Shown here: piece after piece, positions 1 to 12,987 of the stretch
How positions within the stretch are numbered: the first letter of the stretch is position 1
Layout of the letters: every line of letters begins with the position of its first letter
Virus genome (UHGV): UHGV-0056732
Source of the DNA: a virus
Reading direction: 5' to 3' (one strand)
Length of the DNA: 12,987 nt
The notes under the pieces: generated by a model
Databases searched by the model: none
Seen by the model: only the letters and a program-made list of their open reading frames with translations
What the model was told of the DNA's origin: nothing
Translations under genes and position numbers: made by a program

Positions 1-30
1 CAGGGGGATCTTTTCACCGCTGGTACCGAG

Positions 31-56
31 TTCTCTTAAACCAAGGTTTAGGATTG
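31..56. other. cix/hix/gix-like 26-bp crossover site for the adjacent serine invertase; marks the boundary of an invertible (tail-fibre) segment lying left of the window
   Basis: TTCTCTTAAACC-AA-GGTTTAGGATTG: two 12-bp imperfect inverted half-sites around a central AA, closely resembling the recalled hixL site TTCTTGAAAACCAAGGTTTTTGATAA; overlaps the invertase stop codon (48-50). Confidence 0.55.
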
Positions 57-608
57 AAATGACGACGCCGGAAACTTCTTATAAAGCGTGGAAACAGCCA
101 CATCATAGATGATTGCAACCTGCTTACGGGGGATGCCATTCTCCAGCAATCGCCGCATTTGCTGCCATGTTTCTTCTTGGTATTTAGGCCGACGCCCACC
201 TATACGACCTTCTGCGCGAGCTGCATCAAGTCCAGCGCGTGTACGTTCAACGATAAGCTCACGTTCCATTTCTGCCAGCGCCCCCATTACGTGAAAGAAA
301 AAGCGCCCCATTGGTGTACTGGTGTCGATAGAGTCAGTGAGACTCCGGAAATTAATTCCTCTGTCACGCAGCTCTTCCACCAGCACAACCAAGTGACGCA
401 TGCTGCGCCCAAGACGATCTAACTTCCATACGACCAGGGTGTCACCTCTGGAAAGCATACGCAAAACCTTTTTTAGCCCAGGGCGTTCAGTCTGTTTGCC
501 GCTCGCCTTATCCTCAAAAATTAGCTCACATCCTGCGCTTTCAAGGGCATTTCGTTGCAAAGCAGTGTTTTGTTCATTTGTTGATACGCGTACATAGCCG
601 ATCAGCAT
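48..608 (-). CDS. cin: Serine-recombinase DNA invertase (Cin/Gin/Hin/Pin family), 186 aa
   Basis: ATG at 608; N-terminus MLIGYVRVSTNEQ with catalytic Ser10, resolvase core (TLVVWKLDRLGRS), C-terminal HTH (GIPRKQVAIIYDVAVSTLYKK). Matches the recalled Mu Gin N-terminus and the P1 Cin length; adjacent to a cix-like site. Confidence 0.9.
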   Translation of the reverse strand: MLIGYVRVSTNEQNTALQRNALESAGCELIFEDKASGKQTERPGLKKVLRMLSRGDTLVVWKLDRLGRSMRHLVVLVEELRDRGINFRSLTDSIDTSTPMGRFFFHVMGALAEMERELIVERTRAGLDAARAEGRIGGRRPKYQEETWQQMRRLLENGIPRKQVAIIYDVAVSTLYKKFPASSFQS

Positions 609-729
609 GATTTTTACTCTAATGCGTTGTTCTTATGAGTCTGCGAATTTTAAAGAACAAAGCGTTATGCACAGAAATAACAATCTGAATAGGTTCCTGC
701 TTGATTTTTGTTAGATCCGGGAGGAGCTT

Positions 730-1014
730 ATGCAGATTTTGATTTTTTTAATGTCCATTATTAGTGGAACCTATTTATTTCTTACTGGAGTTAGGCGTGG
801 AGCTTATAAGCCATGTTTTTTACATTGGCTTGAAGCATGGCTGCTTGCCATAAAAGGTGGTTTTGTTGGTTTTTGTCTTGCAGAAGTTCAGTGGGGAAAC
901 TCATTTTTGGATGTGGTTGCTTTTTTGATATGTAGTTGGAATAGCCATTTTGTATTAAGAATAACCAAAATATGGGTTTTTCACTTGATTTACGAATGTA
1001 TTGGCAAATTATGA
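730..1014 (+). CDS. Hypothetical small membrane protein, 94 aa, about three predicted hydrophobic helices
   Basis: ATG at 730 preceded by a strong SD (GGGAGGAG, 5-nt spacer); 94 open codons in visibly AT/T-rich DNA where stops are frequent; W/F/L/I-rich with three hydrophobic segments. No homolog recognised; could still be spurious. Confidence 0.4.
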   Translation: MQILIFLMSIISGTYLFLTGVRRGAYKPCFLHWLEAWLLAIKGGFVGFCLAEVQWGNSFLDVVAFLICSWNSHFVLRITKIWVFHLIYECIGKL

Positions 1015-1027
1015 ACAACCAGATGAG

Positions 1028-1046
1028 AAGTTACTTTGCATACCAT
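1028..1046 (+). promoter_or_regulatory. Candidate P1-type late promoter for the lydA-dar operon (9-bp inverted-repeat element plus TANNNT -10)
   Basis: AAGTTACTT (1028-1036) - TGCA - TACCAT (1041-1046); the same architecture and spacing recurs upstream of lyz (10269-10287). The late-promoter consensus is recalled only approximately. Confidence 0.4.
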
Positions 1047-1074
1047 TACCTCCTGACAACGTAGGAGGGAACTT

Positions 1075-1404
1075 GTGCTTGACACACAGGAATTAGCTCC
1101 AGTTGCTATTGCGCTCCTGCTTTCAGTAATTGGTGGGATAGGCACGTTCCTGATGGATGTCCGAGACGGTCGCCAGTCTGGCAATTTGTTGGGATTGGTT
1201 ACGGAGATCTTTGTTGCAGTGACAGCTGGCGCGGTGGCGTACCTATTGGGGCAACACGAGGGCTGGGAGTTATCAATTACGTACTTAATGGTAACGATAG
1301 CCAGCAATAACGGTCATGAGGTGATTTCAGGGATGAAACGAGTGAATATCGATAGCATTCTGAATGTTCTTACAAGTTTGGTGAAAAAGGGAGGCGGGAA
1401 ATGA
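1075..1404 (+). CDS. lydA: Holin (LydA-like), 109 aa
   Basis: GTG start at 1075 with strong SD AGGAGGG 5 nt upstream; small hydrophobic protein with TM segments (VAIALLLSVIGGIGTFL; IFVAVTAGAVAYLL); first gene of the operon next to cin as in P1; stop overlaps the next start (ATGA). Confidence 0.7.
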   Translation: MLDTQELAPVAIALLLSVIGGIGTFLMDVRDGRQSGNLLGLVTEIFVAVTAGAVAYLLGQHEGWELSITYLMVTIASNNGHEVISGMKRVNIDSILNVLTSLVKKGGGK

Positions 1405-1844
1405 TTGGCTGGGGGGTATGCGTTCTTGCGTTAGCCTTAGCCGATCGCTATTTGCTAAAACGCAAGGACATCACGCATTTAGAACTTGGTGATGTGGAAA
1501 TTAAACCGGGTTTCATCCGGGTGCCGTTCAAATACCGGTCTAAATTCCCGTTTTTGCGCGGCGCAACGGTCAGATATTGGATCCGCGATGTTCAGAAGCC
1601 AACGACAGTGATTGAAGGCGAACAACGTTGTCTGACGTCGGCTGAACAGGGCGAAAACAGTGAATGGTTGTACATACCCACTGAATATATGGGTAAAGGA
1701 GAACGGCTGTGGCATTTCAACGTCATGGTTACGCATGGCGACTCGTTCATTAACCCGTTGTATCGGATTTTCCCTGTTACTCAGCAAATCCGCAGAAGTT
1801 ACGTAATAAATCTCGCACAGGATGTGTCAGATGACGAAAAATAA
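1401..1844 (+). CDS. lydB: LydB-like holin antagonist (antiholin), 147 aa
   Basis: ATG at 1401 overlapping the lydA stop, SD GGGAGG upstream; hydrophobic N-terminus MIGWGVCVLALALA; position and size match P1 lydB as recalled. Confidence 0.65.
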   Translation: MIGWGVCVLALALADRYLLKRKDITHLELGDVEIKPGFIRVPFKYRSKFPFLRGATVRYWIRDVQKPTTVIEGEQRCLTSAEQGENSEWLYIPTEYMGKGERLWHFNVMVTHGDSFINPLYRIFPVTQQIRRSYVINLAQDVSDDEK

Positions 1845-2433
1845 GTATGCAACGGTCGATTTTGACCAGGTTAATGAAAAGGGGCTGAAATCCCTTATCG
1901 CGGCGATCAATAAAACCGGTGTTACGGTAATTGAGGTTGACTCCAGCAACCGCGCAACAACGAAAGATGGCGTTAAAGTTAAAACCGCAAAGCTGGTTCT
2001 TAACGACGGACAAATTCTTGCCATACAGGTAAACGATACTGGCGATATATCGTCTGTGAGGCTGAATGGAAAAGCTATTCCTAACGCTCAGTCTCCGGAT
2101 ATCAAGACGCTTGGTACCGTCATGGGGCAAGCGGCCCGCAAAAACTCCGCAAAATTCCAGAAATCACTGATCGCCAAAGCGAAACGTGTTGCCAATCCGG
2201 TAGACAAGAAACCGGCAGTAAAATCCAACTTTCAGCGCCTGCAAGAGGCAAAACAGCGGAATGCTCAGGTGGTTGCCGCTTATAAATCAGCGCAGAACTC
2301 GGTGTCTTTCAATCAACAGCAGATCACTGATTTGCGGGCGAAGCTGGATAAGGAGACAGGCCGACTCAATAACGAAAAGGCCCGAAATGGCGAACTCAAA
2401 CGCCGTCTTAAGCAACTGAAAGCAGGAAATTAA
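1822..2433 (+). CDS. hdf: Hdf-like protein (paralog of a DarA segment), 203 aa
   Basis: ATG at 1822 (alternative ATG at 1831); shares the KNSAKFQ block and a preceding L-DGQ-I-I region with the next gene; C-terminal coiled-coil-like stretch; stop TAA at 2431 just before the darA start. Confidence 0.6.
   Translation: MCQMTKNKYATVDFDQVNEKGLKSLIAAINKTGVTVIEVDSSNRATTKDGVKVKTAKLVLNDGQILAIQVNDTGDISSVRLNGKAIPNAQSPDIKTLGTVMGQAARKNSAKFQKSLIAKAKRVANPVDKKPAVKSNFQRLQEAKQRNAQVVAAYKSAQNSVSFNQQQITDLRAKLDKETGRLNNEKARNGELKRRLKQLKAGN
2140..2160 (+). repeat. 21-nt direct repeat copy 1 (within hdf), encoding KNSAKFQ
   Basis: AAAAACTCCGCAAAATTCCAG; 20 of 21 nt identical to 3038-3058 and codon-aligned in both genes. 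Confidence 0.6.
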
Positions 2434-2434
2434 C

Positions 2435-4321
2435 ATGGAACAGTTCAATATCAATAAAGGGGTGACGATCAAGCCTGGGCTTGACGTGCTTCCCCCGCCA
2501 GTGACTGATGATGAATATCGCGCATTAATGGCCGGTGAGGACCGCTATCTGATGACGGAATCCAACACCCTGGAGGAAATCGAGGCTACGTTCTTCTATG
2601 ACACGCCGATCCACTGGTGTGCTACGGATTTACTGGAGGCGATTAGTTCTACTCGTTTGCAGCTACACCGGACCATGCAGGCATTTGTCCGGGCATTGAA
2701 CCAGAAGCTGAATGGTACCGGAATCTCTGCGGGGAGTGATAAAACGGGGGATGTGGCCCAGAACGGTGCACGCGCGATCGGCGGGGCTGAAATTGGCCGG
2801 GCACGTAACGTTAACGGGCTGCCGGTCCTGCCAGCCATTATTCCGCTCAGTGATGGTCAGACTATCAGCATTCTGTTTCATAGCCCGACAGCGGAAAACC
2901 GGATCACCAATAGCGATACGCTGATTGCTTTCCAGTTCTTACTGAATAAAAAAGACGTTACTCATACCGTTGCTCCGATGAGTGGACGTGATATGACGCT
3001 GGCGCAGGTCACCATGAAACTTGCCAACCTTGCAGAGAAAAACTCGGCAAAATTCCAGCGTGCGCAGAAGAAGAAAAAAGCCCTGGTTGATGAAATAACC
3101 CAACTACAGGCTGACAGTGACCAGAAAGAGGATGCCATGAGCGACCTCGCGGATCAGGTGGCAGCGGTAGAAGGGCAGAAGGTAGATCTGGAGCAGAAAA
3201 TTAACGCTGTTGCATCGGAAGCGGATTCTCTTTATGAAGAGAATGAGCGTTTGCAGACGGAGATTGATCAGCTCAATCGAACTGGTGGGCGCGAAACCAT
3301 TGCTCCTGCGGGGATGACTGGTGGACACTCTCGCGCGATGACGGATCGCCTTGCAAGTATCAAAAATCGTATGCATATGAACGGGGAAGTGACGCTCAGT
3401 AATGGTGCATCAATGAAGCAATTCATTGAGGACGGTGAAGGGTATATCCAGTTAACCGATTCGGATGGCAGCGTGTACATGATCAAGGCTAAATCCATAC
3501 AGGGTGTGGACATGGCAGATGCGATCGGCAAGCTGTTTAAAGCCTATAAAGCGGGTAATGTATCGGAATACCTGGTCCAACCAGAAGAACATAAACCGGA
3601 AAACGTCGAACCTGAACCAGAAGTCTCTGTAGGTGCATATCGATATGCCCTGCAAATGCGTCCGGCGGCCCCTGGCGCAATACCTGAAGGTAACAAAGCA
3701 ATTCTGCTGCGCCCTGATGAAGGTGACCCGTATTATGAATATGCACGCTACGGCATTGCTACTTACGATACCCCGCTTTCTGATCAGCAAATGAGTGAGT
3801 ACGACCTGAAGTTATTGCCTCGCGAGGATTCTTTCGACTTCCTGGCGAAGACACTTACTAATGGTCCGTTTGGCAAATATGCACAAAAAGCTCTGGAGCT
3901 GGCCACCAGCTCACCAGACGAGTTCCGCGTAATGCTGAAAACTCAGTTTCAAAAAACTTTCCCCAATATTGCGTTTCCGGGGGGCGCTGGCACCGAGAAA
4001 ATGGTGCAGAGCATGATCAATGCATTGCAGGCCGAAGTCGGTGAGATTACTCAGCCAGAACCGGCCCCGGCACAGCCTGATGAAACGGTTAGCGAAGCAG
4101 ATGCAGAGGCTAATAAAGCCATTGAATATCTCAATAACGTGATGGATATGCAAAGCACTGACATGGCGGAGATCCGTAACGCCCGGGGCAATGTCCGGGA
4201 AGCGATTGCAGCCCTTCAGGCTGCCGGACGTTTTGAGGAAAACGAAGAGCTGGTTAACGGCGCAGCTCGCCACCTGGCTGATCTGCTGGTAGCAATCCAG
4301 AAAGCGGGGGTAGCGGCATGA
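2435..4321 (+). CDS. darA: DarA-like virion-packaged anti-restriction / head protein, 628 aa
   Basis: ATG at 2435; size and operon position match P1 darA as recalled; central coiled-coil (about residues 200-285); shares a motif with hdf; stop overlaps the ddrA start (ATGA at 4318-4321). Confidence 0.7.
   Translation: MEQFNINKGVTIKPGLDVLPPPVTDDEYRALMAGEDRYLMTESNTLEEIEATFFYDTPIHWCATDLLEAISSTRLQLHRTMQAFVRALNQKLNGTGISAGSDKTGDVAQNGARAIGGAEIGRARNVNGLPVLPAIIPLSDGQTISILFHSPTAENRITNSDTLIAFQFLLNKKDVTHTVAPMSGRDMTLAQVTMKLANLAEKNSAKFQRAQKKKKALVDEITQLQADSDQKEDAMSDLADQVAAVEGQKVDLEQKINAVASEADSLYEENERLQTEIDQLNRTGGRETIAPAGMTGGHSRAMTDRLASIKNRMHMNGEVTLSNGASMKQFIEDGEGYIQLTDSDGSVYMIKAKSIQGVDMADAIGKLFKAYKAGNVSEYLVQPEEHKPENVEPEPEVSVGAYRYALQMRPAAPGAIPEGNKAILLRPDEGDPYYEYARYGIATYDTPLSDQQMSEYDLKLLPREDSFDFLAKTLTNGPFGKYAQKALELATSSPDEFRVMLKTQFQKTFPNIAFPGGAGTEKMVQSMINALQAEVGEITQPEPAPAQPDETVSEADAEANKAIEYLNNVMDMQSTDMAEIRNARGNVREAIAALQAAGRFEENEELVNGAARHLADLLVAIQKAGVAA
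3038..3058 (+). repeat. 21-nt direct repeat copy 2 (within darA), encoding KNSAKFQ
   Basis: AAAAACTCGGCAAAATTCCAG; single mismatch relative to 2140-2160. Confidence 0.6.
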
Positions 4322-4683
4322 CACTATCAGCTATTGAGTTAATGGATCTCAGCGATAAGTTGGATGCTCTGATGTCCAAAGCGGCTACCGCGAGTGGTAT
4401 GGAGTTGCTGGATATCAGCGATGAAATTGACCAGATCATGCAACAGATGGGGTACGGCGCGTCTGGCGGCGGTAGTGGCGAGGAGAAACAACCTTCGGAA
4501 CATGATGGTGTGCCAAAACTGGTTGCTGATTTCCTGGCTGATAAATTCGTCGATCAGAGCACAGATGCATTTATCGGTACCTTGCAGGACTTGAGTCAAT
4601 ATGTTGGCACATACATCGACCTGGACCAGGTTAAACAGCACACGGCGGCATGGATAGCCGCCAACATTAAAGAGGCAGCATAA
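4318..4683 (+). CDS. ddrA: DdrA-like small acidic protein, 121 aa
   Basis: ATG at 4318 translationally coupled to darA; strongly acidic composition (many D/E, no Arg); Gly/Ser-rich linker (GASGGGSGEE). Confidence 0.6.
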   Translation: MTLSAIELMDLSDKLDALMSKAATASGMELLDISDEIDQIMQQMGYGASGGGSGEEKQPSEHDGVPKLVADFLADKFVDQSTDAFIGTLQDLSQYVGTYIDLDQVKQHTAAWIAANIKEAA

Positions 4684-4695
4684 GGCGTAACAGGG

Positions 4696-7683
4696 ATGAG
4701 CTTAAGCGATCAGGTGGTAATGGCCACCAGCATAGAAACGCTGATCGAGCTGCTAAAGAACCTGCCCGATTATGGGCGGGTTTCGTATGTGGTGACAGCG
4801 AAGGGAGACGAGGTAAAAACAGCGTTTGATATCGTCGATGCCTCAGCTCTTTTGGTATCCAATACTCTGGATGGGAAAATTAATCCAGACTATCCCCAGG
4901 AACTTCAGCCGCGCGACCGGACCCGCGCATCCAGCCTTCTTCAGGTCAACCAGATATCCAAGGATTTGCGTCCTGCCCAGCTTACCGATTCCGGTTTATC
5001 CAGCCATGGCGCGCCAATAATTGGTGAGGACAATGCCGTTGAGTCAGGTAATGGGCGGACCATGGGGATCATTAAAGCCTATCAGGACGGTAATGCGGAT
5101 CGGTATCGGGAGTACCTGATTGAACATGCGACCGAATTCGGCATACGGCCTGAAAAGGTTGAATCAATGACGGCTCCGGTACTGGTGCGCCGCCGGTTAA
5201 CGACGGTTGACCGTGTTCAGTTTGCCAAGGACTCAAATATTTCTGATCTCCAGGAAATGGCAGCCAGTGAAAAGGCTTTTGTTGATGCCGACAGCATAAC
5301 ACCGGCGATGATGGCGCTTTTTAACCCGTCAGAAAGCGGAGATCTGCTTAGCCGCAGTAATGACGCGTTTATTCGCGGATTTATGACGCAAGTTGGTGCC
5401 ACACAGGCGGCTGGCCTTGTAACTGAAGATGGGCGACCAACACGGCAACTTGTTGACCGTATACAAAACGCGATCTTTGCCAAGGCATATAAGGATGCGC
5501 GCCTGGTAAGGATGGTTGCAGAAGAACCTGATCCGGATATGCGTAATGTTCTGACGGCGCTTAATGCGGCAGCCAATGATTTTGTCCAGATGCAGGCTTT
5601 ATCAGGAGAAGCGCACAAGCAGGCTGTGACAACTATTGTTGATGGCATTGAGACAGCGGATAGCCTCGATAAAAAGGCGCTGGCGGCATTGAAAGATGCG
5701 GTAGACCTGGTAAGGCAATCGAAGGAGTCAGGCCAGCATATTACCGATGTTATTGCTCAGGGGGATATGTTCAGCGAAACGGCCCCGGAAGTGAAAGCAC
5801 TCGCGTTGTTCATCGTCGCGAATAACCGTAGCGCGAAGCGTATGGCCACCGCCTTTAAGTTGATGGCTCAACGTATCAATGATGAGTTACAGCACCAGGG
5901 CCAGGCGCTGGGGGATATGTTTGGCGGCGGCGATGTGTCGTTACAGGATATCCTTCGCCAGGTGTCTCAGGAACTGGAAAACGAAGGCATGCAAGGGATA
6001 TCCGGCGGTCTTTTCGAGTCCGTTTCCGGCGGTAGTTACAACGGTGTTGCTCCGTATACCAGTTTGCTATTACATCGGGCATCCGGCATCAAAGACATTA
6101 TTCATCTGATCAGGCTGCTTTCCCGCACAGATCCCCAGGATGAACAGCTTGTACAAGTGCTTGCGCATTTTGTTCGAATGCCTGTTGCCGACGTGAAAAA
6201 ATGGTGCCGATTATTCGGTATCAGCAATTCGTTACTTCGCGGCTTGTTAAATCACGCATCCTCCCTTGGGCGCGATGGCTTTGACGAGATAGCGCAGGCG
6301 ATAAAAAACGGAGATATGCCACCAGCTATTGACTGGTTTTCCATTCGCCCAACCAGGGTGAAAGCATTCCTTAGCGCGGCGCATTCGGCATCACCATTGG
6401 CAGAAATGGTTCAGAGGTTATCGCTCATATTCACAGACCATACCGCGTTGGGTGATCTGACTCTGGACGAGATGAAGGAAGCCTCCATTCAGTGGGCCGA
6501 TCAACAAAATGAGGTTAACTCAGACTTCTTGCCAGCATTCAGGAAGGCCGTTAGTAAAGCGGATGATGCCCGTGGAATTCTGAAGGCATTTAAGGCATTG
6601 CAAAGTCGTGTTAATAAACATGTCGGTGATATCGATGGGGTAACGGCGGAAGGCAGGGATATCCTCAAAGAGCACGGCATAACGCCAGAGTTTATTGATG
6701 AGATCAGGACGGATATGCAGCGTGAGGTCGTATCGTCCCTGCAAATCGTAGCCAGAGCGTTGGCGGATGCTAATCCGAAGAGTGCGGCCATTGTTAACCG
6801 GGTTATTGGTGATATTGAAGCATCGGAGGGCATGGGGGCGCTGAAACTCTTCCTTTCGCGAGCGTTTAATCCTAACGGCAATATTCTCCCTGGCATTATT
6901 GGTGAGGCTAAAAAGTATGTCAGTGAAGAAGAACTTGAGCAGCTTGACCAACTACTTAAGCGATTCTCATATAACCCGCAGACACGCTGGCAAATGAATC
7001 AGCGAAGTATGGGTTCGGTCCACGAGAAAGTGTTATCTGCCATGAACAGTGCGATCGCAAACTCATCCGTATCTGAAGAAAAAGCTCTTGAGTGGGCCGA
7101 CTCTTTTATCACAGAAGAAGTGGAAGAAGCCCGCGCTGGACAGAATGGTGGGATAGACCTGCGCAAGGAACTTGCTGATATTTATCGCCTGACCGGCGGG
7201 AAAATATCGACCTTATCAAAGGTAGTTCACCACCAGGGAAGGGCATATGCAAATCTAAATGGTGTTGTTGCTGTCAATTTGAACGATAAAAATGCAAGTG
7301 CACTGTGGCACGAGCTGGGTCATCATCTTGAGTACAGTAACCCTGGTTTGTTAGAGAAAGCCCGGTCATTCCTGAAGGCCAATGTTGAAGGGGATAAGCC
7401 ATCATTCGTCAATATCGGTGGGCGTGGCAAGCCTGAATGGTGCTTCAGATCTCGATTGAGTAATATTTATATGGCGAAGGTATACCCGCCAGCCTCAGTA
7501 AGTAATTCCGGGAAAATTCGGCAGAAATCACCGACTATTTCCAAAACGTCAGCAACGGAAGTATTCTCTATGGCTCTTCAGTTGTATCATGACAAAGAGG
7601 CCGCTGCCGCATCACTGATGAATGGTGACGGATTGCTGGAACTGTTATTAGGTGTGGCAAAGGAGCTAAATAATGCAGATTAA
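4696..7683 (+). CDS. ddrB: DdrB-like large protein, 995 aa, with an N-terminal ParB/Srx-like motif region and a C-terminal HExxH zinc-metallopeptidase-like motif
   Basis: ATG at 4696; residues about 60-130 carry a ParB-N-like pattern (NPDYPQELQPRDR ... APIIGEDNAVESGNGRTMGI); residues 872-876 are HELGH (nt 7309-7323) followed by H877 and E887; size matches the roughly 108-kDa P1 DdrB as recalled. Confidence 0.65.
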   Translation: MSLSDQVVMATSIETLIELLKNLPDYGRVSYVVTAKGDEVKTAFDIVDASALLVSNTLDGKINPDYPQELQPRDRTRASSLLQVNQISKDLRPAQLTDSGLSSHGAPIIGEDNAVESGNGRTMGIIKAYQDGNADRYREYLIEHATEFGIRPEKVESMTAPVLVRRRLTTVDRVQFAKDSNISDLQEMAASEKAFVDADSITPAMMALFNPSESGDLLSRSNDAFIRGFMTQVGATQAAGLVTEDGRPTRQLVDRIQNAIFAKAYKDARLVRMVAEEPDPDMRNVLTALNAAANDFVQMQALSGEAHKQAVTTIVDGIETADSLDKKALAALKDAVDLVRQSKESGQHITDVIAQGDMFSETAPEVKALALFIVANNRSAKRMATAFKLMAQRINDELQHQGQALGDMFGGGDVSLQDILRQVSQELENEGMQGISGGLFESVSGGSYNGVAPYTSLLLHRASGIKDIIHLIRLLSRTDPQDEQLVQVLAHFVRMPVADVKKWCRLFGISNSLLRGLLNHASSLGRDGFDEIAQAIKNGDMPPAIDWFSIRPTRVKAFLSAAHSASPLAEMVQRLSLIFTDHTALGDLTLDEMKEASIQWADQQNEVNSDFLPAFRKAVSKADDARGILKAFKALQSRVNKHVGDIDGVTAEGRDILKEHGITPEFIDEIRTDMQREVVSSLQIVARALADANPKSAAIVNRVIGDIEASEGMGALKLFLSRAFNPNGNILPGIIGEAKKYVSEEELEQLDQLLKRFSYNPQTRWQMNQRSMGSVHEKVLSAMNSAIANSSVSEEKALEWADSFITEEVEEARAGQNGGIDLRKELADIYRLTGGKISTLSKVVHHQGRAYANLNGVVAVNLNDKNASALWHELGHHLEYSNPGLLEKARSFLKANVEGDKPSFVNIGGRGKPEWCFRSRLSNIYMAKVYPPASVSNSGKIRQKSPTISKTSATEVFSMALQLYHDKEAAAASLMNGDGLLELLLGVAKELNNAD

Positions 7684-7993
7684 AATCGCAGCGCCATTAG
7701 GCGGAGATGCCATTATCGAATTTGATGATAATGAAGAAGTTTCCGGGCGTTTGAGCATTATCTCCGGTGACATTACCGAGGACATGATCGCTGAAGCCAT
7801 AGCTGGGGCAAATCCCAATAGCTATATGGGATTCGTTAACACCCTTGATGCTCCCGCAAGTGATGTTCTCCGAACGCTGCATCTTTACGCTGGCTGGTTT
7901 GTTGATTGGCCAGCAGTAGATGGTGGCGATGAGGATGATGATGACGATGAAGAGGTTTTTAGTGATGAAACAGTAAACCAACTCTTGTATTGA
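7673..7993 (+). CDS. Hypothetical highly acidic protein, 106 aa, translationally coupled to ddrB
   Basis: ATG at 7673 overlapping the ddrB 3' end by 11 nt, SD AAGGAG 7 nt upstream; poly-acidic C-terminus DGGDEDDDDDEEVFSDE; about 27 D/E versus 3-4 K/R. Confidence 0.6.
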   Translation: MQIKIAAPLGGDAIIEFDDNEEVSGRLSIISGDITEDMIAEAIAGANPNSYMGFVNTLDAPASDVLRTLHLYAGWFVDWPAVDGGDEDDDDDEEVFSDETVNQLLY

Positions 7994-8123
7994 CAGGAAT
8001 TGGCATAGAATTGATTGTTCAAATTTCATCCATCACATAGACGACTTCATGTTATTTGCCTGATAATTATGGCCTTAATAACCCATGTATATCTTTTGGG
8101 TTATATTCTTATCTTTAACAAGG

Positions 8124-8167
8124 TTATAAGAGCGACAATGATAAATTTATCACTATCGCTCTTATAA
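8124..8167. repeat. 44-bp near-perfect palindrome between convergent genes; possible terminator and/or protein-binding site
   Basis: TTATAAGAGCGACAAT-GATAAATTTATC-ACTATCGCTCTTATAA: 16-bp arms (14/16 complementary) around a perfect 12-bp palindromic core; followed by T-rich CTCTTTGTT; lies between the stop of the 106-aa ORF (7993) and the stop of the minus-strand 95-aa ORF (8197). Confidence 0.5.
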
Positions 8168-8196
8168 CTCTTTGTTAGCTATAGCTTTAAACAAAT

Positions 8197-8484
8197 TTAG
8201 TTTTGAGGCAATGCAACAAAAGTCAGCTCTTGATCTTTGATTAATGCTTTTGTTTGTTTGGATGTAATTCCCACTTTAGTTTTTACATCATTGTGGAGCT
8301 TCTTATACGCTTTTATTTCATCTGCTGTATATCGGAAGCCATTTGCACTGTTACTGGACAGTTGAAGTGCGATTACGTCATCACTGACACCCGCATCGCT
8401 TAGCTTAGCTATGCGGGTAATAGTGTGGCCTGCGCGAGTGTTTGGGGTGGATATTTTGTCTAAGAAATTGTTCAGTTTTTCCAT
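8197..8484 (-). CDS. Hypothetical small protein, 95 aa, possibly HTH DNA-binding, in an AT-rich island
   Basis: ATG at 8484 with SD AGAGG 9 nt upstream; segment HTITRIAKLSDAGVSDDVIALQL resembles a helix-turn-helix; visibly AT-rich flanks; own upstream region separated from the 263-aa gene by a terminator. Confidence 0.55.
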   Translation of the reverse strand: MEKLNNFLDKISTPNTRAGHTITRIAKLSDAGVSDDVIALQLSSNSANGFRYTADEIKAYKKLHNDVKTKVGITSKQTKALIKDQELTFVALPQN

Positions 8485-8706
8485 TGTTTACAACCTCTTA
8501 CTTGAGTTTATTGCCAGTAGAATTGCTACTATTCTTTTGCCTCAACGAATCACAATGTACTGGAATAAGAAACTATGAGCAATACTTACGCTTTGCGAAT
8601 ACAGAAGATGAATAATCAACTTATTACTAAAATGTTAATAATATTATTCTGTTACATAGTGTTCGCTATAACAATCGGGAGTTGAATGCTAATTCAATAA
8701 ATAAAG

Positions 8707-8732
8707 ACCCCGCCAATTGGCGGGTTCTTTTT
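8707..8732 (-). terminator. Rho-independent terminator just downstream of the 263-aa gene; also usable on the plus strand
   Basis: GC stem CCCGCC(8709-8714)/GGCGGG(8719-8724) with 4-nt loop AATT; T-run TTCTTTTT (8725-8732) on plus, GTCTTTATT on minus. Confidence 0.6.
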
Positions 8733-9519
8733 AATCACTTTCCACTTCTCCCGTGGTGTTTTCTTGCAGTTCTGTTAATGCAGCACGACATAGGTTCCGG
8801 GCATTGGCTATAGCCACACTTTTGACTTCATCCGTCATCGTGCAGGTAATGTACTGATCGAGTTCTTCATCGCGGATGATGCTTTTGCCAATCAGAAACT
8901 GTATTTGCCAGAGCAGATCGGCATCCATAATCAGAATTTCTGCCGGGCCTTCAGGGCCAGCCGGGAAGGAAACATAAGACTGTTTGCCCAGGCCGACAAC
9001 TCGACAACTTGCTTCAAGAATTGCGCGCTTGAGGTCTGACTTTATAACGGAAACAGGTTGATTTTCACCAGTGATTACGCCGTTGACATGGAAAGGCATG
9101 TAGCTTGAAATTCGCTCTACTTTCCATACGCCAGCAAGCGATCCTTCATGCAGCACAATGGGGGTAACCGCGAGTTTCATCTCACCATATAACTGCTGGC
9201 AGATAGCTGGATTGCTGAATACATCCAAAGGTTCACACTCAAACAGCGGCGCAATCTGCATGAGGTCCATCATGGTCATCCCTGGGGTACGAGCAGTAAT
9301 GAATCTGCGCATACCAGTATCCATTGCGCTCCAGATTGCTACACCATGCTTTTTGCTCACTTCTTCAGTAAAGCCAAGGTGGCACATGATGGTTTTTTCG
9401 ATAGCCAGATCAGAGATAGAAACCTTTTCGCCTGGCACTCCATCATTATTGACGGTCACTTCGACACTCTGGCCATTACGCAGGCGGTATTGAATTGTTT
9501 TAGTATTTTGTGCTGTCAT
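8731..9519 (-). CDS. Hypothetical protein, 262 aa, unknown function, directly downstream of ssb
   Basis: ATG at 9519 (MTAQNTK...) with SD GAGGAAA 7 nt upstream; the longer ORF to 9639 has no RBS; no terminator seen between ssb and this gene; terminator follows at 8707-8732. No family recognised; hhhhDxD-like ILIMDAD at residues 195-201 is weak, non-diagnostic evidence. Confidence 0.65.
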   Translation of the reverse strand: MTAQNTKTIQYRLRNGQSVEVTVNNDGVPGEKVSISDLAIEKTIMCHLGFTEEVSKKHGVAIWSAMDTGMRRFITARTPGMTMMDLMQIAPLFECEPLDVFSNPAICQQLYGEMKLAVTPIVLHEGSLAGVWKVERISSYMPFHVNGVITGENQPVSVIKSDLKRAILEASCRVVGLGKQSYVSFPAGPEGPAEILIMDADLLWQIQFLIGKSIIRDEELDQYITCTMTDEVKSVAIANARNLCRAALTELQENTTGEVESD

Positions 9520-9716
9520 AGTCTTTCCTCTGCTTAAAACCTGATGTATTGCGCCTTCAGGTGGGTCAGGAATGTTTTCCCACCAGCGAAAGCAATATCT
9601 CGGGGTGTTCTTTTCGTGAAAAGCGCGTGCCATTGCCAACTTTGGCGTTTTTTAGCGAGTTCGTGCTTTTGTTGGCGTTTGGACCACCGCTTTTCTTTCA
9701 GTCGTTTTTTACACAT

Positions 9717-10205
9717 TCAAAACGGAATATCGTCGTCAAAGTCCATTGGAGGTTCGTTATTGGCGTTGCTCTGAGGTTTACCGCCACCGCTGTATTGCTG
9801 GTGGTTTTGAGGTTGGTTTGATTGCCCCCAGCCATTTGAGGACTGTGAATCGTCACGGCGAGCGCCGATCATTTGCATGGTGCCGCCCTGGCTGACGATA
9901 ATTTCCGTCGTGTAACGTTCTACACCGGCGTCATCTGTCCACTTACGGGTTTTAAGTTTCCCTTCGATGTAGACCTGAGAACCTTTTCGTAAATACTCAC
10001 TCGCAATTTCAGCAAGTTTTCCGAACAAAACGACTTTATGCCATTCTGTTTGCTCTTTCTGTTGGCCCGTTTGCTTGTCGCGCCATGATTCATTCGTTGC
10101 GATGCTGAGTCTTCCGACCGCGACGCCATTTGGTATATACCTGATCTCCGGGTCTTGCCCCAGGGTACCAATCAGGATGACTTTGTTTACACCGCGTTGT
10201 GCCAC
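9717..10205 (-). CDS. ssb: Single-stranded DNA-binding protein (SSB), about 162 aa
   Basis: Canonical SSB OB-fold sequence ([20 protein letters not shown] ... [37 protein letters not shown]), Gly/Gln-rich tail and C-terminal [11 protein letters not shown]. Start taken as GTG at 10205 (MAQRGVNKV) by alignment to E. coli SSB; the ORF-track start at 10226 is a TTG. Confidence 0.9.
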
Positions 10206-10224
10206 TTTTCTTACCCAATAAAAC

Positions 10225-10241
10225 AAATTAATTAGAGCAAT
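10225..10241 (-). promoter_or_regulatory. Near-consensus P1 C1-repressor operator in the ssb/lyz divergent control region
   Basis: Minus strand reads ATTGCTCTAATTAATTT, 16 of 17 matches to the recalled P1 C1 operator consensus ATTGCTCTAATAAATTT; lies 20-36 bp upstream of the ssb GTG start. Confidence 0.55.
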
Positions 10242-10268
10242 AATGTATATCTTTGAAACGTAGCTAAC

Positions 10269-10287
10269 AAGTGATTTGCATTATCCT
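10269..10287 (+). promoter_or_regulatory. Candidate P1-type late promoter for lyz
   Basis: AAGTGATTT (10269-10277) - GCAT - TATCCT (10282-10287); same architecture and spacing as the lydA-upstream element. Confidence 0.4.
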
Positions 10288-10374
10288 GTGCCTTCTAAAG
10301 GGATCGAGTCAGTCGGTATTGGCTGTGAATGGGTGTTTGTCCTGGAGCGTAAAAAATTCGCTTATGAGGTCTTT

Positions 10375-10932
10375 ATGAAGGGAAAAACAGCCGCAGGAGG
10401 CGGTGCAATTTGCGCTATCGCGGTGATGATTACCATCGTGATGGGTAATGGCAATGTGCGAACCAACCAGGCGGGGCTTGAGCTGATTGGTAACGCTGAA
10501 GGTTGCCGACGTGATCCATACATGTGCCCTGCGGGGGTATGGACTGACGGGATCGGTAATACACACGGGGTAACGCCGGGTGTGCGAAAAACCGACCAGC
10601 AAATCGCCGCTGATTGGGAAAAGAATATCCTGATCGCTGAACGCTGTATTAATCAGCACTTCCGGGGCAAAGACATGCCCGATAATGCCTTCAGTGCAAT
10701 GACAAGCGCGGCATTCAATATGGGATGCAATAGCTTACGGACCTACTACAGCAAAGCGCGAGGCATGCGAGTAGAAACGTCCATCCACAAGTGGGCGCAG
10801 AAAGGGGAATGGGTGAATATGTGTAACCATCTCCCTGATTTCGTGAACAGTAACGGCGTGCCCCTGCGAGGTTTAAAGATTCGCCGTGAAAAAGAACGCC
10901 AGCTTTGCCTGACGGGACTGGTCAATGAATAA
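10375..10932 (+). CDS. lyz: SAR endolysin (T4-type lysozyme with N-terminal signal-anchor-release domain), 185 aa
   Basis: ATG at 10375 with GAGG SD; N-terminus MKGKTAAGGGAICAIAVMITIVMGNG is a Gly/Ala-rich weakly hydrophobic SAR helix; Cys13, Cys44, Cys51 with Glu42 and Thr57 reproduce the disulfide-isomerisation arrangement described for P1 Lyz; lysozyme core (NAEGCRRDPYMCPAGVWTDGIGNTHGV). Confidence 0.9.
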   Translation: MKGKTAAGGGAICAIAVMITIVMGNGNVRTNQAGLELIGNAEGCRRDPYMCPAGVWTDGIGNTHGVTPGVRKTDQQIAADWEKNILIAERCINQHFRGKDMPDNAFSAMTSAAFNMGCNSLRTYYSKARGMRVETSIHKWAQKGEWVNMCNHLPDFVNSNGVPLRGLKIRREKERQLCLTGLVNE

Positions 10933-11179
10933 ACTCCGGCAGCTCCGCCGACTTTCGACAATGAAGTTATCGCTGGCGGCGATAGTTTTCGACTCGATTT
11001 TCATGGCGGTATATGTGCTCAATGAGACGTGGCCACTGGAACCGCTATTGTATGCCGGGCTTCGGCTGTGCCTGACATTTTTGAGCATGGCTGCAAGATT
11101 GATGCAGCAGAAAGAAACCGCTTCAGATTGTCCACGCCGCGCGGTGCGCAAATATATGGCACGCAGGCGAAGGCGATAA
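10925..11179 (+). CDS. Hypothetical small membrane protein, 84 aa, coupled to lyz; candidate lysis accessory (holin/antiholin-like)
   Basis: ATG at 10925 overlaps the lyz stop (ATGAATAA); two hydrophobic segments (LSLAAIVFDSIFMAVYVL; LLYAGLRLCLTFLSMAARL); Arg-rich C-terminus ARRRRR; followed by a terminator. Confidence 0.5.
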   Translation: MNKLRQLRRLSTMKLSLAAIVFDSIFMAVYVLNETWPLEPLLYAGLRLCLTFLSMAARLMQQKETASDCPRRAVRKYMARRRRR

Positions 11180-11192
11180 TAGTTAACGAGAA

Positions 11193-11218
11193 CCCCGGCA
11201 GCCGCCGGGGTTATTTTT
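11193..11218 (+). terminator. Rho-independent terminator ending the lyz transcription unit
   Basis: Stem CCCCGGC(11193-11199)/GCCGGGG(11204-11210), loop AGCC, then TTATTTTT (11211-11218); sits between convergent lyz-side genes and pro. Confidence 0.65.
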
Positions 11219-11223
11219 GGTGG

Positions 11224-12987
<1,764 letters not shown>

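Follow-up and report, generated by a model that had tools for sequence, protein, structure and literature searches.

The window analysed here is the whole 12,987-nucleotide stretch of the virus genome UHGV-0056732, in which a separate small coding sequence lies between the divergently transcribed DNA invertase gene cin and the late promoter LPdar of the lydA and lydB genes (Table 1). The original prediction described at positions 730-1014 an open frame of 94 codons with a strong Shine-Dalgarno sequence, situated in an AT-rich patch and encoding a very hydrophobic, Trp- and Phe-rich product with basic residues in the first loop, and each of these observations was confirmed. The GC content is 0.35-0.38 over positions 601-1100, compared with 0.47-0.52 on either side, and the deduced product has a GRAVY index of 0.95, contains 5 Trp and 9 Phe residues and carries R22, R23 and K27 in its first loop. 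In one variant allele the Shine-Dalgarno sequence is replaced by GGGAGGAA. It is moderately unlikely that a stop-free run of this length arises by chance, as had also been proposed: when the cin-lydA interval (609-1074) was shuffled 5000 times with its dinucleotides preserved, 2.2% of the shuffles contained an ORF of at least 94 aa in any of the six frames, and base composition gives a single-frame expectation of about 1e-3. Within the ORF, base usage at the three codon positions showed no significant periodicity (chi-square p = 0.5) and is not counted as evidence. Two antisense ORFs, one of 75 aa (791-1018, minus strand) and one of 105 aa (990-1307, minus strand), overlap lydC and lydA and are taken as by-products of the composition of the coding strand. 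Rfam and tRNA scans of the window returned no hits.

By megablast, positions 600-1100 of the window show 100% identity with two phages, P7 (AF503408 / NC_050152) and RCS47. The P7 record AF503408 labels the coding sequence "lydC; LydC; lysis determinant C; putative holin" (AAQ07503.1), the RCS47 annotation reads "putative lysis determinant LydC", and phage P1 (AF234172) carries at the same place a lydC gene of 93 aa (AAQ14002.1), annotated "holin by homology; 30 pct identical to LydA". According to these annotations and to the alignment of P1 with P7, the small coding sequence between divergent cin and LPdar/lydA is the positional orthologue of P1 lydC. By sequence identity, the ORF at 730-1014 is lydC, a gene already named and annotated in the P1 and P7 genome records AF234172 and AF503408, and the absence of a named P1 gene at this position in the original prediction is thereby superseded. 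The DNA is identical to that of P7 over 600-1100, and hence the protein, the Shine-Dalgarno sequence and the upstream spacer are also those of P7, whereas single nucleotide differences from P7 occur from position 1149 onwards and other cargo is found where P7 has nmpC. The best phage and plasmid records matched the whole window with 98-99% identity over 91-97% of its length. Judged from these alignments, the window is a mosaic P1-like phage-plasmid with a P7-type lydC cassette and is neither P1 nor P7, its cin-lydA interval being the P7-type version. The PGAP pipeline labels the P7-type LydC "hypothetical protein" and the P1-type LydC "phage holin family protein".

Table 1. Features of the cin-lydB region; positions are counted from the first nucleotide of the window.
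Feature	Position	Strand	Description	Basis
cin, DNA invertase	48..608	-	divergent from lydC	ORF, annotation, 96.3% nt identity to P1 cin
cin-lydC divergent intergenic region	609..729	both	121 nt; must hold the lydC promoter and, on the opposite strand, the cin promoter(s)	
Op(lydC), predicted C1 operator	613..629	+	TTTACTCTAATGCGTTG; weak match	P7 annotation
Shine-Dalgarno sequence of lydC	719-726	+	GGGAGGAG; GGAGG core ends 5 nt before the lydC ATG	read from sequence
lydC CDS, P7-type allele	730..1014	+	ATG start, 94 aa, TGA stop at 1012-1014	ORF listing
Late promoter LPdar	1028..1046	+	drives lydA-lydB-dar, downstream of lydC; -22 box AAGTTACTT, -10 TACCAT	P7/P1 annotation, exact pattern match
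lydA, main holin, lydC paralogue	1075..1404	+		Pfam PF16083 30.1 bits (cut-off 28.4), 100% nt identity to P1 lydA, annotation
lydB, LydA antagonist (antiholin)	1401..1844	+		Pfam PF16084 LydB E 8e-104, annotation

The P7-type and P1 LydC proteins share 30% amino acid identity over 73 aa in an ungapped BLASTP alignment (E 5e-11), and the genes about 45% nucleotide identity. The divergence between P1 and P7 starts at the cin start codon (about 608) and near-perfect identity returns at about 1019, a few bases past the lydC stop codon and just upstream of LPdar; lydC and its upstream spacer together form a sharply bounded divergent cassette (609-1019 of the window compared with 2076-2495 of the P1 locus L002). 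Because this extreme divergence at the protein level is confined between flanks that are 96.3% (cin) and 100% (lydA) identical to P1 in nucleotide sequence, the comparison marks lydC as an allelic cassette within a known hypervariable region; the segment comprising lydC, cin, Sv', U', U and S' was described as one of eight hypervariable regions of P1-like phage-plasmids (PMC9603915). Among PLSDB plasmids, the P7-type allele was found in 20 (at least 95% amino acid identity) and is rarer than the P1-type alleles, which are present in about 190; the LPdar/lydA flank is common to 470 records. Further allele classes, with alternative C-termini such as ...KWLVFYAA, occur among the P1-type LydC proteins. 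The two types nevertheless resemble each other: both genes are of nearly the same length, lie between cin and LPdar and are outside the late operon, and in the ungapped alignment helix 1 retains the motif LSI-GG--FL-GV, helix 2 the motif A--GF-G and helix 3 the motif ICS-N. They differ in that the P7-type protein has more Trp and Phe, and its C-terminal helices are far more hydrophobic, with crude insertion energies of 6-7 kcal/mol compared with 11-19 kcal/mol in P1 LydC.

The identity of P7-type and P1 lydC at the first, second and third codon positions is 43/60/31%, with pN of 0.49 and pS of 0.79 (saturated), and this pattern indicates long-term constraint at the protein level in the lydC frame. 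The P7-versus-P1 comparison was used since dN/dS within the P7-type allele is uninformative: all five substitutions found there are non-synonymous (C29Y, I81V, L16F, R23C and D61N) and none is synonymous, so that recent purifying selection cannot be shown within this allele. The ORF is intact, as shown or inferred, in 20 of 20 PLSDB carriers, and one P7-type variant has an in-frame deletion of 9 nt. Two variant plasmids (L003 and L004) show 1 change in the 285-nt ORF, and their 121-nt spacer has 6-7 (Fisher p = 0.003 on the L003 counts, 1/285 versus 6/121). A search for frameshifts or stops in the orthologous lydC intervals found none, and a translation signal in the form of the Shine-Dalgarno sequence is present. 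The reading frame proposed in the original prediction is thus conserved in the orthologous intervals examined, and its hydrophobic product, Shine-Dalgarno sequence and frame conservation support the proposal that a small membrane protein is truly encoded here. The opposite view, that the ORF is a decaying or non-functional paralogue or has arisen by chance in AT-rich DNA, could draw on the exclusively non-synonymous changes within the P7-type allele, on the dispensability of P1 lydC in a CRISPRi study (PMC10695390), on the probability of about 2% for such an ORF in the cin-lydA interval, which is not negligible, and on the failure of the promoter scans described below. It is extremely unlikely in view of the frame-specific conservation with P1 lydC (position 2 > 1 > 3, with pN < pS), the optimal Shine-Dalgarno sequence, an ORF that is intact in every carrier examined and in which the sole deletion is in frame, and the stronger conservation of the ORF than of the adjoining spacer.

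The assignment of the P7-type protein to a holin family was approached with profile methods. LydC matched PHROG 1527 "holin" with E 1.3e-35, a family in which LydA also falls, although this match may be partly circular, as P7 LydC may itself belong to the alignment of that family. As an independent test, we used alignments of P1-type LydC (A3) and of LydA homologues (A4) built from database matches. In hhalign comparisons, P7-type LydC aligned ungapped and collinearly with P1-type LydC (97.1% probability, E 5.4e-11) and, again ungapped and collinearly, over 79 columns with the LydA-only alignment (92.7% probability, E 4.2e-7). Three residues, A40, S69 and N71, are invariant in the joint alignment, and four more (G13, L18, G44 and I67) are nearly so. 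The Pfam model PF16083 (Phage_holin_3_3, "LydA holin") did not match P7-type LydC even at E values up to 10, whereas its cut-off of 28.4 bits is passed by P1 LydC (30.4) as well as by LydA (30.1), and none of the NCBIfam models matched P7-type LydC, P1 LydC or LydA. BLASTP of P7-type LydC against LydA gave no alignment, phmmer against 1.84 billion representatives returned only the protein's own cluster and a repetitive 894-aa artefact, and a word-indexed search of 5.8 billion proteins yielded three near-identical clusters only. In a Foldseek search of viral structures, "LydA holin" proteins ranked first, none of them significantly (best E 0.02 with a threshold of 0.001). From the profile alignments and the predicted fold we conclude that P7-type LydC belongs to the LydA/LydC holin family as a divergent member not recognised in automated annotation; overlooked by Pfam and NCBIfam, this allele is listed as "hypothetical protein" in about 20 RefSeq/GenBank plasmids. 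With LydA, the holin on which lysis of liquid E. coli cultures depends (Bednarek et al. 2022, PMC9025707), P7-type LydC shares the adjacent gene position, the PHROG, the ungapped profile-profile homology and the predicted helix boundaries at an offset of +8. LydA differs from it in an acidic N-terminal extension of 8 residues, a basic KKGGGK tail and its expression from LPdar together with the antagonist LydB.

AlphaFold2 models, both derived from the same mixed alignment, place helices at residues 2-23, 30-54, 58-70 and 72-93 of P7-type LydC (pLDDT 84.9) and at 2-30, 38-62, 66-78 and 80-106 of LydA (pLDDT 87.5), where they coincide with those of LydC at a register of +8. Both proteins are predicted to have two long hydrophobic helices linked through a short loop that contains Arg, followed by a short helix with S-x-N at its end and by a C-terminal helix. 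In hydropathy analysis of P7-type LydC only helix 1 is unambiguously membrane-spanning, helix 2 is marginal as a span with E35 and K42 inside it, and helices 3 and 4 are hydrophobic but broken by polar residues; on the crude insertion-energy scale these last two helices are much more hydrophobic than their equivalents in both P1 LydC and LydA. The last 18 residues, RITKIWVFHLIYECIGKL, have a net charge of about +2 and are mostly hydrophobic. Typical holins have a hydrophilic, positively charged C-terminal end. The three-helix membrane topology originally proposed is uncertain. Only helix 1 is unambiguous as a span, and P1 LydC and LydA have been described as sharing features of class II holins, with two transmembrane helices predicted (Bednarek et al. 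2022, PMC9025707). The "third helix" of that proposal is the unusually hydrophobic C-terminal part of P7-type LydC, which may span the membrane.

With regard to regulation, the placement of lydC outside the late promoter and its separate expression, both proposed originally, agree with the position of LPdar downstream of the lydC stop codon and with the literature, in which P1 lydC is treated as monocistronic and is assigned a predicted early promoter of its own, in contrast to lydA, lydB, lyz and lydD, which are late genes (PMC9025707). The blocks of the cin-lydC spacer that are conserved with P1 coincide with the annotated cin promoter elements of P1 on the other strand. A sigma-70 scan of positions 500-1150 gave 0 sites at the scan threshold, and a looser scan yielded nothing better than poor candidates such as TTGATA-N19-CATGAT (ending at 611) and TTTACT-N15-TATGAG (ending at 639), none of which is proposed here as the lydC promoter. 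Transcription of lydC by readthrough from the tail-fibre operon via antisense cin is unlikely from the gene layout, in which the convergent U' and Sv' genes intervene. The operator Op(lydC) matches 11 of 17 positions of the C1 consensus ATTGCTCTAATAAATTT. Two other sites within 200 bp are equally good, and 25 sites in the window reach at least 11/17, while the ssb operator reaches 16/17; a search for the C1 consensus with up to 3 mismatches found only the ssb operator and missed Op(lydC). Carriers of the P7-type allele vary more at Op(lydC) than anywhere else in the spacer, with TTTACTCTAATGCGTTG changed to TTTTCTCCTATGCGTTG in L003 and L004 (1502-1518), where the downstream ORF has 1 change. 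With so weak a match, and with changes to the operator core in two natural variants, repression of lydC by C1 is unproven.

Expression in the lysogen, which had been suggested as a possibility, was not supported by our analysis, with a C1 operator annotated upstream of the gene in P7 and with cloned P1 lydC being toxic or lethal to E. coli (PMC9025707); because of this lethality of the P1 homologue, substantial expression in a lysogen is unlikely, although the weak operator match leaves some expression conceivable. This also bears on the idea, put forward in the original prediction, that the product is a lysogen-expressed membrane protein acting in superinfection exclusion or immunity. The position of lydC outside LPdar, the 11/17 operator with a core altered in two natural variants, the location in a hypervariable region beside host-range determinants (PMC9603915) and the AT-rich composition, which suggests horizontal acquisition, would be compatible with such a role. 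We consider it very improbable nonetheless, since the hhalign comparisons relate the protein to holins and the P1 homologue, lethal on expression, contributes to lysis (PMC9025707). Moreover, no PADLOC defence model was matched, no constitutive sigma-70 promoter was recognisable in the scan of 500-1150, and the protein has neither homology to any known exclusion protein nor homologues other than holins; nothing in the data points to exclusion or immunity. Lysis timing, another of the roles originally listed, agrees with what has been reported for the P1 homologue (PMC9025707).

The best explanation of the locus, to which we assign a probability of about 0.79, is that 730-1014 is the P7-type allele of lydC and that its product, a small protein of the inner membrane, belongs to the LydA/LydC holins and has an accessory part in lysis. 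In P1, a frameshift in lydC delays lysis in both E. coli and Enterobacter cloacae, and the authors of that work regarded LydC as an accessory canonical holin, possibly also a timing regulator, that acts in concert with the holin LydA, the pinholin LydD and the SAR-endolysin Lyz (PMC9025707). By homology and position, the mechanism of P7-type LydC is most likely the same as that of P1 LydC. Transcription would start at a promoter of the gene's own within the 121 nt between cin and lydC and would be independent of the Lpa-dependent LPdar, probably preceding it; the protein would accumulate in the cytoplasmic membrane and, at the end of the lytic cycle, may add to the LydA/LydD-dependent permeabilisation of the membrane or tune its timing. 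Weighing against this explanation are the negative results of PF16083, of BLASTP with LydA and of phmmer, the possible circularity of the PHROG match, the mixed alignment common to both AlphaFold2 models, a C-terminal part that is hydrophobic and weakly basic where LydA and typical holins have a basic tail, the purely non-synonymous changes within the allele and the lack of a convincing promoter or operator in the scans.

An alternative is that P7-type LydC serves mainly as a regulator of lysis timing and not as a pore-former, that is, as an antiholin-like or dominant-negative partner of LydA which is made early and sets the threshold at which LydA triggers. We regard this as possible but unlikely. 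It would account for the slight acceleration of lysis upon loss of lydC in E. coli in the P1 lyz::R background, where lyz is replaced by lambda R, and for the failure of a P1 lydA lydD mutant to form plaques with LydC alone, and the same authors suggested a timing role in which early expression of lydC presets the LydA/LydD balance (PMC9025707). The location of lydC outside the late operon, the lack of a strongly basic C-terminal tail in the P7 allele and the charged residues E35 and K42 inside helix 2 would fit such a regulator as well. However, cloned P1 lydC is itself lethal, loss of lydC in the wild-type background delays lysis and does not accelerate it, and canonical holin action was concluded for the P1 protein (PMC9025707). 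In addition, LydA is 100% identical between P1 and the window and LydC only 30%, which is hard to reconcile with a tight, sequence-specific LydA-LydC complex unless this is formed via the few invariant residues A40, S69 and N71. The identity of LydA and LydB, combined with 30% identity of LydC, suggests that extensive sequence-specific contacts with either of them are not required by LydC.

It is also conceivable, though improbable, that the P7-type protein is a functionally shifted allele which acts in the membrane as a modulator or inhibitor of LydA or is made at a low level in the lysogen. Compatible with this are the hydrophobic, Trp-rich C-terminal half without a strongly basic tail, the lack of relatives beyond its own cluster among 1.84 billion representatives and the doubtful operator. 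On this reading, host- or condition-dependent selection on lysis timing might maintain both of the strongly diverged lydC alleles in the population. The discovery value of the locus is small, as the gene has long been named and its P1 homologue has been genetically dissected. The P7-type LydC is, however, only 30% identical to the tested P1 protein and yet is paired with identical LydA and LydB, and the allele pair thus offers a clean way to ask what share LydC has in lysis timing and whether sequence-specific contact with LydA is needed.

Several further features were observed in the window and in the plasmids compared with it. In L004 (NZ_CP051361.1, the P1-like Salmonella Heidelberg plasmid p28322-3, which carries P7-type lydC), the neighbour of cin at locus positions 1-480 is annotated as the SPI-1 type III effector SopE, a gene that sits where the invertible tail-fibre segment normally adjoins cin. 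A variable cargo slot on the minus strand of the window (8197-9639), between an odaA/iddB-like ORF (7673..7993) and ssb, holds IS1 in P1 and the porin gene nmpC in P7. The window's own cargo at this slot comprises an ORF of 95 aa (8197..8484), which matched no entry in PHROG, Pfam or PADLOC, and one of 301 aa (8731..9639), for which Pfam and PADLOC gave no match and which matched PHROG 2326, a family of unknown function (E 2e-147). Directly upstream of ssb (9717..10226, minus strand), the near-perfect C1 operator ATTGCTCTAATTAATTT (16/17) is located at 10225-10241 on the minus strand, and a late-promoter-like site with 2 mismatches to the LPdar pattern is found at 10269-10287 on the plus strand before the lysozyme gene lyz (ORF 10276..10932). 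Placed back to back, the ssb operator and the lyz late-promoter-like site form a compact divergent early/late control region, in agreement with the Op(ssb) and LPlyz annotation of P7.

Follow-up and report, generated by a model that had tools for sequence, protein, structure and literature searches.

What controls the lysis genes of a P1-like phage-plasmid when the holin and the endolysin are encoded in unlinked operons? The question is raised by two short sites in the UHGV virus genome UHGV-0056732, of which one stretch of 12,987 nucleotides (the window) was analyzed here. One site precedes the holin gene lydA and the other the endolysin gene lyz, and a first-pass annotation made from the letters alone had proposed that both are activator-dependent late promoters of the P1 type. 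We conclude, with a probability of roughly 95%, that the two sites are the late promoters LPdar and LPlyz of a P1/P7-like phage-plasmid. Both promoters have already been described and curated in P1 and P7, and the finding is correct but ordinary. The sites and their parts, all on the plus strand, are as follows.

1028-1046, plus strand: late promoter LPdar; full 19-mer AAGTTACTTTGCATACCAT, 19/19 identical to the P1 annotation
1028-1036, plus strand: LPdar -22 box, AAGTTACTT, a perfect AAGT/ACTT inverted repeat
1037-1040, plus strand: LPdar spacer, TGCA
1041-1046, plus strand: LPdar -10 hexamer, TACCAT
1054, plus strand: probable LPdar transcription start (box centre 1032 plus 22), 8 nt past the -10 hexamer
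10269-10287, plus strand: late promoter LPlyz; full 19-mer AAGTGATTTGCATTATCCT, 19/19 identical to the P1 annotation
10269-10277, plus strand: LPlyz -22 box, AAGTGATTT
10278-10281, plus strand: LPlyz spacer, GCAT
10282-10287, plus strand: LPlyz -10 hexamer, TATCCT
~10295, plus strand: probable LPlyz transcription start, from the same box-centre convention

The shared 9-mer, the 4-bp spacer and the TANNNT hexamer are present at identical spacing at both places, as the first-pass annotation had described, and the 4-bp distance between box and hexamer is also that of 10 of the 11 annotated P1 late promoters. The LPdar box matches all eight specified positions of AAGTNACTT, the box common to the P1 class, while the LPlyz box matches seven of the eight and is an imperfect palindrome (AAGT/ATTT) owing to a C to T change at position 7 relative to the class. 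Each -10 hexamer agrees with TATAAT at only four of six positions. The hexamer ends 28 nt before the GTG start codon of lydA (1075) and 87 nt before the ATG of lyz (10375), distances that fit the proposed placement 30-90 bp upstream of a lysis gene. The claimed lack of a -35 element was likewise borne out: a sigma-70 scan of positions 600-1200 and 10100-10450 found no -35/-10 pair at either site. By eye, no hexamer 16-18 bp upstream of either -10 has more than two of six matches to TTGACA, and no extended -10 TG is visible at either site. The two start positions, ~1054 and ~10295, follow from the published "-22" convention (PMC3152322).

The setting of the two sites was established by megablast of the whole window against phage genomes, which identified it as a P1/P7-like phage-plasmid segment (genus Punavirus). 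The window is ~98% identical to positions 18270-32267 of the P1 record, reverse strand, and 98.5% identical to P7. The correspondence with P1 is divided as follows.

1-661: match to P1 at 94% identity
662-1017: no P1 match; stretch of the P7-type lydC gene
1018-7948: match to P1 at 97.8% identity
7949-8730: no P1 match; replaces the end of hxr, isaB and IS1 of P1
8731-12987: match to P1 at 97.9% identity

The window thus differs from P1 in carrying a P7-type lydC module upstream of position 1018 instead of the P1 one, and in the replacement of the IS1/isaB region, where the new stretch holds a 95-aa ORF (8197-8484, minus strand) without a Pfam match. A T to C substitution relative to P1 lies at 10292, 5 nt past the LPlyz -10 hexamer. 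The darA product has 628 aa in the window and 639 aa in P1; the single gap in the P1 alignment of 1018-7948 is 33 bases, a size that fits this 11-codon difference. At least 80% of the window is carried by 375 plasmids in the collection, none of which matches it exactly, the best matches covering 97% of the window at 98.6% identity.

The two sites coincide with curated promoters. Both 19-mers are base for base the features "late promoter LPdar" and "late promoter LPlyz" of P1 (AF234172), where each is laid out as a 9-bp "-22 region", 4 bp and a "-10 signal", the same arrangement that the first-pass annotation had recognized as a P1-type late promoter. LPdar is also annotated in the P7 record (AF503408). 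Among older P1 entries, the darA-operon record AJ000741 places a "-22 signal" plus a -10 at LPdar, and AF125376 labels the LPlyz 19-mer "late promoter sequence of lysA". The P1/P7 promoters occupy the equivalent places before lydA and lyz and, at LPlyz, have the same neighbors, the C1 operator Ossb and the early promoter P2ssb.

Comparison with the P1 late-promoter consensus had been suggested as a check. The consensus was rebuilt from the GenBank annotation of AF234172, in which all 11 annotated late promoters align to a common box-N4-hexamer arrangement and yield ACAAGTGACTT-N4-TAnAAT. The other members of the class (Ps/LPs, LPsit, LP23, LP26, LPpmgL, LPmat, LPpro, LPpac, and LPhot) share the box at -22, the 4-bp spacer and the -10, and have no -35. 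LPdar and LPlyz differ from most of them in -10 hexamers (TACCAT, TATCCT) that lie further from TATAAT, and they stand near the low end of the class at 21.9 and 22.5 bits, compared with 24-27 bits for six of the seven other annotated P1 promoters that have the standard 4-bp spacing and one strand-specific box. Two unannotated positions in AF234172 score like the weaker annotated late promoters: 76798-76780 on the minus strand (19.0 bits), in the gene 7/25 region, and 50744-50726 on the minus strand (17.3 bits), antisense at the start of repL. Ps and Pdar are said, going by the title of work by Guidolin et al. in 1989 that PMC9025707 cites, to have been defined experimentally.

The resemblance of the two sites to each other could in principle have arisen by chance, and the 9-mer by itself is not rare, with 3 matches in the window against 0.92 expected. 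What is specific is the combination of a box, a spacer of fixed length and a -10 hexamer. The pattern AAGTNAYTT-N4-TANNNT occurs twice in the window, both strands considered, and at these sites only, against 0.01 occurrences expected from 200 dinucleotide-preserving shuffles, a count that is circular in that the pattern was derived from the same two sites. An independent test left LPdar and LPlyz out and derived a weight matrix from the remaining nine late promoters annotated in P1. Among ~26,000 positions on both strands, this matrix ranks 10269-10287 first (19.1 bits) and 1028-1046 second (17.3 bits), although some P1 late-promoter annotations were themselves made by motif search and the ranking partly measures the consistency of the annotators. 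The best score in each of 500 random windows averaged 11.4 bits (sd 2.3); a best score of 19.1 bits was attained in 0.2% of these windows, and in none did the runner-up come up to 17.3 bits. The observation is real and highly non-random.

A third site, at 1340-1358 on the plus strand (GAGTGAATA-tcga-TAGCAT), was considered as a promoter and was not counted, its 13.8 bits being within about 1 sd of the random maximum. It lies inside the 3′ end of lydA, 42 bp before the start of lydB, and is identical in P1 (record 30918-30900), where it carries no annotation.

Both promoters stand upstream of a late-type operon on the same strand. The downstream genes were identified from ORFs and Pfam matches, the dar operon being collinear with the P1 annotation at 97.8% identity and the lyz operon matching that annotation.

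1075-7683, plus strand: dar operon, served by LPdar
1075-1404, plus strand: lydA, holin; GTG start; Pfam Phage_holin_3_3
1401-1844, plus strand: lydB, antiholin; Pfam LydB
1822-2433, plus strand: hdf; Pfam DarA_N
2435-4321, plus strand: darA; Pfam DarA_N plus DarA_C
4318-4683, plus strand: ddrA
4696-7683, plus strand: ddrB
10375-11244, plus strand: lyz operon, served by LPlyz
10375-10932, plus strand: lyz, SAR-endolysin (lysozyme); ATG start; Pfam Phage_lysozyme, E = 2e-22
10925-11179, plus strand: lydD
11029-11244, plus strand: lydE

The Pfam assignments agree with the holin and anti-restriction operon and the endolysin that had been claimed: the holin LydA, LydB, Hdf, and DarA come after LPdar, and the lysozyme Lyz after LPlyz. 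A lyz-lydD-lydE operon has been described in P1, and the same work ascribes late-promoter expression to lyz/lydD and lydA/lydB and a predicted early promoter to lydC (PMC9025707).

Late transcription in P1 requires the phage protein Lpa and the host co-activator SspA, with Lpa binding a conserved sequence centered at -22 (PMC3152322). Lpa is thought to work through contact with SspA bound to RNA polymerase (PMC1891329), and P1 has 11 late promoters whose common 9-bp inverted repeat is the Lpa site (PMC10695390). By extension, Lpa (gp10) would bind the box at each of the two sites and, together with SspA, let sigma-70 RNA polymerase initiate from a promoter with a moderate -10 hexamer (TANNNT), no -35 element and a box centre ~22 bp upstream of the start. 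Lpa would be produced only once C1 repression has ended. LPdar would then switch on lydA, lydB, and hdf-darA-ddrA-ddrB (antirestriction and head genes), and LPlyz would switch on lyz, lydD, and lydE, in both cases late in the lytic cycle. Lpa binding, SspA co-activation, the start sites, and late timing would apply here by virtue of the identity with P1, through which they are carried over or extrapolated from the literature. The activator gene lpa lies ~35-59 kb from these sites in P1, beyond the 13-kb window. Lpa of at least 95% identity is encoded in 614 plasmids of the collection, some of which have this lydA region (e.g., NZ_CP026475.1 and NZ_CP139854.1), and these relatives suggest that the element containing the window probably carries lpa as well.

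A further line of evidence comes from Cronobacter phage JK004 (MZ188976), a divergent P1-like phage whose Lpa, LydA, and Lyz are 67%, 72%, and 83% identical, respectively. Between genes it can no longer be aligned with the window, BLAST matches beginning at or next to the start codons of lydA and lyz. A box-N4-hexamer site is nevertheless found 12-94 bp upstream in nine of the ten JK004 orthologues of the first genes of P1 late operons; only 13 of 187,608 JK004 positions score at least 10.67 bits, the value of the weakest of the nine. No such site occurs upstream of the early gene lpa in JK004. The lyz site (aac AAGCGATTT ggga TACGAT) lies 94 bp upstream of its gene and the lydA site (AAAGCACTT tcac TAACAT) 29 bp upstream, the latter scoring only 10.7 bits; both lysis-operon boxes have drifted to AAGC instead of AAGT. 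JK004 and related Salmonella plasmids keep the layout and distance at orthologous late operons, although the sites are unannotated in those records. Absence of the motif from other late promoters had been named as an observation that would count against the late-promoter interpretation; the motif is present in the late promoters of both P1 and JK004. Another late-promoter-like site in JK004, AAGTGATCT-gctt-TACGAT (12.9 bits), faces ssb and stands back to back with the lyz late promoter (record 83285-83303, plus strand, and 83384-83366, minus strand).

Divergent relatives were few: a LydB scan of genome contigs gave two loci, and a scan with the LydA of JK004 added one lineage. This third lineage, made up of two IMG/VR contigs (L096 and L097) and a Salmonella Newport plasmid, has the same lydA box and -10 hexamer. 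Upstream of more distant LydA homologues (41-46% identical) in D6-like and Citrobacter plasmids, no P1-type motif was found, the best score being at most 1.1 bits. The motif may be limited to the closer P1/JK004 clade, or it may have diverged beyond what this matrix recognizes. The D6-like plasmids L099 and L100 have a block, GGAAATAACAAACTGRNTAAGTT, ~55 bp upstream of the lydA homologue at the point where unrelated upstream sequences converge, which may represent a different late-promoter signature; L099 also has a terminator-like hairpin upstream of its lydA homologue.

A similar convergence is seen at LPdar itself. P1 homology breaks at window 1017-1018, ~11 bp upstream of the -22 box, where the P7-type lydC (730-1014) is found instead. 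In a scan of viral contigs, 80 P1-like IMG/VR loci were recovered, all 99-100% identical and useful for mapping this junction rather than for judging constraint; the LPdar 19-mer is invariant in all 80, and ~11 bp ahead of the box the shared sequence gives way to at least six unrelated ones. Of 479 plasmids with a lydA-region match, 476 show query coverage of 80% or more, and among the matches listed with such coverage the start is at window 1000, 1017, 1018, or 1024. Position 1017-1018 therefore has the look of a place, immediately before the late promoter, where mosaic exchange has recurred. Because varied upstream modules join just 5′ of the box, it is as part of the lydA module that the promoter moves in mosaic recombination, and nothing fixed from farther upstream moves along. 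Such interchangeable upstream sequence is in line with the absence of a recognizable -35 hexamer.

The surroundings of LPlyz are of a different kind, the ssb-lyz intergenic region being a divergent early/late control region. The following elements were located there, the two P2ssb elements being transferred from the P1 annotation, to which the sequence is identical.

10225-10241, minus strand: C1 operator Ossb/Op21, C1 consensus with 1 mismatch
10242-10247, minus strand: P2ssb -10
10265-10270, minus strand: P2ssb -35

The P2ssb -35 and the LPlyz -22 box have 2 nt in common, the first two of the box, and one may speculate that bound Lpa interferes with the early ssb promoter. The possibility that the boxes themselves are C1 operators was rejected, the sole C1-operator-like match in the window being the known Ossb.

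Two other accounts of the sites deserve to be weighed against the late-promoter assignment. The 9-mer at 10269-10277 might be kept mainly for the early, C1-controlled ssb promoter, through its P2ssb -35, and the box at 1028 for some other DNA-binding protein. The overlap with the -35 and a C1 operator only 28 bp away lend this some appeal, but the overlap involves just two of nine bases and the only C1-operator-like site in the window is the one already assigned to ssb. Moreover, the same box and spacing occur in nine further late operons of P1, none with an ssb-type promoter, and in JK004 the lyz box retains eight of nine bases although the rest of the intergenic region is unalignable. We regard this account as very improbable.

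The same holds for the proposal that the resemblance is fortuitous, or that these are weak sigma-70 promoters of the ordinary kind that need no phage activator. The unremarkable frequency of the isolated 9-mer is compatible with such a proposal, as are -10 hexamers that each match TATAAT at four of six positions. It fares badly, however, against a composite pattern found twice where 0.01 was expected, and against an independently built matrix that gives the two sites its top two scores, values that hardly any random window attains. Neither a -35 hexamer nor an extended -10 TG is present at either site. Together with the identity to annotated late promoters and the layout kept in JK004, these results leave chance or weak sigma-70 activity with hardly any probability. 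The late-promoter assignment is supported, and the first-pass interpretation was correct in every point that could be checked.

A separate matter, which would add to the late-promoter assignment rather than replace it, is whether lydA is additionally gated at the level of translation. The leader of lydA contains a predicted hairpin.

1049-1068, plus strand: predicted lydA leader hairpin, CCUCCUG (1049-1055) pairing with UAGGAGG (1062-1068)

This 7-bp hairpin (-10.7 kcal/mol, z = -2.5, a modest value) covers the Shine-Dalgarno sequence of lydA, and the expected late start at ~1054 falls within its 5′ arm. Read-through RNA from the early gene lydC would carry the 5′ arm and hide the lydA ribosome-binding site, while RNA started at ~1054 would lack that arm and be translatable. 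In line with this scheme, AGGAGG is computed to be free of pairing with a probability of 0.33 in RNA that begins at 1052-1055, compared with 0.00 in read-through RNA. No such accessibility difference between read-through and late RNA is predicted for the lyz leader. No terminator-like site was found between lydC and lydA, and the two genes differ in their reported timing, lydC being early and lydA late (PMC9025707). In the L096/L098 lineage, the predicted openness of the Shine-Dalgarno sequence likewise rises, from 0.14-0.31 in read-through RNA to 0.56 in late RNA; its pairing partner in the L096 lineage is a tract of pyrimidines upstream of the box.

Gene e (lysozyme) of phage T4 is documented to follow this design: in its longer early transcripts the ribosome-binding site is sequestered by a hairpin, and late RNA is made without the 5′ strand of that hairpin (PMC3014915). 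The likeness lies in a late promoter placed such that late transcripts omit the inhibitory 5′ strand. In T4, however, the late promoters are gp55-dependent and the effect was shown by experiment, whereas the lydA structure is predicted and the gene encodes a holin, not an endolysin. A recent P1 lysis paper does not mention a hairpin or stem-loop (PMC9025707). Several observations speak against a gate at lydA: the LPdar start is itself extrapolated, JK004 gives no consistent difference in accessibility between late and read-through RNA, the fold z-scores are modest, and three lineages are too few for covariation. In a control covering all 11 P1 late promoters, accessibility gains at LPsit and LP23 were similar to or above that at lydA; the measure is not holin-specific, and because the gain is not unique to lydA the hairpin idea was downgraded. 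We consider it rather unlikely that lydA is gated at translation in this way, and equally doubtful that the LPdar start is placed so that only late-promoter transcripts would yield the LydA holin.

If the lydA leader did act as a gate, it would protect P1 from lysing too early in the way that the gene e safeguard does for T4, and a translational safeguard on the holin, once confirmed, would add a small new point about the timing of P1 lysis. The assignment of the two sites to LPdar and LPlyz mostly confirms textbook P1 biology, in which one class of activator-dependent promoters co-ordinates the unlinked holin and endolysin operons. Its value lies in annotation: the 19-bp pattern AAGTNAYTT-N4-TANNNT marks late operons in hundreds of P1-like phage-plasmids of Enterobacteriaceae, many of which carry resistance genes.

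Follow-up and report, generated by a model that had tools for sequence, protein, structure and literature searches.

The ddrB gene of P1-like phages raises the question of whether its product takes an enzymatic part in anti-restriction, and which of its parts would then do the work. By its sequence, the window (the whole stretch of DNA that was analysed, 12,987 nt) corresponds to the operon for defence against restriction (dar) in a P1-like phage, being approximately 98% identical to phage P1 when aligned to it. Behind the late promoter LPdar, the genes are ordered lydA-lydB-hdf-darA-ddrA-ddrB-hxr, and the features relevant to ddrB are the following:

Positions 1028-1046, + strand: late promoter LPdar (P1 annotation; sequence identical to P1)
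Positions 1822-4683, + strand: the upstream dar genes hdf, darA and ddrA together
Positions 1822-2433, + strand: hdf, an upstream gene of the dar operon (P1 annotation)
Positions 2435-4321, + strand: darA (P1 annotation; DarA_N and DarA_C Pfam matches)
Positions 4318-4683, + strand: ddrA (P1 annotation)
Positions 4696-7683, + strand: ddrB coding sequence, 995 residues plus stop, ATG start (list of open reading frames, translation)

The ddrB product has a computed mass of 108.7 kDa and a pI of 5.5, and 982 of its 995 residues are identical to those of P1 DdrB. The name ddrB is carried in the annotations of P1 and JL22, and the P1 genome annotation already labels the protein a "possible metallopeptidase".

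Much of the answer has been in print for some time. The original prediction, made from the sequence, placed a ParB-like domain at the N-terminus of DdrB and a metallopeptidase at its C-terminus; both assignments are correct, and both were published for P1 DdrB in 2017 (Iyer, Burroughs, Anand, de Souza, Aravind, J Bacteriol 199:e00245-17; PMC5512222). In that study, P1 DdrB was described as a DdrB-like ParB domain with a C-terminal zincin MPTase and classed as a phage-type polyvalent protein, the conserved arginine and tyrosine of the ParB domain and the HExxH plus Glu of the peptidase were pointed out, processing to ~76 kDa was mentioned and autoproteolysis predicted, and NTP-regulated DNase activity or NTP sensing was put forward as a hypothesis. 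The protein analysed here is the same protein in the same operon, with no substantive difference, and the idea of an active enzyme is likewise already published. What is added to this picture are confident structure models together with the solved structures closest to them (KorB/PadC at the N-terminal end, PPEP/lethal-factor-like proteins at the C-terminal end), a region (residues 168-431) matching the ParB domain in conservation, and E955 as a candidate third ligand, which provide supporting structure predictions and target residues rather than a new biological claim. No mutant of the ParB or HExxH motif of DdrB, and no experiment on its zinc binding or peptide hydrolysis, was found in the literature searched.

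The two-domain layout that had been predicted stands in so far as both domains are present, and needs revision in that the structure model and the conservation of individual regions divide DdrB into four modules, not two. From the N-terminus, the ParB domain is followed by a helical domain conserved along with it (up to residue 431), then by a variable stretch of helices and finally by the peptidase:

Positions 4801-5196, + strand: DdrB-type ParB/sulfiredoxin-fold domain (residues 36-167)
Positions 5197-5988, + strand: conserved all-helical domain that co-varies with the ParB domain (residues 168-431)
Positions 5989-6051, + strand: Gly-rich linker of low confidence (residues 432-452; pLDDT <50 at residues 431-449)
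Positions 6052-6975, + strand: variable all-helical region, confident helices in the model (residues 453-760)
Positions 7000-7680, + strand: C-terminal zincin (gluzincin-type) metallopeptidase domain (residues 769-995)

Mean identity to relatives is 68% for the ParB domain and the same for the helical domain of residues 168-431, 36% for the peptidase, and 17% for the variable spacer. In the structure model, the helical domain shows helices over residues 173-431, and 43 full-length relatives share many of its residues without exception (D245-T249 and R378-R382 among them).

At the N-terminus, the ParB assignment is borne out by a Pfam match together with structural neighbours of the ParB/sulfiredoxin type. 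PF18763 (ddrB-ParB) matches residues 36-167 with E=1.3e-39 and ~135 bits (135.5; gathering cut-off 27.6 bits), covers profile positions 2-120 of 121, and is also matched by all 16 of the 16 aligned relatives. The predicted structure has the alpha+beta fold of ParB/sulfiredoxin domains, and its structural matches include KorB, PadC, SbnI, pNOB8 ParB-N and sulfiredoxin. The QPR and GxGR blocks on which the prediction had relied are indeed present:

Positions 4906-4914, + strand: QPR motif (residues 71-73), within the invariant block LQPRDRT
Positions 5047-5058, + strand: GNGR motif with Arg121 (residues 118-121), at a strand-to-helix junction

Among the 43 full-length relatives, no substitution occurs in Q71-P72-R73-D74-R75-T76 or in E116-S117-G118-N119-G120-R121, and the QPR and E116-R121 blocks are invariant in the 16-sequence alignment as well. 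Around GNGR, the model shows a strand (residues 114-117) followed by a helix (119-131), and Arg121 is the counterpart of the GxxR arginine of ParB. The alignments and the model further show that R121, Y129 and Y137 are invariant, with Y137 lying on helix 135-143; thus, DdrB has both the active-site arginine (R121) and the extra-helix tyrosine (Y137) described in PMC5512222. A PDB profile search with the 16-sequence N-terminal alignment gave no ParB match, hhalign comparison of the N-terminus with P1 ParB and with a ParB_N-containing relative (P0139) gave nothing, and a lenient Pfam scan of the same region returned PF18763 only and no ParB_N. With no profile link to a solved ParB, the fold assignment rests on placement in the Pfam family and on the predicted structure.

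The zincin-like character of the C-terminus, which had been proposed from its motif, is confirmed by a confident fold (pLDDT 94.1), by zincin metallopeptidases as the best structural matches of the model, and by conservation of HExxH and further residues. Two elements are central:

Positions 7309-7332, + strand: HELGHHLE, the HExxH active-site helix plus E879 (residues 872-879)
Positions 7555-7569, + strand: T954-E955-V-F-S958, candidate "glutamate helix", at the start of helix 956-962 in the model

In the model, HELGHHLE is carried by helix 868-881 and a beta-sheet precedes this active-site helix, as in zincins. From the composition of DdrB, 0.025 occurrences of HExxH would be expected, and a chance origin was rejected, given how well the motif is conserved and that the fold matches too. 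Homologues of the peptidase were collected by an exhaustive representative search, a word-indexed search having given near-identical fragments only, and the resulting set of 211 had been pre-filtered for HExxH (3 of 214 sequences were dropped, all of them fragments starting beyond the motif). H872, E873, H876 and Y925 are each found in 211 of these 211 aligned homologues, R849, E879 and E955 each in 210, and E914 and Y930 each in 208; all of these residues are invariant in a set of relatives reaching down to 22% identity. As for the signature HELGHH...E originally placed at residues 872-887, HELGH is found at 872-876 and is followed by H877, while the glutamate near 887 is not conserved (E887 stays below 60% among the 211 aligned sequences); the acidic positions that are conserved are E879, E914 and E955. 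Judging from the alignment and the model, E955 is a candidate for the third metal ligand: with T or S at position 954 in 211/211 homologues and S958 in 203/211, its context, ExxS, agrees with the motif (E,H)xx(A,F,T,S,G) that PMC7213743 gives for gluzincins. Besides E955, both E914 and E879 show strong conservation. Pfam, NCBIfam and PDB searches for the peptidase, using the single sequence and a 37-sequence profile, gave nothing significant, and some relatives showed sub-threshold zincin matches in the Pfam search.

The suggestion that DdrB is a polyvalent protein gains support from the partners of its domains. Relatives carry the ParB and helical module in fusion with InPase and PBECR2 domains, and the same peptidase domain is fused to MuF (head-targeting) and ParB_N domains in other proteins. 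DdrB combines two effector-type domains with a late-operon context beside hdf/darA and lysis genes, and its presence in the virion, which is also part of the polyvalent definition, is known from the P1 virion proteome (39 peptides, 59.5% coverage; PMC9024508). DdrB resides in the P1 head; Dar proteins are packaged in order, and packaging of DdrB needs Hdf and DarA (PMC12810830). A second-hand account places DdrB, DarB and Ulx in one group by their EcoB/EcoK phenotype.

We consider it fairly probable that DdrB is a virion-packaged, four-module polyvalent protein of the Dar system that cuts itself and whose ParB and helical module is the working part. The peptidase would cut DdrB, either within one molecule or from one copy to another, while the head is being assembled or afterwards, and this self-cleavage would yield the reported 76-kDa form, corresponding to residues 1 to ~696 should the N-terminal part be the one retained. 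The computed mass of fragment 1-696 is 76 kDa, and its end falls within the variable region of residues 453-760, which may represent a fast-evolving helical spacer, while the helical domain up to residue 431 would always accompany ParB. The ParB and helical module, a probable binder of nucleotide triphosphate, DNA or both, would be ejected with the genome and support the action of DarB on the same DNA. Against this reading, all domains of DdrB are acidic (computed pI 4.7-7.2), which disfavours non-specific DNA coating, and ArdC, the nearest studied analogue, kept anti-restriction without peptidase activity. With its motifs intact, DdrB may have an enzymatic role in anti-restriction. If both domains are active, Dar would not merely be a passive shield but a set of packaged enzymes that processes itself and accompanies the phage genome, which bears on the escape of phages from type I restriction and on P1-based delivery vectors.

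Other assignments of the cleavage have to be weighed against self-processing. It is possible, if doubtful, that the prohead protease of P1, Pro, generates the 76-kDa form, as with other internal head proteins, and that the C-terminal peptidase has another job. Pro, a T4 gp21-like prohead protease, is encoded in this region (P1 annotation; the PMC9024508 supplement lists an HHpred match of 99.44% to 5JBL), DarA is likewise proteolytically processed in head maturation according to a P1 annotation note, and in one dar operon, that of a Vibrio P1-like phage, the DdrB homologue consists of ParB and InPase without the peptidase, which implies that the peptidase is not essential to the ParB-containing module. 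However, only three T4-type cleavage motifs ([LI]xE, at 657, 667 and 735) occur in residues 640-800, none of them at the position that would give 76 kDa (~696), and the recurrence of the peptidase domain in virion-targeted MuF fusions fits self-processing, as PMC5512222 argues. It is highly improbable, in our view, that the peptidase is an ejected effector which cuts a host protein (a restriction subunit, say, or some other defence factor) and not DdrB. Its catalytic residues vary little or not at all, the structures closest to it belong to endopeptidases that are secreted or injected and have defined targets (PPEP-2/3 and anthrax lethal factor), and host targeting is listed in PMC5512222 among the possible roles of polyvalent-protein peptidases; yet residues 769-995 would be absent from the virion if the packaged 76-kDa fragment is N-terminal (peptide-level data that could place this fragment were looked for in the PMC9024508 supplement and not found), Dar protection that works in cis only is difficult to square with a diffusible protease inactivating enzymes of the host, and ArdC of plasmid R388 exerts anti-restriction without need of its peptidase.

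A further alternative dispenses with the chemistry altogether: DdrB would be only an adaptor bringing DarB and Ulx into the head, its ParB and peptidase activities being irrelevant to anti-restriction. [quoted passage not shown] Such a role is nevertheless unlikely, since R121, H872, E873, H876 and E955 are retained near-strictly in relatives down to 22% identity, a pattern pointing to selection for catalysis or ligand binding and not just for shape, and since the ParB module is kept when the remainder of the protein is swapped. At the other extreme, as a long shot, residues 36-431 might form a KorB/ParB-like DNA clamp, gated by nucleotide, that loads onto the P1 genome as it exits the head and holds DarB (a methyltransferase-helicase) there, with the peptidase as a maturation switch that frees the clamp. 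If true, this would account for Dar protection being limited to cis, and the InPase fusions in relatives would point to pyrophosphate-releasing nucleotide chemistry.

Among known systems, the ParB-CTPase switches (canonical ParB, KorB and Noc) bind and hydrolyse CTP or another NTP, carry a GERRxRA-type box and behave as DNA clamps; for such activity in DdrB, the indication is a resemblance of motifs (QPR, GNGR). DdrB has GNGR where the ParB-CTPases (KorB, PadC and canonical ParB) have GERR, and, unlike them, it is an acidic protein with no ParA partner and no parS context. PPEP-2, PPEP-3 and anthrax lethal factor are the nearest structures to its peptidase, at only 12-15% identity. Membership in M34/Pfam ATLF was rejected, as DdrB gave no match and 1 of 37 relatives a sub-threshold one (E=0.046); in view of this failed profile test, the low identity and the spacing of ~79 residues between HExxH and the candidate Glu helix, the DdrB peptidase is a structural neighbour of the M34/ATLF zincins and not a member. 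The closest studied analogue is ArdC, which consists of an ssDNA-binding domain and a gluzincin metallopeptidase and whose peptidase-dead mutant E229A kept anti-restriction, showing peptidase activity to be dispensable (PMC7213743). Both ArdC and DdrB serve anti-restriction of a mobile element against type I (HsdRMS) systems, and in both the N-terminal domain is related to nucleic acids and the C-terminal one is an HExxH/Glu peptidase. On the other hand, the N-terminal fold is ArdC-N in the former and ParB in the latter, and ArdC acts in the conjugation recipient and not from a virion.

Phage P1 and its relatives (Punavirus) match the window with ~98% identity across 83-92% of its 12,987 bases, and the gene content by P1 reference annotation comprises cin, lydC, LPdar (late promoter), lydA, lydB, hdf, darA, ddrA, ddrB, hxr, isaA, ssb, lyz, lydD, pro, and a partial prt. 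Among the neighbours of ddrB, Pfam recognized DarA_N in both hdf and darA, the latter also having DarA_C, and LPdar was the same as in P1 by alignment. Genes of the dar (defence against restriction) operon lie close together, a spacing that would be compatible with translational coupling.

Open reading frames considered in the window
4696-7683, plus strand: ddrB, 995 codons; 982/995 residues identical to P1 DdrB
5217-5648, minus strand: open antisense ORF within ddrB, 143 aa, iddB of the P1 annotation; no Pfam match
8197-8484, minus strand: 95-aa ORF in a ~700-bp replacement segment; no Pfam match

The end of ddrA and the start of ddrB are 12 bases apart, and the hxr start codon (7673) lies inside the end of ddrB (stop ending at 7683), an 11-base overlap (window 7673-7683). 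DarA has 628 aa versus 639 aa in P1, having lost 11 residues in frame (PESAEDTGSSS; window 3610-3612, around codons 392-393) from a Pro/Glu-rich linker, and is otherwise 96% identical. IS1 and isaB, which P1 has between hxr and isaA, are missing from window 7990-8730, their place being taken by ~700 bp common to phage vB_EcoM-Ro157c2YLVW. P1 iddB was non-essential in a CRISPRi screen (PMC10695390), and nothing points to this ORF being a real gene.

A ParB-like N-terminal domain had been proposed for DdrB from QPR and GxGR motifs. Both are present (QPR at aa 71-73, and GNGR at aa 118-121), within blocks (L70-Q-P-R-D-R-T76 and E116-S-G-N-G-R121) that are invariant in 43 full-length relatives of 38-61% identity. 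Residues 36-167 (plus strand) matched Pfam PF18763, the "ddrB-like ParB superfamily domain" (E=1.3e-39), which takes its name from DdrB. Since sequence-profile searches of the N-terminus reached no solved ParB, the fold was checked by structure prediction. An AlphaFold model of full-length DdrB, built on 43 aligned sequences (mean pLDDT 81.6), has an alpha/beta domain at aa 1-170, in which strand 114-117 is followed by G118-N-G-R121, where helix 119-131 begins; profile and model both support the proposed domain.

The C-terminal domain of DdrB showed no match among Pfam, NCBIfam, or PDB by sequence search, and the C-termini of relatives gave only sub-threshold matches, enriched in zinc peptidase families (Reprolysin_2-5, Zincin_1, ATLF, and M48). 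The predicted HExxH is present as HELGH at aa 872-876, followed by H877 and E879. As 0.025 chance occurrences are expected from composition, a bare HExxH is uncommon, not decisive by itself; the decisive evidence is conservation. Searched exhaustively, the C-terminal 225 residues yielded 384 relatives (E<=0.001), 214 of which provided an HExxH-filtered alignment of 211 sequences, three being left out as fragments starting C-terminal of the motif. H872, E873, and H876 occur in all 211 homologues spanning the motif region, a set filtered on HExxH itself. Y925 is present in 211/211, R849, E879, and E955 each in 210/211, and E914 and Y930 each in 208/211; all nine residues are invariant in a 37-sequence alignment of the domain. 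E887, implied by the original prediction as part of the signature, is not conserved among homologues.

The model of aa 771-995 built from 37 sequences was very confident (pLDDT 94.1, pTM 0.91). In the full-length model the layout is that of a zincin: a small sheet at 842-860 precedes helix 868-881, which bears HExxH, and after an insert comes a helix from E955. E955 is the probable third metal ligand, with E914 and E879 as alternatives, because T954-E955-V-F-S958 matches the pattern (E,H)xx(A,F,T,S,G) given for the gluzincin "glutamate helix" in work on ArdC (PMC7213743). Structural matches to PPEP and Certhrax recurred when the full-length model was searched. Together with the retained HExxH, these results substantiate the metallopeptidase-like domain, and the model places it as a predicted structural neighbour of the lethal-factor/PPEP group. 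Membership in that family was rejected, the domain failing the family profile test.

The proposed two-domain layout holds for the ParB and peptidase parts and not for their number, the model giving four modules.

Modules of DdrB in the full-length model (all plus strand)
aa 36-167: module 1, ParB
aa 168-431: module 2, helical domain
aa 432-452: Gly-rich, low-confidence linker
aa 453-760: module 3, helical region
aa 769-995: module 4, peptidase, preceded by a short linker

Mean identity across 42 relatives was 68% for ParB, 68% for helical domain 168-431, 17% for helical region 453-760, and 36% for the peptidase; the equal 68% indicates that ParB and the first helical domain evolve as a single unit. 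In relatives, this unit is fused to a PBECR2 nuclease domain or to an inorganic-pyrophosphatase domain (PF18823), the latter both in proteins that have the peptidase and in proteins that lack it. The DdrB-type peptidase also follows domains for head morphogenesis (MuF), a ParB_N domain, and a DnaJ plus LRAT protein. Such fusions confirm the modularity. In some relatives InPase and PBECR2 lie N-terminal to the ParB unit. A Vibrio P1-like contig (JBEVUH010048434.1, L004 242-7869) carries a syntenic lydB-hdf-darA-(312 aa)-DdrB-like operon, whose DdrB-like protein comprises ParB, the helical domain, and inorganic pyrophosphatase, without the peptidase; its DarA has 1379 aa. The repeated pairing with pyrophosphatase hints at nucleotide chemistry. 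In three proteins, each from a single contig, the DdrB C-terminus is attached to tail-fibre-like repeats (P0003), an SLT lysozyme domain (PF01464; P0011), or a phage tail-fibre repeat (PF03406; P0013); these may be genuine rearrangements or chimeras created in assembly.

Both domain assignments and their interpretation are thus supported, but they restate published annotation. The P1 reference annotation reads "unknown protein function; possible metallopeptidase" and that of phage JL22 "putative metallopeptidase", and Iyer et al. 2017 (PMC5512222) had already given the interpretation in full, naming the DdrB-like ParB family after P1 DdrB, identifying the C-terminal zincin MPTase, and proposing the ParB domain as an NTP-regulated DNase or NTP sensor. 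The name DdrB also denotes an unrelated Deinococcus DNA-damage-response protein discussed alongside the metalloprotease IrrE/PprI, so that searches of the literature for 'DdrB metallopeptidase' are contaminated by it. No published test of ParB-motif or HExxH mutants of DdrB was found in the literature searched.

The late-operon gene ddrB, which is non-essential (PMC10695390), has been shown to encode a virion protein needed in DarB packaging. DdrB was found in the P1 head with 39 unique peptides and 59.5% coverage, and its assigned role is to help add DarB to the capsid (PMC9024508). Hdf and DarA precede DdrB in packaging and are required for it, the EcoB/EcoK phenotype groups DdrB with DarB and Ulx (PMC12810830), and Dar acts only in cis (PMC12707154). 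Processing to ~76 kDa precedes packaging, and autoproteolysis that keeps the N-terminal fragment has been predicted (PMC5512222). Most likely the peptidase cuts DdrB itself; by computed mass, an N-terminal product of 76 kDa would reach to about aa 696, within the variable helical region, and the conserved ParB-helical unit would be the functional cargo, ejected along with the DNA. Alternatively, the cutting could be done by the prohead protease Pro, as P1 encodes such a T4-type enzyme. Caution on self-cleavage and cargo also comes from dar operons without the peptidase, as in the Vibrio contig. Every DdrB domain is computed to be acidic, which argues against simple DNA coating. ArdC, a plasmid anti-restriction protein built on the same logic as DdrB, remained fully active as a peptidase-dead mutant (PMC7213743), which calls for care over the role of the peptidase.

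Follow-up and report, generated by a model that had tools for sequence, protein, structure and literature searches.

The strongly acidic, 106-aa protein encoded at the 3′ end of ddrB in a P1-like darA operon was found to be Hxr of phage P1. Based on sequence comparisons, we tentatively favor the possibility that Hxr is a dedicated partner (an inhibitor or chaperone) of the C-terminal module of DdrB, and not a DNA mimic of the Ocr/ArdA type. The observations from which we proceed were established directly; these are the identity and composition of the hxr product, the predicted disorder of its tail, its restricted family, an invariant junction with ddrB, and a basic patch in DdrB. The DNA analyzed, referred to here as the window, is a 12,987-nt stretch of viral genome UHGV-0056732. 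It comes from a P1-like phage or plasmid prophage, contains that element's darA (defence against restriction) operon, and has 98.6% DNA identity to phage Ro157c2YLVW and P1-like phages. Positions 1022-1080 match, at every base, the P1 segment in which LPdar is annotated (L001, 1496-1514). The hdf product matched Pfam DarA_N (1.5e-21) and PHROG 1620 (Hdf-like), and DarA was found to be 11 residues shorter than its P1 counterpart, owing to deletion of PESAEDTGSSS after residue 392. Features of the operon are given in Table 1.

Table 1. Features of the darA operon and of the ddrB-hxr junction in the window.
Feature	Coordinates	Strand	Remarks
Late promoter LPdar	1028-1046	+	Drives lydA-lydB-hdf-darA-ddrA-ddrB-hxr
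hdf	1822-2433	+	Basic Dar and head-size protein, net +21
darA	2435-4321	+	628 aa; Pfam DarA_N 3e-42, DarA_C 3e-17
ddrA	4318-4683	+	121 aa; PHROG 1855 DdrA-like, 1e-57
ddrB	4696-7683	+	995 aa; Pfam ddrB-ParB 1.3e-39 at aa 36-167
HELGH motif of DdrB (aa 872-876)	7309-7323	+	Invariant in 11/11 hxr-linked orthologs
Basic segment of DdrB (aa 888-947, net +9)	7357-7536	+	Most basic 60-aa window
Shine-Dalgarno AAGGAG of hxr	7660-7665	+	Within ddrB coding sequence; ATG 7 nt downstream
hxr start/ddrB stop overlap, 11 nt	7673-7683	+
hxr-like ORF, globular core (aa 1-82), net -10	7673-7918	+	Beta-beta-beta-alpha-alpha-beta (AF2)
hxr-like ORF, disordered acidic tail (aa 83-106) and stop codon	7919-7993	+	Tip LLY
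Long hairpin followed by T-rich stretch	8115-8178		Between hxr and convergent ORF 8197-8484

An earlier note on this DNA had left the P1 counterpart of the 106-aa ORF uncertain. The ORF (7673-7993; C-terminal end ...GGDEDDDDDEEVFSDETVNQLLY) is P1 gene hxr (P1_gp021, YP_006490.1), which encodes 102 aa in P1, and 80 of its first 82 residues are identical to those of P1. Identity over residues 1-82 was 97.6-100% to the proteins of P1, P7, SJ46, and RCS47, and the translation matched PHROG 2292 across residues 1-106 (E = 7e-59). The window ORF and P1 hxr are also alike in their 11-nt overlap with the ddrB stop, their Shine-Dalgarno (SD) sequence, and their place as the last gene of the darA operon. 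They are unlike in the last ~13 residues (FGDHVDQIVY in P1); near-identity stops at position 7948, within a run of Asp codons, and the tail ends in ...DDDDDEEVFSDETVNQLLY in the window and in ...DDDDDFGDHVDQIVY in P1. The allele of the window was also found in Ro157c2YLVW and in ~25 P1-like plasmids of E. coli and E. albertii. Databases already list the gene, under the label "possible repressor" that dates from 2004, and it was reported to be non-essential by CRISPRi (PMC10695390).

The extreme acidity attributed to this ORF was confirmed, as were its coordinates. It encodes 25 D/E and 3 K/R residues (net charge -22, 23.6% acidic), with a pI of ~3.1 by our own titration; the value of 4.05 returned by Biopython is the floor of its algorithm. 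When the composition of the neighboring genes was used as background, the probability of at least 25 acidic residues was 0.002 and that of three or fewer basic residues was 0.001. Acidity was kept in every homolog (net -11 to -22). DdrA, put forward in the earlier note as a second protein of this kind, was only moderately acidic, with 21 D/E and 7 K/R residues (net -14, pI ~3.7 by our own titration); against the same background its acidic count was ordinary (P = 0.11) and its basic residues were few (P = 0.03). Moreover, its net charge ranged from -3 to -15 over 11 orthologs. Because this charge is not conserved, the logic of a shared acidic pair is weak, and the acidity of DdrA is, judging from its sequence, incidental and not defining. 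The ORF at 4318-4683 is itself P1 DdrA, a listed antagonist of EcoA restriction and an established Dar protein that has been detected in P1 virions (PMC9024508).

Both small ORFs do have the overlapping start and stop codons that had been described. The hxr ATG begins 11 nt before the end of the ddrB stop codon (7681-7683), and the start of ddrA shares 4 nt (ATGA) with the stop of darA. The start of ddrB lies 12 nt beyond the end of ddrA, so that, of the two small ORFs, the 106-aa one alone is physically joined to ddrB, in keeping with the single coupled protein noted earlier. Across the eight loci whose junctions were compared at this level, AAGGAG, AAGGAA, or CAGGAG was invariably present 7 nt upstream of the hxr ATG. 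An RNA structure masking the hxr SD was not supported by RNA folding (z = -1.45); since the SD is predicted to be accessible, obligate translational coupling is putative.

When 1.84 billion representative proteins were searched exhaustively with a HMMER profile of Hxr, 16 were recovered, all but one of them short and P1-like, and the family is confined to P1-like elements. The exception, a 7048-aa match (P0020), proved to be low-complexity noise (hhalign probability 0.02%), and we therefore found no Rosetta-stone fusion of Hxr to DdrB or any other protein. Searches of PADLOC and NCBIfam with Hxr and DdrA produced no matches, and the Hxr profile, run against PDB sequences, gave none below E = 0.67. 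The structure predicted with AF2 from an 18-sequence alignment was found to consist of an alpha/beta core of ~80 aa, built of three strands and two helices with a further, short strand at the end, in which pLDDT was 83-91 for most 10-residue blocks and 71 for block 21-30. The predicted core matched no known fold. Invariant residues were G53, V65, L66, R67, W75, W79, and P80. The tail (aa 83-106, DGGDEDDDDDEEVFSDETVNQLLY) has no basic residues and a hydrophobic C-terminal tip, LLY. Among family members the tail is poorly conserved in sequence and variable in length, and is always acidic (net -8 to -14, with no K/R in 18/18 members); in most members the tip consists of two hydrophobic residues and then N, Y, or H (IVN, VVN, IVY, LLY, PIH, and the like).

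DdrB consists of an N-terminal DdrB-type ParB domain, a hypervariable middle, and a C-terminal HExxH module predicted to be a zincin, a domain reading that follows Iyer et al., 2017 (PMC5512222). The same source describes processing of DdrB to ~76 kDa before packaging and a C-terminal domain that is a predicted metallopeptidase (PMC5512222). In the 11 DdrB orthologs followed by hxr, HELGH lies within an invariant W-H-E-x-G-H-H-x-E-[YF]-S. Pfam gave only weak matches to metallopeptidases, the best being Reprolysin_4 (5e-4), found for one member out of nine, and a PDB profile search with the C-terminus returned nothing significant, only chance matches to polyphosphate kinase; the peptidase is a prediction from HExxH and from the work of Iyer et al. 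(PMC5512222). DdrB as a whole is acidic apart from one basic segment. In 11/11 orthologs, its most basic 60-aa window lies 16-22 residues after HExxH and has a net charge of +7 to +11, which is complementary to the -8 to -14 of the Hxr tail.

Analysis of the 11 loci (the window, P1, JK004, and eight metagenomic or genomic loci) showed that the start of hxr overlaps the stop of a full-length ddrB by 11-17 nt in every one, although identity among the Hxr proteins falls to ~30%. No insertion between ddrB and hxr was found in these loci, whereas ddrA and ddrB are split by insertions in L008 (HicB) and L012 (GerE, SSB), and the genes 3′ of hxr vary in almost every locus. In phage D6, ddrB is reduced to its N-terminal half and hxr is absent. 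One mosaic locus (L003) has its breakpoint, seen as the onset of dense divergence, at DdrB residue ~890, implying that the last 105 aa of DdrB, including the basic segment, were exchanged together with hxr. In every long contig examined, hxr was found only beside ddrB. An hxr-like gene without an upstream ddrB occurs in L004; as this is a 2.7-kb fragment in which the gene has a TTG start and no intact neighbors, it is probably a remnant. The constant adjacency, the joint replacement in L003, and the joint loss in D6 could also reflect mere proximity at the end of an operon near a recombination hot spot. As a separate observation, divergence of the Hxr core correlated with that of the C-terminal half of DdrB (rho 0.76-0.79) more than with that of the N-terminal half (rho 0.54-0.64), a weak pointer given the modest gap and the confounding by adjacency and shared ancestry.

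Among the roles proposed earlier for the small acidic proteins, that of a chaperone or adaptor for DdrB fits best with the overlap invariant in 11 loci and with the basic patch; binding of Hxr to DdrB, and its effect, we infer. According to this scheme, Hxr, whose gene closes the late darA operon, would be made together with DdrB from an overlapping start with a strong ribosome-binding site of its own. The 80-aa core of Hxr and its acidic tail (net ~-12) would dock on the basic segment that follows the HExxH of DdrB, and the hydrophobic C-terminal tip might occupy the peptidase cleft. Hxr would thereby restrain or chaperone the C-terminal peptidase or DNA-binding module in the producing cell, would keep its hold until DdrB had been processed and the DdrB fragment loaded into the procapsid, and would itself remain outside the virion. 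More doubtful is a stronger version, in which Hxr represents a new fold-orphan class of phage-encoded "safety-catch," a co-translated, acidic-tailed inhibitor plugging the zincin peptidase or the basic DNA-binding module of DdrB, itself an injected polyvalent effector, and staying in place until capsid loading. If true, such a protein would fill the place of a regulator that both the processing of DdrB and the ordered assembly of Dar have so far lacked, and its fast-evolving tail would be co-adapting to the final 100 residues of DdrB.

The arrangement resembles that of immunity proteins such as Im7 and Im9 of the colicin DNases, barstar, and those of polymorphic toxins, which, like Hxr, are small (~100 aa) and very acidic. 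Their genes, like hxr, lie directly 3′ of a gene for a large multidomain effector whose end they overlap and whose C-terminal module is enzymatic, and in charge they are complementary to a basic patch there. In the present case, hxr was found directly 3′ of ddrB and co-inherited with its C-terminal module (L003, D6). Unlike these proteins, to which it has no sequence or fold similarity, Hxr carries much of its charge in a disordered tail; and unlike the effectors of such pairs, DdrB is not a known toxin, and its binding by Hxr is putative. P1 Dar is the classic virion-packaged anti-restriction system, with a published count of six packaged proteins (Hdf, DarA, DdrA, DdrB, Ulx, and DarB) that does not include hxr. 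As a companion of DdrB, hxr would bear on the processing of DdrB and on the loading of DdrB and DarB into the head. The gain is modest, with hxr already catalogued, non-essential, and restricted to P1-like elements, and with a mechanism reached by inference.

A different reading would make Hxr a seventh, overlooked component of packaged Dar that enters the head along with DdrB, is injected with the DNA, and serves, through its acidic surface and tail, as a mimic or decoy against type I restriction or other DNA-binding defenses. Hxr does share with T7 Ocr (gp0.3) and ArdA the traits of a small phage or plasmid protein with very high negative charge density in an anti-restriction setting, and the charge density of those proteins is comparable to its -0.21 per residue. 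In addition, hxr was outside the 29 knockouts assayed for antirestriction, and its operon mates Hdf, DarA, DdrA, and DdrB are all virion proteins (PMC9024508). Hxr itself is absent from the LC-MS/MS virion proteome (PMC9024508), for which two unique peptides were required. Since Hxr gives a single usable tryptic peptide (22 aa; the others are of 4, 41, and 39 aa), the proteome could have missed it, and its absence is weak evidence.

Carboxylate density is high family-wide; however, 12 of the 22 net negative charges of Hxr belong to the 26 residues that follow its WP motif, and most of these residues (90-106) have pLDDT <50. About half of the charge is thus in a disordered, variable tail with no fixed array, and the charge of the core fluctuates between -3 and -10 within the family. 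Hxr has no match to any anti-restriction family in Pfam, NCBIfam, or PADLOC, and no membership, by sequence or fold, in Ocr/ArdA (Pfam families and PDB structures) or kinship to any other known mimic. Unlike Ocr and ArdA, it is not an early or leading gene; its promoter is late and equals P1 LPdar. Furthermore, the protection given by Dar is restricted to cis, covering only the DNA with which Dar was packaged (PMC12707154), which argues against an inhibitor that titrates an enzyme. Taken together, the missing family match, the location of half of the charge in the tail, the late promoter, the absence of Hxr from the published virion proteome, and the cis-only action of Dar leave the Ocr/ArdA logic of the earlier note unsupported, and we regard a packaged mimic as unlikely.

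About as unlikely, in our estimation, is that Hxr has a different target from DdrB within the producing cell, for example a host or phage protein that handles DNA (RecBCD, SSB partners, or the packaging machinery) and is bound late in infection by the acidic tail and tip; the position of hxr after ddrB would then be due simply to economy of the operon. SSB, T7 gp2.5, and T4 gp32 use tails of this kind, disordered and acidic and ending in a hydrophobic tip, as protein-binding handles, and in these, as in Hxr, the composition of the tail is kept and its sequence is not. The conservation of this tail-plus-tip architecture in the Hxr family, the accessible SD, by which expression of hxr may not need translation of ddrB, and the solitary hxr-like gene of L004 would all fit such a role. 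Against it, that gene is the probable remnant described above, and the family is P1-like only and resides beside ddrB wherever long contigs could be examined. The Hxr tip is mostly I/V-V-N (or IVY, LLY) and not D-I-P-F, with the aromatic Pro-Phe that SSB tails have, nor does it end in Phe; its core lacks the OB fold, and Hxr has no DNA-binding domain of its own for a tail to regulate. Although the tail is acidic and disordered, none of the tips has the D-(I/F)-P-F form or ends in P-F, and most end in Asn; mimicry of the SSB C-terminus by the Hxr tail was accordingly dropped.

The Xre-like transcriptional repressor of the database label can hardly be correct: the P1 annotation cites 28% identity over aa 23-80 to the B. 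subtilis phage repressor Xre, and hhalign aligned 21 residues over the would-be helix-turn-helix with a genuine HTH_3 protein, but no HTH family was found in Pfam at E up to 1, hhalign probabilities against two genuine HTH_3 proteins were 0.5% and 0.2%, the AF2 core has strands and two helices instead of the five-helix bundle of lambda-repressor-like proteins, a pI of ~3.1 with net charge -22 and three basic residues makes DNA binding implausible, and the gene, transcribed from a late promoter, closes an operon of structural and anti-restriction genes. This identity is refuted computationally by HTH profile, fold, and charge, and the label, which has spread to many records of P1-like phages and plasmids, is unfounded.

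Two further features near hxr were noted. An antisense ORF of 110 aa (7697-8029) was treated as a shadow ORF because it is broken in L006, L007, and L012 and belongs to no family. The long hairpin downstream of hxr (Table 1) was not called by a simple terminator scan; its RNA fold z-score was -4.9, with none of 200 shuffled sequences folding equally well, and it is a candidate for the operon terminator in this variant. In six of the eight loci compared in this region, a GC hairpin, usually with a T run after it, occurs directly 3′ of the hxr stop codon.

Its sequence identifies the window as a darA region, carried by a phage or plasmid prophage of P1-like (Punavirus) type. Positions 4000-8400 showed 98.6% identity to Escherichia phage vB_EcoM-Ro157c2YLVW over the full length and 98.3% identity to P1 over 90% of it. 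Gene order was derived from the P1 annotation together with domain searches. DarA is 628 aa long versus 639 aa in P1, an acidic linker rich in Pro and Glu having lost PESAEDTGSSS through an in-frame deletion at ~3608-3613 (codon 392/393). A variable segment (7948-8731), also found in Ro157c2YLVW and in ~25 plasmids from E. coli and E. albertii, takes the place of P1's isaB-IS1 region; the 95-aa basic ORF in it had no family in Pfam or PHROG.

Features of the window and toxin-antitoxin pairs of related loci (L numbers)
Feature	Coordinates	Strand	Remark
cin	48-608	minus	
lydC	730-1014		
late promoter LPdar	1028-1046		every base as in P1's annotated LPdar
lydA	1075-1404		
lydB	1401-1844		
hdf	1822-2433	+	
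darA	2435-4321	+	
ddrA	4318-4683	+	
ddrB	4696-7683	+	
hxr	7673-7993	+	106-aa ORF
95-aa basic ORF	8197-8484	minus	
isaA, ssb, lyz, pro, end of prt			after ORF 8197-8484, in this order
toxin-antitoxin, L006	8457-9147		
toxin-antitoxin, L009	14374-14951		
toxin-antitoxin, L012	13875-14591		
toxin-antitoxin, L013	9669-10408		
toxin-antitoxin, L014	6677-7387		

The P1 counterpart of the 106-aa ORF (translation, MQIKIAAPLGGDAIIEFDDNEEVSGRLSIISGDITEDMIAEAIAGANPNSYMGFVNTLDAPASDVLRTLHLYAGWFVDWPAVDGGDEDDDDDEEVFSDETVNQLLY), about which the earlier note was uncertain, is hxr (P1_gp021), with 102 aa in P1. Over residues 1-82, P1, P7, SJ46, RCS47 and the window share 97.6-100% identity. Near-identity to P1 ends at position 7948, within a run of Asp codons, and the tails beyond it (DETVNQLLY in the window, DH-VDQIVY in P1) are diverged yet recognisably homologous. 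Since this break falls inside the GAT/GAC repeat, the repeat may be prone to slippage and may also serve as a junction for recombination. Within the Asp/Glu codon run (window 7925-7950), the number of Asp after GGDE is 5, 6 or 8 among the otherwise near-identical alleles P0001-P0004. As a sequence feature the ORF is not new, the window allele being already present in public records of Ro157c2YLVW (99.1%) and ~25 P1-like plasmids (E. coli and E. albertii).

The ORFs and gene overlaps that had been described for hxr and ddrA were all found in the window. The hxr start codon (ATG) precedes the ddrB stop by 11 nt and is itself preceded, 7 nt upstream, by AAGGAG. The overlap of ddrA with the darA stop is ATGA, and 12 nt lie between ddrA and the ddrB start. 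Both products had been called extremely acidic, which held in full for Hxr and moderately for DdrA (PHROG 1855). Hxr contains 25 Asp/Glu versus 3 Lys/Arg (net -22) and has a pI of ~3.1 by direct titration, the Biopython value of 4.05 being the lower limit of that routine. Relative to the composition of neighboring genes, both its acidic excess (P = 0.002) and its basic deficit (P = 0.001) were unusual, whereas DdrA showed a mildly unusual basic deficit (P = 0.03) and an unremarkable acidic count (P = 0.11). Among orthologues, net charge ranged from -11 to -22 for Hxr and from -3 to -15 for DdrA. The acidity of Hxr is thus kept while that of DdrA varies, which argues against regarding the two proteins as partners in one shared logic and against charge mimicry as the mode of action of DdrA, a known Dar (defence against restriction) head protein listed as an EcoA restriction antagonist (PMC9024508). 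Apart from this non-conserved acidity, nothing new was found for DdrA.

Hxr forms a very small family: 15 sequences came from a word-indexed search (5.8 billion proteins), 16 from an exhaustive HMMER profile search (1.84 billion representatives) and 28 from a second profile search. The long contigs carrying hxr are 80-96 kb P1-like elements from Escherichia, Klebsiella, Citrobacter, Cronobacter and Rosenbergiella. Full-length members have 95-106 aa and the others are truncated fragments, with the exception of P0007 (locus L003, 8205-8759), a natural tandem duplication of the domain with 184 aa, in which only a short acidic linker (WDDEEDLIV) is left between the first copy and the second; its gene has a TTG start and a 17-nt overlap with ddrB. 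In the alignment, a 75-80-residue core, in which G53, V65-L66-R67, W75 and W79-P80 are invariant, is followed by a tail of 20-26 residues that is poorly conserved in sequence but never contains Lys or Arg, always has a net charge of -8 to -14, and mostly ends in I/V-V-N, otherwise in IVY or LLY. AlphaFold2, run on an alignment of 18 sequences, gave five mutually consistent models (pLDDT 72-76). They predict a beta-beta-beta-alpha-alpha-beta core without a recognisable relative, in which most 10-residue blocks scored 83-91 (block 21-30, 71), and a tail that is predicted to be disordered, with pLDDT below 50 for residues 90-106.

Linkage of hxr to ddrB was compared across eleven loci in which the operon is intact (the window, P1, L003, JK004, L006-L009 and L011-L013). 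In all eleven, hxr starts 11-17 nt before the stop of a ddrB of 929-1015 aa, and the junction is never interrupted; the ddrA-ddrB link, in contrast, is interrupted by HicB in L008 and by GerE plus SSB in L012. Of eight loci compared at the junction sequence, all have AAGGAG, AAGGAA or CAGGAG 7 nt upstream of hxr, and six have a GC hairpin right after the hxr stop, in most cases with a T run. What lies downstream varies nearly everywhere: toxin-antitoxin pairs, Arc-like, CHAP, porin or DUF905 genes, and IS1 in P1. Phage D6 has hdf, darA and ddrA but a DdrB reduced to its N-terminal 454 residues, with no C-terminal half and no hxr. The D6 ddrB (L010 5992-7437) is annotated as 454 aa, although the tblastn match extends ~80 nt beyond its stop, and it looks truncated or decayed; a DUF4145 gene and a lipoprotein-like ORF occupy the place of the missing part. 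Conversely, L014 keeps just the last ~120-155 aa of ddrB together with hxr and is thus a deletion remnant. In L003, Hdf, DarA, DdrA and DdrB 1-889 are 98-100% identical to the window, but dense divergence begins at DdrB residue 890, eighteen residues past the HExxH motif, and continues into a duplicated hxr with 62% identity; the exchange thus took in the final 105 residues of DdrB together with Hxr as a single block. The sole hxr-like gene seen without an adjoining ddrB (L004 2024-2326; 60% identical, TTG start) lies near a DinI gene on a 2.7-kb contig and is probably a rearranged remnant.

DdrB carries an N-terminal DdrB-type ParB domain (Pfam, 1.3e-39), and its C-terminus has been described as a zincin-like metallopeptidase thought to process DdrB to its 76-kDa head form (Iyer et al., 2017, PMC5512222). 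Searches of Pfam and PDB gave no significant confirmation of the peptidase; W-H-E-x-G-H-H-x-E-[YF]-S is invariant in 11/11 DdrB orthologues, as is T-E-x-x-S-M-x-x-Q-x-Y downstream of it. Whole DdrB is acidic (net -18 to -31), but the one 60-residue window with the highest net charge (+7 to +11) begins 16-22 residues past HExxH in all eleven proteins; in the DdrB studied here, such windows average a net -1.1 (SD 3.0). The DNA for this basic segment comes immediately before hxr, and the segment is part of the block exchanged with hxr in L003. In the more distant orthologues (L005-L013), identity was 54-92% in the N-terminal half, 14-29% in a hypervariable region (DdrB 501-750; window 6196-6945) and 36-42% in the C-terminal module. 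The reported processing to ~76 kDa, placed at roughly 700 aa (PMC5512222), would lie within the hypervariable region.

Taken with the composition of Hxr, the predicted disorder of its tail and the basic patch of DdrB, the ddrB-hxr linkage best supports the chaperone-type role raised in the earlier note, and we tentatively propose, at somewhat less than an even chance, that Hxr is a partner dedicated to DdrB's C-terminal module. This functional hypothesis is new. Because the hxr start overlaps the ddrB stop, Hxr would be produced when and where DdrB is. The acidic tail of Hxr would attach to the basic segment beside the HExxH site and its hydrophobic tip might occupy the substrate cleft, so that the module would be inhibited or chaperoned until DdrB is processed and the fragment loaded into the procapsid; Hxr, and perhaps also the C-terminal DdrB fragment, would stay in the cytoplasm. 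Such a partner agrees with reports that hxr is non-essential (PMC10695390) and that Hxr is absent from the virion proteome (PMC9024508).

It is possible that Hxr is instead a late-acting binder of some other protein, but this leaves its strict association with full-length ddrB unexplained. That Hxr is a packaged DNA mimic, the Ocr/ArdA-like role also suggested earlier, seems unlikely. Its absence from the virion could be only apparent, given that the proteome study demanded two peptides per protein (PMC9024508) and Hxr yields tryptic peptides of 4, 22, 41 and 39 residues (IAAPLGGDAIIEFDDNEEVSGR is proposed as the tryptic reporter). However, Hxr is unrelated to Ocr or ArdA, and its charge, about half of which lies in the tail predicted to be disordered, is probably not rigidly displayed. 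Moreover, Dar protects only the DNA packaged alongside it and not co-infecting phage (PMC12707154), unlike a mimic that titrates the enzyme.

The database label of Xre repressor is effectively refuted: no HTH family was matched in Pfam even at E up to 1, profile-profile probabilities against two genuine HTH_3 proteins from related loci were 0.5% and 0.2%, the predicted structure contains no helical bundle, and a pI of ~3 with three basic residues makes for a poor DNA binder. The first HTH_3 comparison aligned 21 residues across the would-be helix-turn-helix region, probably the chance resemblance behind the repressor note of 2004. NCBIfam and PADLOC gave no match to Hxr. hxr is a known, catalogued gene carrying a wrong label.

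Between the convergent hxr and the 95-aa ORF lies a long, almost perfect hairpin (8115-8178; fold z-score -4.9) with a lower stem of ~21 bp and an upper stem of 5 bp, followed by CTCTTTGTT. It may be a bidirectional terminator, although a simple terminator scan did not call it. Two long antisense ORFs were also seen on the minus strand. One (5217-5648, 143 aa), inside ddrB, corresponds to P1's annotated iddB; the other (7697-8029, 110 aa) faces hxr and is probably a shadow ORF, since it belongs to no family and is broken in L006, L007 and L012. Finally, the flanks of the ddrB-hxr pair are cargo hot spots: the inserts between ddrA and ddrB occupy 3985-4425 in L008 and 3548-4920 in L012, and toxin-antitoxin pairs (RelE/MqsA, MazEF, HigBA, ParE/HTH) occur nearby in five loci.

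Follow-up and report, generated by a model that had tools for sequence, protein, structure and literature searches.

P1-like phage-plasmids contain eight highly variable regions, one of which, isaA-insB-insA-isaB, has been noted for its low G+C content (PMC9603915). In the P1 annotation (NC_005856), this variable region 2 lies in the slot between hxr and isaA/ssb, which holds alternative cargo. Hxr itself is annotated in P1 as a possible repressor and Xre homologue. Another described object that is relevant here is the moron of temperate phages, an autonomous unit of promoter, gene and terminator that deviates in composition and occurs in only some relatives. At the protein level, the closest comparison is with small tri-helical HTH domains, namely the DeoR/SorC N-terminal domain, sigma-70 region 4/LuxR-type domains, Mu Mor/C, Hin/resolvase and the N-terminal domain of the G20c small terminase.

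Here we describe an AT-rich island that resembles variable region 2 of P1 in its slot, its low G+C and its status as alternative cargo. The island differs from the P1 form in consisting of a single 95-aa gene (ORF95) with a long 3' hairpin, with no IS and no similarity to isaB, and from the other forms of the region in being rare (about 3% of P1-like plasmids) and in carrying an undescribed gene. The hot spot and its low GC content are already published; what is new is that the cargo gene belongs to a conserved but undescribed protein family. The cassette itself is an ordinary kind of object, a moron that encodes a small protein of predicted HTH-like structure.

Source element and gene order

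The window, by which we mean the whole analysed stretch of 12,987 nt, shares 99% identity from 1024 to 12987 with plasmid pO111_2 of E. coli O111:H- 11128, and positions 1-1023 have no pO111_2 match at megablast level. The 1.5 kb around the island match P1-like phage-plasmids (Punavirus) in 20 phage records and 483 plasmids, mostly from Escherichia. According to annotated relatives, the gene order is ddrB, hxr, island, isaA, ssb. The features of the region are:

4696-7683, plus strand: ddrB, from annotated relatives
7673-7993, plus strand: hxr, final gene of the darA/ddrB operon, forming the cassette's left flank
7994-8122, no strand: AT-rich spacer from the hxr stop to the palindrome, GC about 30%, no supported feature
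8123-8168, minus strand: palindrome of 46 bp, probably the 3' terminator or stabilising hairpin of ORF95
8197-8484, minus strand: ORF95, 95 aa, predicted five helices and HTH-like fold, undescribed family
8494-8499, minus strand: Shine-Dalgarno AAGAGG as read from the sequence, 9 nt before the ORF95 ATG
8500-8702, minus strand: AT-rich 5' region of ORF95, which should contain its promoter; only weak sigma-70-like candidates
8703-8730, both strands: bidirectional intrinsic terminator of the P1-like backbone, at the end of isaA and, where the island is absent, also of hxr
8731-9513, minus strand: isaA, right flank of the cassette, phrog_2326 at 2e-147, in agreement with relatives' annotations
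9717-10226, minus strand: ssb, from annotated relatives

Base composition of the island

The first-pass annotation had reported an AT-rich island that contrasts with its flanks, and a sliding-window check bears this out. The GC content of 7994-8700 is 34.5%, against 48.2 +/- 3.5% (sd) in 707-bp windows of pO111_2, of which 0.67% are as GC-poor as the island. In 300-bp windows, GC is 0.31-0.40 between about 7950 and about 8850 and 0.45-0.53 on either side. Within the island, ORF95 has 39.9% GC, the upstream part (8485-8700) 31.0% and the downstream part (7994-8196) 30.5%. Other cargo in the same slot is also GC-poor, with 36.6% in the P1 isaB segment and 38.9% in the P7 cargo.

The 97.9 kb of pO111_2 hold two regions in all at a GC of 38% or less, the island included. 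The other such region (25451-27007) contains a serine acetyltransferase gene and a tail-fibre-assembly fragment, and it is adjoined by a second AT-rich segment of the window at about 600-1050 (GC 0.36-0.40).

The island occupies a variable slot between hxr and isaA

In an alignment to SJ46, the entire AT-rich segment is absent, and about 40 bp of spacer separate hxr from the same terminator, which is followed by isaA. Pairwise comparisons with P1, a second P1 isolate, SJ46, 813R1 and P7 placed the left breakpoint at 7944-7950 in every case and the right breakpoint at 8709 or 8731. On the isaA side, DNA identity to P1, SJ46 and 813R1 is 96-98% from 8731 or 8709 onward. Between these breakpoints, other elements have nothing, isaB with IS1 (P1), an nmpC porin segment (P7) or a 356-aa gene (813R1-type); the first-pass annotation had thus placed the P1 IS1 correctly. 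Among 60 plasmids taken at even intervals from the 483, which give rough shares, the empty form accounts for about 28% and the 356-aa cargo for about 25%, other forms making up most of the remainder.

The island, counted over all 483 P1-like plasmids, is present in 15 (about 3%) and in one phage isolate (two database records), and both flanks are 95-99% identical in the 97% of P1-like plasmids that are without it. This pattern confirms the earlier suggestion of horizontally acquired cargo: the island is a real, horizontally acquired single-gene cassette. Rather than an AT-rich interval shared by all P1-like genomes around an unconserved ORF, we found a minority of carriers and, as described below, a conserved protein family. 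The island lies between hxr and isaA/ssb, has conserved flanks, varies among elements and is low in G+C, and it very probably represents a cargo cassette of variable region 2, the GC-poor region known from the literature.

The left breakpoints of the cargo variants (P1, P7, SJ46, 813R1) fall within 7 bp of one another, in a GAT/GAC/GAG codon repeat (7925-7950) that encodes the Hxr poly-Asp run, and recombination at the hot spot may take place in this simple repeat.

Among 5426 complete E. coli genomes in RefSeq, 25 contain the island, every copy being on a plasmid. The carriers are mostly strains of the Shiga-toxin-producing (STEC) serotypes O111:H8, O157:H7 and O103:H2, together with one porcine ETEC and E. 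albertii from birds. These STEC serotypes and E. albertii are LEE-positive attaching-effacing pathogens. The island copies are at least 98.9% identical to one another, and a divergence of no more than about 1% looks like one recent acquisition. ORF95 is intact in 14 of the 15 carrier plasmids, and at least 1000 contigs encode an identical protein. One of these contigs measures 5.5 Mb, which suggests chromosomal integration or an assembly join.

A further difference among relatives lies on the other side of isaA. SJ46 and Ro157c2YLVW encode, between isaA and ssb, a protein with a Tad2-like (Thoeris anti-defence 2, PF11195) C-terminal domain (L001 4921-5598 and L002 4204-5049; the corresponding point in the window is 9510-9516). 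The gene is absent from the window and from pO111_2, a clean 684-bp difference that marks the isaA|ssb junction as a second variable slot.

Hxr is the gene before the island and is unrelated to ORF95

The first-pass annotation had offered ORF95 as a possible counterpart of P1 hxr. Our data assign that gene elsewhere: P1 Hxr is 99% identical over aa 1-80 to the product of the ORF at 7673-7993 (106 aa), which matches phrog_2292 at 7e-59. ORF95 has no match to phrog_2292, no BLASTP alignment to the Hxr of this stretch at E<=100 and no similarity to IsaB, and the proposed correspondence has to be abandoned. The two genes adjoin each other and are unrelated in sequence; Hxr is backbone-encoded and acidic (pI 4.05), whereas ORF95 is cargo and basic (pI 9.5).

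Homology of hxr to P1, SJ46, 813R1 and P7 ends at 7944-7950, and the 3' end of the gene from about 7949, that is, the last 15 or so codons past the poly-Asp run, is specific to this cassette variant. The Hxr end beyond that run likewise varies with each of the other cargo variants. Hxr is strongly acidic with a terminal poly-Asp/Glu tail, and a Pfam search returned no HTH match, the one chance hit being Importin_rep_4 at E 0.59. Because of this composition and the missing HTH match, the repressor label of Hxr looks weak.

ORF95 belongs to a conserved family with an HTH-like predicted fold

ORF95 starts at an ATG that follows AAGAGG (8499-8494) by 9 nt, in agreement with the 95-aa ORF with a good Shine-Dalgarno described earlier. 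An in-frame TAA two codons upstream of the ATG prevents any further extension. The predicted protein is basic and has a mass of 10.5 kDa.

Sequence family models do not recognise this protein. Searches of Pfam, NCBIfam and PADLOC returned no family for ORF95, and PHROGs gave one chance-level match (E 0.033), which involved part of a virion RNA polymerase profile 3406 positions long. Neither a consistent Pfam family, among 90 family members, nor a consistent PHROGs match emerged from its relatives. A profile search of the PDB found no solved structure related by sequence, and a literature search for the protein accession or pO111_2 returned nothing relevant. A word-indexed search retrieved only near-identical Escherichia proteins and one metagenomic protein at 56% identity. 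An exhaustive profile search identified 139 family representatives at E<=1e-3, 105 of these at E<=1e-10. Family members are nearly all single-domain proteins of 90-130 aa. R24 is present in 90 of 90 sequences and R17 in 88 of 90; G19, A39, S46, Y52 and L81 are also highly conserved, and the family has the motifs S-x-P-x-S-R-A-G and K-T-K-V-x-I-T-x-x-Q-x-x-A-L-I-x-D-Q. ORF95 is therefore a member of a real and conserved family.

The AlphaFold2 model of ORF95, built from a 37-sequence alignment, has five helices (pLDDT 86). Fold comparison of this model identified an HTH-like tri-helical core, with sigma region 4 among the matches. The putative HTH helices are joined by a turn of about 9 residues, which exceeds the canonical length, and the putative recognition helix (54-69) has a variable surface, the invariant residues being located on helix 2, the loop and helix 5. 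Since the invariant residues lie off the recognition helix, a conserved protein-protein interface would fit too. ORF95 thus differs from the tri-helical HTH domains listed above in having no detectable sequence relationship to them, a turn of about 9 residues, an additional C-terminal helix and conserved residues that are not on the putative recognition helix. The HTH-like segment noticed in the first-pass annotation is supported at the level of predicted fold, not by any HTH sequence family model, and would represent an atypical HTH.

The palindrome is a strand-specific hairpin downstream of ORF95

The palindrome at 8123-8168 begins 28 nt downstream of the ORF95 stop codon and consists of two 23-nt arms that are 91% complementary, with no spacer. 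It is therefore present as first described, with a length of 46 rather than 44 bp. Its two mismatches are C.A and A.C on the plus strand and become G.U pairs on the minus strand. Consequently, the minus-strand RNA forms an uninterrupted 21-bp stem with a 4-nt loop (-36 kcal/mol, fold z-score -7.7), whereas the plus-strand RNA has internal loops (-27.6 kcal/mol). Because the hairpin is perfect only on the ORF95 mRNA strand, the palindrome is probably a 3' terminator or stabilising hairpin of the ORF95 mRNA, not an operator. Half-sites were sought across the window as evidence of an operator, and none occurs elsewhere in the 12,987 nt or, hence, upstream of ORF95; moreover, the 46-bp palindrome is not conserved at homologous loci, and the operator reading was rejected. 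In Pseudomonas and Comamonas, the stop codon of the homologue is followed directly by an ordinary short GC hairpin, and the other homologue loci have none. The ORF95 hairpin has no good U-tract, which leaves the terminator or stabiliser reading unproven.

The GC-stem terminator on the other side of the island (CCCGCC-AATT-GGCGGG at 8709-8724, with A-rich/T-rich flanks) scores as a terminator on both strands. It is also present between hxr and isaA in SJ46, which has no island, and thus belongs to the backbone. Of the regulatory punctuation that had been ascribed to the island, the palindrome may be kept as a candidate 3' hairpin of ORF95; the terminator is not the island's own.

This terminator lies immediately upstream of the ORF95 5' region, so that read-through from isaA should be limited and a promoter of ORF95 would be expected within 8500-8700. 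On the minus strand of the island, no sigma-70 site reaches 9 of 12 consensus matches, and the candidates are weak. One of them, found by eye, is TTGCTC-17-TACATT. It overlaps ATTGCTC at 8576-8570 (minus strand), the conserved left half of the P1 C1 operator; this site fits the operator at only 10 of 17 positions and is thus probably a chance occurrence. In the spacer at 7994-8122 we found weak plus-strand promoter-like matches and one unsupported small hydrophobic ORF.

Genomic settings of ORF95 homologues

Tblastn searches and contig look-ups located homologues on plasmids of Aliivibrio and Aeromonas and on megaplasmids of Pseudomonas, among them pQBR57. A Xenorhabdus prophage and its Photorhabdus counterpart each have a lone homologue that separates the lysis cassette from the terminase genes and runs on the opposite strand. 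The Comamonas homologue adjoins integrases and transposases, and the Stenotrophomonas homologue adjoins TrbI and a STAND NTPase. In metagenome-assembled genomes (MAGs), homologues lie beside a ThsB-like TIR protein and an integrase (Alteromonadales), after a type II methyltransferase and its control protein (Methylococcaceae), and between grpE and dnaK (Piscirickettsiaceae, L022 5860-6375). The last of these is directly behind a sigma-32-type promoter, CCTTGAAA...CCCCCAT, and would therefore be co-transcribed with dnaK-dnaJ under heat shock.

An all-against-all comparison of neighbours at 15 homologue loci revealed no conserved partner gene, and at these loci the homologue is usually GC-poorer than its surroundings. 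Lower GC content without a conserved partner is the behaviour of a solo accessory gene, or moron.

At four of the 15 loci, a gene of 100-125 aa directly precedes the homologue on the same strand (L004 234-536, L016 5494-5853, L025 5537-5911 and L026 3216-3572). The four are mutually unrelated; two encode HTH proteins, one of the Xre/control-protein type and one with a sigma-70 region 4-like C-terminus. ORF95 in this stretch has no such preceding gene.

Discussion

We propose that a sublineage of P1-like phage-plasmids acquired, by recombination at the hxr/isaA slot, a moron-type cargo cassette that would comprise an AT-rich promoter region, ORF95 and its long 3' hairpin. ORF95 is predicted to be a small basic helical protein with a tri-helical HTH-like core. 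Most likely, it would bind DNA and serve as an accessory transcription or DNA-binding factor, expressed from a transcription unit of its own that would be independent of the flanking late (dar) and C1-controlled (ssb-isaA) operons; no candidate target site emerged. For a moron-type cassette that encodes a small DNA-binding accessory protein in its own unit, taken as a whole, we put the chances slightly above even; that ORF95 acts by DNA binding as an accessory regulator or DNA-binding factor with its own expression unit has roughly an even chance. The single gene, deviant GC, 3' hairpin, position between backbone operons and absence from most relatives are all shared with morons, and the homologue of the Xenorhabdus and Photorhabdus prophages is located between lysis and terminase genes, the classical site of morons. 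Unlike in morons, promoter activity and expression in the lysogen are putative for ORF95, as is any benefit to host or phage.

In a different mode of action, ORF95 might not bind DNA at all and might instead act through protein-protein contacts as an anti-defence or host-takeover factor, with, for example, a host defence protein or an RNA polymerase or sigma component as its partner. Its invariant residues are not on the putative recognition helix. Sigma region 4 among the fold matches would suit such a partner, and the surroundings are suggestive: the cassette directly follows the Dar anti-restriction operon, the next slot (isaA|ssb) holds the Tad2-like gene in SJ46 and Ro157c2YLVW, and homologues lie beside the ThsB-like TIR protein, the STAND NTPase and the type II methyltransferase with its control protein. 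Against this, the family is not consistently accompanied by any defence system, ORF95 matches no PADLOC or anti-defence model, its basic pI and HTH-like fold favour nucleic-acid binding, and an abundance of defence genes is in any case usual where mobile elements carry their accessory genes. We regard this alternative as unlikely, although it is the main rival to our reading. A broader version, in which ORF95 is the founder of an undescribed solo, horizontally hopping HTH family that reprograms host transcription or counters defence, appears decidedly speculative. It draws on the single-gene insertions at P1 hxr|isaA, at the lambdoid lysis|terminase site, in megaplasmids and ICEs and at the sigma-32 promoter/dnaK locus, and on the finding that Escherichia carriers are mostly plasmids of Shiga-toxin-producing serotypes and E. 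albertii.

DNA binding could also serve plasmid stability or packaging, if ORF95 were a centromere-binding or packaging-type DNA-handling protein like StbA, KorA, ParB or a small terminase. Single family members weakly match ParB-like and small-terminase PHROGs, and many homologues are on megaplasmids. Nevertheless, the island and its vicinity contain neither iterons nor direct repeats, the homologues share no neighbouring partner ATPase or terminase, one homologue is chromosomal (between grpE and dnaK), and P1-like elements have complete par and pac systems, 97% of them without ORF95; such a function is highly improbable. The earlier picture, an Hxr-like small repressor that binds the adjacent palindrome, with palindrome and GC terminator as the island's own punctuation, receives scarcely any credence from us. 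The HTH-like fold and the highly non-random palindrome speak in its favour, but Hxr is another gene without similarity to ORF95, the terminator is backbone sequence, and the palindrome is downstream of ORF95, is not repeated upstream, is perfect only as minus-strand RNA and is unconserved at homologous loci. Finally, the island might be decaying junk, either an IS/MITE remnant or a spurious ORF in AT-rich DNA. Within the shallow carrier clade four of five ORF95 substitutions are non-synonymous, one carrier (H65) has an apparent frameshift, and the promoter is weak or was not identified. A deeply conserved family with invariant residues, a confident fold prediction, an ORF intact in 14 of 15 plasmids whose exact product recurs on at least 1000 contigs, and borders without terminal inverted repeats, target duplications or a transposase all argue against decay, to which we assign a virtually negligible probability.

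Our analysis corrects the annotation of this locus, in that Hxr precedes the island rather than being its gene and the terminator belongs to the backbone. It adds one more alternative cargo to a known P1-like hot spot, where relatives have IS1 or a porin gene, and places this cargo next to a slot that holds a Tad2-like anti-defence gene in relatives. It also draws attention to a conserved family of small proteins that is missing from Pfam, PHROGs, NCBIfam and PADLOC and whose genes repeatedly stand alone among the accessory genes of mobile elements. A role of ORF95 as a regulator or an anti-defence factor, if proven, would be relevant to the effects that P1-like plasmids of STEC and E. albertii have on their hosts.

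Other candidate identities and minor sequence features

Several identities of the island or its parts were considered and rejected. An IS or MITE was not supported: 7900-8800 contains no direct repeats, no transposase ORF and no strong inverted repeats other than the internal palindrome and the terminator of the backbone. The palindrome, which on either strand reads GTTATAAG...CTTATAAC, does not correspond to an integron cassette attC site (inverse core RYYYAAC at the 5' end, core GTTRRRY at the 3' end), since its elements come in the wrong order and their R/Y pattern is a different one. An apparent second copy of the island per plasmid was the palindrome matching itself on the opposite strand. 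A search of the whole window for the C1 operator ATTGCTCTAATAAATTT with up to three mismatches found only Ossb at 10225-10241 and none in the island, and a C1-controlled operon was rejected on this basis. For a P1 late promoter, AAGTGATTA at 8740-8732 resembles the -22 box; it has no -10 and lies inside the 3' end and stop codon of isaA. An Rfam search of the island gave only chance-level, hairpin-driven matches.

Two small hydrophobic ORFs lie on the plus strand of the island. The one at 8070-8167 encodes 32 aa when read from its ATG and extends into the palindrome, where it ends; the one at 8575-8685 (ORF36, 36 aa, MSNTYALRIQKMNNQLITKMLIILFCYIVFAITIGS) precedes the terminator and lies antisense to the 5' region of ORF95. 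They could be type-I-toxin-like or chance products of AT-rich DNA. A type I toxin-antitoxin reading gained no support: ORF36 has no homologue outside the island, and no Rfam match exceeded chance. We also noted a 14-nt complementarity (93%) between the ORF95 coding sequence at 8317-8330 and upstream DNA at 8599-8612 (TTCATCTGCTGTAT / ATACAGAAGATGAA), which a rough estimate places near chance.

Follow-up and report, generated by a model that had tools for sequence, protein, structure and literature searches.

A long AT-rich palindrome between the converging hxr and 95-aa genes of a P1-like phage-plasmid is probably the transcript-end hairpin of a small foreign cassette

What role, if any, does a long and nearly perfect palindrome play between two converging genes of a P1-like phage-plasmid? 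The element lies at 8123-8168 of the window, by which we mean the whole stretch of DNA analysed here (12,987 nt of UHGV virus genome UHGV-0056732). A sequence-only reading had offered two answers: a bidirectional terminator, AT-rich and weakly U-tailed, or a symmetric site for a repressor-like protein, either C1, whose operators the arms appeared to resemble in degenerate form, or the predicted helix-turn-helix product of the neighbouring gene. We found that the terminator is the best-supported of these on position and comparison, but that it is marginal by classical scoring, and that neither version of the binding site fares well.

The window belongs to a P1-like phage-plasmid (Punavirus): positions 7600-7950 match P1, P7, SJ46, RCS47 and others at 97-99% identity, and ddrA, ddrB and hxr are annotated over the matching region in the P1 record. 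The plus strand carries darA (2435-4321), ddrA (4318-4683), ddrB (4696-7683) and, as the last gene of that unit, hxr (7673-7993), whose stop lies 130 nt before the palindrome. From the other side comes a gene for a 95-aa protein (8197-8484, minus strand), with a predicted helix-turn-helix, a good Shine-Dalgarno sequence (AAGAGG, read from the sequence) and a stop 29 nt before the palindrome; isaA-like genes and ssb follow beyond it, also on the minus strand. The palindrome thus does separate convergent units, as had been claimed, with stops at 7993 (+) and 8197 (-), and no other notable structure occurs in the 203 nt that separate them. Over its full length the region shares 99.3% identity with Escherichia phage vB_EcoM-Ro157c2YLVW and at least 98.5% with 15 non-mobilizable plasmids of E. 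coli and E. albertii. Promoter-like matches in 7600-8800 number two, against 3.7 expected by chance, and the scan of that interval found no convincing sigma-70 promoter upstream of the 95-aa gene.

Some smaller features of this neighbourhood deserve mention. In P1, hxr is annotated as a 'possible repressor, homolog of Xre'; the hxr of the window has no HTH match in Pfam or NCBIfam, its only match being PHROG 2292 (function not known). The acidic C-terminal tail of Hxr varies between lineages, and identity to the other P1-like phages falls within the last ~45 nt of the gene. A hydrophobic 32-codon ORF (MALITHVYLLGYILIFNKVIRATMINLSLSLL) at 8069-8167 (+), part of a 50-aa ORF with a TTG start at 8015-8167, ends inside the palindrome. 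We considered and rejected a small RNA or hydrophobic peptide between hxr and the palindrome: there is a promoter-like site at 8038-8067, but promoter matches here are below chance, and the 32-codon ORF lacks both a Shine-Dalgarno sequence and a family match, its ATG lying upstream of the expected start. It is probably an artefact of AT-rich sequence.

A repeat search resolved the palindrome, present by its nature on both strands, into two arms of 23 nt, 8123-8145 and 8146-8168, with no spacer and with 21 of the 23 pairs complementary (91-92%). The long, near-perfect 44-bp palindrome of the sequence-only reading, at 8124-8167, is therefore real, and is the inner portion of a 46-bp element that one more G-C pair (8123/8168) extends. 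Read from the sequence, complementarity fails at two pairs, 8136(C)/8155(A) and 8138(A)/8153(C). The stem is ~30% GC, and its base consists of one G-C pair followed by six A-U pairs. A weaker symmetry continues into the flanks, where AACAAGG at 8117-8123 faces CTCTTTGTT at 8168-8176. This is the sole palindrome of 23+23 nt with at most two mismatched pairs within the window, and the best palindrome both there and in the related 80.7-kb phage genome (Ro157c2YLVW); in 300 composition-matched random sequences of 13 kb, five palindromes of 23+23 nt reached even six or fewer mismatched pairs. The palindrome is thus far above chance expectation. No second copy with up to two mismatches was found elsewhere in the window.

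Folding energy had been named beforehand as a check on the element, and the calculation gives a strong stem-loop on either strand. RNA of 8100-8200 folds with -28.3 kcal/mol when read from the plus strand (z -6.6) and with -36.0 kcal/mol from the minus strand (z -8.0), while the palindrome folded as DNA has z -8.75; in none of these cases did a shuffled sequence equal the native one. For the isolated hairpin the values are -20.9 kcal/mol (+) and -28.7 kcal/mol (-). The minus-strand transcript forms a continuous 21-bp stem with a 4-nt loop in which both imperfect pairs become G.U, and the plus-strand transcript forms an outer stem of 13 bp and an inner stem of 5 bp, split by a 3x3 internal loop that holds the two C/A mismatches. 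Both imperfect pairs are transitions kept paired in the minus-strand RNA, which is weak evidence because chance alone would place both there with a probability of 0.25. Rfam, searched with a permissive threshold, returned sub-threshold matches alone, all to eukaryotic miRNA-precursor models, and these reflect a generic long hairpin.

The symmetry of the flanks means that the hairpin is followed by a U-containing tail in each direction, UCUUUGUU (+) and CCUUGUUA (-). The plus-strand tail, which would follow transcripts of the darA operon and hxr, is U-rich (8169-8176, TCTTTGTT, 6/8 T); that of the 95-aa gene is weaker (8115-8122, CCTTGTTA on the minus strand, 4/8 T). Both are of the type YCUU(U)GUU and both match A-rich tracts upstream, which is the layout of a two-way terminator. 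Measured against a U-tract of about five or more U in eight on each strand, the palindrome thus has six on the plus strand and four on the minus strand.

The history of the locus says more about the palindrome than its sequence does on its face. Homology with other P1-like phages runs, at lower identity, up to the hxr stop codon and then ends. In SJ46, RCS47 and 813R1, a canonical, GC-rich two-way terminator (AAATCCCGCC-nnnn-GGCGGGATTTTT) begins 3 nt past the hxr stop, with the end of isaA directly after it. Its homologue is present in the window at 8709-8724 (CCCGCCAATTGGCGGG with T-runs, GC-rich and bidirectional), from which it follows that a segment of ~707 bp has been inserted between hxr and its own terminator, so that the latter now stands about 700 bp from hxr in this lineage, where it serves isaA and separates that gene from the insertion. 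The inserted cassette, covering both strands from 7994 to ~8700 (its right boundary is approximate), has a GC content of 30-39% against 45-51% in the surroundings, and the one gene in it that has a good ribosome-binding site (AAGAGG) is the 95-aa ORF. Its carriers are phage Ro157c2YLVW, 15 plasmids and, among 5426 complete E. coli genomes, 25; P1, P7, SJ46, RCS47, JL22 and 813R1 lack it. We regard the cassette as horizontally acquired foreign DNA. It falls within the isaA-IS1-isaB region, one of eight highly variable, low-GC regions in P1-like phage-plasmids (PMC9603915); this site holds isaB and IS1 in P1 and a porin gene in P7 and JL22.

Among the carriers compared (15 plasmids, 25 E. coli genomes, five IMG/VR contigs and phage Ro157c2YLVW, all at least 98.5% identical), the palindrome is the same in every one but a plasmid of E. 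albertii, whose left arm has lost 1 bp at its outer end. Because these relatives are near-identical and compensatory changes are absent, covariation could not be counted. The palindrome was not found beyond the known carriers by distant BLAST against phages, plasmids and E. coli genomes, and a viral scan returned the same P1-like contigs alone. An apparent second location in MH160767 was merely the palindrome matching itself in reverse. When genome contigs were scanned with a pattern of 10-nt arms, more than 120 matches appeared in unrelated phyla; we rejected these as homologues, as the inner stems and loops were all different and the pattern is too unspecific; most of these hairpins are terminator-like. 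Nor is the palindrome a dispersed repeat or MITE of the REP or ERIC kind, as each carrier has a single copy, invariably in this P1-like setting, and there is none on the chromosomes of the 5426 E. coli genomes, other plasmids or phages. Similarity to a lox- or cix-like recombination site, judged by eye, is trivial.

What stands at the homologous position elsewhere is more informative. After hxr, three lineages have three different hairpins: the GC-rich terminator of SJ46, RCS47 and 813R1, a GTGGCTTGCTT..AAGCAAGCCA stem ~62 nt past the stop in P1, P7 and JL22, and the palindrome, at +130, in the lineage of the window. The other side of the palindrome can be compared through the family of the 95-aa protein, for which we examined the contigs that encode homologues 37-58% identical, ~27 metagenomic loci and three plasmids of Pseudomonas or Aliivibrio, the homologues in the loci and plasmids being 31-58% identical. 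Most of these genes are followed, ~3-60 nt past the stop, by a hairpin of unrelated sequence, and at least 15 of the hairpins are canonical terminators of A-tract, GC-stem and T-tract (e.g., AAAAATCCCCTTTTAAAAGGGGATTTTT and AAAAGGCGCCACAGGTGCCTTTTTT), often between converging genes; in a few cases the stem is long and the tail weak, as with one of 19 bp and AT-rich (L011) and one of 16 bp (L176). For the hairpins after hxr and in the gaps we used the positions and sequences given by a sliding scorer, whose discriminant scores are unusable, T-tails having been absorbed into stems. With hairpins in homologous contexts on both sides, the palindrome takes the place that a terminator would have in each of the two converging units. 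In two Pseudomonas plasmids, whose homologues are 33-40% identical, a hairpin directly follows the gene, and ~50 nt downstream the two share a conserved AT-rich motif (L185, ~2340-2365, GCCTATTATAAAACTAATAGGCATT; L186, ~2360-2385, GCTAATTATAAAAGTTATAGGCATT), their intergenic surroundings being otherwise unalignable.

Position and comparison, then, suggest that the palindrome is probably a bidirectional terminator or 3'-end hairpin of the small foreign cassette. It lies where a bidirectional terminator is expected, at the 3' ends of two converging units. Classical scoring is less favourable, since such a terminator should combine a GC-rich stem and base with a positive discriminant and the palindrome has neither. 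Its scores are -5.5 (+) and -6.1 (-), as compared to +34.6 and +6.9 for the terminator at 8709-8724, on a scale that is approximate, the discriminant being of d'Aubenton-Carafa type and computed with modern energy parameters; a consensus terminator scan did not call the palindrome either.

One could envision the following course of events on the two strands. By parting hxr from its original GC-rich terminator, the insertion would have left the palindrome as the first and sole strong structure that late transcripts of the darA operon meet, and there the plus-strand stem, followed by UCUUUGUU, would guard the 95-aa gene against read-through in antisense. In minus-strand transcripts, the 21-bp stem 29 nt past the 95-aa stop, followed by CCUUGUU, would end or stabilise the 95-aa mRNA and keep that transcript from antisense entry into hxr and ddrB. 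Because the base of the stem is AU-rich and the tails are short, termination at the palindrome would probably be partial, and the hairpin may also protect 3' ends made further downstream (e.g., by Rho) from exonuclease trimming. It is from the structure of the element, its position, the history of the insertion and the positional analogy that we infer termination or protection as such.

Alternatively, the palindrome may have no current function in E. coli, being a leftover of an AT-rich donor (an old terminator, for example) or a quasi-palindrome that template switching made perfect. The classical terminator scores of the palindrome are under threshold, and the cassette, of low GC content and foreign origin, is recent, with at least 98.5% identity in all carriers; because of that recency, the invariance of the palindrome says nothing on selection. 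However, where converging genes are transcribed, so stable a stem would form in the RNA anyway, here with U-containing tails on both sides, and since the insertion it is the sole structure available to end darA-operon transcripts before they pass in antisense through the 95-aa gene. We consider a relic unlikely.

A second alternative takes the palindrome as an operator-like DNA site, bound by the 95-aa helix-turn-helix protein or by another dimeric or tetrameric DNA-binding protein, so that the cassette would be a pair of protein and site. The palindrome has the dyad symmetry that such a site calls for, and the neighbouring protein, proposed earlier as an HTH candidate, is indeed modelled with a helix-turn-helix fold, predicted to be like that of small terminases or of sigma region 4; no tie between this protein and the palindrome was found, however. 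Searches with the protein gave nothing significant in Pfam, NCBIfam, PADLOC or PDB sequences and a weak, spurious match in PHROGs. Its family comprises 10 word-indexed homologues and, by profile search, 151 representatives at 50% identity, and occurs in plasmids and phages. Within the part of the gene that encodes the predicted helix-turn-helix lies a separate, imperfect palindrome of 30 bp (ACCCGCATCGCTTAGCTTAGCTATGCGGGT, 8389-8418) with a GC-rich outer stem of 8 bp.

An operator of such a protein should either sit at a promoter or be repeated, and a related site should accompany the homologues; we found none of this. The palindrome is past a stop codon, between two 3' ends and away from any promoter, in a neighbourhood where promoter-like matches are fewer than chance (2 vs 3.7). 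A second copy or half-site is absent both upstream of the gene (8485-8708) and elsewhere in the window. In the flanks of 29 homologous genes, neither the outer arm nor the GC core nor the inner palindrome was enriched as compared to shuffles, and at the same position the homologues carry unrelated canonical terminators. The geometry is also unlike that of a simple operator for an HTH dimer, at 46 bp with perfect arms of 13 bp set 20 bp apart. Finally, the palindrome is unchanged in one relative whose 95-aa gene is frameshifted, although this case carries little weight because divergence is too low. The relative in question is a plasmid of E. coli 2014C-3011 (NZ_CP027590.1, our L144), in which a +1 T frameshift at ~1790-2036 leaves an annotated, truncated CDS of 69 aa. 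The proposal of a symmetric site for the adjacent protein thus found no support, having neither a second arm copy near the promoter region nor a related motif beside the homologues, and we regard the binding-site explanation as rather improbable. More doubtful still is a specific two-part cassette in which the 95-aa protein binds the palindrome beside its own gene and the hairpin doubles as a DNA (or cruciform) target. If true, such a unit could serve, for example, in silencing converging late transcription, in plasmid maintenance or in interference with another element.

The long duplex could also act mainly as a target of RNase III, controlling how stable the 95-aa mRNA is, or overlapping transcripts of the converging units are, much as lambda sib retroregulates int. 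RNase III needs about two helical turns of duplex. A substrate of this kind should offer ~20 bp or more of continuous dsRNA, which the minus-strand RNA does, as a continuous helix of 21 bp including the two G.U pairs, and the stem is much longer than a terminator requires. Yet transcripts would contain the helix whether they terminate or read through, leaving no obvious switch, and the corresponding position in the homologues is taken by short canonical terminators. By analogy, then, control through RNase III is possible, but we hold it to be quite unlikely.

The weakest alternative, that the arms are degenerate operators at which the P1 C1 repressor binds to repress or to loop DNA, is very hard to credit. 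Against the 17-bp consensus ATTGCTCTAATAAATTT (PMC8546580), the match counts of 12-13 of 17 given by the sequence-only reading are correct (8155-8171, ATCGCTCTTATAACTCT, 13/17; mirror arm, 8136->8120, GTCGCTCTTATAACCTT, 12/17), and 8155-8171 is the second-best match in the window to a PWM that we built from 14 operator-like sites (at most three mismatches to the consensus) in the related genome Ro157c2YLVW. However, the arms score 10.1 and 3.3 bits as compared to 19.7-29 for the 14 sites, the next-best non-operator in the related genome itself scores 12.2 bits, and 10.1 bits or more is reached in 44% of random 13-kb sequences and in 18% of random AT-rich sequences of 715 nt; likewise, the two matches with up to four mismatches in the window compare with 0.63 expected (P(>=2) = 0.15). 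The positions T3 and A9 are invariant in all 14 sites, and the arms have C3 and T9 instead. In real bivalent operators the 5' ends point outward and the two sites overlap at AAATTT; in the palindrome, the 5' ends of the arms point inward and are 16 bp apart, at a site between two 3' ends that has no promoter to control. With a score at chance level, broken invariant positions and the wrong geometry, the arms thus have none of the close consensus match, invariant core and promoter overlap or orientation expected of C1 operators, and that part of the earlier proposal falls away. The window does hold one genuine C1 site, and one alone: an operator at 10225-10241 (-), ATTGCTCTAATTAATTT, with one mismatch and 26.6 bits, between the start of ssb (9717-10226, -) and the lysozyme gene (10276-10932, +).

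Taken as the probable transcript-end hairpin, the palindrome would be an instance of a small foreign gene in the variable region between hxr and isaA bringing its own 3' structure, one that, with the original terminator displaced, also has to insulate the 95-aa gene from the strongly expressed, late darA (anti-restriction) operon. The P1-like phage-plasmids concerned are common in Shiga-toxin-producing E. coli (STEC) O111, O157 and O103 and in E. albertii. Beyond annotation the importance of the palindrome is little, and the uncharacterised HTH-like family of the 95-aa protein is the more interesting part of the region. For these prophages, the site should not be counted among the operators controlled by C1, which removes a false lead.

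How, then, does the element compare with known systems? It is like the 17-bp asymmetric C1 operators of P1 in its AT-richness and in a GCTCT..ATAA core, and the bivalent C1 operators (Ro157c2YLVW 645-677 and 60476-60503) are likewise palindromes, centred on AAATTT; the arms differ in having four to five mismatches, PWM scores 10 to 16 bits below the weakest site (19.7), the opposite orientation and no promoter. With the lambda sib hairpin it shares a long RNA duplex just past a stop codon, a possible substrate for RNase III cleavage; in contrast to sib, alternative terminated and read-through structures are not in evidence at the palindrome.

As for the cassette, phage 'morons', a concept that comes from the lambdoid phages HK97 and HK022, are units of promoter, gene and terminator placed between conserved phage genes. 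The cassette is like them in that one small foreign gene, with a deviating GC content and a downstream hairpin of its own, stands between two conserved genes in a known variable region; unlike them, its gene has no convincing sigma-70 promoter upstream. The closest comparison for the palindrome itself is with bidirectional Rho-independent terminators such as that at 8709-8724 and its counterpart in SJ46 and RCS47, with which it has in common a stem-loop on two strands between converging 3' ends, mirrored flanks that are A-rich upstream and T-rich downstream, and the same position in homologous contexts. Typical E. coli terminator stems are much shorter than 21-23 bp. The palindrome departs from the canonical form in just this respect, its stem having 21-23 bp against ~6-12 bp, and also in its GC content of ~30%, its AU-rich base, its short or interrupted tails and a discriminant slightly negative on both strands. 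It is thus an element of an ordinary kind, unusually long and AT-rich, and specific to its lineage.

Follow-up and report, generated by a model that had tools for sequence, protein, structure and literature searches.

Between the divergent ssb and lyz genes of the viral genome UHGV-0056732 lies a 17-bp sequence that resembles the operators of C1, the immunity repressor of phage P1. The questions raised by this locus are whether the sequence is a C1 operator and which of the two neighbouring genes it would control. The analysis covered the whole stretch of 12,987 nt (referred to as the window). As judged from sequence comparison, positions 10225-10241 are the already described Op21/Ossb operator, carried unchanged in a P1-like plasmid; the finding is a rediscovery of a known site. 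The sequence identity, statistics, geometry, and conservation that form the basis of this assignment were computed here.

The site and its counterparts in P1 and P7

Positions 10225-10241 read AAATTAATTAGAGCAAT on the + strand and 5'-ATTGCTCTAATTAATTT-3' on the - strand, on which the site was assigned as a monovalent C1 repressor operator and putative orthologue of P1 Ossb (former Op21) based on the consensus, an operator matrix, and identity to annotated sites. The C1 operator consensus (ATTGCTCTAATAAATTT) is a 17-bp asymmetric sequence, and a dispersed operator set has also been described (PMC8546580). The site agrees with this consensus at 16 out of 17 positions, the sole mismatch being T for A at position 12, and the same T is present in 3 out of 19 other annotated P1 operators (Oref, Orlf, and Oppp). 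Elsewhere in the 12,987 nt, neither strand contains a site with three or fewer mismatches to the consensus. A position weight matrix was built in a leave-one-out manner from 19 of the 20 annotated C1 operators of the complete P1 record AF234172, and the ssb operator was the one omitted, so that the test of the ssb site is non-circular. With this matrix the site scores 26.0 bits and falls in the upper part of the score range of the annotated P1 operators (14.9-28.2 bits, with the exception of the weak half-site Oc1b at 6.3 bits). An earlier note on this DNA had pointed out a 16/17 match to the C1 operator just upstream of ssb, and this claim is borne out by a site that is unique in the window and scores 26.0 bits. 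A bivalent organization with an overlapping partner (cf. Op72ab and Op99ab) was considered and rejected: no overlapping site exceeds 4 bits, and the operator was classified as monovalent.

In a gapless alignment of the window with two P1 records and P7, no base differs in the operator, the ssb promoter, or the lyz late promoter. The identical sequence is annotated in AF125376.2 as 'operator 21 (Op21); binding site for the major P1 repressor protein C1', in AF234172 as 'monovalent C1-controlled operator Ossb; corresponds to former Op21' with a cross-reference to the original Op21 fragment M25412, and in the P7 record AF503408 as 'monovalent C1-controlled operator Op(ssb); controls expression of ssb'. 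The position of the site is orthologous to that of Op21/Ossb, as it is located between ssb and lyz with identical flanks and both genes are confirmed by Pfam. In P1 (AF125376.2 nt 5683-5699; AF234172 nt 21015-21031; M25412), the 17-bp sequence, P2ssb, LPlyz, the location between ssb and lyz, and the orientation are all the same as in the window, and no difference exists within the operator or the promoters. The window differs from P1 in the base 3' of the operator (10224), which is C and not T, in two changes within the ssb leader/start region (10208 and 10216), and in that its P1-like plasmid is without the IS1/isaB insertion downstream of isaA. The P7 operator Op(ssb) (AF503408 nt 24773-24789) lies in an operator/promoter region that is the same as in the window, and the variants at 10208 and 10216 are common to both, but P7 carries nmpC beyond ssb and not the isaA homologue. 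Citron, Velleman and Schuster (J Biol Chem 1989) reportedly defined Op21 through its binding of C1, and Lehnherr and colleagues (J Bacteriol 1999) are said to have used a lacZ fusion to show full repression of ssb-P1 in lysogens.

The same asymmetric 17-bp motif is found in the other monovalent P1 operators Oc4/Op51, OrepL/Op53, Odmt/Op68, OpmgT/Op88, and Olpa/Op94 (24-27 bits in P1), each of which overlaps a sigma-70 early promoter. Most of these five operators overlap the -35 or the -10 hexamer, whereas the ssb operator is located directly downstream of the -10 hexamer, across the inferred transcription start.

Control of ssb, the isaA homologue, and lyz

The ssb gene (9717-10205, - strand, GTG start) is the orthologue of P1 ssb and encodes a single-stranded DNA-binding protein of 162 aa (Pfam SSB, PF00436, E = 9e-40). 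The coordinates of its sigma-70 promoter P2ssb (former Pr21; 10242-10270, - strand) were transferred from the P1 annotation via the gapless identical alignment. P2ssb consists of a -35 hexamer TTGTTA (10270-10265), a 17-nt spacer, and a -10 hexamer TACATT (10247-10242). Both hexamers are weak, with 8 out of 12 consensus positions, and P2ssb is absent from a generic promoter scan of the window that used a threshold of 9/12; its assignment as a promoter is thus based on the P1 annotation. The operator (10241-10225 in the direction of ssb transcription) starts one base past the -10 hexamer and is followed by a 19-nt leader with the motif GGGTAAG and the GTG start codon at 10205. The substitutions at 10208 and 10216, which are common to P7, change the ssb ribosome-binding region from AGGT in P1 to GGGT in the window and P7, and they weaken the -10 hexamers of two further sigma-70 promoters that the P1 annotation merely predicts, Plyz and P1ssb.

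It is very probable that the site is the orthologue of P1 Op21/Ossb and that C1 bound there blocks P2ssb and keeps ssb silent in the lysogen. In P1, C1 represses the promoters that adjoin its operators, Lxc (also named Bof, an enhancer of C1 binding) strengthens the binding, and Coi and Ant inactivate C1 (PMC8546580; PMC8198154). In a lysogen, C1 would occupy the asymmetric 17-bp site next to P2ssb, which extends from about -6 to +11 relative to the inferred ssb transcription start, and would sterically block RNA polymerase at P2ssb, leaving ssb silent. Occlusion of the transcription start should be the mechanism of repression, as suggested by the geometry of a locus in which the operator begins right after the -10 hexamer. 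P2ssb would fire as an early promoter once Coi or Ant, or heat in the case of c1.100 mutants, has inactivated C1. The C1 control of ssb is taken over from the literature and from the annotation of the identical P1 sequence: ssb belongs to the genes under C1 control, and its expression rises after the lytic switch, according to RT-qPCR in a P1Cm c1.100 lysogen with heat-inactivated C1.100 (PMC4713147). These P1 expression data, together with the curated annotation of the identical P1 and P7 sequence, support the proposal of the earlier note that ssb is under the control of the immunity repressor.

Downstream of ssb, the window contains an open reading frame of 262 aa (8731-9519, - strand) with a GAGGAAA Shine-Dalgarno sequence before its ATG. 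Its DNA is ~95% identical to P1 isaA, no Pfam family was found for the 262-aa protein, and the RefSeq annotation of plasmid NZ_CP173116.1 has a 789-nt gene at the same position. A terminator scan identified no terminator-like site on the - strand between ssb and isaA. Directly 3' of the isaA homologue, the scan identified a GC-rich palindrome CCCGCCAATTGGCGGG (8709-8724) with T-rich tails on both strands, a candidate bidirectional terminator and the candidate end of an ssb-isaA unit. Co-transcription of ssb and isaA from P2ssb is plausible because no terminator is predicted between the genes and a terminator-like hairpin follows isaA. Co-repression of the isaA homologue with ssb by C1 is likewise plausible, and the gene would probably be silenced together with ssb in the lysogen. 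In P1, ssb and isaA are non-essential and lyz is essential (CRISPRi; PMC10695390).

The isaA region differs from P1 in two further respects. The annotated P1 IsaA has 320 aa, and the position equivalent to its GTG start codon is 9687 in the window. Within the segment 9520-9687, a substitution at 9652-9654 (- strand) creates an in-frame TAA 11 codons past the P1 GTG (CTCGCTAAAAAAC in the window, CTCGCAAACAAAC in P1). This stop codon implies that the conserved isaA coding region probably starts at the ATG at 9519 (262 aa, strong Shine-Dalgarno sequence), and the N-terminal extension of P1 IsaA may be an over-annotation. On the other side of the gene, a stretch at about 7949-8730 between hxr and the isaA homologue is absent from P1, where IS1 and isaB are located, and is common to phage vB_EcoM-Ro157c2YLVW and some plasmids. 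It contains a 95-aa open reading frame (8197-8484, - strand) for which no Pfam family was found.

The lyz gene (10375-10932, + strand; lyz in the P1 annotation) is divergent from ssb and encodes an endolysin of 185 aa (Pfam Phage_lysozyme, PF00959, E = 2e-22). Its Lpa-dependent late promoter LPlyz (10269-10287, + strand) is identical to the annotated P1 LPlyz and consists of a -22 box AAGTGATTT (10269-10277) and a -10 hexamer TATCCT (10282-10287). The -22 box and the -35 hexamer of P2ssb overlap by 2 nt. The earlier note placed the operator ~30 bp from the lyz late-promoter element, which is correct: 28 bp separate the end of the operator (10241) from the start of the -22 box (10269). This proximity and the overlap of the two promoters would fit an operator that also, or mainly, controls lyz, with C1 blocking lyz-ward transcription from a sigma-70 promoter Plyz or interfering with LPlyz. 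The P1 annotation predicts Plyz inside the 5' end of ssb, and transcripts from there would cross the operator. However, where P1 has TATCTT as the predicted -10 hexamer of Plyz, the window and P7 have TTTCTT, and this loss of the key A at position 2 speaks against the conservation of a promoter for C1 to block. Furthermore, the inferred start of LPlyz is ~61 bp away from the operator centre, which lies upstream of it and beyond the polymerase footprint, lyz transcription is reported to be Lpa-dependent (PMC8198154), and the P7 annotation gives the operator to ssb alone. The P1 lpa gene has its own C1 operator, Olpa (AF234172 annotation), so that the C1 control of lyz is already explained indirectly. 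A role of the operator in the control of lyz is very unlikely in the light of these data. For the late promoter itself, a direct effect of C1 at the operator is considered unlikely because of the distance to the LPlyz start and the requirement for Lpa, and no support for such an effect was found.

With the operator acting on P2ssb and ssb, lyz would be turned on later in the lytic cycle from LPlyz by Lpa, and C1 repression of the lpa gene would place lyz under indirect C1 control. There is a small chance that C1 at Ossb also sets the early-to-late hand-over at the back-to-back promoters P2ssb and LPlyz.

The source element and its relatives

The sequence indicates that all of the window is part of a P1-like phage-plasmid, and the identity of the corresponding regions to the window is 98.8% for phage P1 and 98.1% for P7. 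The closest complete record is a plasmid of E. coli STEC799 (NZ_CP173116.1) that aligns to the entire window at 99.6% identity, and a second record (NZ_CP027575.1) is 100% identical across 321 nt around the site. The c1 gene is located outside the 13-kb window and is annotated as 'frameshifted' in NZ_CP173116.1, two observations that would suit a P1-like plasmid that is defective or lacks its repressor and in which the operator survives as a relic with no regulatory role. However, the frameshift is located exactly at the junction of the circular record (100073/1) and both halves of c1 are 99-100% identical to P1 C1, for which reasons the frameshift is probably an artefact of assembly or circularization; the broken c1 gene was not taken as real. 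NZ_CP173116.1 retains the whole operator set (25 matrix sites of at least 14 bits, including the ssb site) as well as lpa, and the operator and promoter in the window are intact and identical to P1. These observations leave the relic explanation with an extremely low probability and favour an operator through which C1 would still repress ssb. NZ_CP173116.1 additionally carries cnf3 and several extra icd/antirepressor modules, and a strong match to the C1 operator precedes each of these modules.

The 63-nt control region that comprises the operator, P2ssb, and LPlyz is present in 500 PLSDB plasmids, mostly from Escherichia and some from Salmonella and Klebsiella, and is an exact match in 298 of them. 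Among six of the most divergent copies that were sampled, four carry one or two substitutions within the operator, at positions 1, 6, and 12-14. The four variant operators score 18.6-23.3 bits and are inside the range of functional P1 operators. These copies represent an operator-substituted minority of P1-like plasmids (L006, L007 (pSA186_4), L008, and L011), and one of the variants has a T6C change in the conserved operator core (ATTGCCCTAATTAATTT) that introduces a base absent at position 6 from all annotated P1 operators. With a similarly small probability as the hand-over discussed above, and separately from it, the substitutions in these minority plasmids might tune the derepression of ssb and isaA by lineage.

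Operator matrix and annotation of P1-like plasmids

The specificity of the match was assessed within the window and on the complete P1 genome. Dinucleotide-preserving shuffles of the window (200 replicates) give an expected number of 0.04 consensus matches with three or fewer mismatches. A scan with a matrix of known P1 operators, which the earlier note had suggested as a check of its match, separates the ssb site (26.0 bits) from the remaining sequence, and 0 out of 300 first-order Markov surrogates of the window attain 26 bits. No further C1 operator was found within the window by the matrix scan: the runner-up (8155-8171, + strand) scores 8.7 bits, which is lower than all annotated operators except Oc1b and 17 bits behind the ssb site. 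A functionless chance match in AT-rich intergenic DNA (GC 0.365), in favour of which 1 out of 300 surrogates with the dinucleotide content of the intergenic region attained the observed score under a model trained on a 170-nt stretch that includes the operator itself, has a practically negligible probability and was dropped in view of the shuffle and matrix statistics, the position and identical sequence shared with the annotated P1 and P7 operator, and the retention of the site in about 500 plasmids.

For the complete genome, a full matrix of all 20 annotated P1 sites was scanned over the 94.8 kb of P1 with a cut-off of 14 bits. This recovered 19 out of 20 annotated operators together with two extra matches, and with only two extra matches in 94.8 kb the background of the matrix is very low. 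One of the two (AF234172 nt 1485-1501, + strand; ATTGCTATAATTATTTG) is located upstream of c8 and scores 18.4 bits, the other (nt 17166-17182, + strand; ATTGCCCTAATGTATTT) is located near the darB/prt junction and scores 16.2 bits, and both are without operator annotation. The number of P1 operators is given as 22 in a previous study (PMC8546580), and the AF234172 record lists 20 monovalent sites. A further observation concerns Omat (AF234172 nt 2628-2645), which is annotated as 18 nt on the - strand, whereas CATGCACTAATAAATAT, which resembles an operator, is found on the + strand; this record seems to be wrong about both the strand and the length of Omat.

Overall, real C1 operators stand out cleanly from the AT-rich background in a scan with a simple matrix of known sites, and this matrix could serve for the annotation of the many database entries of P1-like plasmids whose ssb-lyz intergenic region is unannotated. 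The operator described here has little import beyond its correct annotation, and what it indicates for the biology of the element is that ssb in this P1-like plasmid is still wired into the immunity circuit in the canonical manner, just as in P1 and P7.

Follow-up and report, generated by a model that had tools for sequence, protein, structure and literature searches.

The closest described relative of the locus analyzed here is the lyz-lydD(-lydE) operon of bacteriophage P1 (AF234172/NC_005856, Lobocka 2004 annotation). Bednarek et al. 2022 identified its LydD protein as a pinholin that cooperates with the endolysin Lyz beside the canonical holins LydA and LydC (PMC9025707). A plasmid carrying both lyz and lydD brought about faster and more complete lysis than lyz alone, and LydD together with Lyz was sufficient for plaque formation as well as for lysis from plasmids (PMC9025707). 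Furthermore, a lydA lydD double mutant formed no plaques, while plaques were still formed by a lydA lydC mutant, and the removal of lydD shifted the morphology of lysis from the type seen with a SAR endolysin and a pinholin to the canonical type (PMC9025707). The soluble R endolysin of phage lambda was not supported by LydD, neither when R replaced lyz in P1 (lyz::R) nor in a two-plasmid system (PMC9025707). The weights of LydD, LydA, and LydC depend on the host and on the conditions. In shaken liquid culture, LydA is the main holin and LydD is accessory, and LydD alone did not lyse E. coli in such cultures when both lydA and lydC had been inactivated (PMC9025707). Because of this last result, the contribution of LydD is best regarded as condition-dependent. 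P1 Lyz is also the protein on which the SAR segment was defined (PMC9025707). An E-8x-C/D-5x-T catalytic triad has been described for such enzymes, and in P1 Lyz the triad cysteine is blocked in a disulfide until activation (PMC3556154).

The S21-68/R21 pair of phage 21 follows the same logic, in that a small protein with two transmembrane segments depolarizes the membrane and thereby releases and activates an adjacent SAR-tethered lysozyme of the T4 type. R21 becomes active by refolding without a disulfide switch, in contrast to Lyz with its Cys13, Cys44, and Cys51. The model in which these three cysteines of P1 Lyz undergo disulfide isomerization was reportedly put forward by Xu et al. in 2005 (Science 307:113). 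Disulfide caging of a SAR endolysin is said to have been described by Kuty et al. in 2010 for Lyz103 of Erwinia phage ERA103. Lyz103 resembles P1 Lyz as a SAR endolysin whose regulation depends on a cysteine located in the SAR helix, but it differs in the arrangement of its cysteines and in its mechanism, which is one of caging rather than isomerization.

The window examined in the current study is the whole stretch of viral DNA that was analyzed, with a length of 12,987 nucleotides. Over its full length it shares about 98% DNA identity with P1 coordinates 18270-32267, in reverse orientation. Within this stretch, a region of about 1.1 kb around lyz-lydD is 98.3-99.2% identical at the DNA level to 19 records of P1-type phages, which include P1, P7, RCS47, and SJ46. 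Lyz and LydD of the window are each 100% identical to the P1 proteins, and the DNA differences in lyz-lydD (approximately 1%) are only silent or intergenic. The promoter region, the 8-nt gene overlap, the terminator, and the flanking genes ssb and pro are likewise common to P1 and the window. We are therefore highly confident that positions 10375-11179 on the plus strand come from a P1-type phage (Punavirus) and represent its late lysis operon, lyz-lydD. We encountered no evidence that contradicts this identification, although the mechanistic detail proposed for LydD stands on weaker ground. The feature is thus already known and has been characterized experimentally (Bednarek et al. 2022, PMC9025707). 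Beyond the operon, the window departs from P1 in its lydC allele and in the isaB/IS1 region. The window also encodes LydA (1075-1404), LydC (730-1014, the divergent allele), and LydB (1401-1844). The features of the locus itself are collected in Table 1.

Table 1. Coordinates of the lyz-lydD operon and its neighbors in the window, with the basis for each assignment.
Feature	Coordinates	Strand	Basis and details
Late promoter LPlyz	10269..10287	+	-22 box at 10269-10277 (AAGTGATTT) and -10 element at 10282-10287; transferred from the P1 annotation AF234172
lyz, SAR endolysin (T4-type lysozyme), 185 aa	10375..10932	+	100% identity to P1 Lyz; Pfam; PHROG
SAR helix of Lyz, about residues 5-27 (TAAGGGAICAIAVMITIVMGNGN), Cys13 codon 10411-10413	10387..10455	+	Hydropathy, composition
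Catalytic/regulatory segment of Lyz: Glu42 10498-10500, Cys44 10504-10506, Cys51 10525-10527, Thr57 10543-10545	10498..10545	+	Sequence
Overlap of lydD start and lyz stop (ATGAATAA), 8 nt	10925..10932	+	Read from the sequence
lydD, 84-aa pinholin	10925..11179	+	100% identity to P1 LydD; PHROG 21930; PMC9025707
Hydrophobic helix 1 of LydD (residues 15-33; Asp23 invariant)	10967..11023	+	Hydropathy; AF2 helix 3-35
Hydrophobic helix 2 of LydD (residues 41-60; Tyr43, Arg47, Thr51, and Arg58 invariant)	11045..11104	+	Hydropathy; AF2 helix 40-66
Basic C-terminal tail of LydD, residues 71-84, ending in RRRRR	11135..11176	+	Sequence
lydE ORF, 71 aa, GTG start; putative antiholin in P1 annotation, probably no real gene	11029..11244	+	Conservation, terminator position
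Intrinsic terminator of lyz-lydD	11191..11219	+	9-bp GC-rich stem (11191-11212) followed by ATTTTTGGTG; terminator scan
pro, head-processing gene, convergent	11224-12273	-	P1 annotation

The LPlyz stretch of the window is identical to that of P1, with the closest mismatch in the alignment at position 10291. The ATG of lyz at 10375 is preceded by GAGG, and its TAA stop codon (10930-10932) lies within the lydD reading frame, which runs from an ATG at 10925 to a stop codon at 11177-11179. Only a weak GGGA is found upstream of the lydD ATG, and the two genes overlap by either 8 nt or 4 nt in relatives. Such overlapping start and stop codons suggest that lyz and lydD may be translationally coupled. 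The terminator is strong and is located 12 nt past the lydD stop codon, where it faces the nearby 3′ end of pro, a gene that runs toward the operon.

The original prediction, which described the first gene as a SAR endolysin of the P1 Lyz type with a regulatory Cys13/Cys44/Cys51 set, holds in full. Lyz of the window is identical not only to the P1 protein but also to the chains of PDB entries 1XJT and 1XJU (1XJT, E=1.8e-128). Its T4-type (GH24) lysozyme domain is recognized by the Pfam family Phage_lysozyme (PF00959; 80.3 bits, cut-off 22.3), and it matches PHROG 7, an endolysin group. The sole hydrophobic segment of the protein covers residues ~5-27 and is rich in Gly, Ala, and Thr, which fits a SAR helix. 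With a Kyte-Doolittle (KD) mean of up to 2.24 and a simple Hessa sum of about 0.5 kcal/mol, its composition and hydropathy are those predicted for an uncleaved, releasable SAR segment. Lyz has cysteines at positions 13, 44, 51, 91, 118, 150, and 178. The first of these resides in the SAR helix, and the next two are part of the stretch of residues 42-57 (EGCRRDPYMCPAGVWT), which can be written as E42-G-C44-RRDPYM-C51-PAGVW-T57 and which thus has the triad spacing Glu42-8x-Cys51-5x-Thr57 with Cys44 in addition. A cysteine in the SAR helix and a cysteine pair of which one member occupies the triad position (Glu-8x-Cys-5x-Thr) are therefore both present, and C13, E42, C44, C51, and T57 are all invariant in Lyz relatives that are 82-83% identical.

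The second gene had been described originally as an overlapping ORF of 84 amino acids with two hydrophobic segments and an RRRRR tail, all of which are present, and as perhaps a counterpart of P1 lydD with holin- or pinholin-like character. It is exactly LydD, whose function as a pinholin has been established by experiment (PMC9025707). The protein matches phrog_21930, annotated 'holin', with E=9e-59. Four residues near its N-terminus are basic (K3, R5, R8, and R9), the loop between the two hydrophobic segments (NETWPLEP) is acidic, and the tail has a net charge of about +8. Given this distribution of charges, LydD most likely inserts as a two-helix hairpin in an N-in/C-in orientation, such that both ends would be cytoplasmic. 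Each hydrophobic segment contains one charged residue, D23 in the first (~15-33) and R47 in the second (~41-60), and both helices are only marginally hydrophobic, with simple Hessa sums of approximately +3.7 to +3.9 kcal/mol. An AF2 model of moderate confidence (pLDDT 71.5) places helices at residues 3-35, 40-66, and 69-83, with a turn at W36-E39. The two predicted transmembrane helices and the location beside a SAR endolysin gene, with a synteny that is conserved, are as expected for a pinholin. Moreover, the functional property that defines this class, namely serving a SAR endolysin and not a soluble one, has been shown experimentally for a protein identical to LydD (PMC9025707).

The pattern of conservation provides additional information on LydD. 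Plasmid prophages related to P1 in Salmonella, Klebsiella, and other Enterobacteriaceae keep the order ssb / lyz / lydD and encode proteins that are 82-83% (Lyz) and 75-83% (LydD) identical to those of the window. Over the first 104 nt of lydD, P1-like relatives of about 80% identity differ at 2-6, 4-5, and 17-19 sites in codon positions 1, 2, and 3, respectively. Because substitutions fall mainly at the third position, lydD appears to be under purifying selection. A word-indexed search for homologs returned only P1-like LydD proteins of 77-85% identity and some frameshifted variants. When 1.84 billion representative proteins were searched exhaustively with an HMM, only 14 clusters were recovered at E<=1e-3, and therefore the LydD clade is small. 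A 45%-identical LydD homolog on a 94-kb P1-like viral contig (L010) follows a SAR-helix lysozyme with the same cysteine pattern and overlaps it by 8 nt. In an alignment of 12 family members, A19, D23, E34, Y43, R47, T51, A57, and R58 are invariant, and the most conserved feature of the clade is the presence of charged residues inside both hydrophobic helices. By comparison, conservation does not extend to the RRRRR tail. In P1-like relatives the terminus is basic yet variable (RRRKLV, RRRKQV, KRRKLS, or SRRESA), and distant members have short tails that are not basic.

Profile comparisons indicate that LydD is a divergent relative of the Pfam family DUF7940 (PF25612). LydD by itself scores 22.8 bits against this family (E=1.4e-4), which falls under the gathering threshold of 27 and so does not suffice for membership. 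However, of the 12 sequences in the alignment of LydD with its relatives, 11 do match this family, the best with E=5e-13. When an LydD-clade profile built from the broader alignment was compared with core DUF7940, hhalign reported a probability of 97.8% and E=1.3e-12 over the full length, which is at the level of homology, whereas a shallow profile made from a P1-only LydD alignment remained below significance (probability 1.8%, E=0.028). Core DUF7940 proteins resemble LydD in size, in their two-helix architecture, in a basic N-terminal motif, and in the motif R-[LM]-[VI]-x-Q, which follows helix 2. The N-terminal basic segment has the form K-x-I-x-x-W-K/R-x-x-W-K/R and is conserved in the LydD/DUF7940 family. 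They differ in that the aligned members lack the Asp23 and Arg47 that are invariant in the LydD clade, in that the long basic tail is missing, and in that a SAR helix is absent from the endolysins that accompany some of them.

Core DUF7940 members reside in lysis cassettes with endolysins and spanins. In one such locus (L024), a lysozyme with an Ala-rich, hydrophobic N-terminal segment is followed, after a 4-nt overlap, by a DUF7940 homolog, and then by a DUF2514 protein with an N-terminal transmembrane helix and an embedded lipoprotein frame, as expected for an i-/o-spanin pair. In two others (L011 and L012), an M15-like peptidase (a weak, sub-threshold match) precedes the homolog, which in turn is followed by a spanin-like pair. 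In a fourth (L018), the homolog comes before a lysozyme without a transmembrane segment, and spanin-like ORFs are found thereafter. No mention of DUF7940 was found in the literature that was searched.

Despite the shared logic, LydD differs from the pinholin of phage 21 in several respects. There is no detectable sequence homology between the two, and a Pfam scan of LydD at E<=0.1 returned only DUF7940. The gene order also differs from that of phage 21, since in the window the gene for the pinholin comes after that for the endolysin. Four of the 12 residues in the N-terminus of LydD are basic, and its helix 2 (LLYAGLRLCLTFLSMAARLM) contains a single Gly and lacks a glycine zipper (PMC9025707). 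LydD thus does not qualify for the S21 sequence family, which is marked by homology itself, an externalizable helix 1 with a short and weakly charged N-terminus, and the glycine zipper. In phage 21, the addition of positive charges to the N-terminus blocks the exit of helix 1 and turns the protein into an inhibitor (PMC9025707). Because LydD has a charged N-terminus and lacks the zipper, the hole-forming pathway of phage 21 is not simply transferable to it, and the pathway that involves exit of helix 1 probably does not apply. Bednarek et al. likewise concluded that the pathway of LydD must differ from that of S21-68 (PMC9025707). Since the strongly basic N-terminus is conserved, helix 1 of LydD probably does not leave the membrane, in contrast to its counterpart in the phage 21 pinholin. 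When the conservation of this segment across the family is considered together with the effect of added charges in phage 21, it seems reasonable to propose that the holes are probably formed with both helices in the bilayer. The Asp23/Arg47 pair probably has a functional role, perhaps as an interhelix salt bridge or in lining the pore, and these residues are natural candidates for a pore-lining or gating element of LydD.

Several other interpretations of the locus were weighed against the one favored here. It is very unlikely that LydD is not a pinholin at all but rather a canonical holin that makes large holes, or an antiholin-type regulator of LydA and LydC. Two transmembrane segments and a charged C-terminus do not allow holins to be distinguished from pinholins by sequence, and the basic N-terminus of LydD is reminiscent of a phage 21 pinholin variant that was engineered to act as an inhibitor (PMC9025707). 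In addition, some DUF7940 relatives adjoin endolysins that lack an N-terminal transmembrane segment, namely the lysozyme of L018 and the M15-like peptidase of L011, and because they lack this segment a lone pinholin could not serve them. These points are outweighed by the experimental record. LydD accelerates lysis by Lyz and is sufficient with it for plaques, which is not the behavior of an inhibitor, and its failure with lambda R, seen independently in two set-ups, argues that it does not make large holes (PMC9025707). The antiholin alternative that had been raised at first for the second gene is therefore unsupported, given that LydD promotes lysis. Its role relative to lydA and lydB, which had seemed unclear, has been settled in that, in shaken liquid culture, LydA is the principal holin and LydD is accessory (PMC9025707).

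A related possibility is that lydD is read from two start codons, such that the 84-aa form that begins with Met1 would be an anti-pinholin and the 72-aa form that begins with Met13 would be the active pinholin. Known analogs are S107/S105 of phage lambda and S71/S68 of phage 21. In LydD, Met13 is followed by Lys and then by helix 1, and both Met1 and Met13 are invariant in P1-like relatives that are 75-83% identical. The 12 residues added in the longer form carry four positive charges, and charges placed there block triggering in phage 21 (PMC9025707). However, no sequence resembling a Shine-Dalgarno element is present before the Met13 codon (CCGACTTTCGACAATG), and distant family members have L, I, V, or M at this position. 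The basic N-terminal segment, by contrast, is conserved throughout the family, which argues that it is not an optional extension, and full-length lydD is known to promote lysis (PMC9025707). The lack of a Shine-Dalgarno sequence at Met13 and the opposite conservation of Met13 and the basic segment led us to downgrade the dual-start idea, which we now consider improbable.

An anti-pinholin might instead be provided by lydE, which would complete a lyz-lydD-lydE module. This ORF is annotated in P1 records as 'putative antiholin', antiholin genes often overlap holin genes, and the frame is intact in the window, where 70 of its 71 residues (99%) are as in P1 and the single change is R59 versus C59. 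Nevertheless, we hold the existence of such a functional anti-pinholin to be most improbable. The terminator of the operon lies inside the ORF, and the predicted product has neither a hydrophobic or transmembrane segment nor a match in PHROG. One or two stop codons interrupt the frame in every divergent relative. Over the same bases, identity in the LydE frame is 33-43% compared to 69-78% in the LydD frame, and the third codon position of lydE is the least variable and the first the most variable, which is the opposite of what is seen in a coding frame. Moreover, deletion of lydE produced no lysis phenotype (PMC9025707). LydE thus shows neither the conserved coding frame nor the effect on lysis timing that would be expected of an antiholin. 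On the basis of its conservation, the position of the terminator, and the published deletion (PMC9025707), the proposal that lydE is an anti-pinholin was rejected. Considering the frame conservation, the terminator, the absence of a hydrophobic segment or PHROG match, and the null phenotype together, lydE is most likely an annotation artifact and not a gene. Curators may wish to note that it stands as 'putative antiholin' in the P1 reference records without any sign of being a gene.

Likewise, a spanin of the Rz/Rz1 type embedded in the operon was ruled out, in agreement with the initial reading that no Rz1-type frame is present. A lipobox scan of all six frames from 10300 to 11300 revealed no frame with a signal peptide and lipobox Cys inside lyz or lydD. 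A lone LAAC match at 11297 is beyond the terminator and antisense to pro. The predicted spanins of P1, ppfA/mlp, are encoded in another operon (PMC9025707).

With LydD regarded as a pinholin and Lyz as its SAR endolysin, the probable course of events for lysis can be outlined. Lyz is exported by the host Sec system and is then tethered to the inner membrane through its N-terminal SAR helix, which is only weakly hydrophobic. In this tethered state Lyz is enzymatically dead because a disulfide to Cys44 blocks Cys51 of the triad. LydD, translated from the start codon that overlaps the lyz stop codon, would form small holes at a set time and collapse the membrane potential. Depolarization allows the SAR helix to leave the bilayer, upon which Cys13 attacks the Cys44-Cys51 disulfide, such that Cys51 is freed, the active site refolds, and the cell wall is degraded. 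Because its holes would be small, LydD serves only a self-exporting (SAR) endolysin and not a soluble one, and in P1 it acts beside LydA and LydC, which are large-hole holins, and beside the antiholin LydB. The export of Lyz and its disulfide mechanism have been shown in the literature for the identical protein. For Lyz of the window, the isomerization of Cys13, Cys44, and Cys51 rests on its identity with 1XJT/1XJU, on the published statement regarding the blocked triad cysteine (PMC3556154), and on the model attributed above to Xu et al. 2005.

From the perspective of annotation, the two genes should be labeled lyz (SAR endolysin) and lydD (pinholin), and their source should be given as a P1-type phage or plasmid prophage. 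The finding of a lyz-lydD pair as originally described adds nothing new to the biology of lysis. What may extend beyond it is a modest lead rather than a discovery, and it concerns hole formation by a route other than that of S21 and the link between DUF7940 and lysis. Perhaps LydD and its DUF7940 relatives constitute a mechanistically distinct class of small lysis-membrane proteins, in which both helices would remain in the bilayer, held there by the conserved basic amphipathic N-terminus, and in which Asp23 and Arg47 of the LydD clade would gate or line the pore. We offer this proposal tentatively and consider it rather doubtful at present. Asp23 and Arg47 are obvious targets for mutagenesis aimed at a pinholin action that differs from that of S21. 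Furthermore, as an experimentally characterized protein, LydD is a possible functional anchor for DUF7940, a Pfam family to which no function has been assigned. If the proposal is true, it would mean that there is a pinhole route other than the exit of helix 1 in phage 21, and it would provide a function for DUF7940.

The annotation of lydE as a putative antiholin gene in P1 was reconsidered by comparison with relatives. The lydE ORF contains the intrinsic terminator of the lyz-lydD operon, is interrupted by in-frame stops in relatives, and lacks coding-type conservation. Over the same bases, amino-acid identity in relatives is 33-43% for the lydE frame versus 69-78% for the pinholin LydD. Thus, lydE is probably not a gene. 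The lydE frame also surfaces in P0008, an 85-aa database protein that originates from a Logan assembly. This protein matches LydD through residue 52 and then switches to the lydE frame (FEHGCEIDAAERNRF...), and it is a frameshifted LydD-LydE fusion. The frameshift might stem from an error in sequencing, or it might be a natural knockout of lydD.

Features in the window and in related loci
Feature	Location	Strand	Remark
Segment at lydC position	662-1017		No nucleotide match to P1
94-aa ORF, lydC position	730-1014	+	PHROG 1527 member
95-aa ORF	8197-8484	-	Within 782-bp replacement segment
lydE ORF	11029-11244	+	P1 annotation "putative antiholin"
DUF7940 protein and GH24 lysozyme without N-terminal TM/SAR segment	L018 1856-2562
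DUF7940 protein and M15-like peptidase without N-terminal TM/SAR segment	L011 2633-3207
ProQ/FinO-domain and RepL-like genes	L002-L009, about 2733-4285	-	Convergent on lydD

Elsewhere in the window, the third holin of this phage is a divergent allele, because the 94-aa ORF shares only 30% identity with the large-hole holin LydC of P1, yet clearly belongs to the LydA/LydC holin family (PHROG 1527, E=1e-35). The adjoining cin invertase end (1-661) is ~94% identical to P1 versus ~98% across the rest of the window, and this drop suggests a mosaic junction near lydC/cin. At 7949-8730, an unrelated 782 bp replaces isaB and IS1 of P1, and no PHROG match was found for its 95-aa ORF.

In the divergent P1-like plasmid prophages (L002-L009), ssb-lyz-lydD occupies a different neighborhood, because the genes that converge on lydD encode ProQ/FinO-domain and RepL-like proteins in place of pro/prt. 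Core members of DUF7940, the Pfam family of which LydD is a divergent relative, adjoin endolysins lacking an N-terminal TM/SAR segment in two loci (L018 and L011), and L011 has further small TM ORFs upstream. For some members of this family, the role of a pinholin acting alone is impossible.
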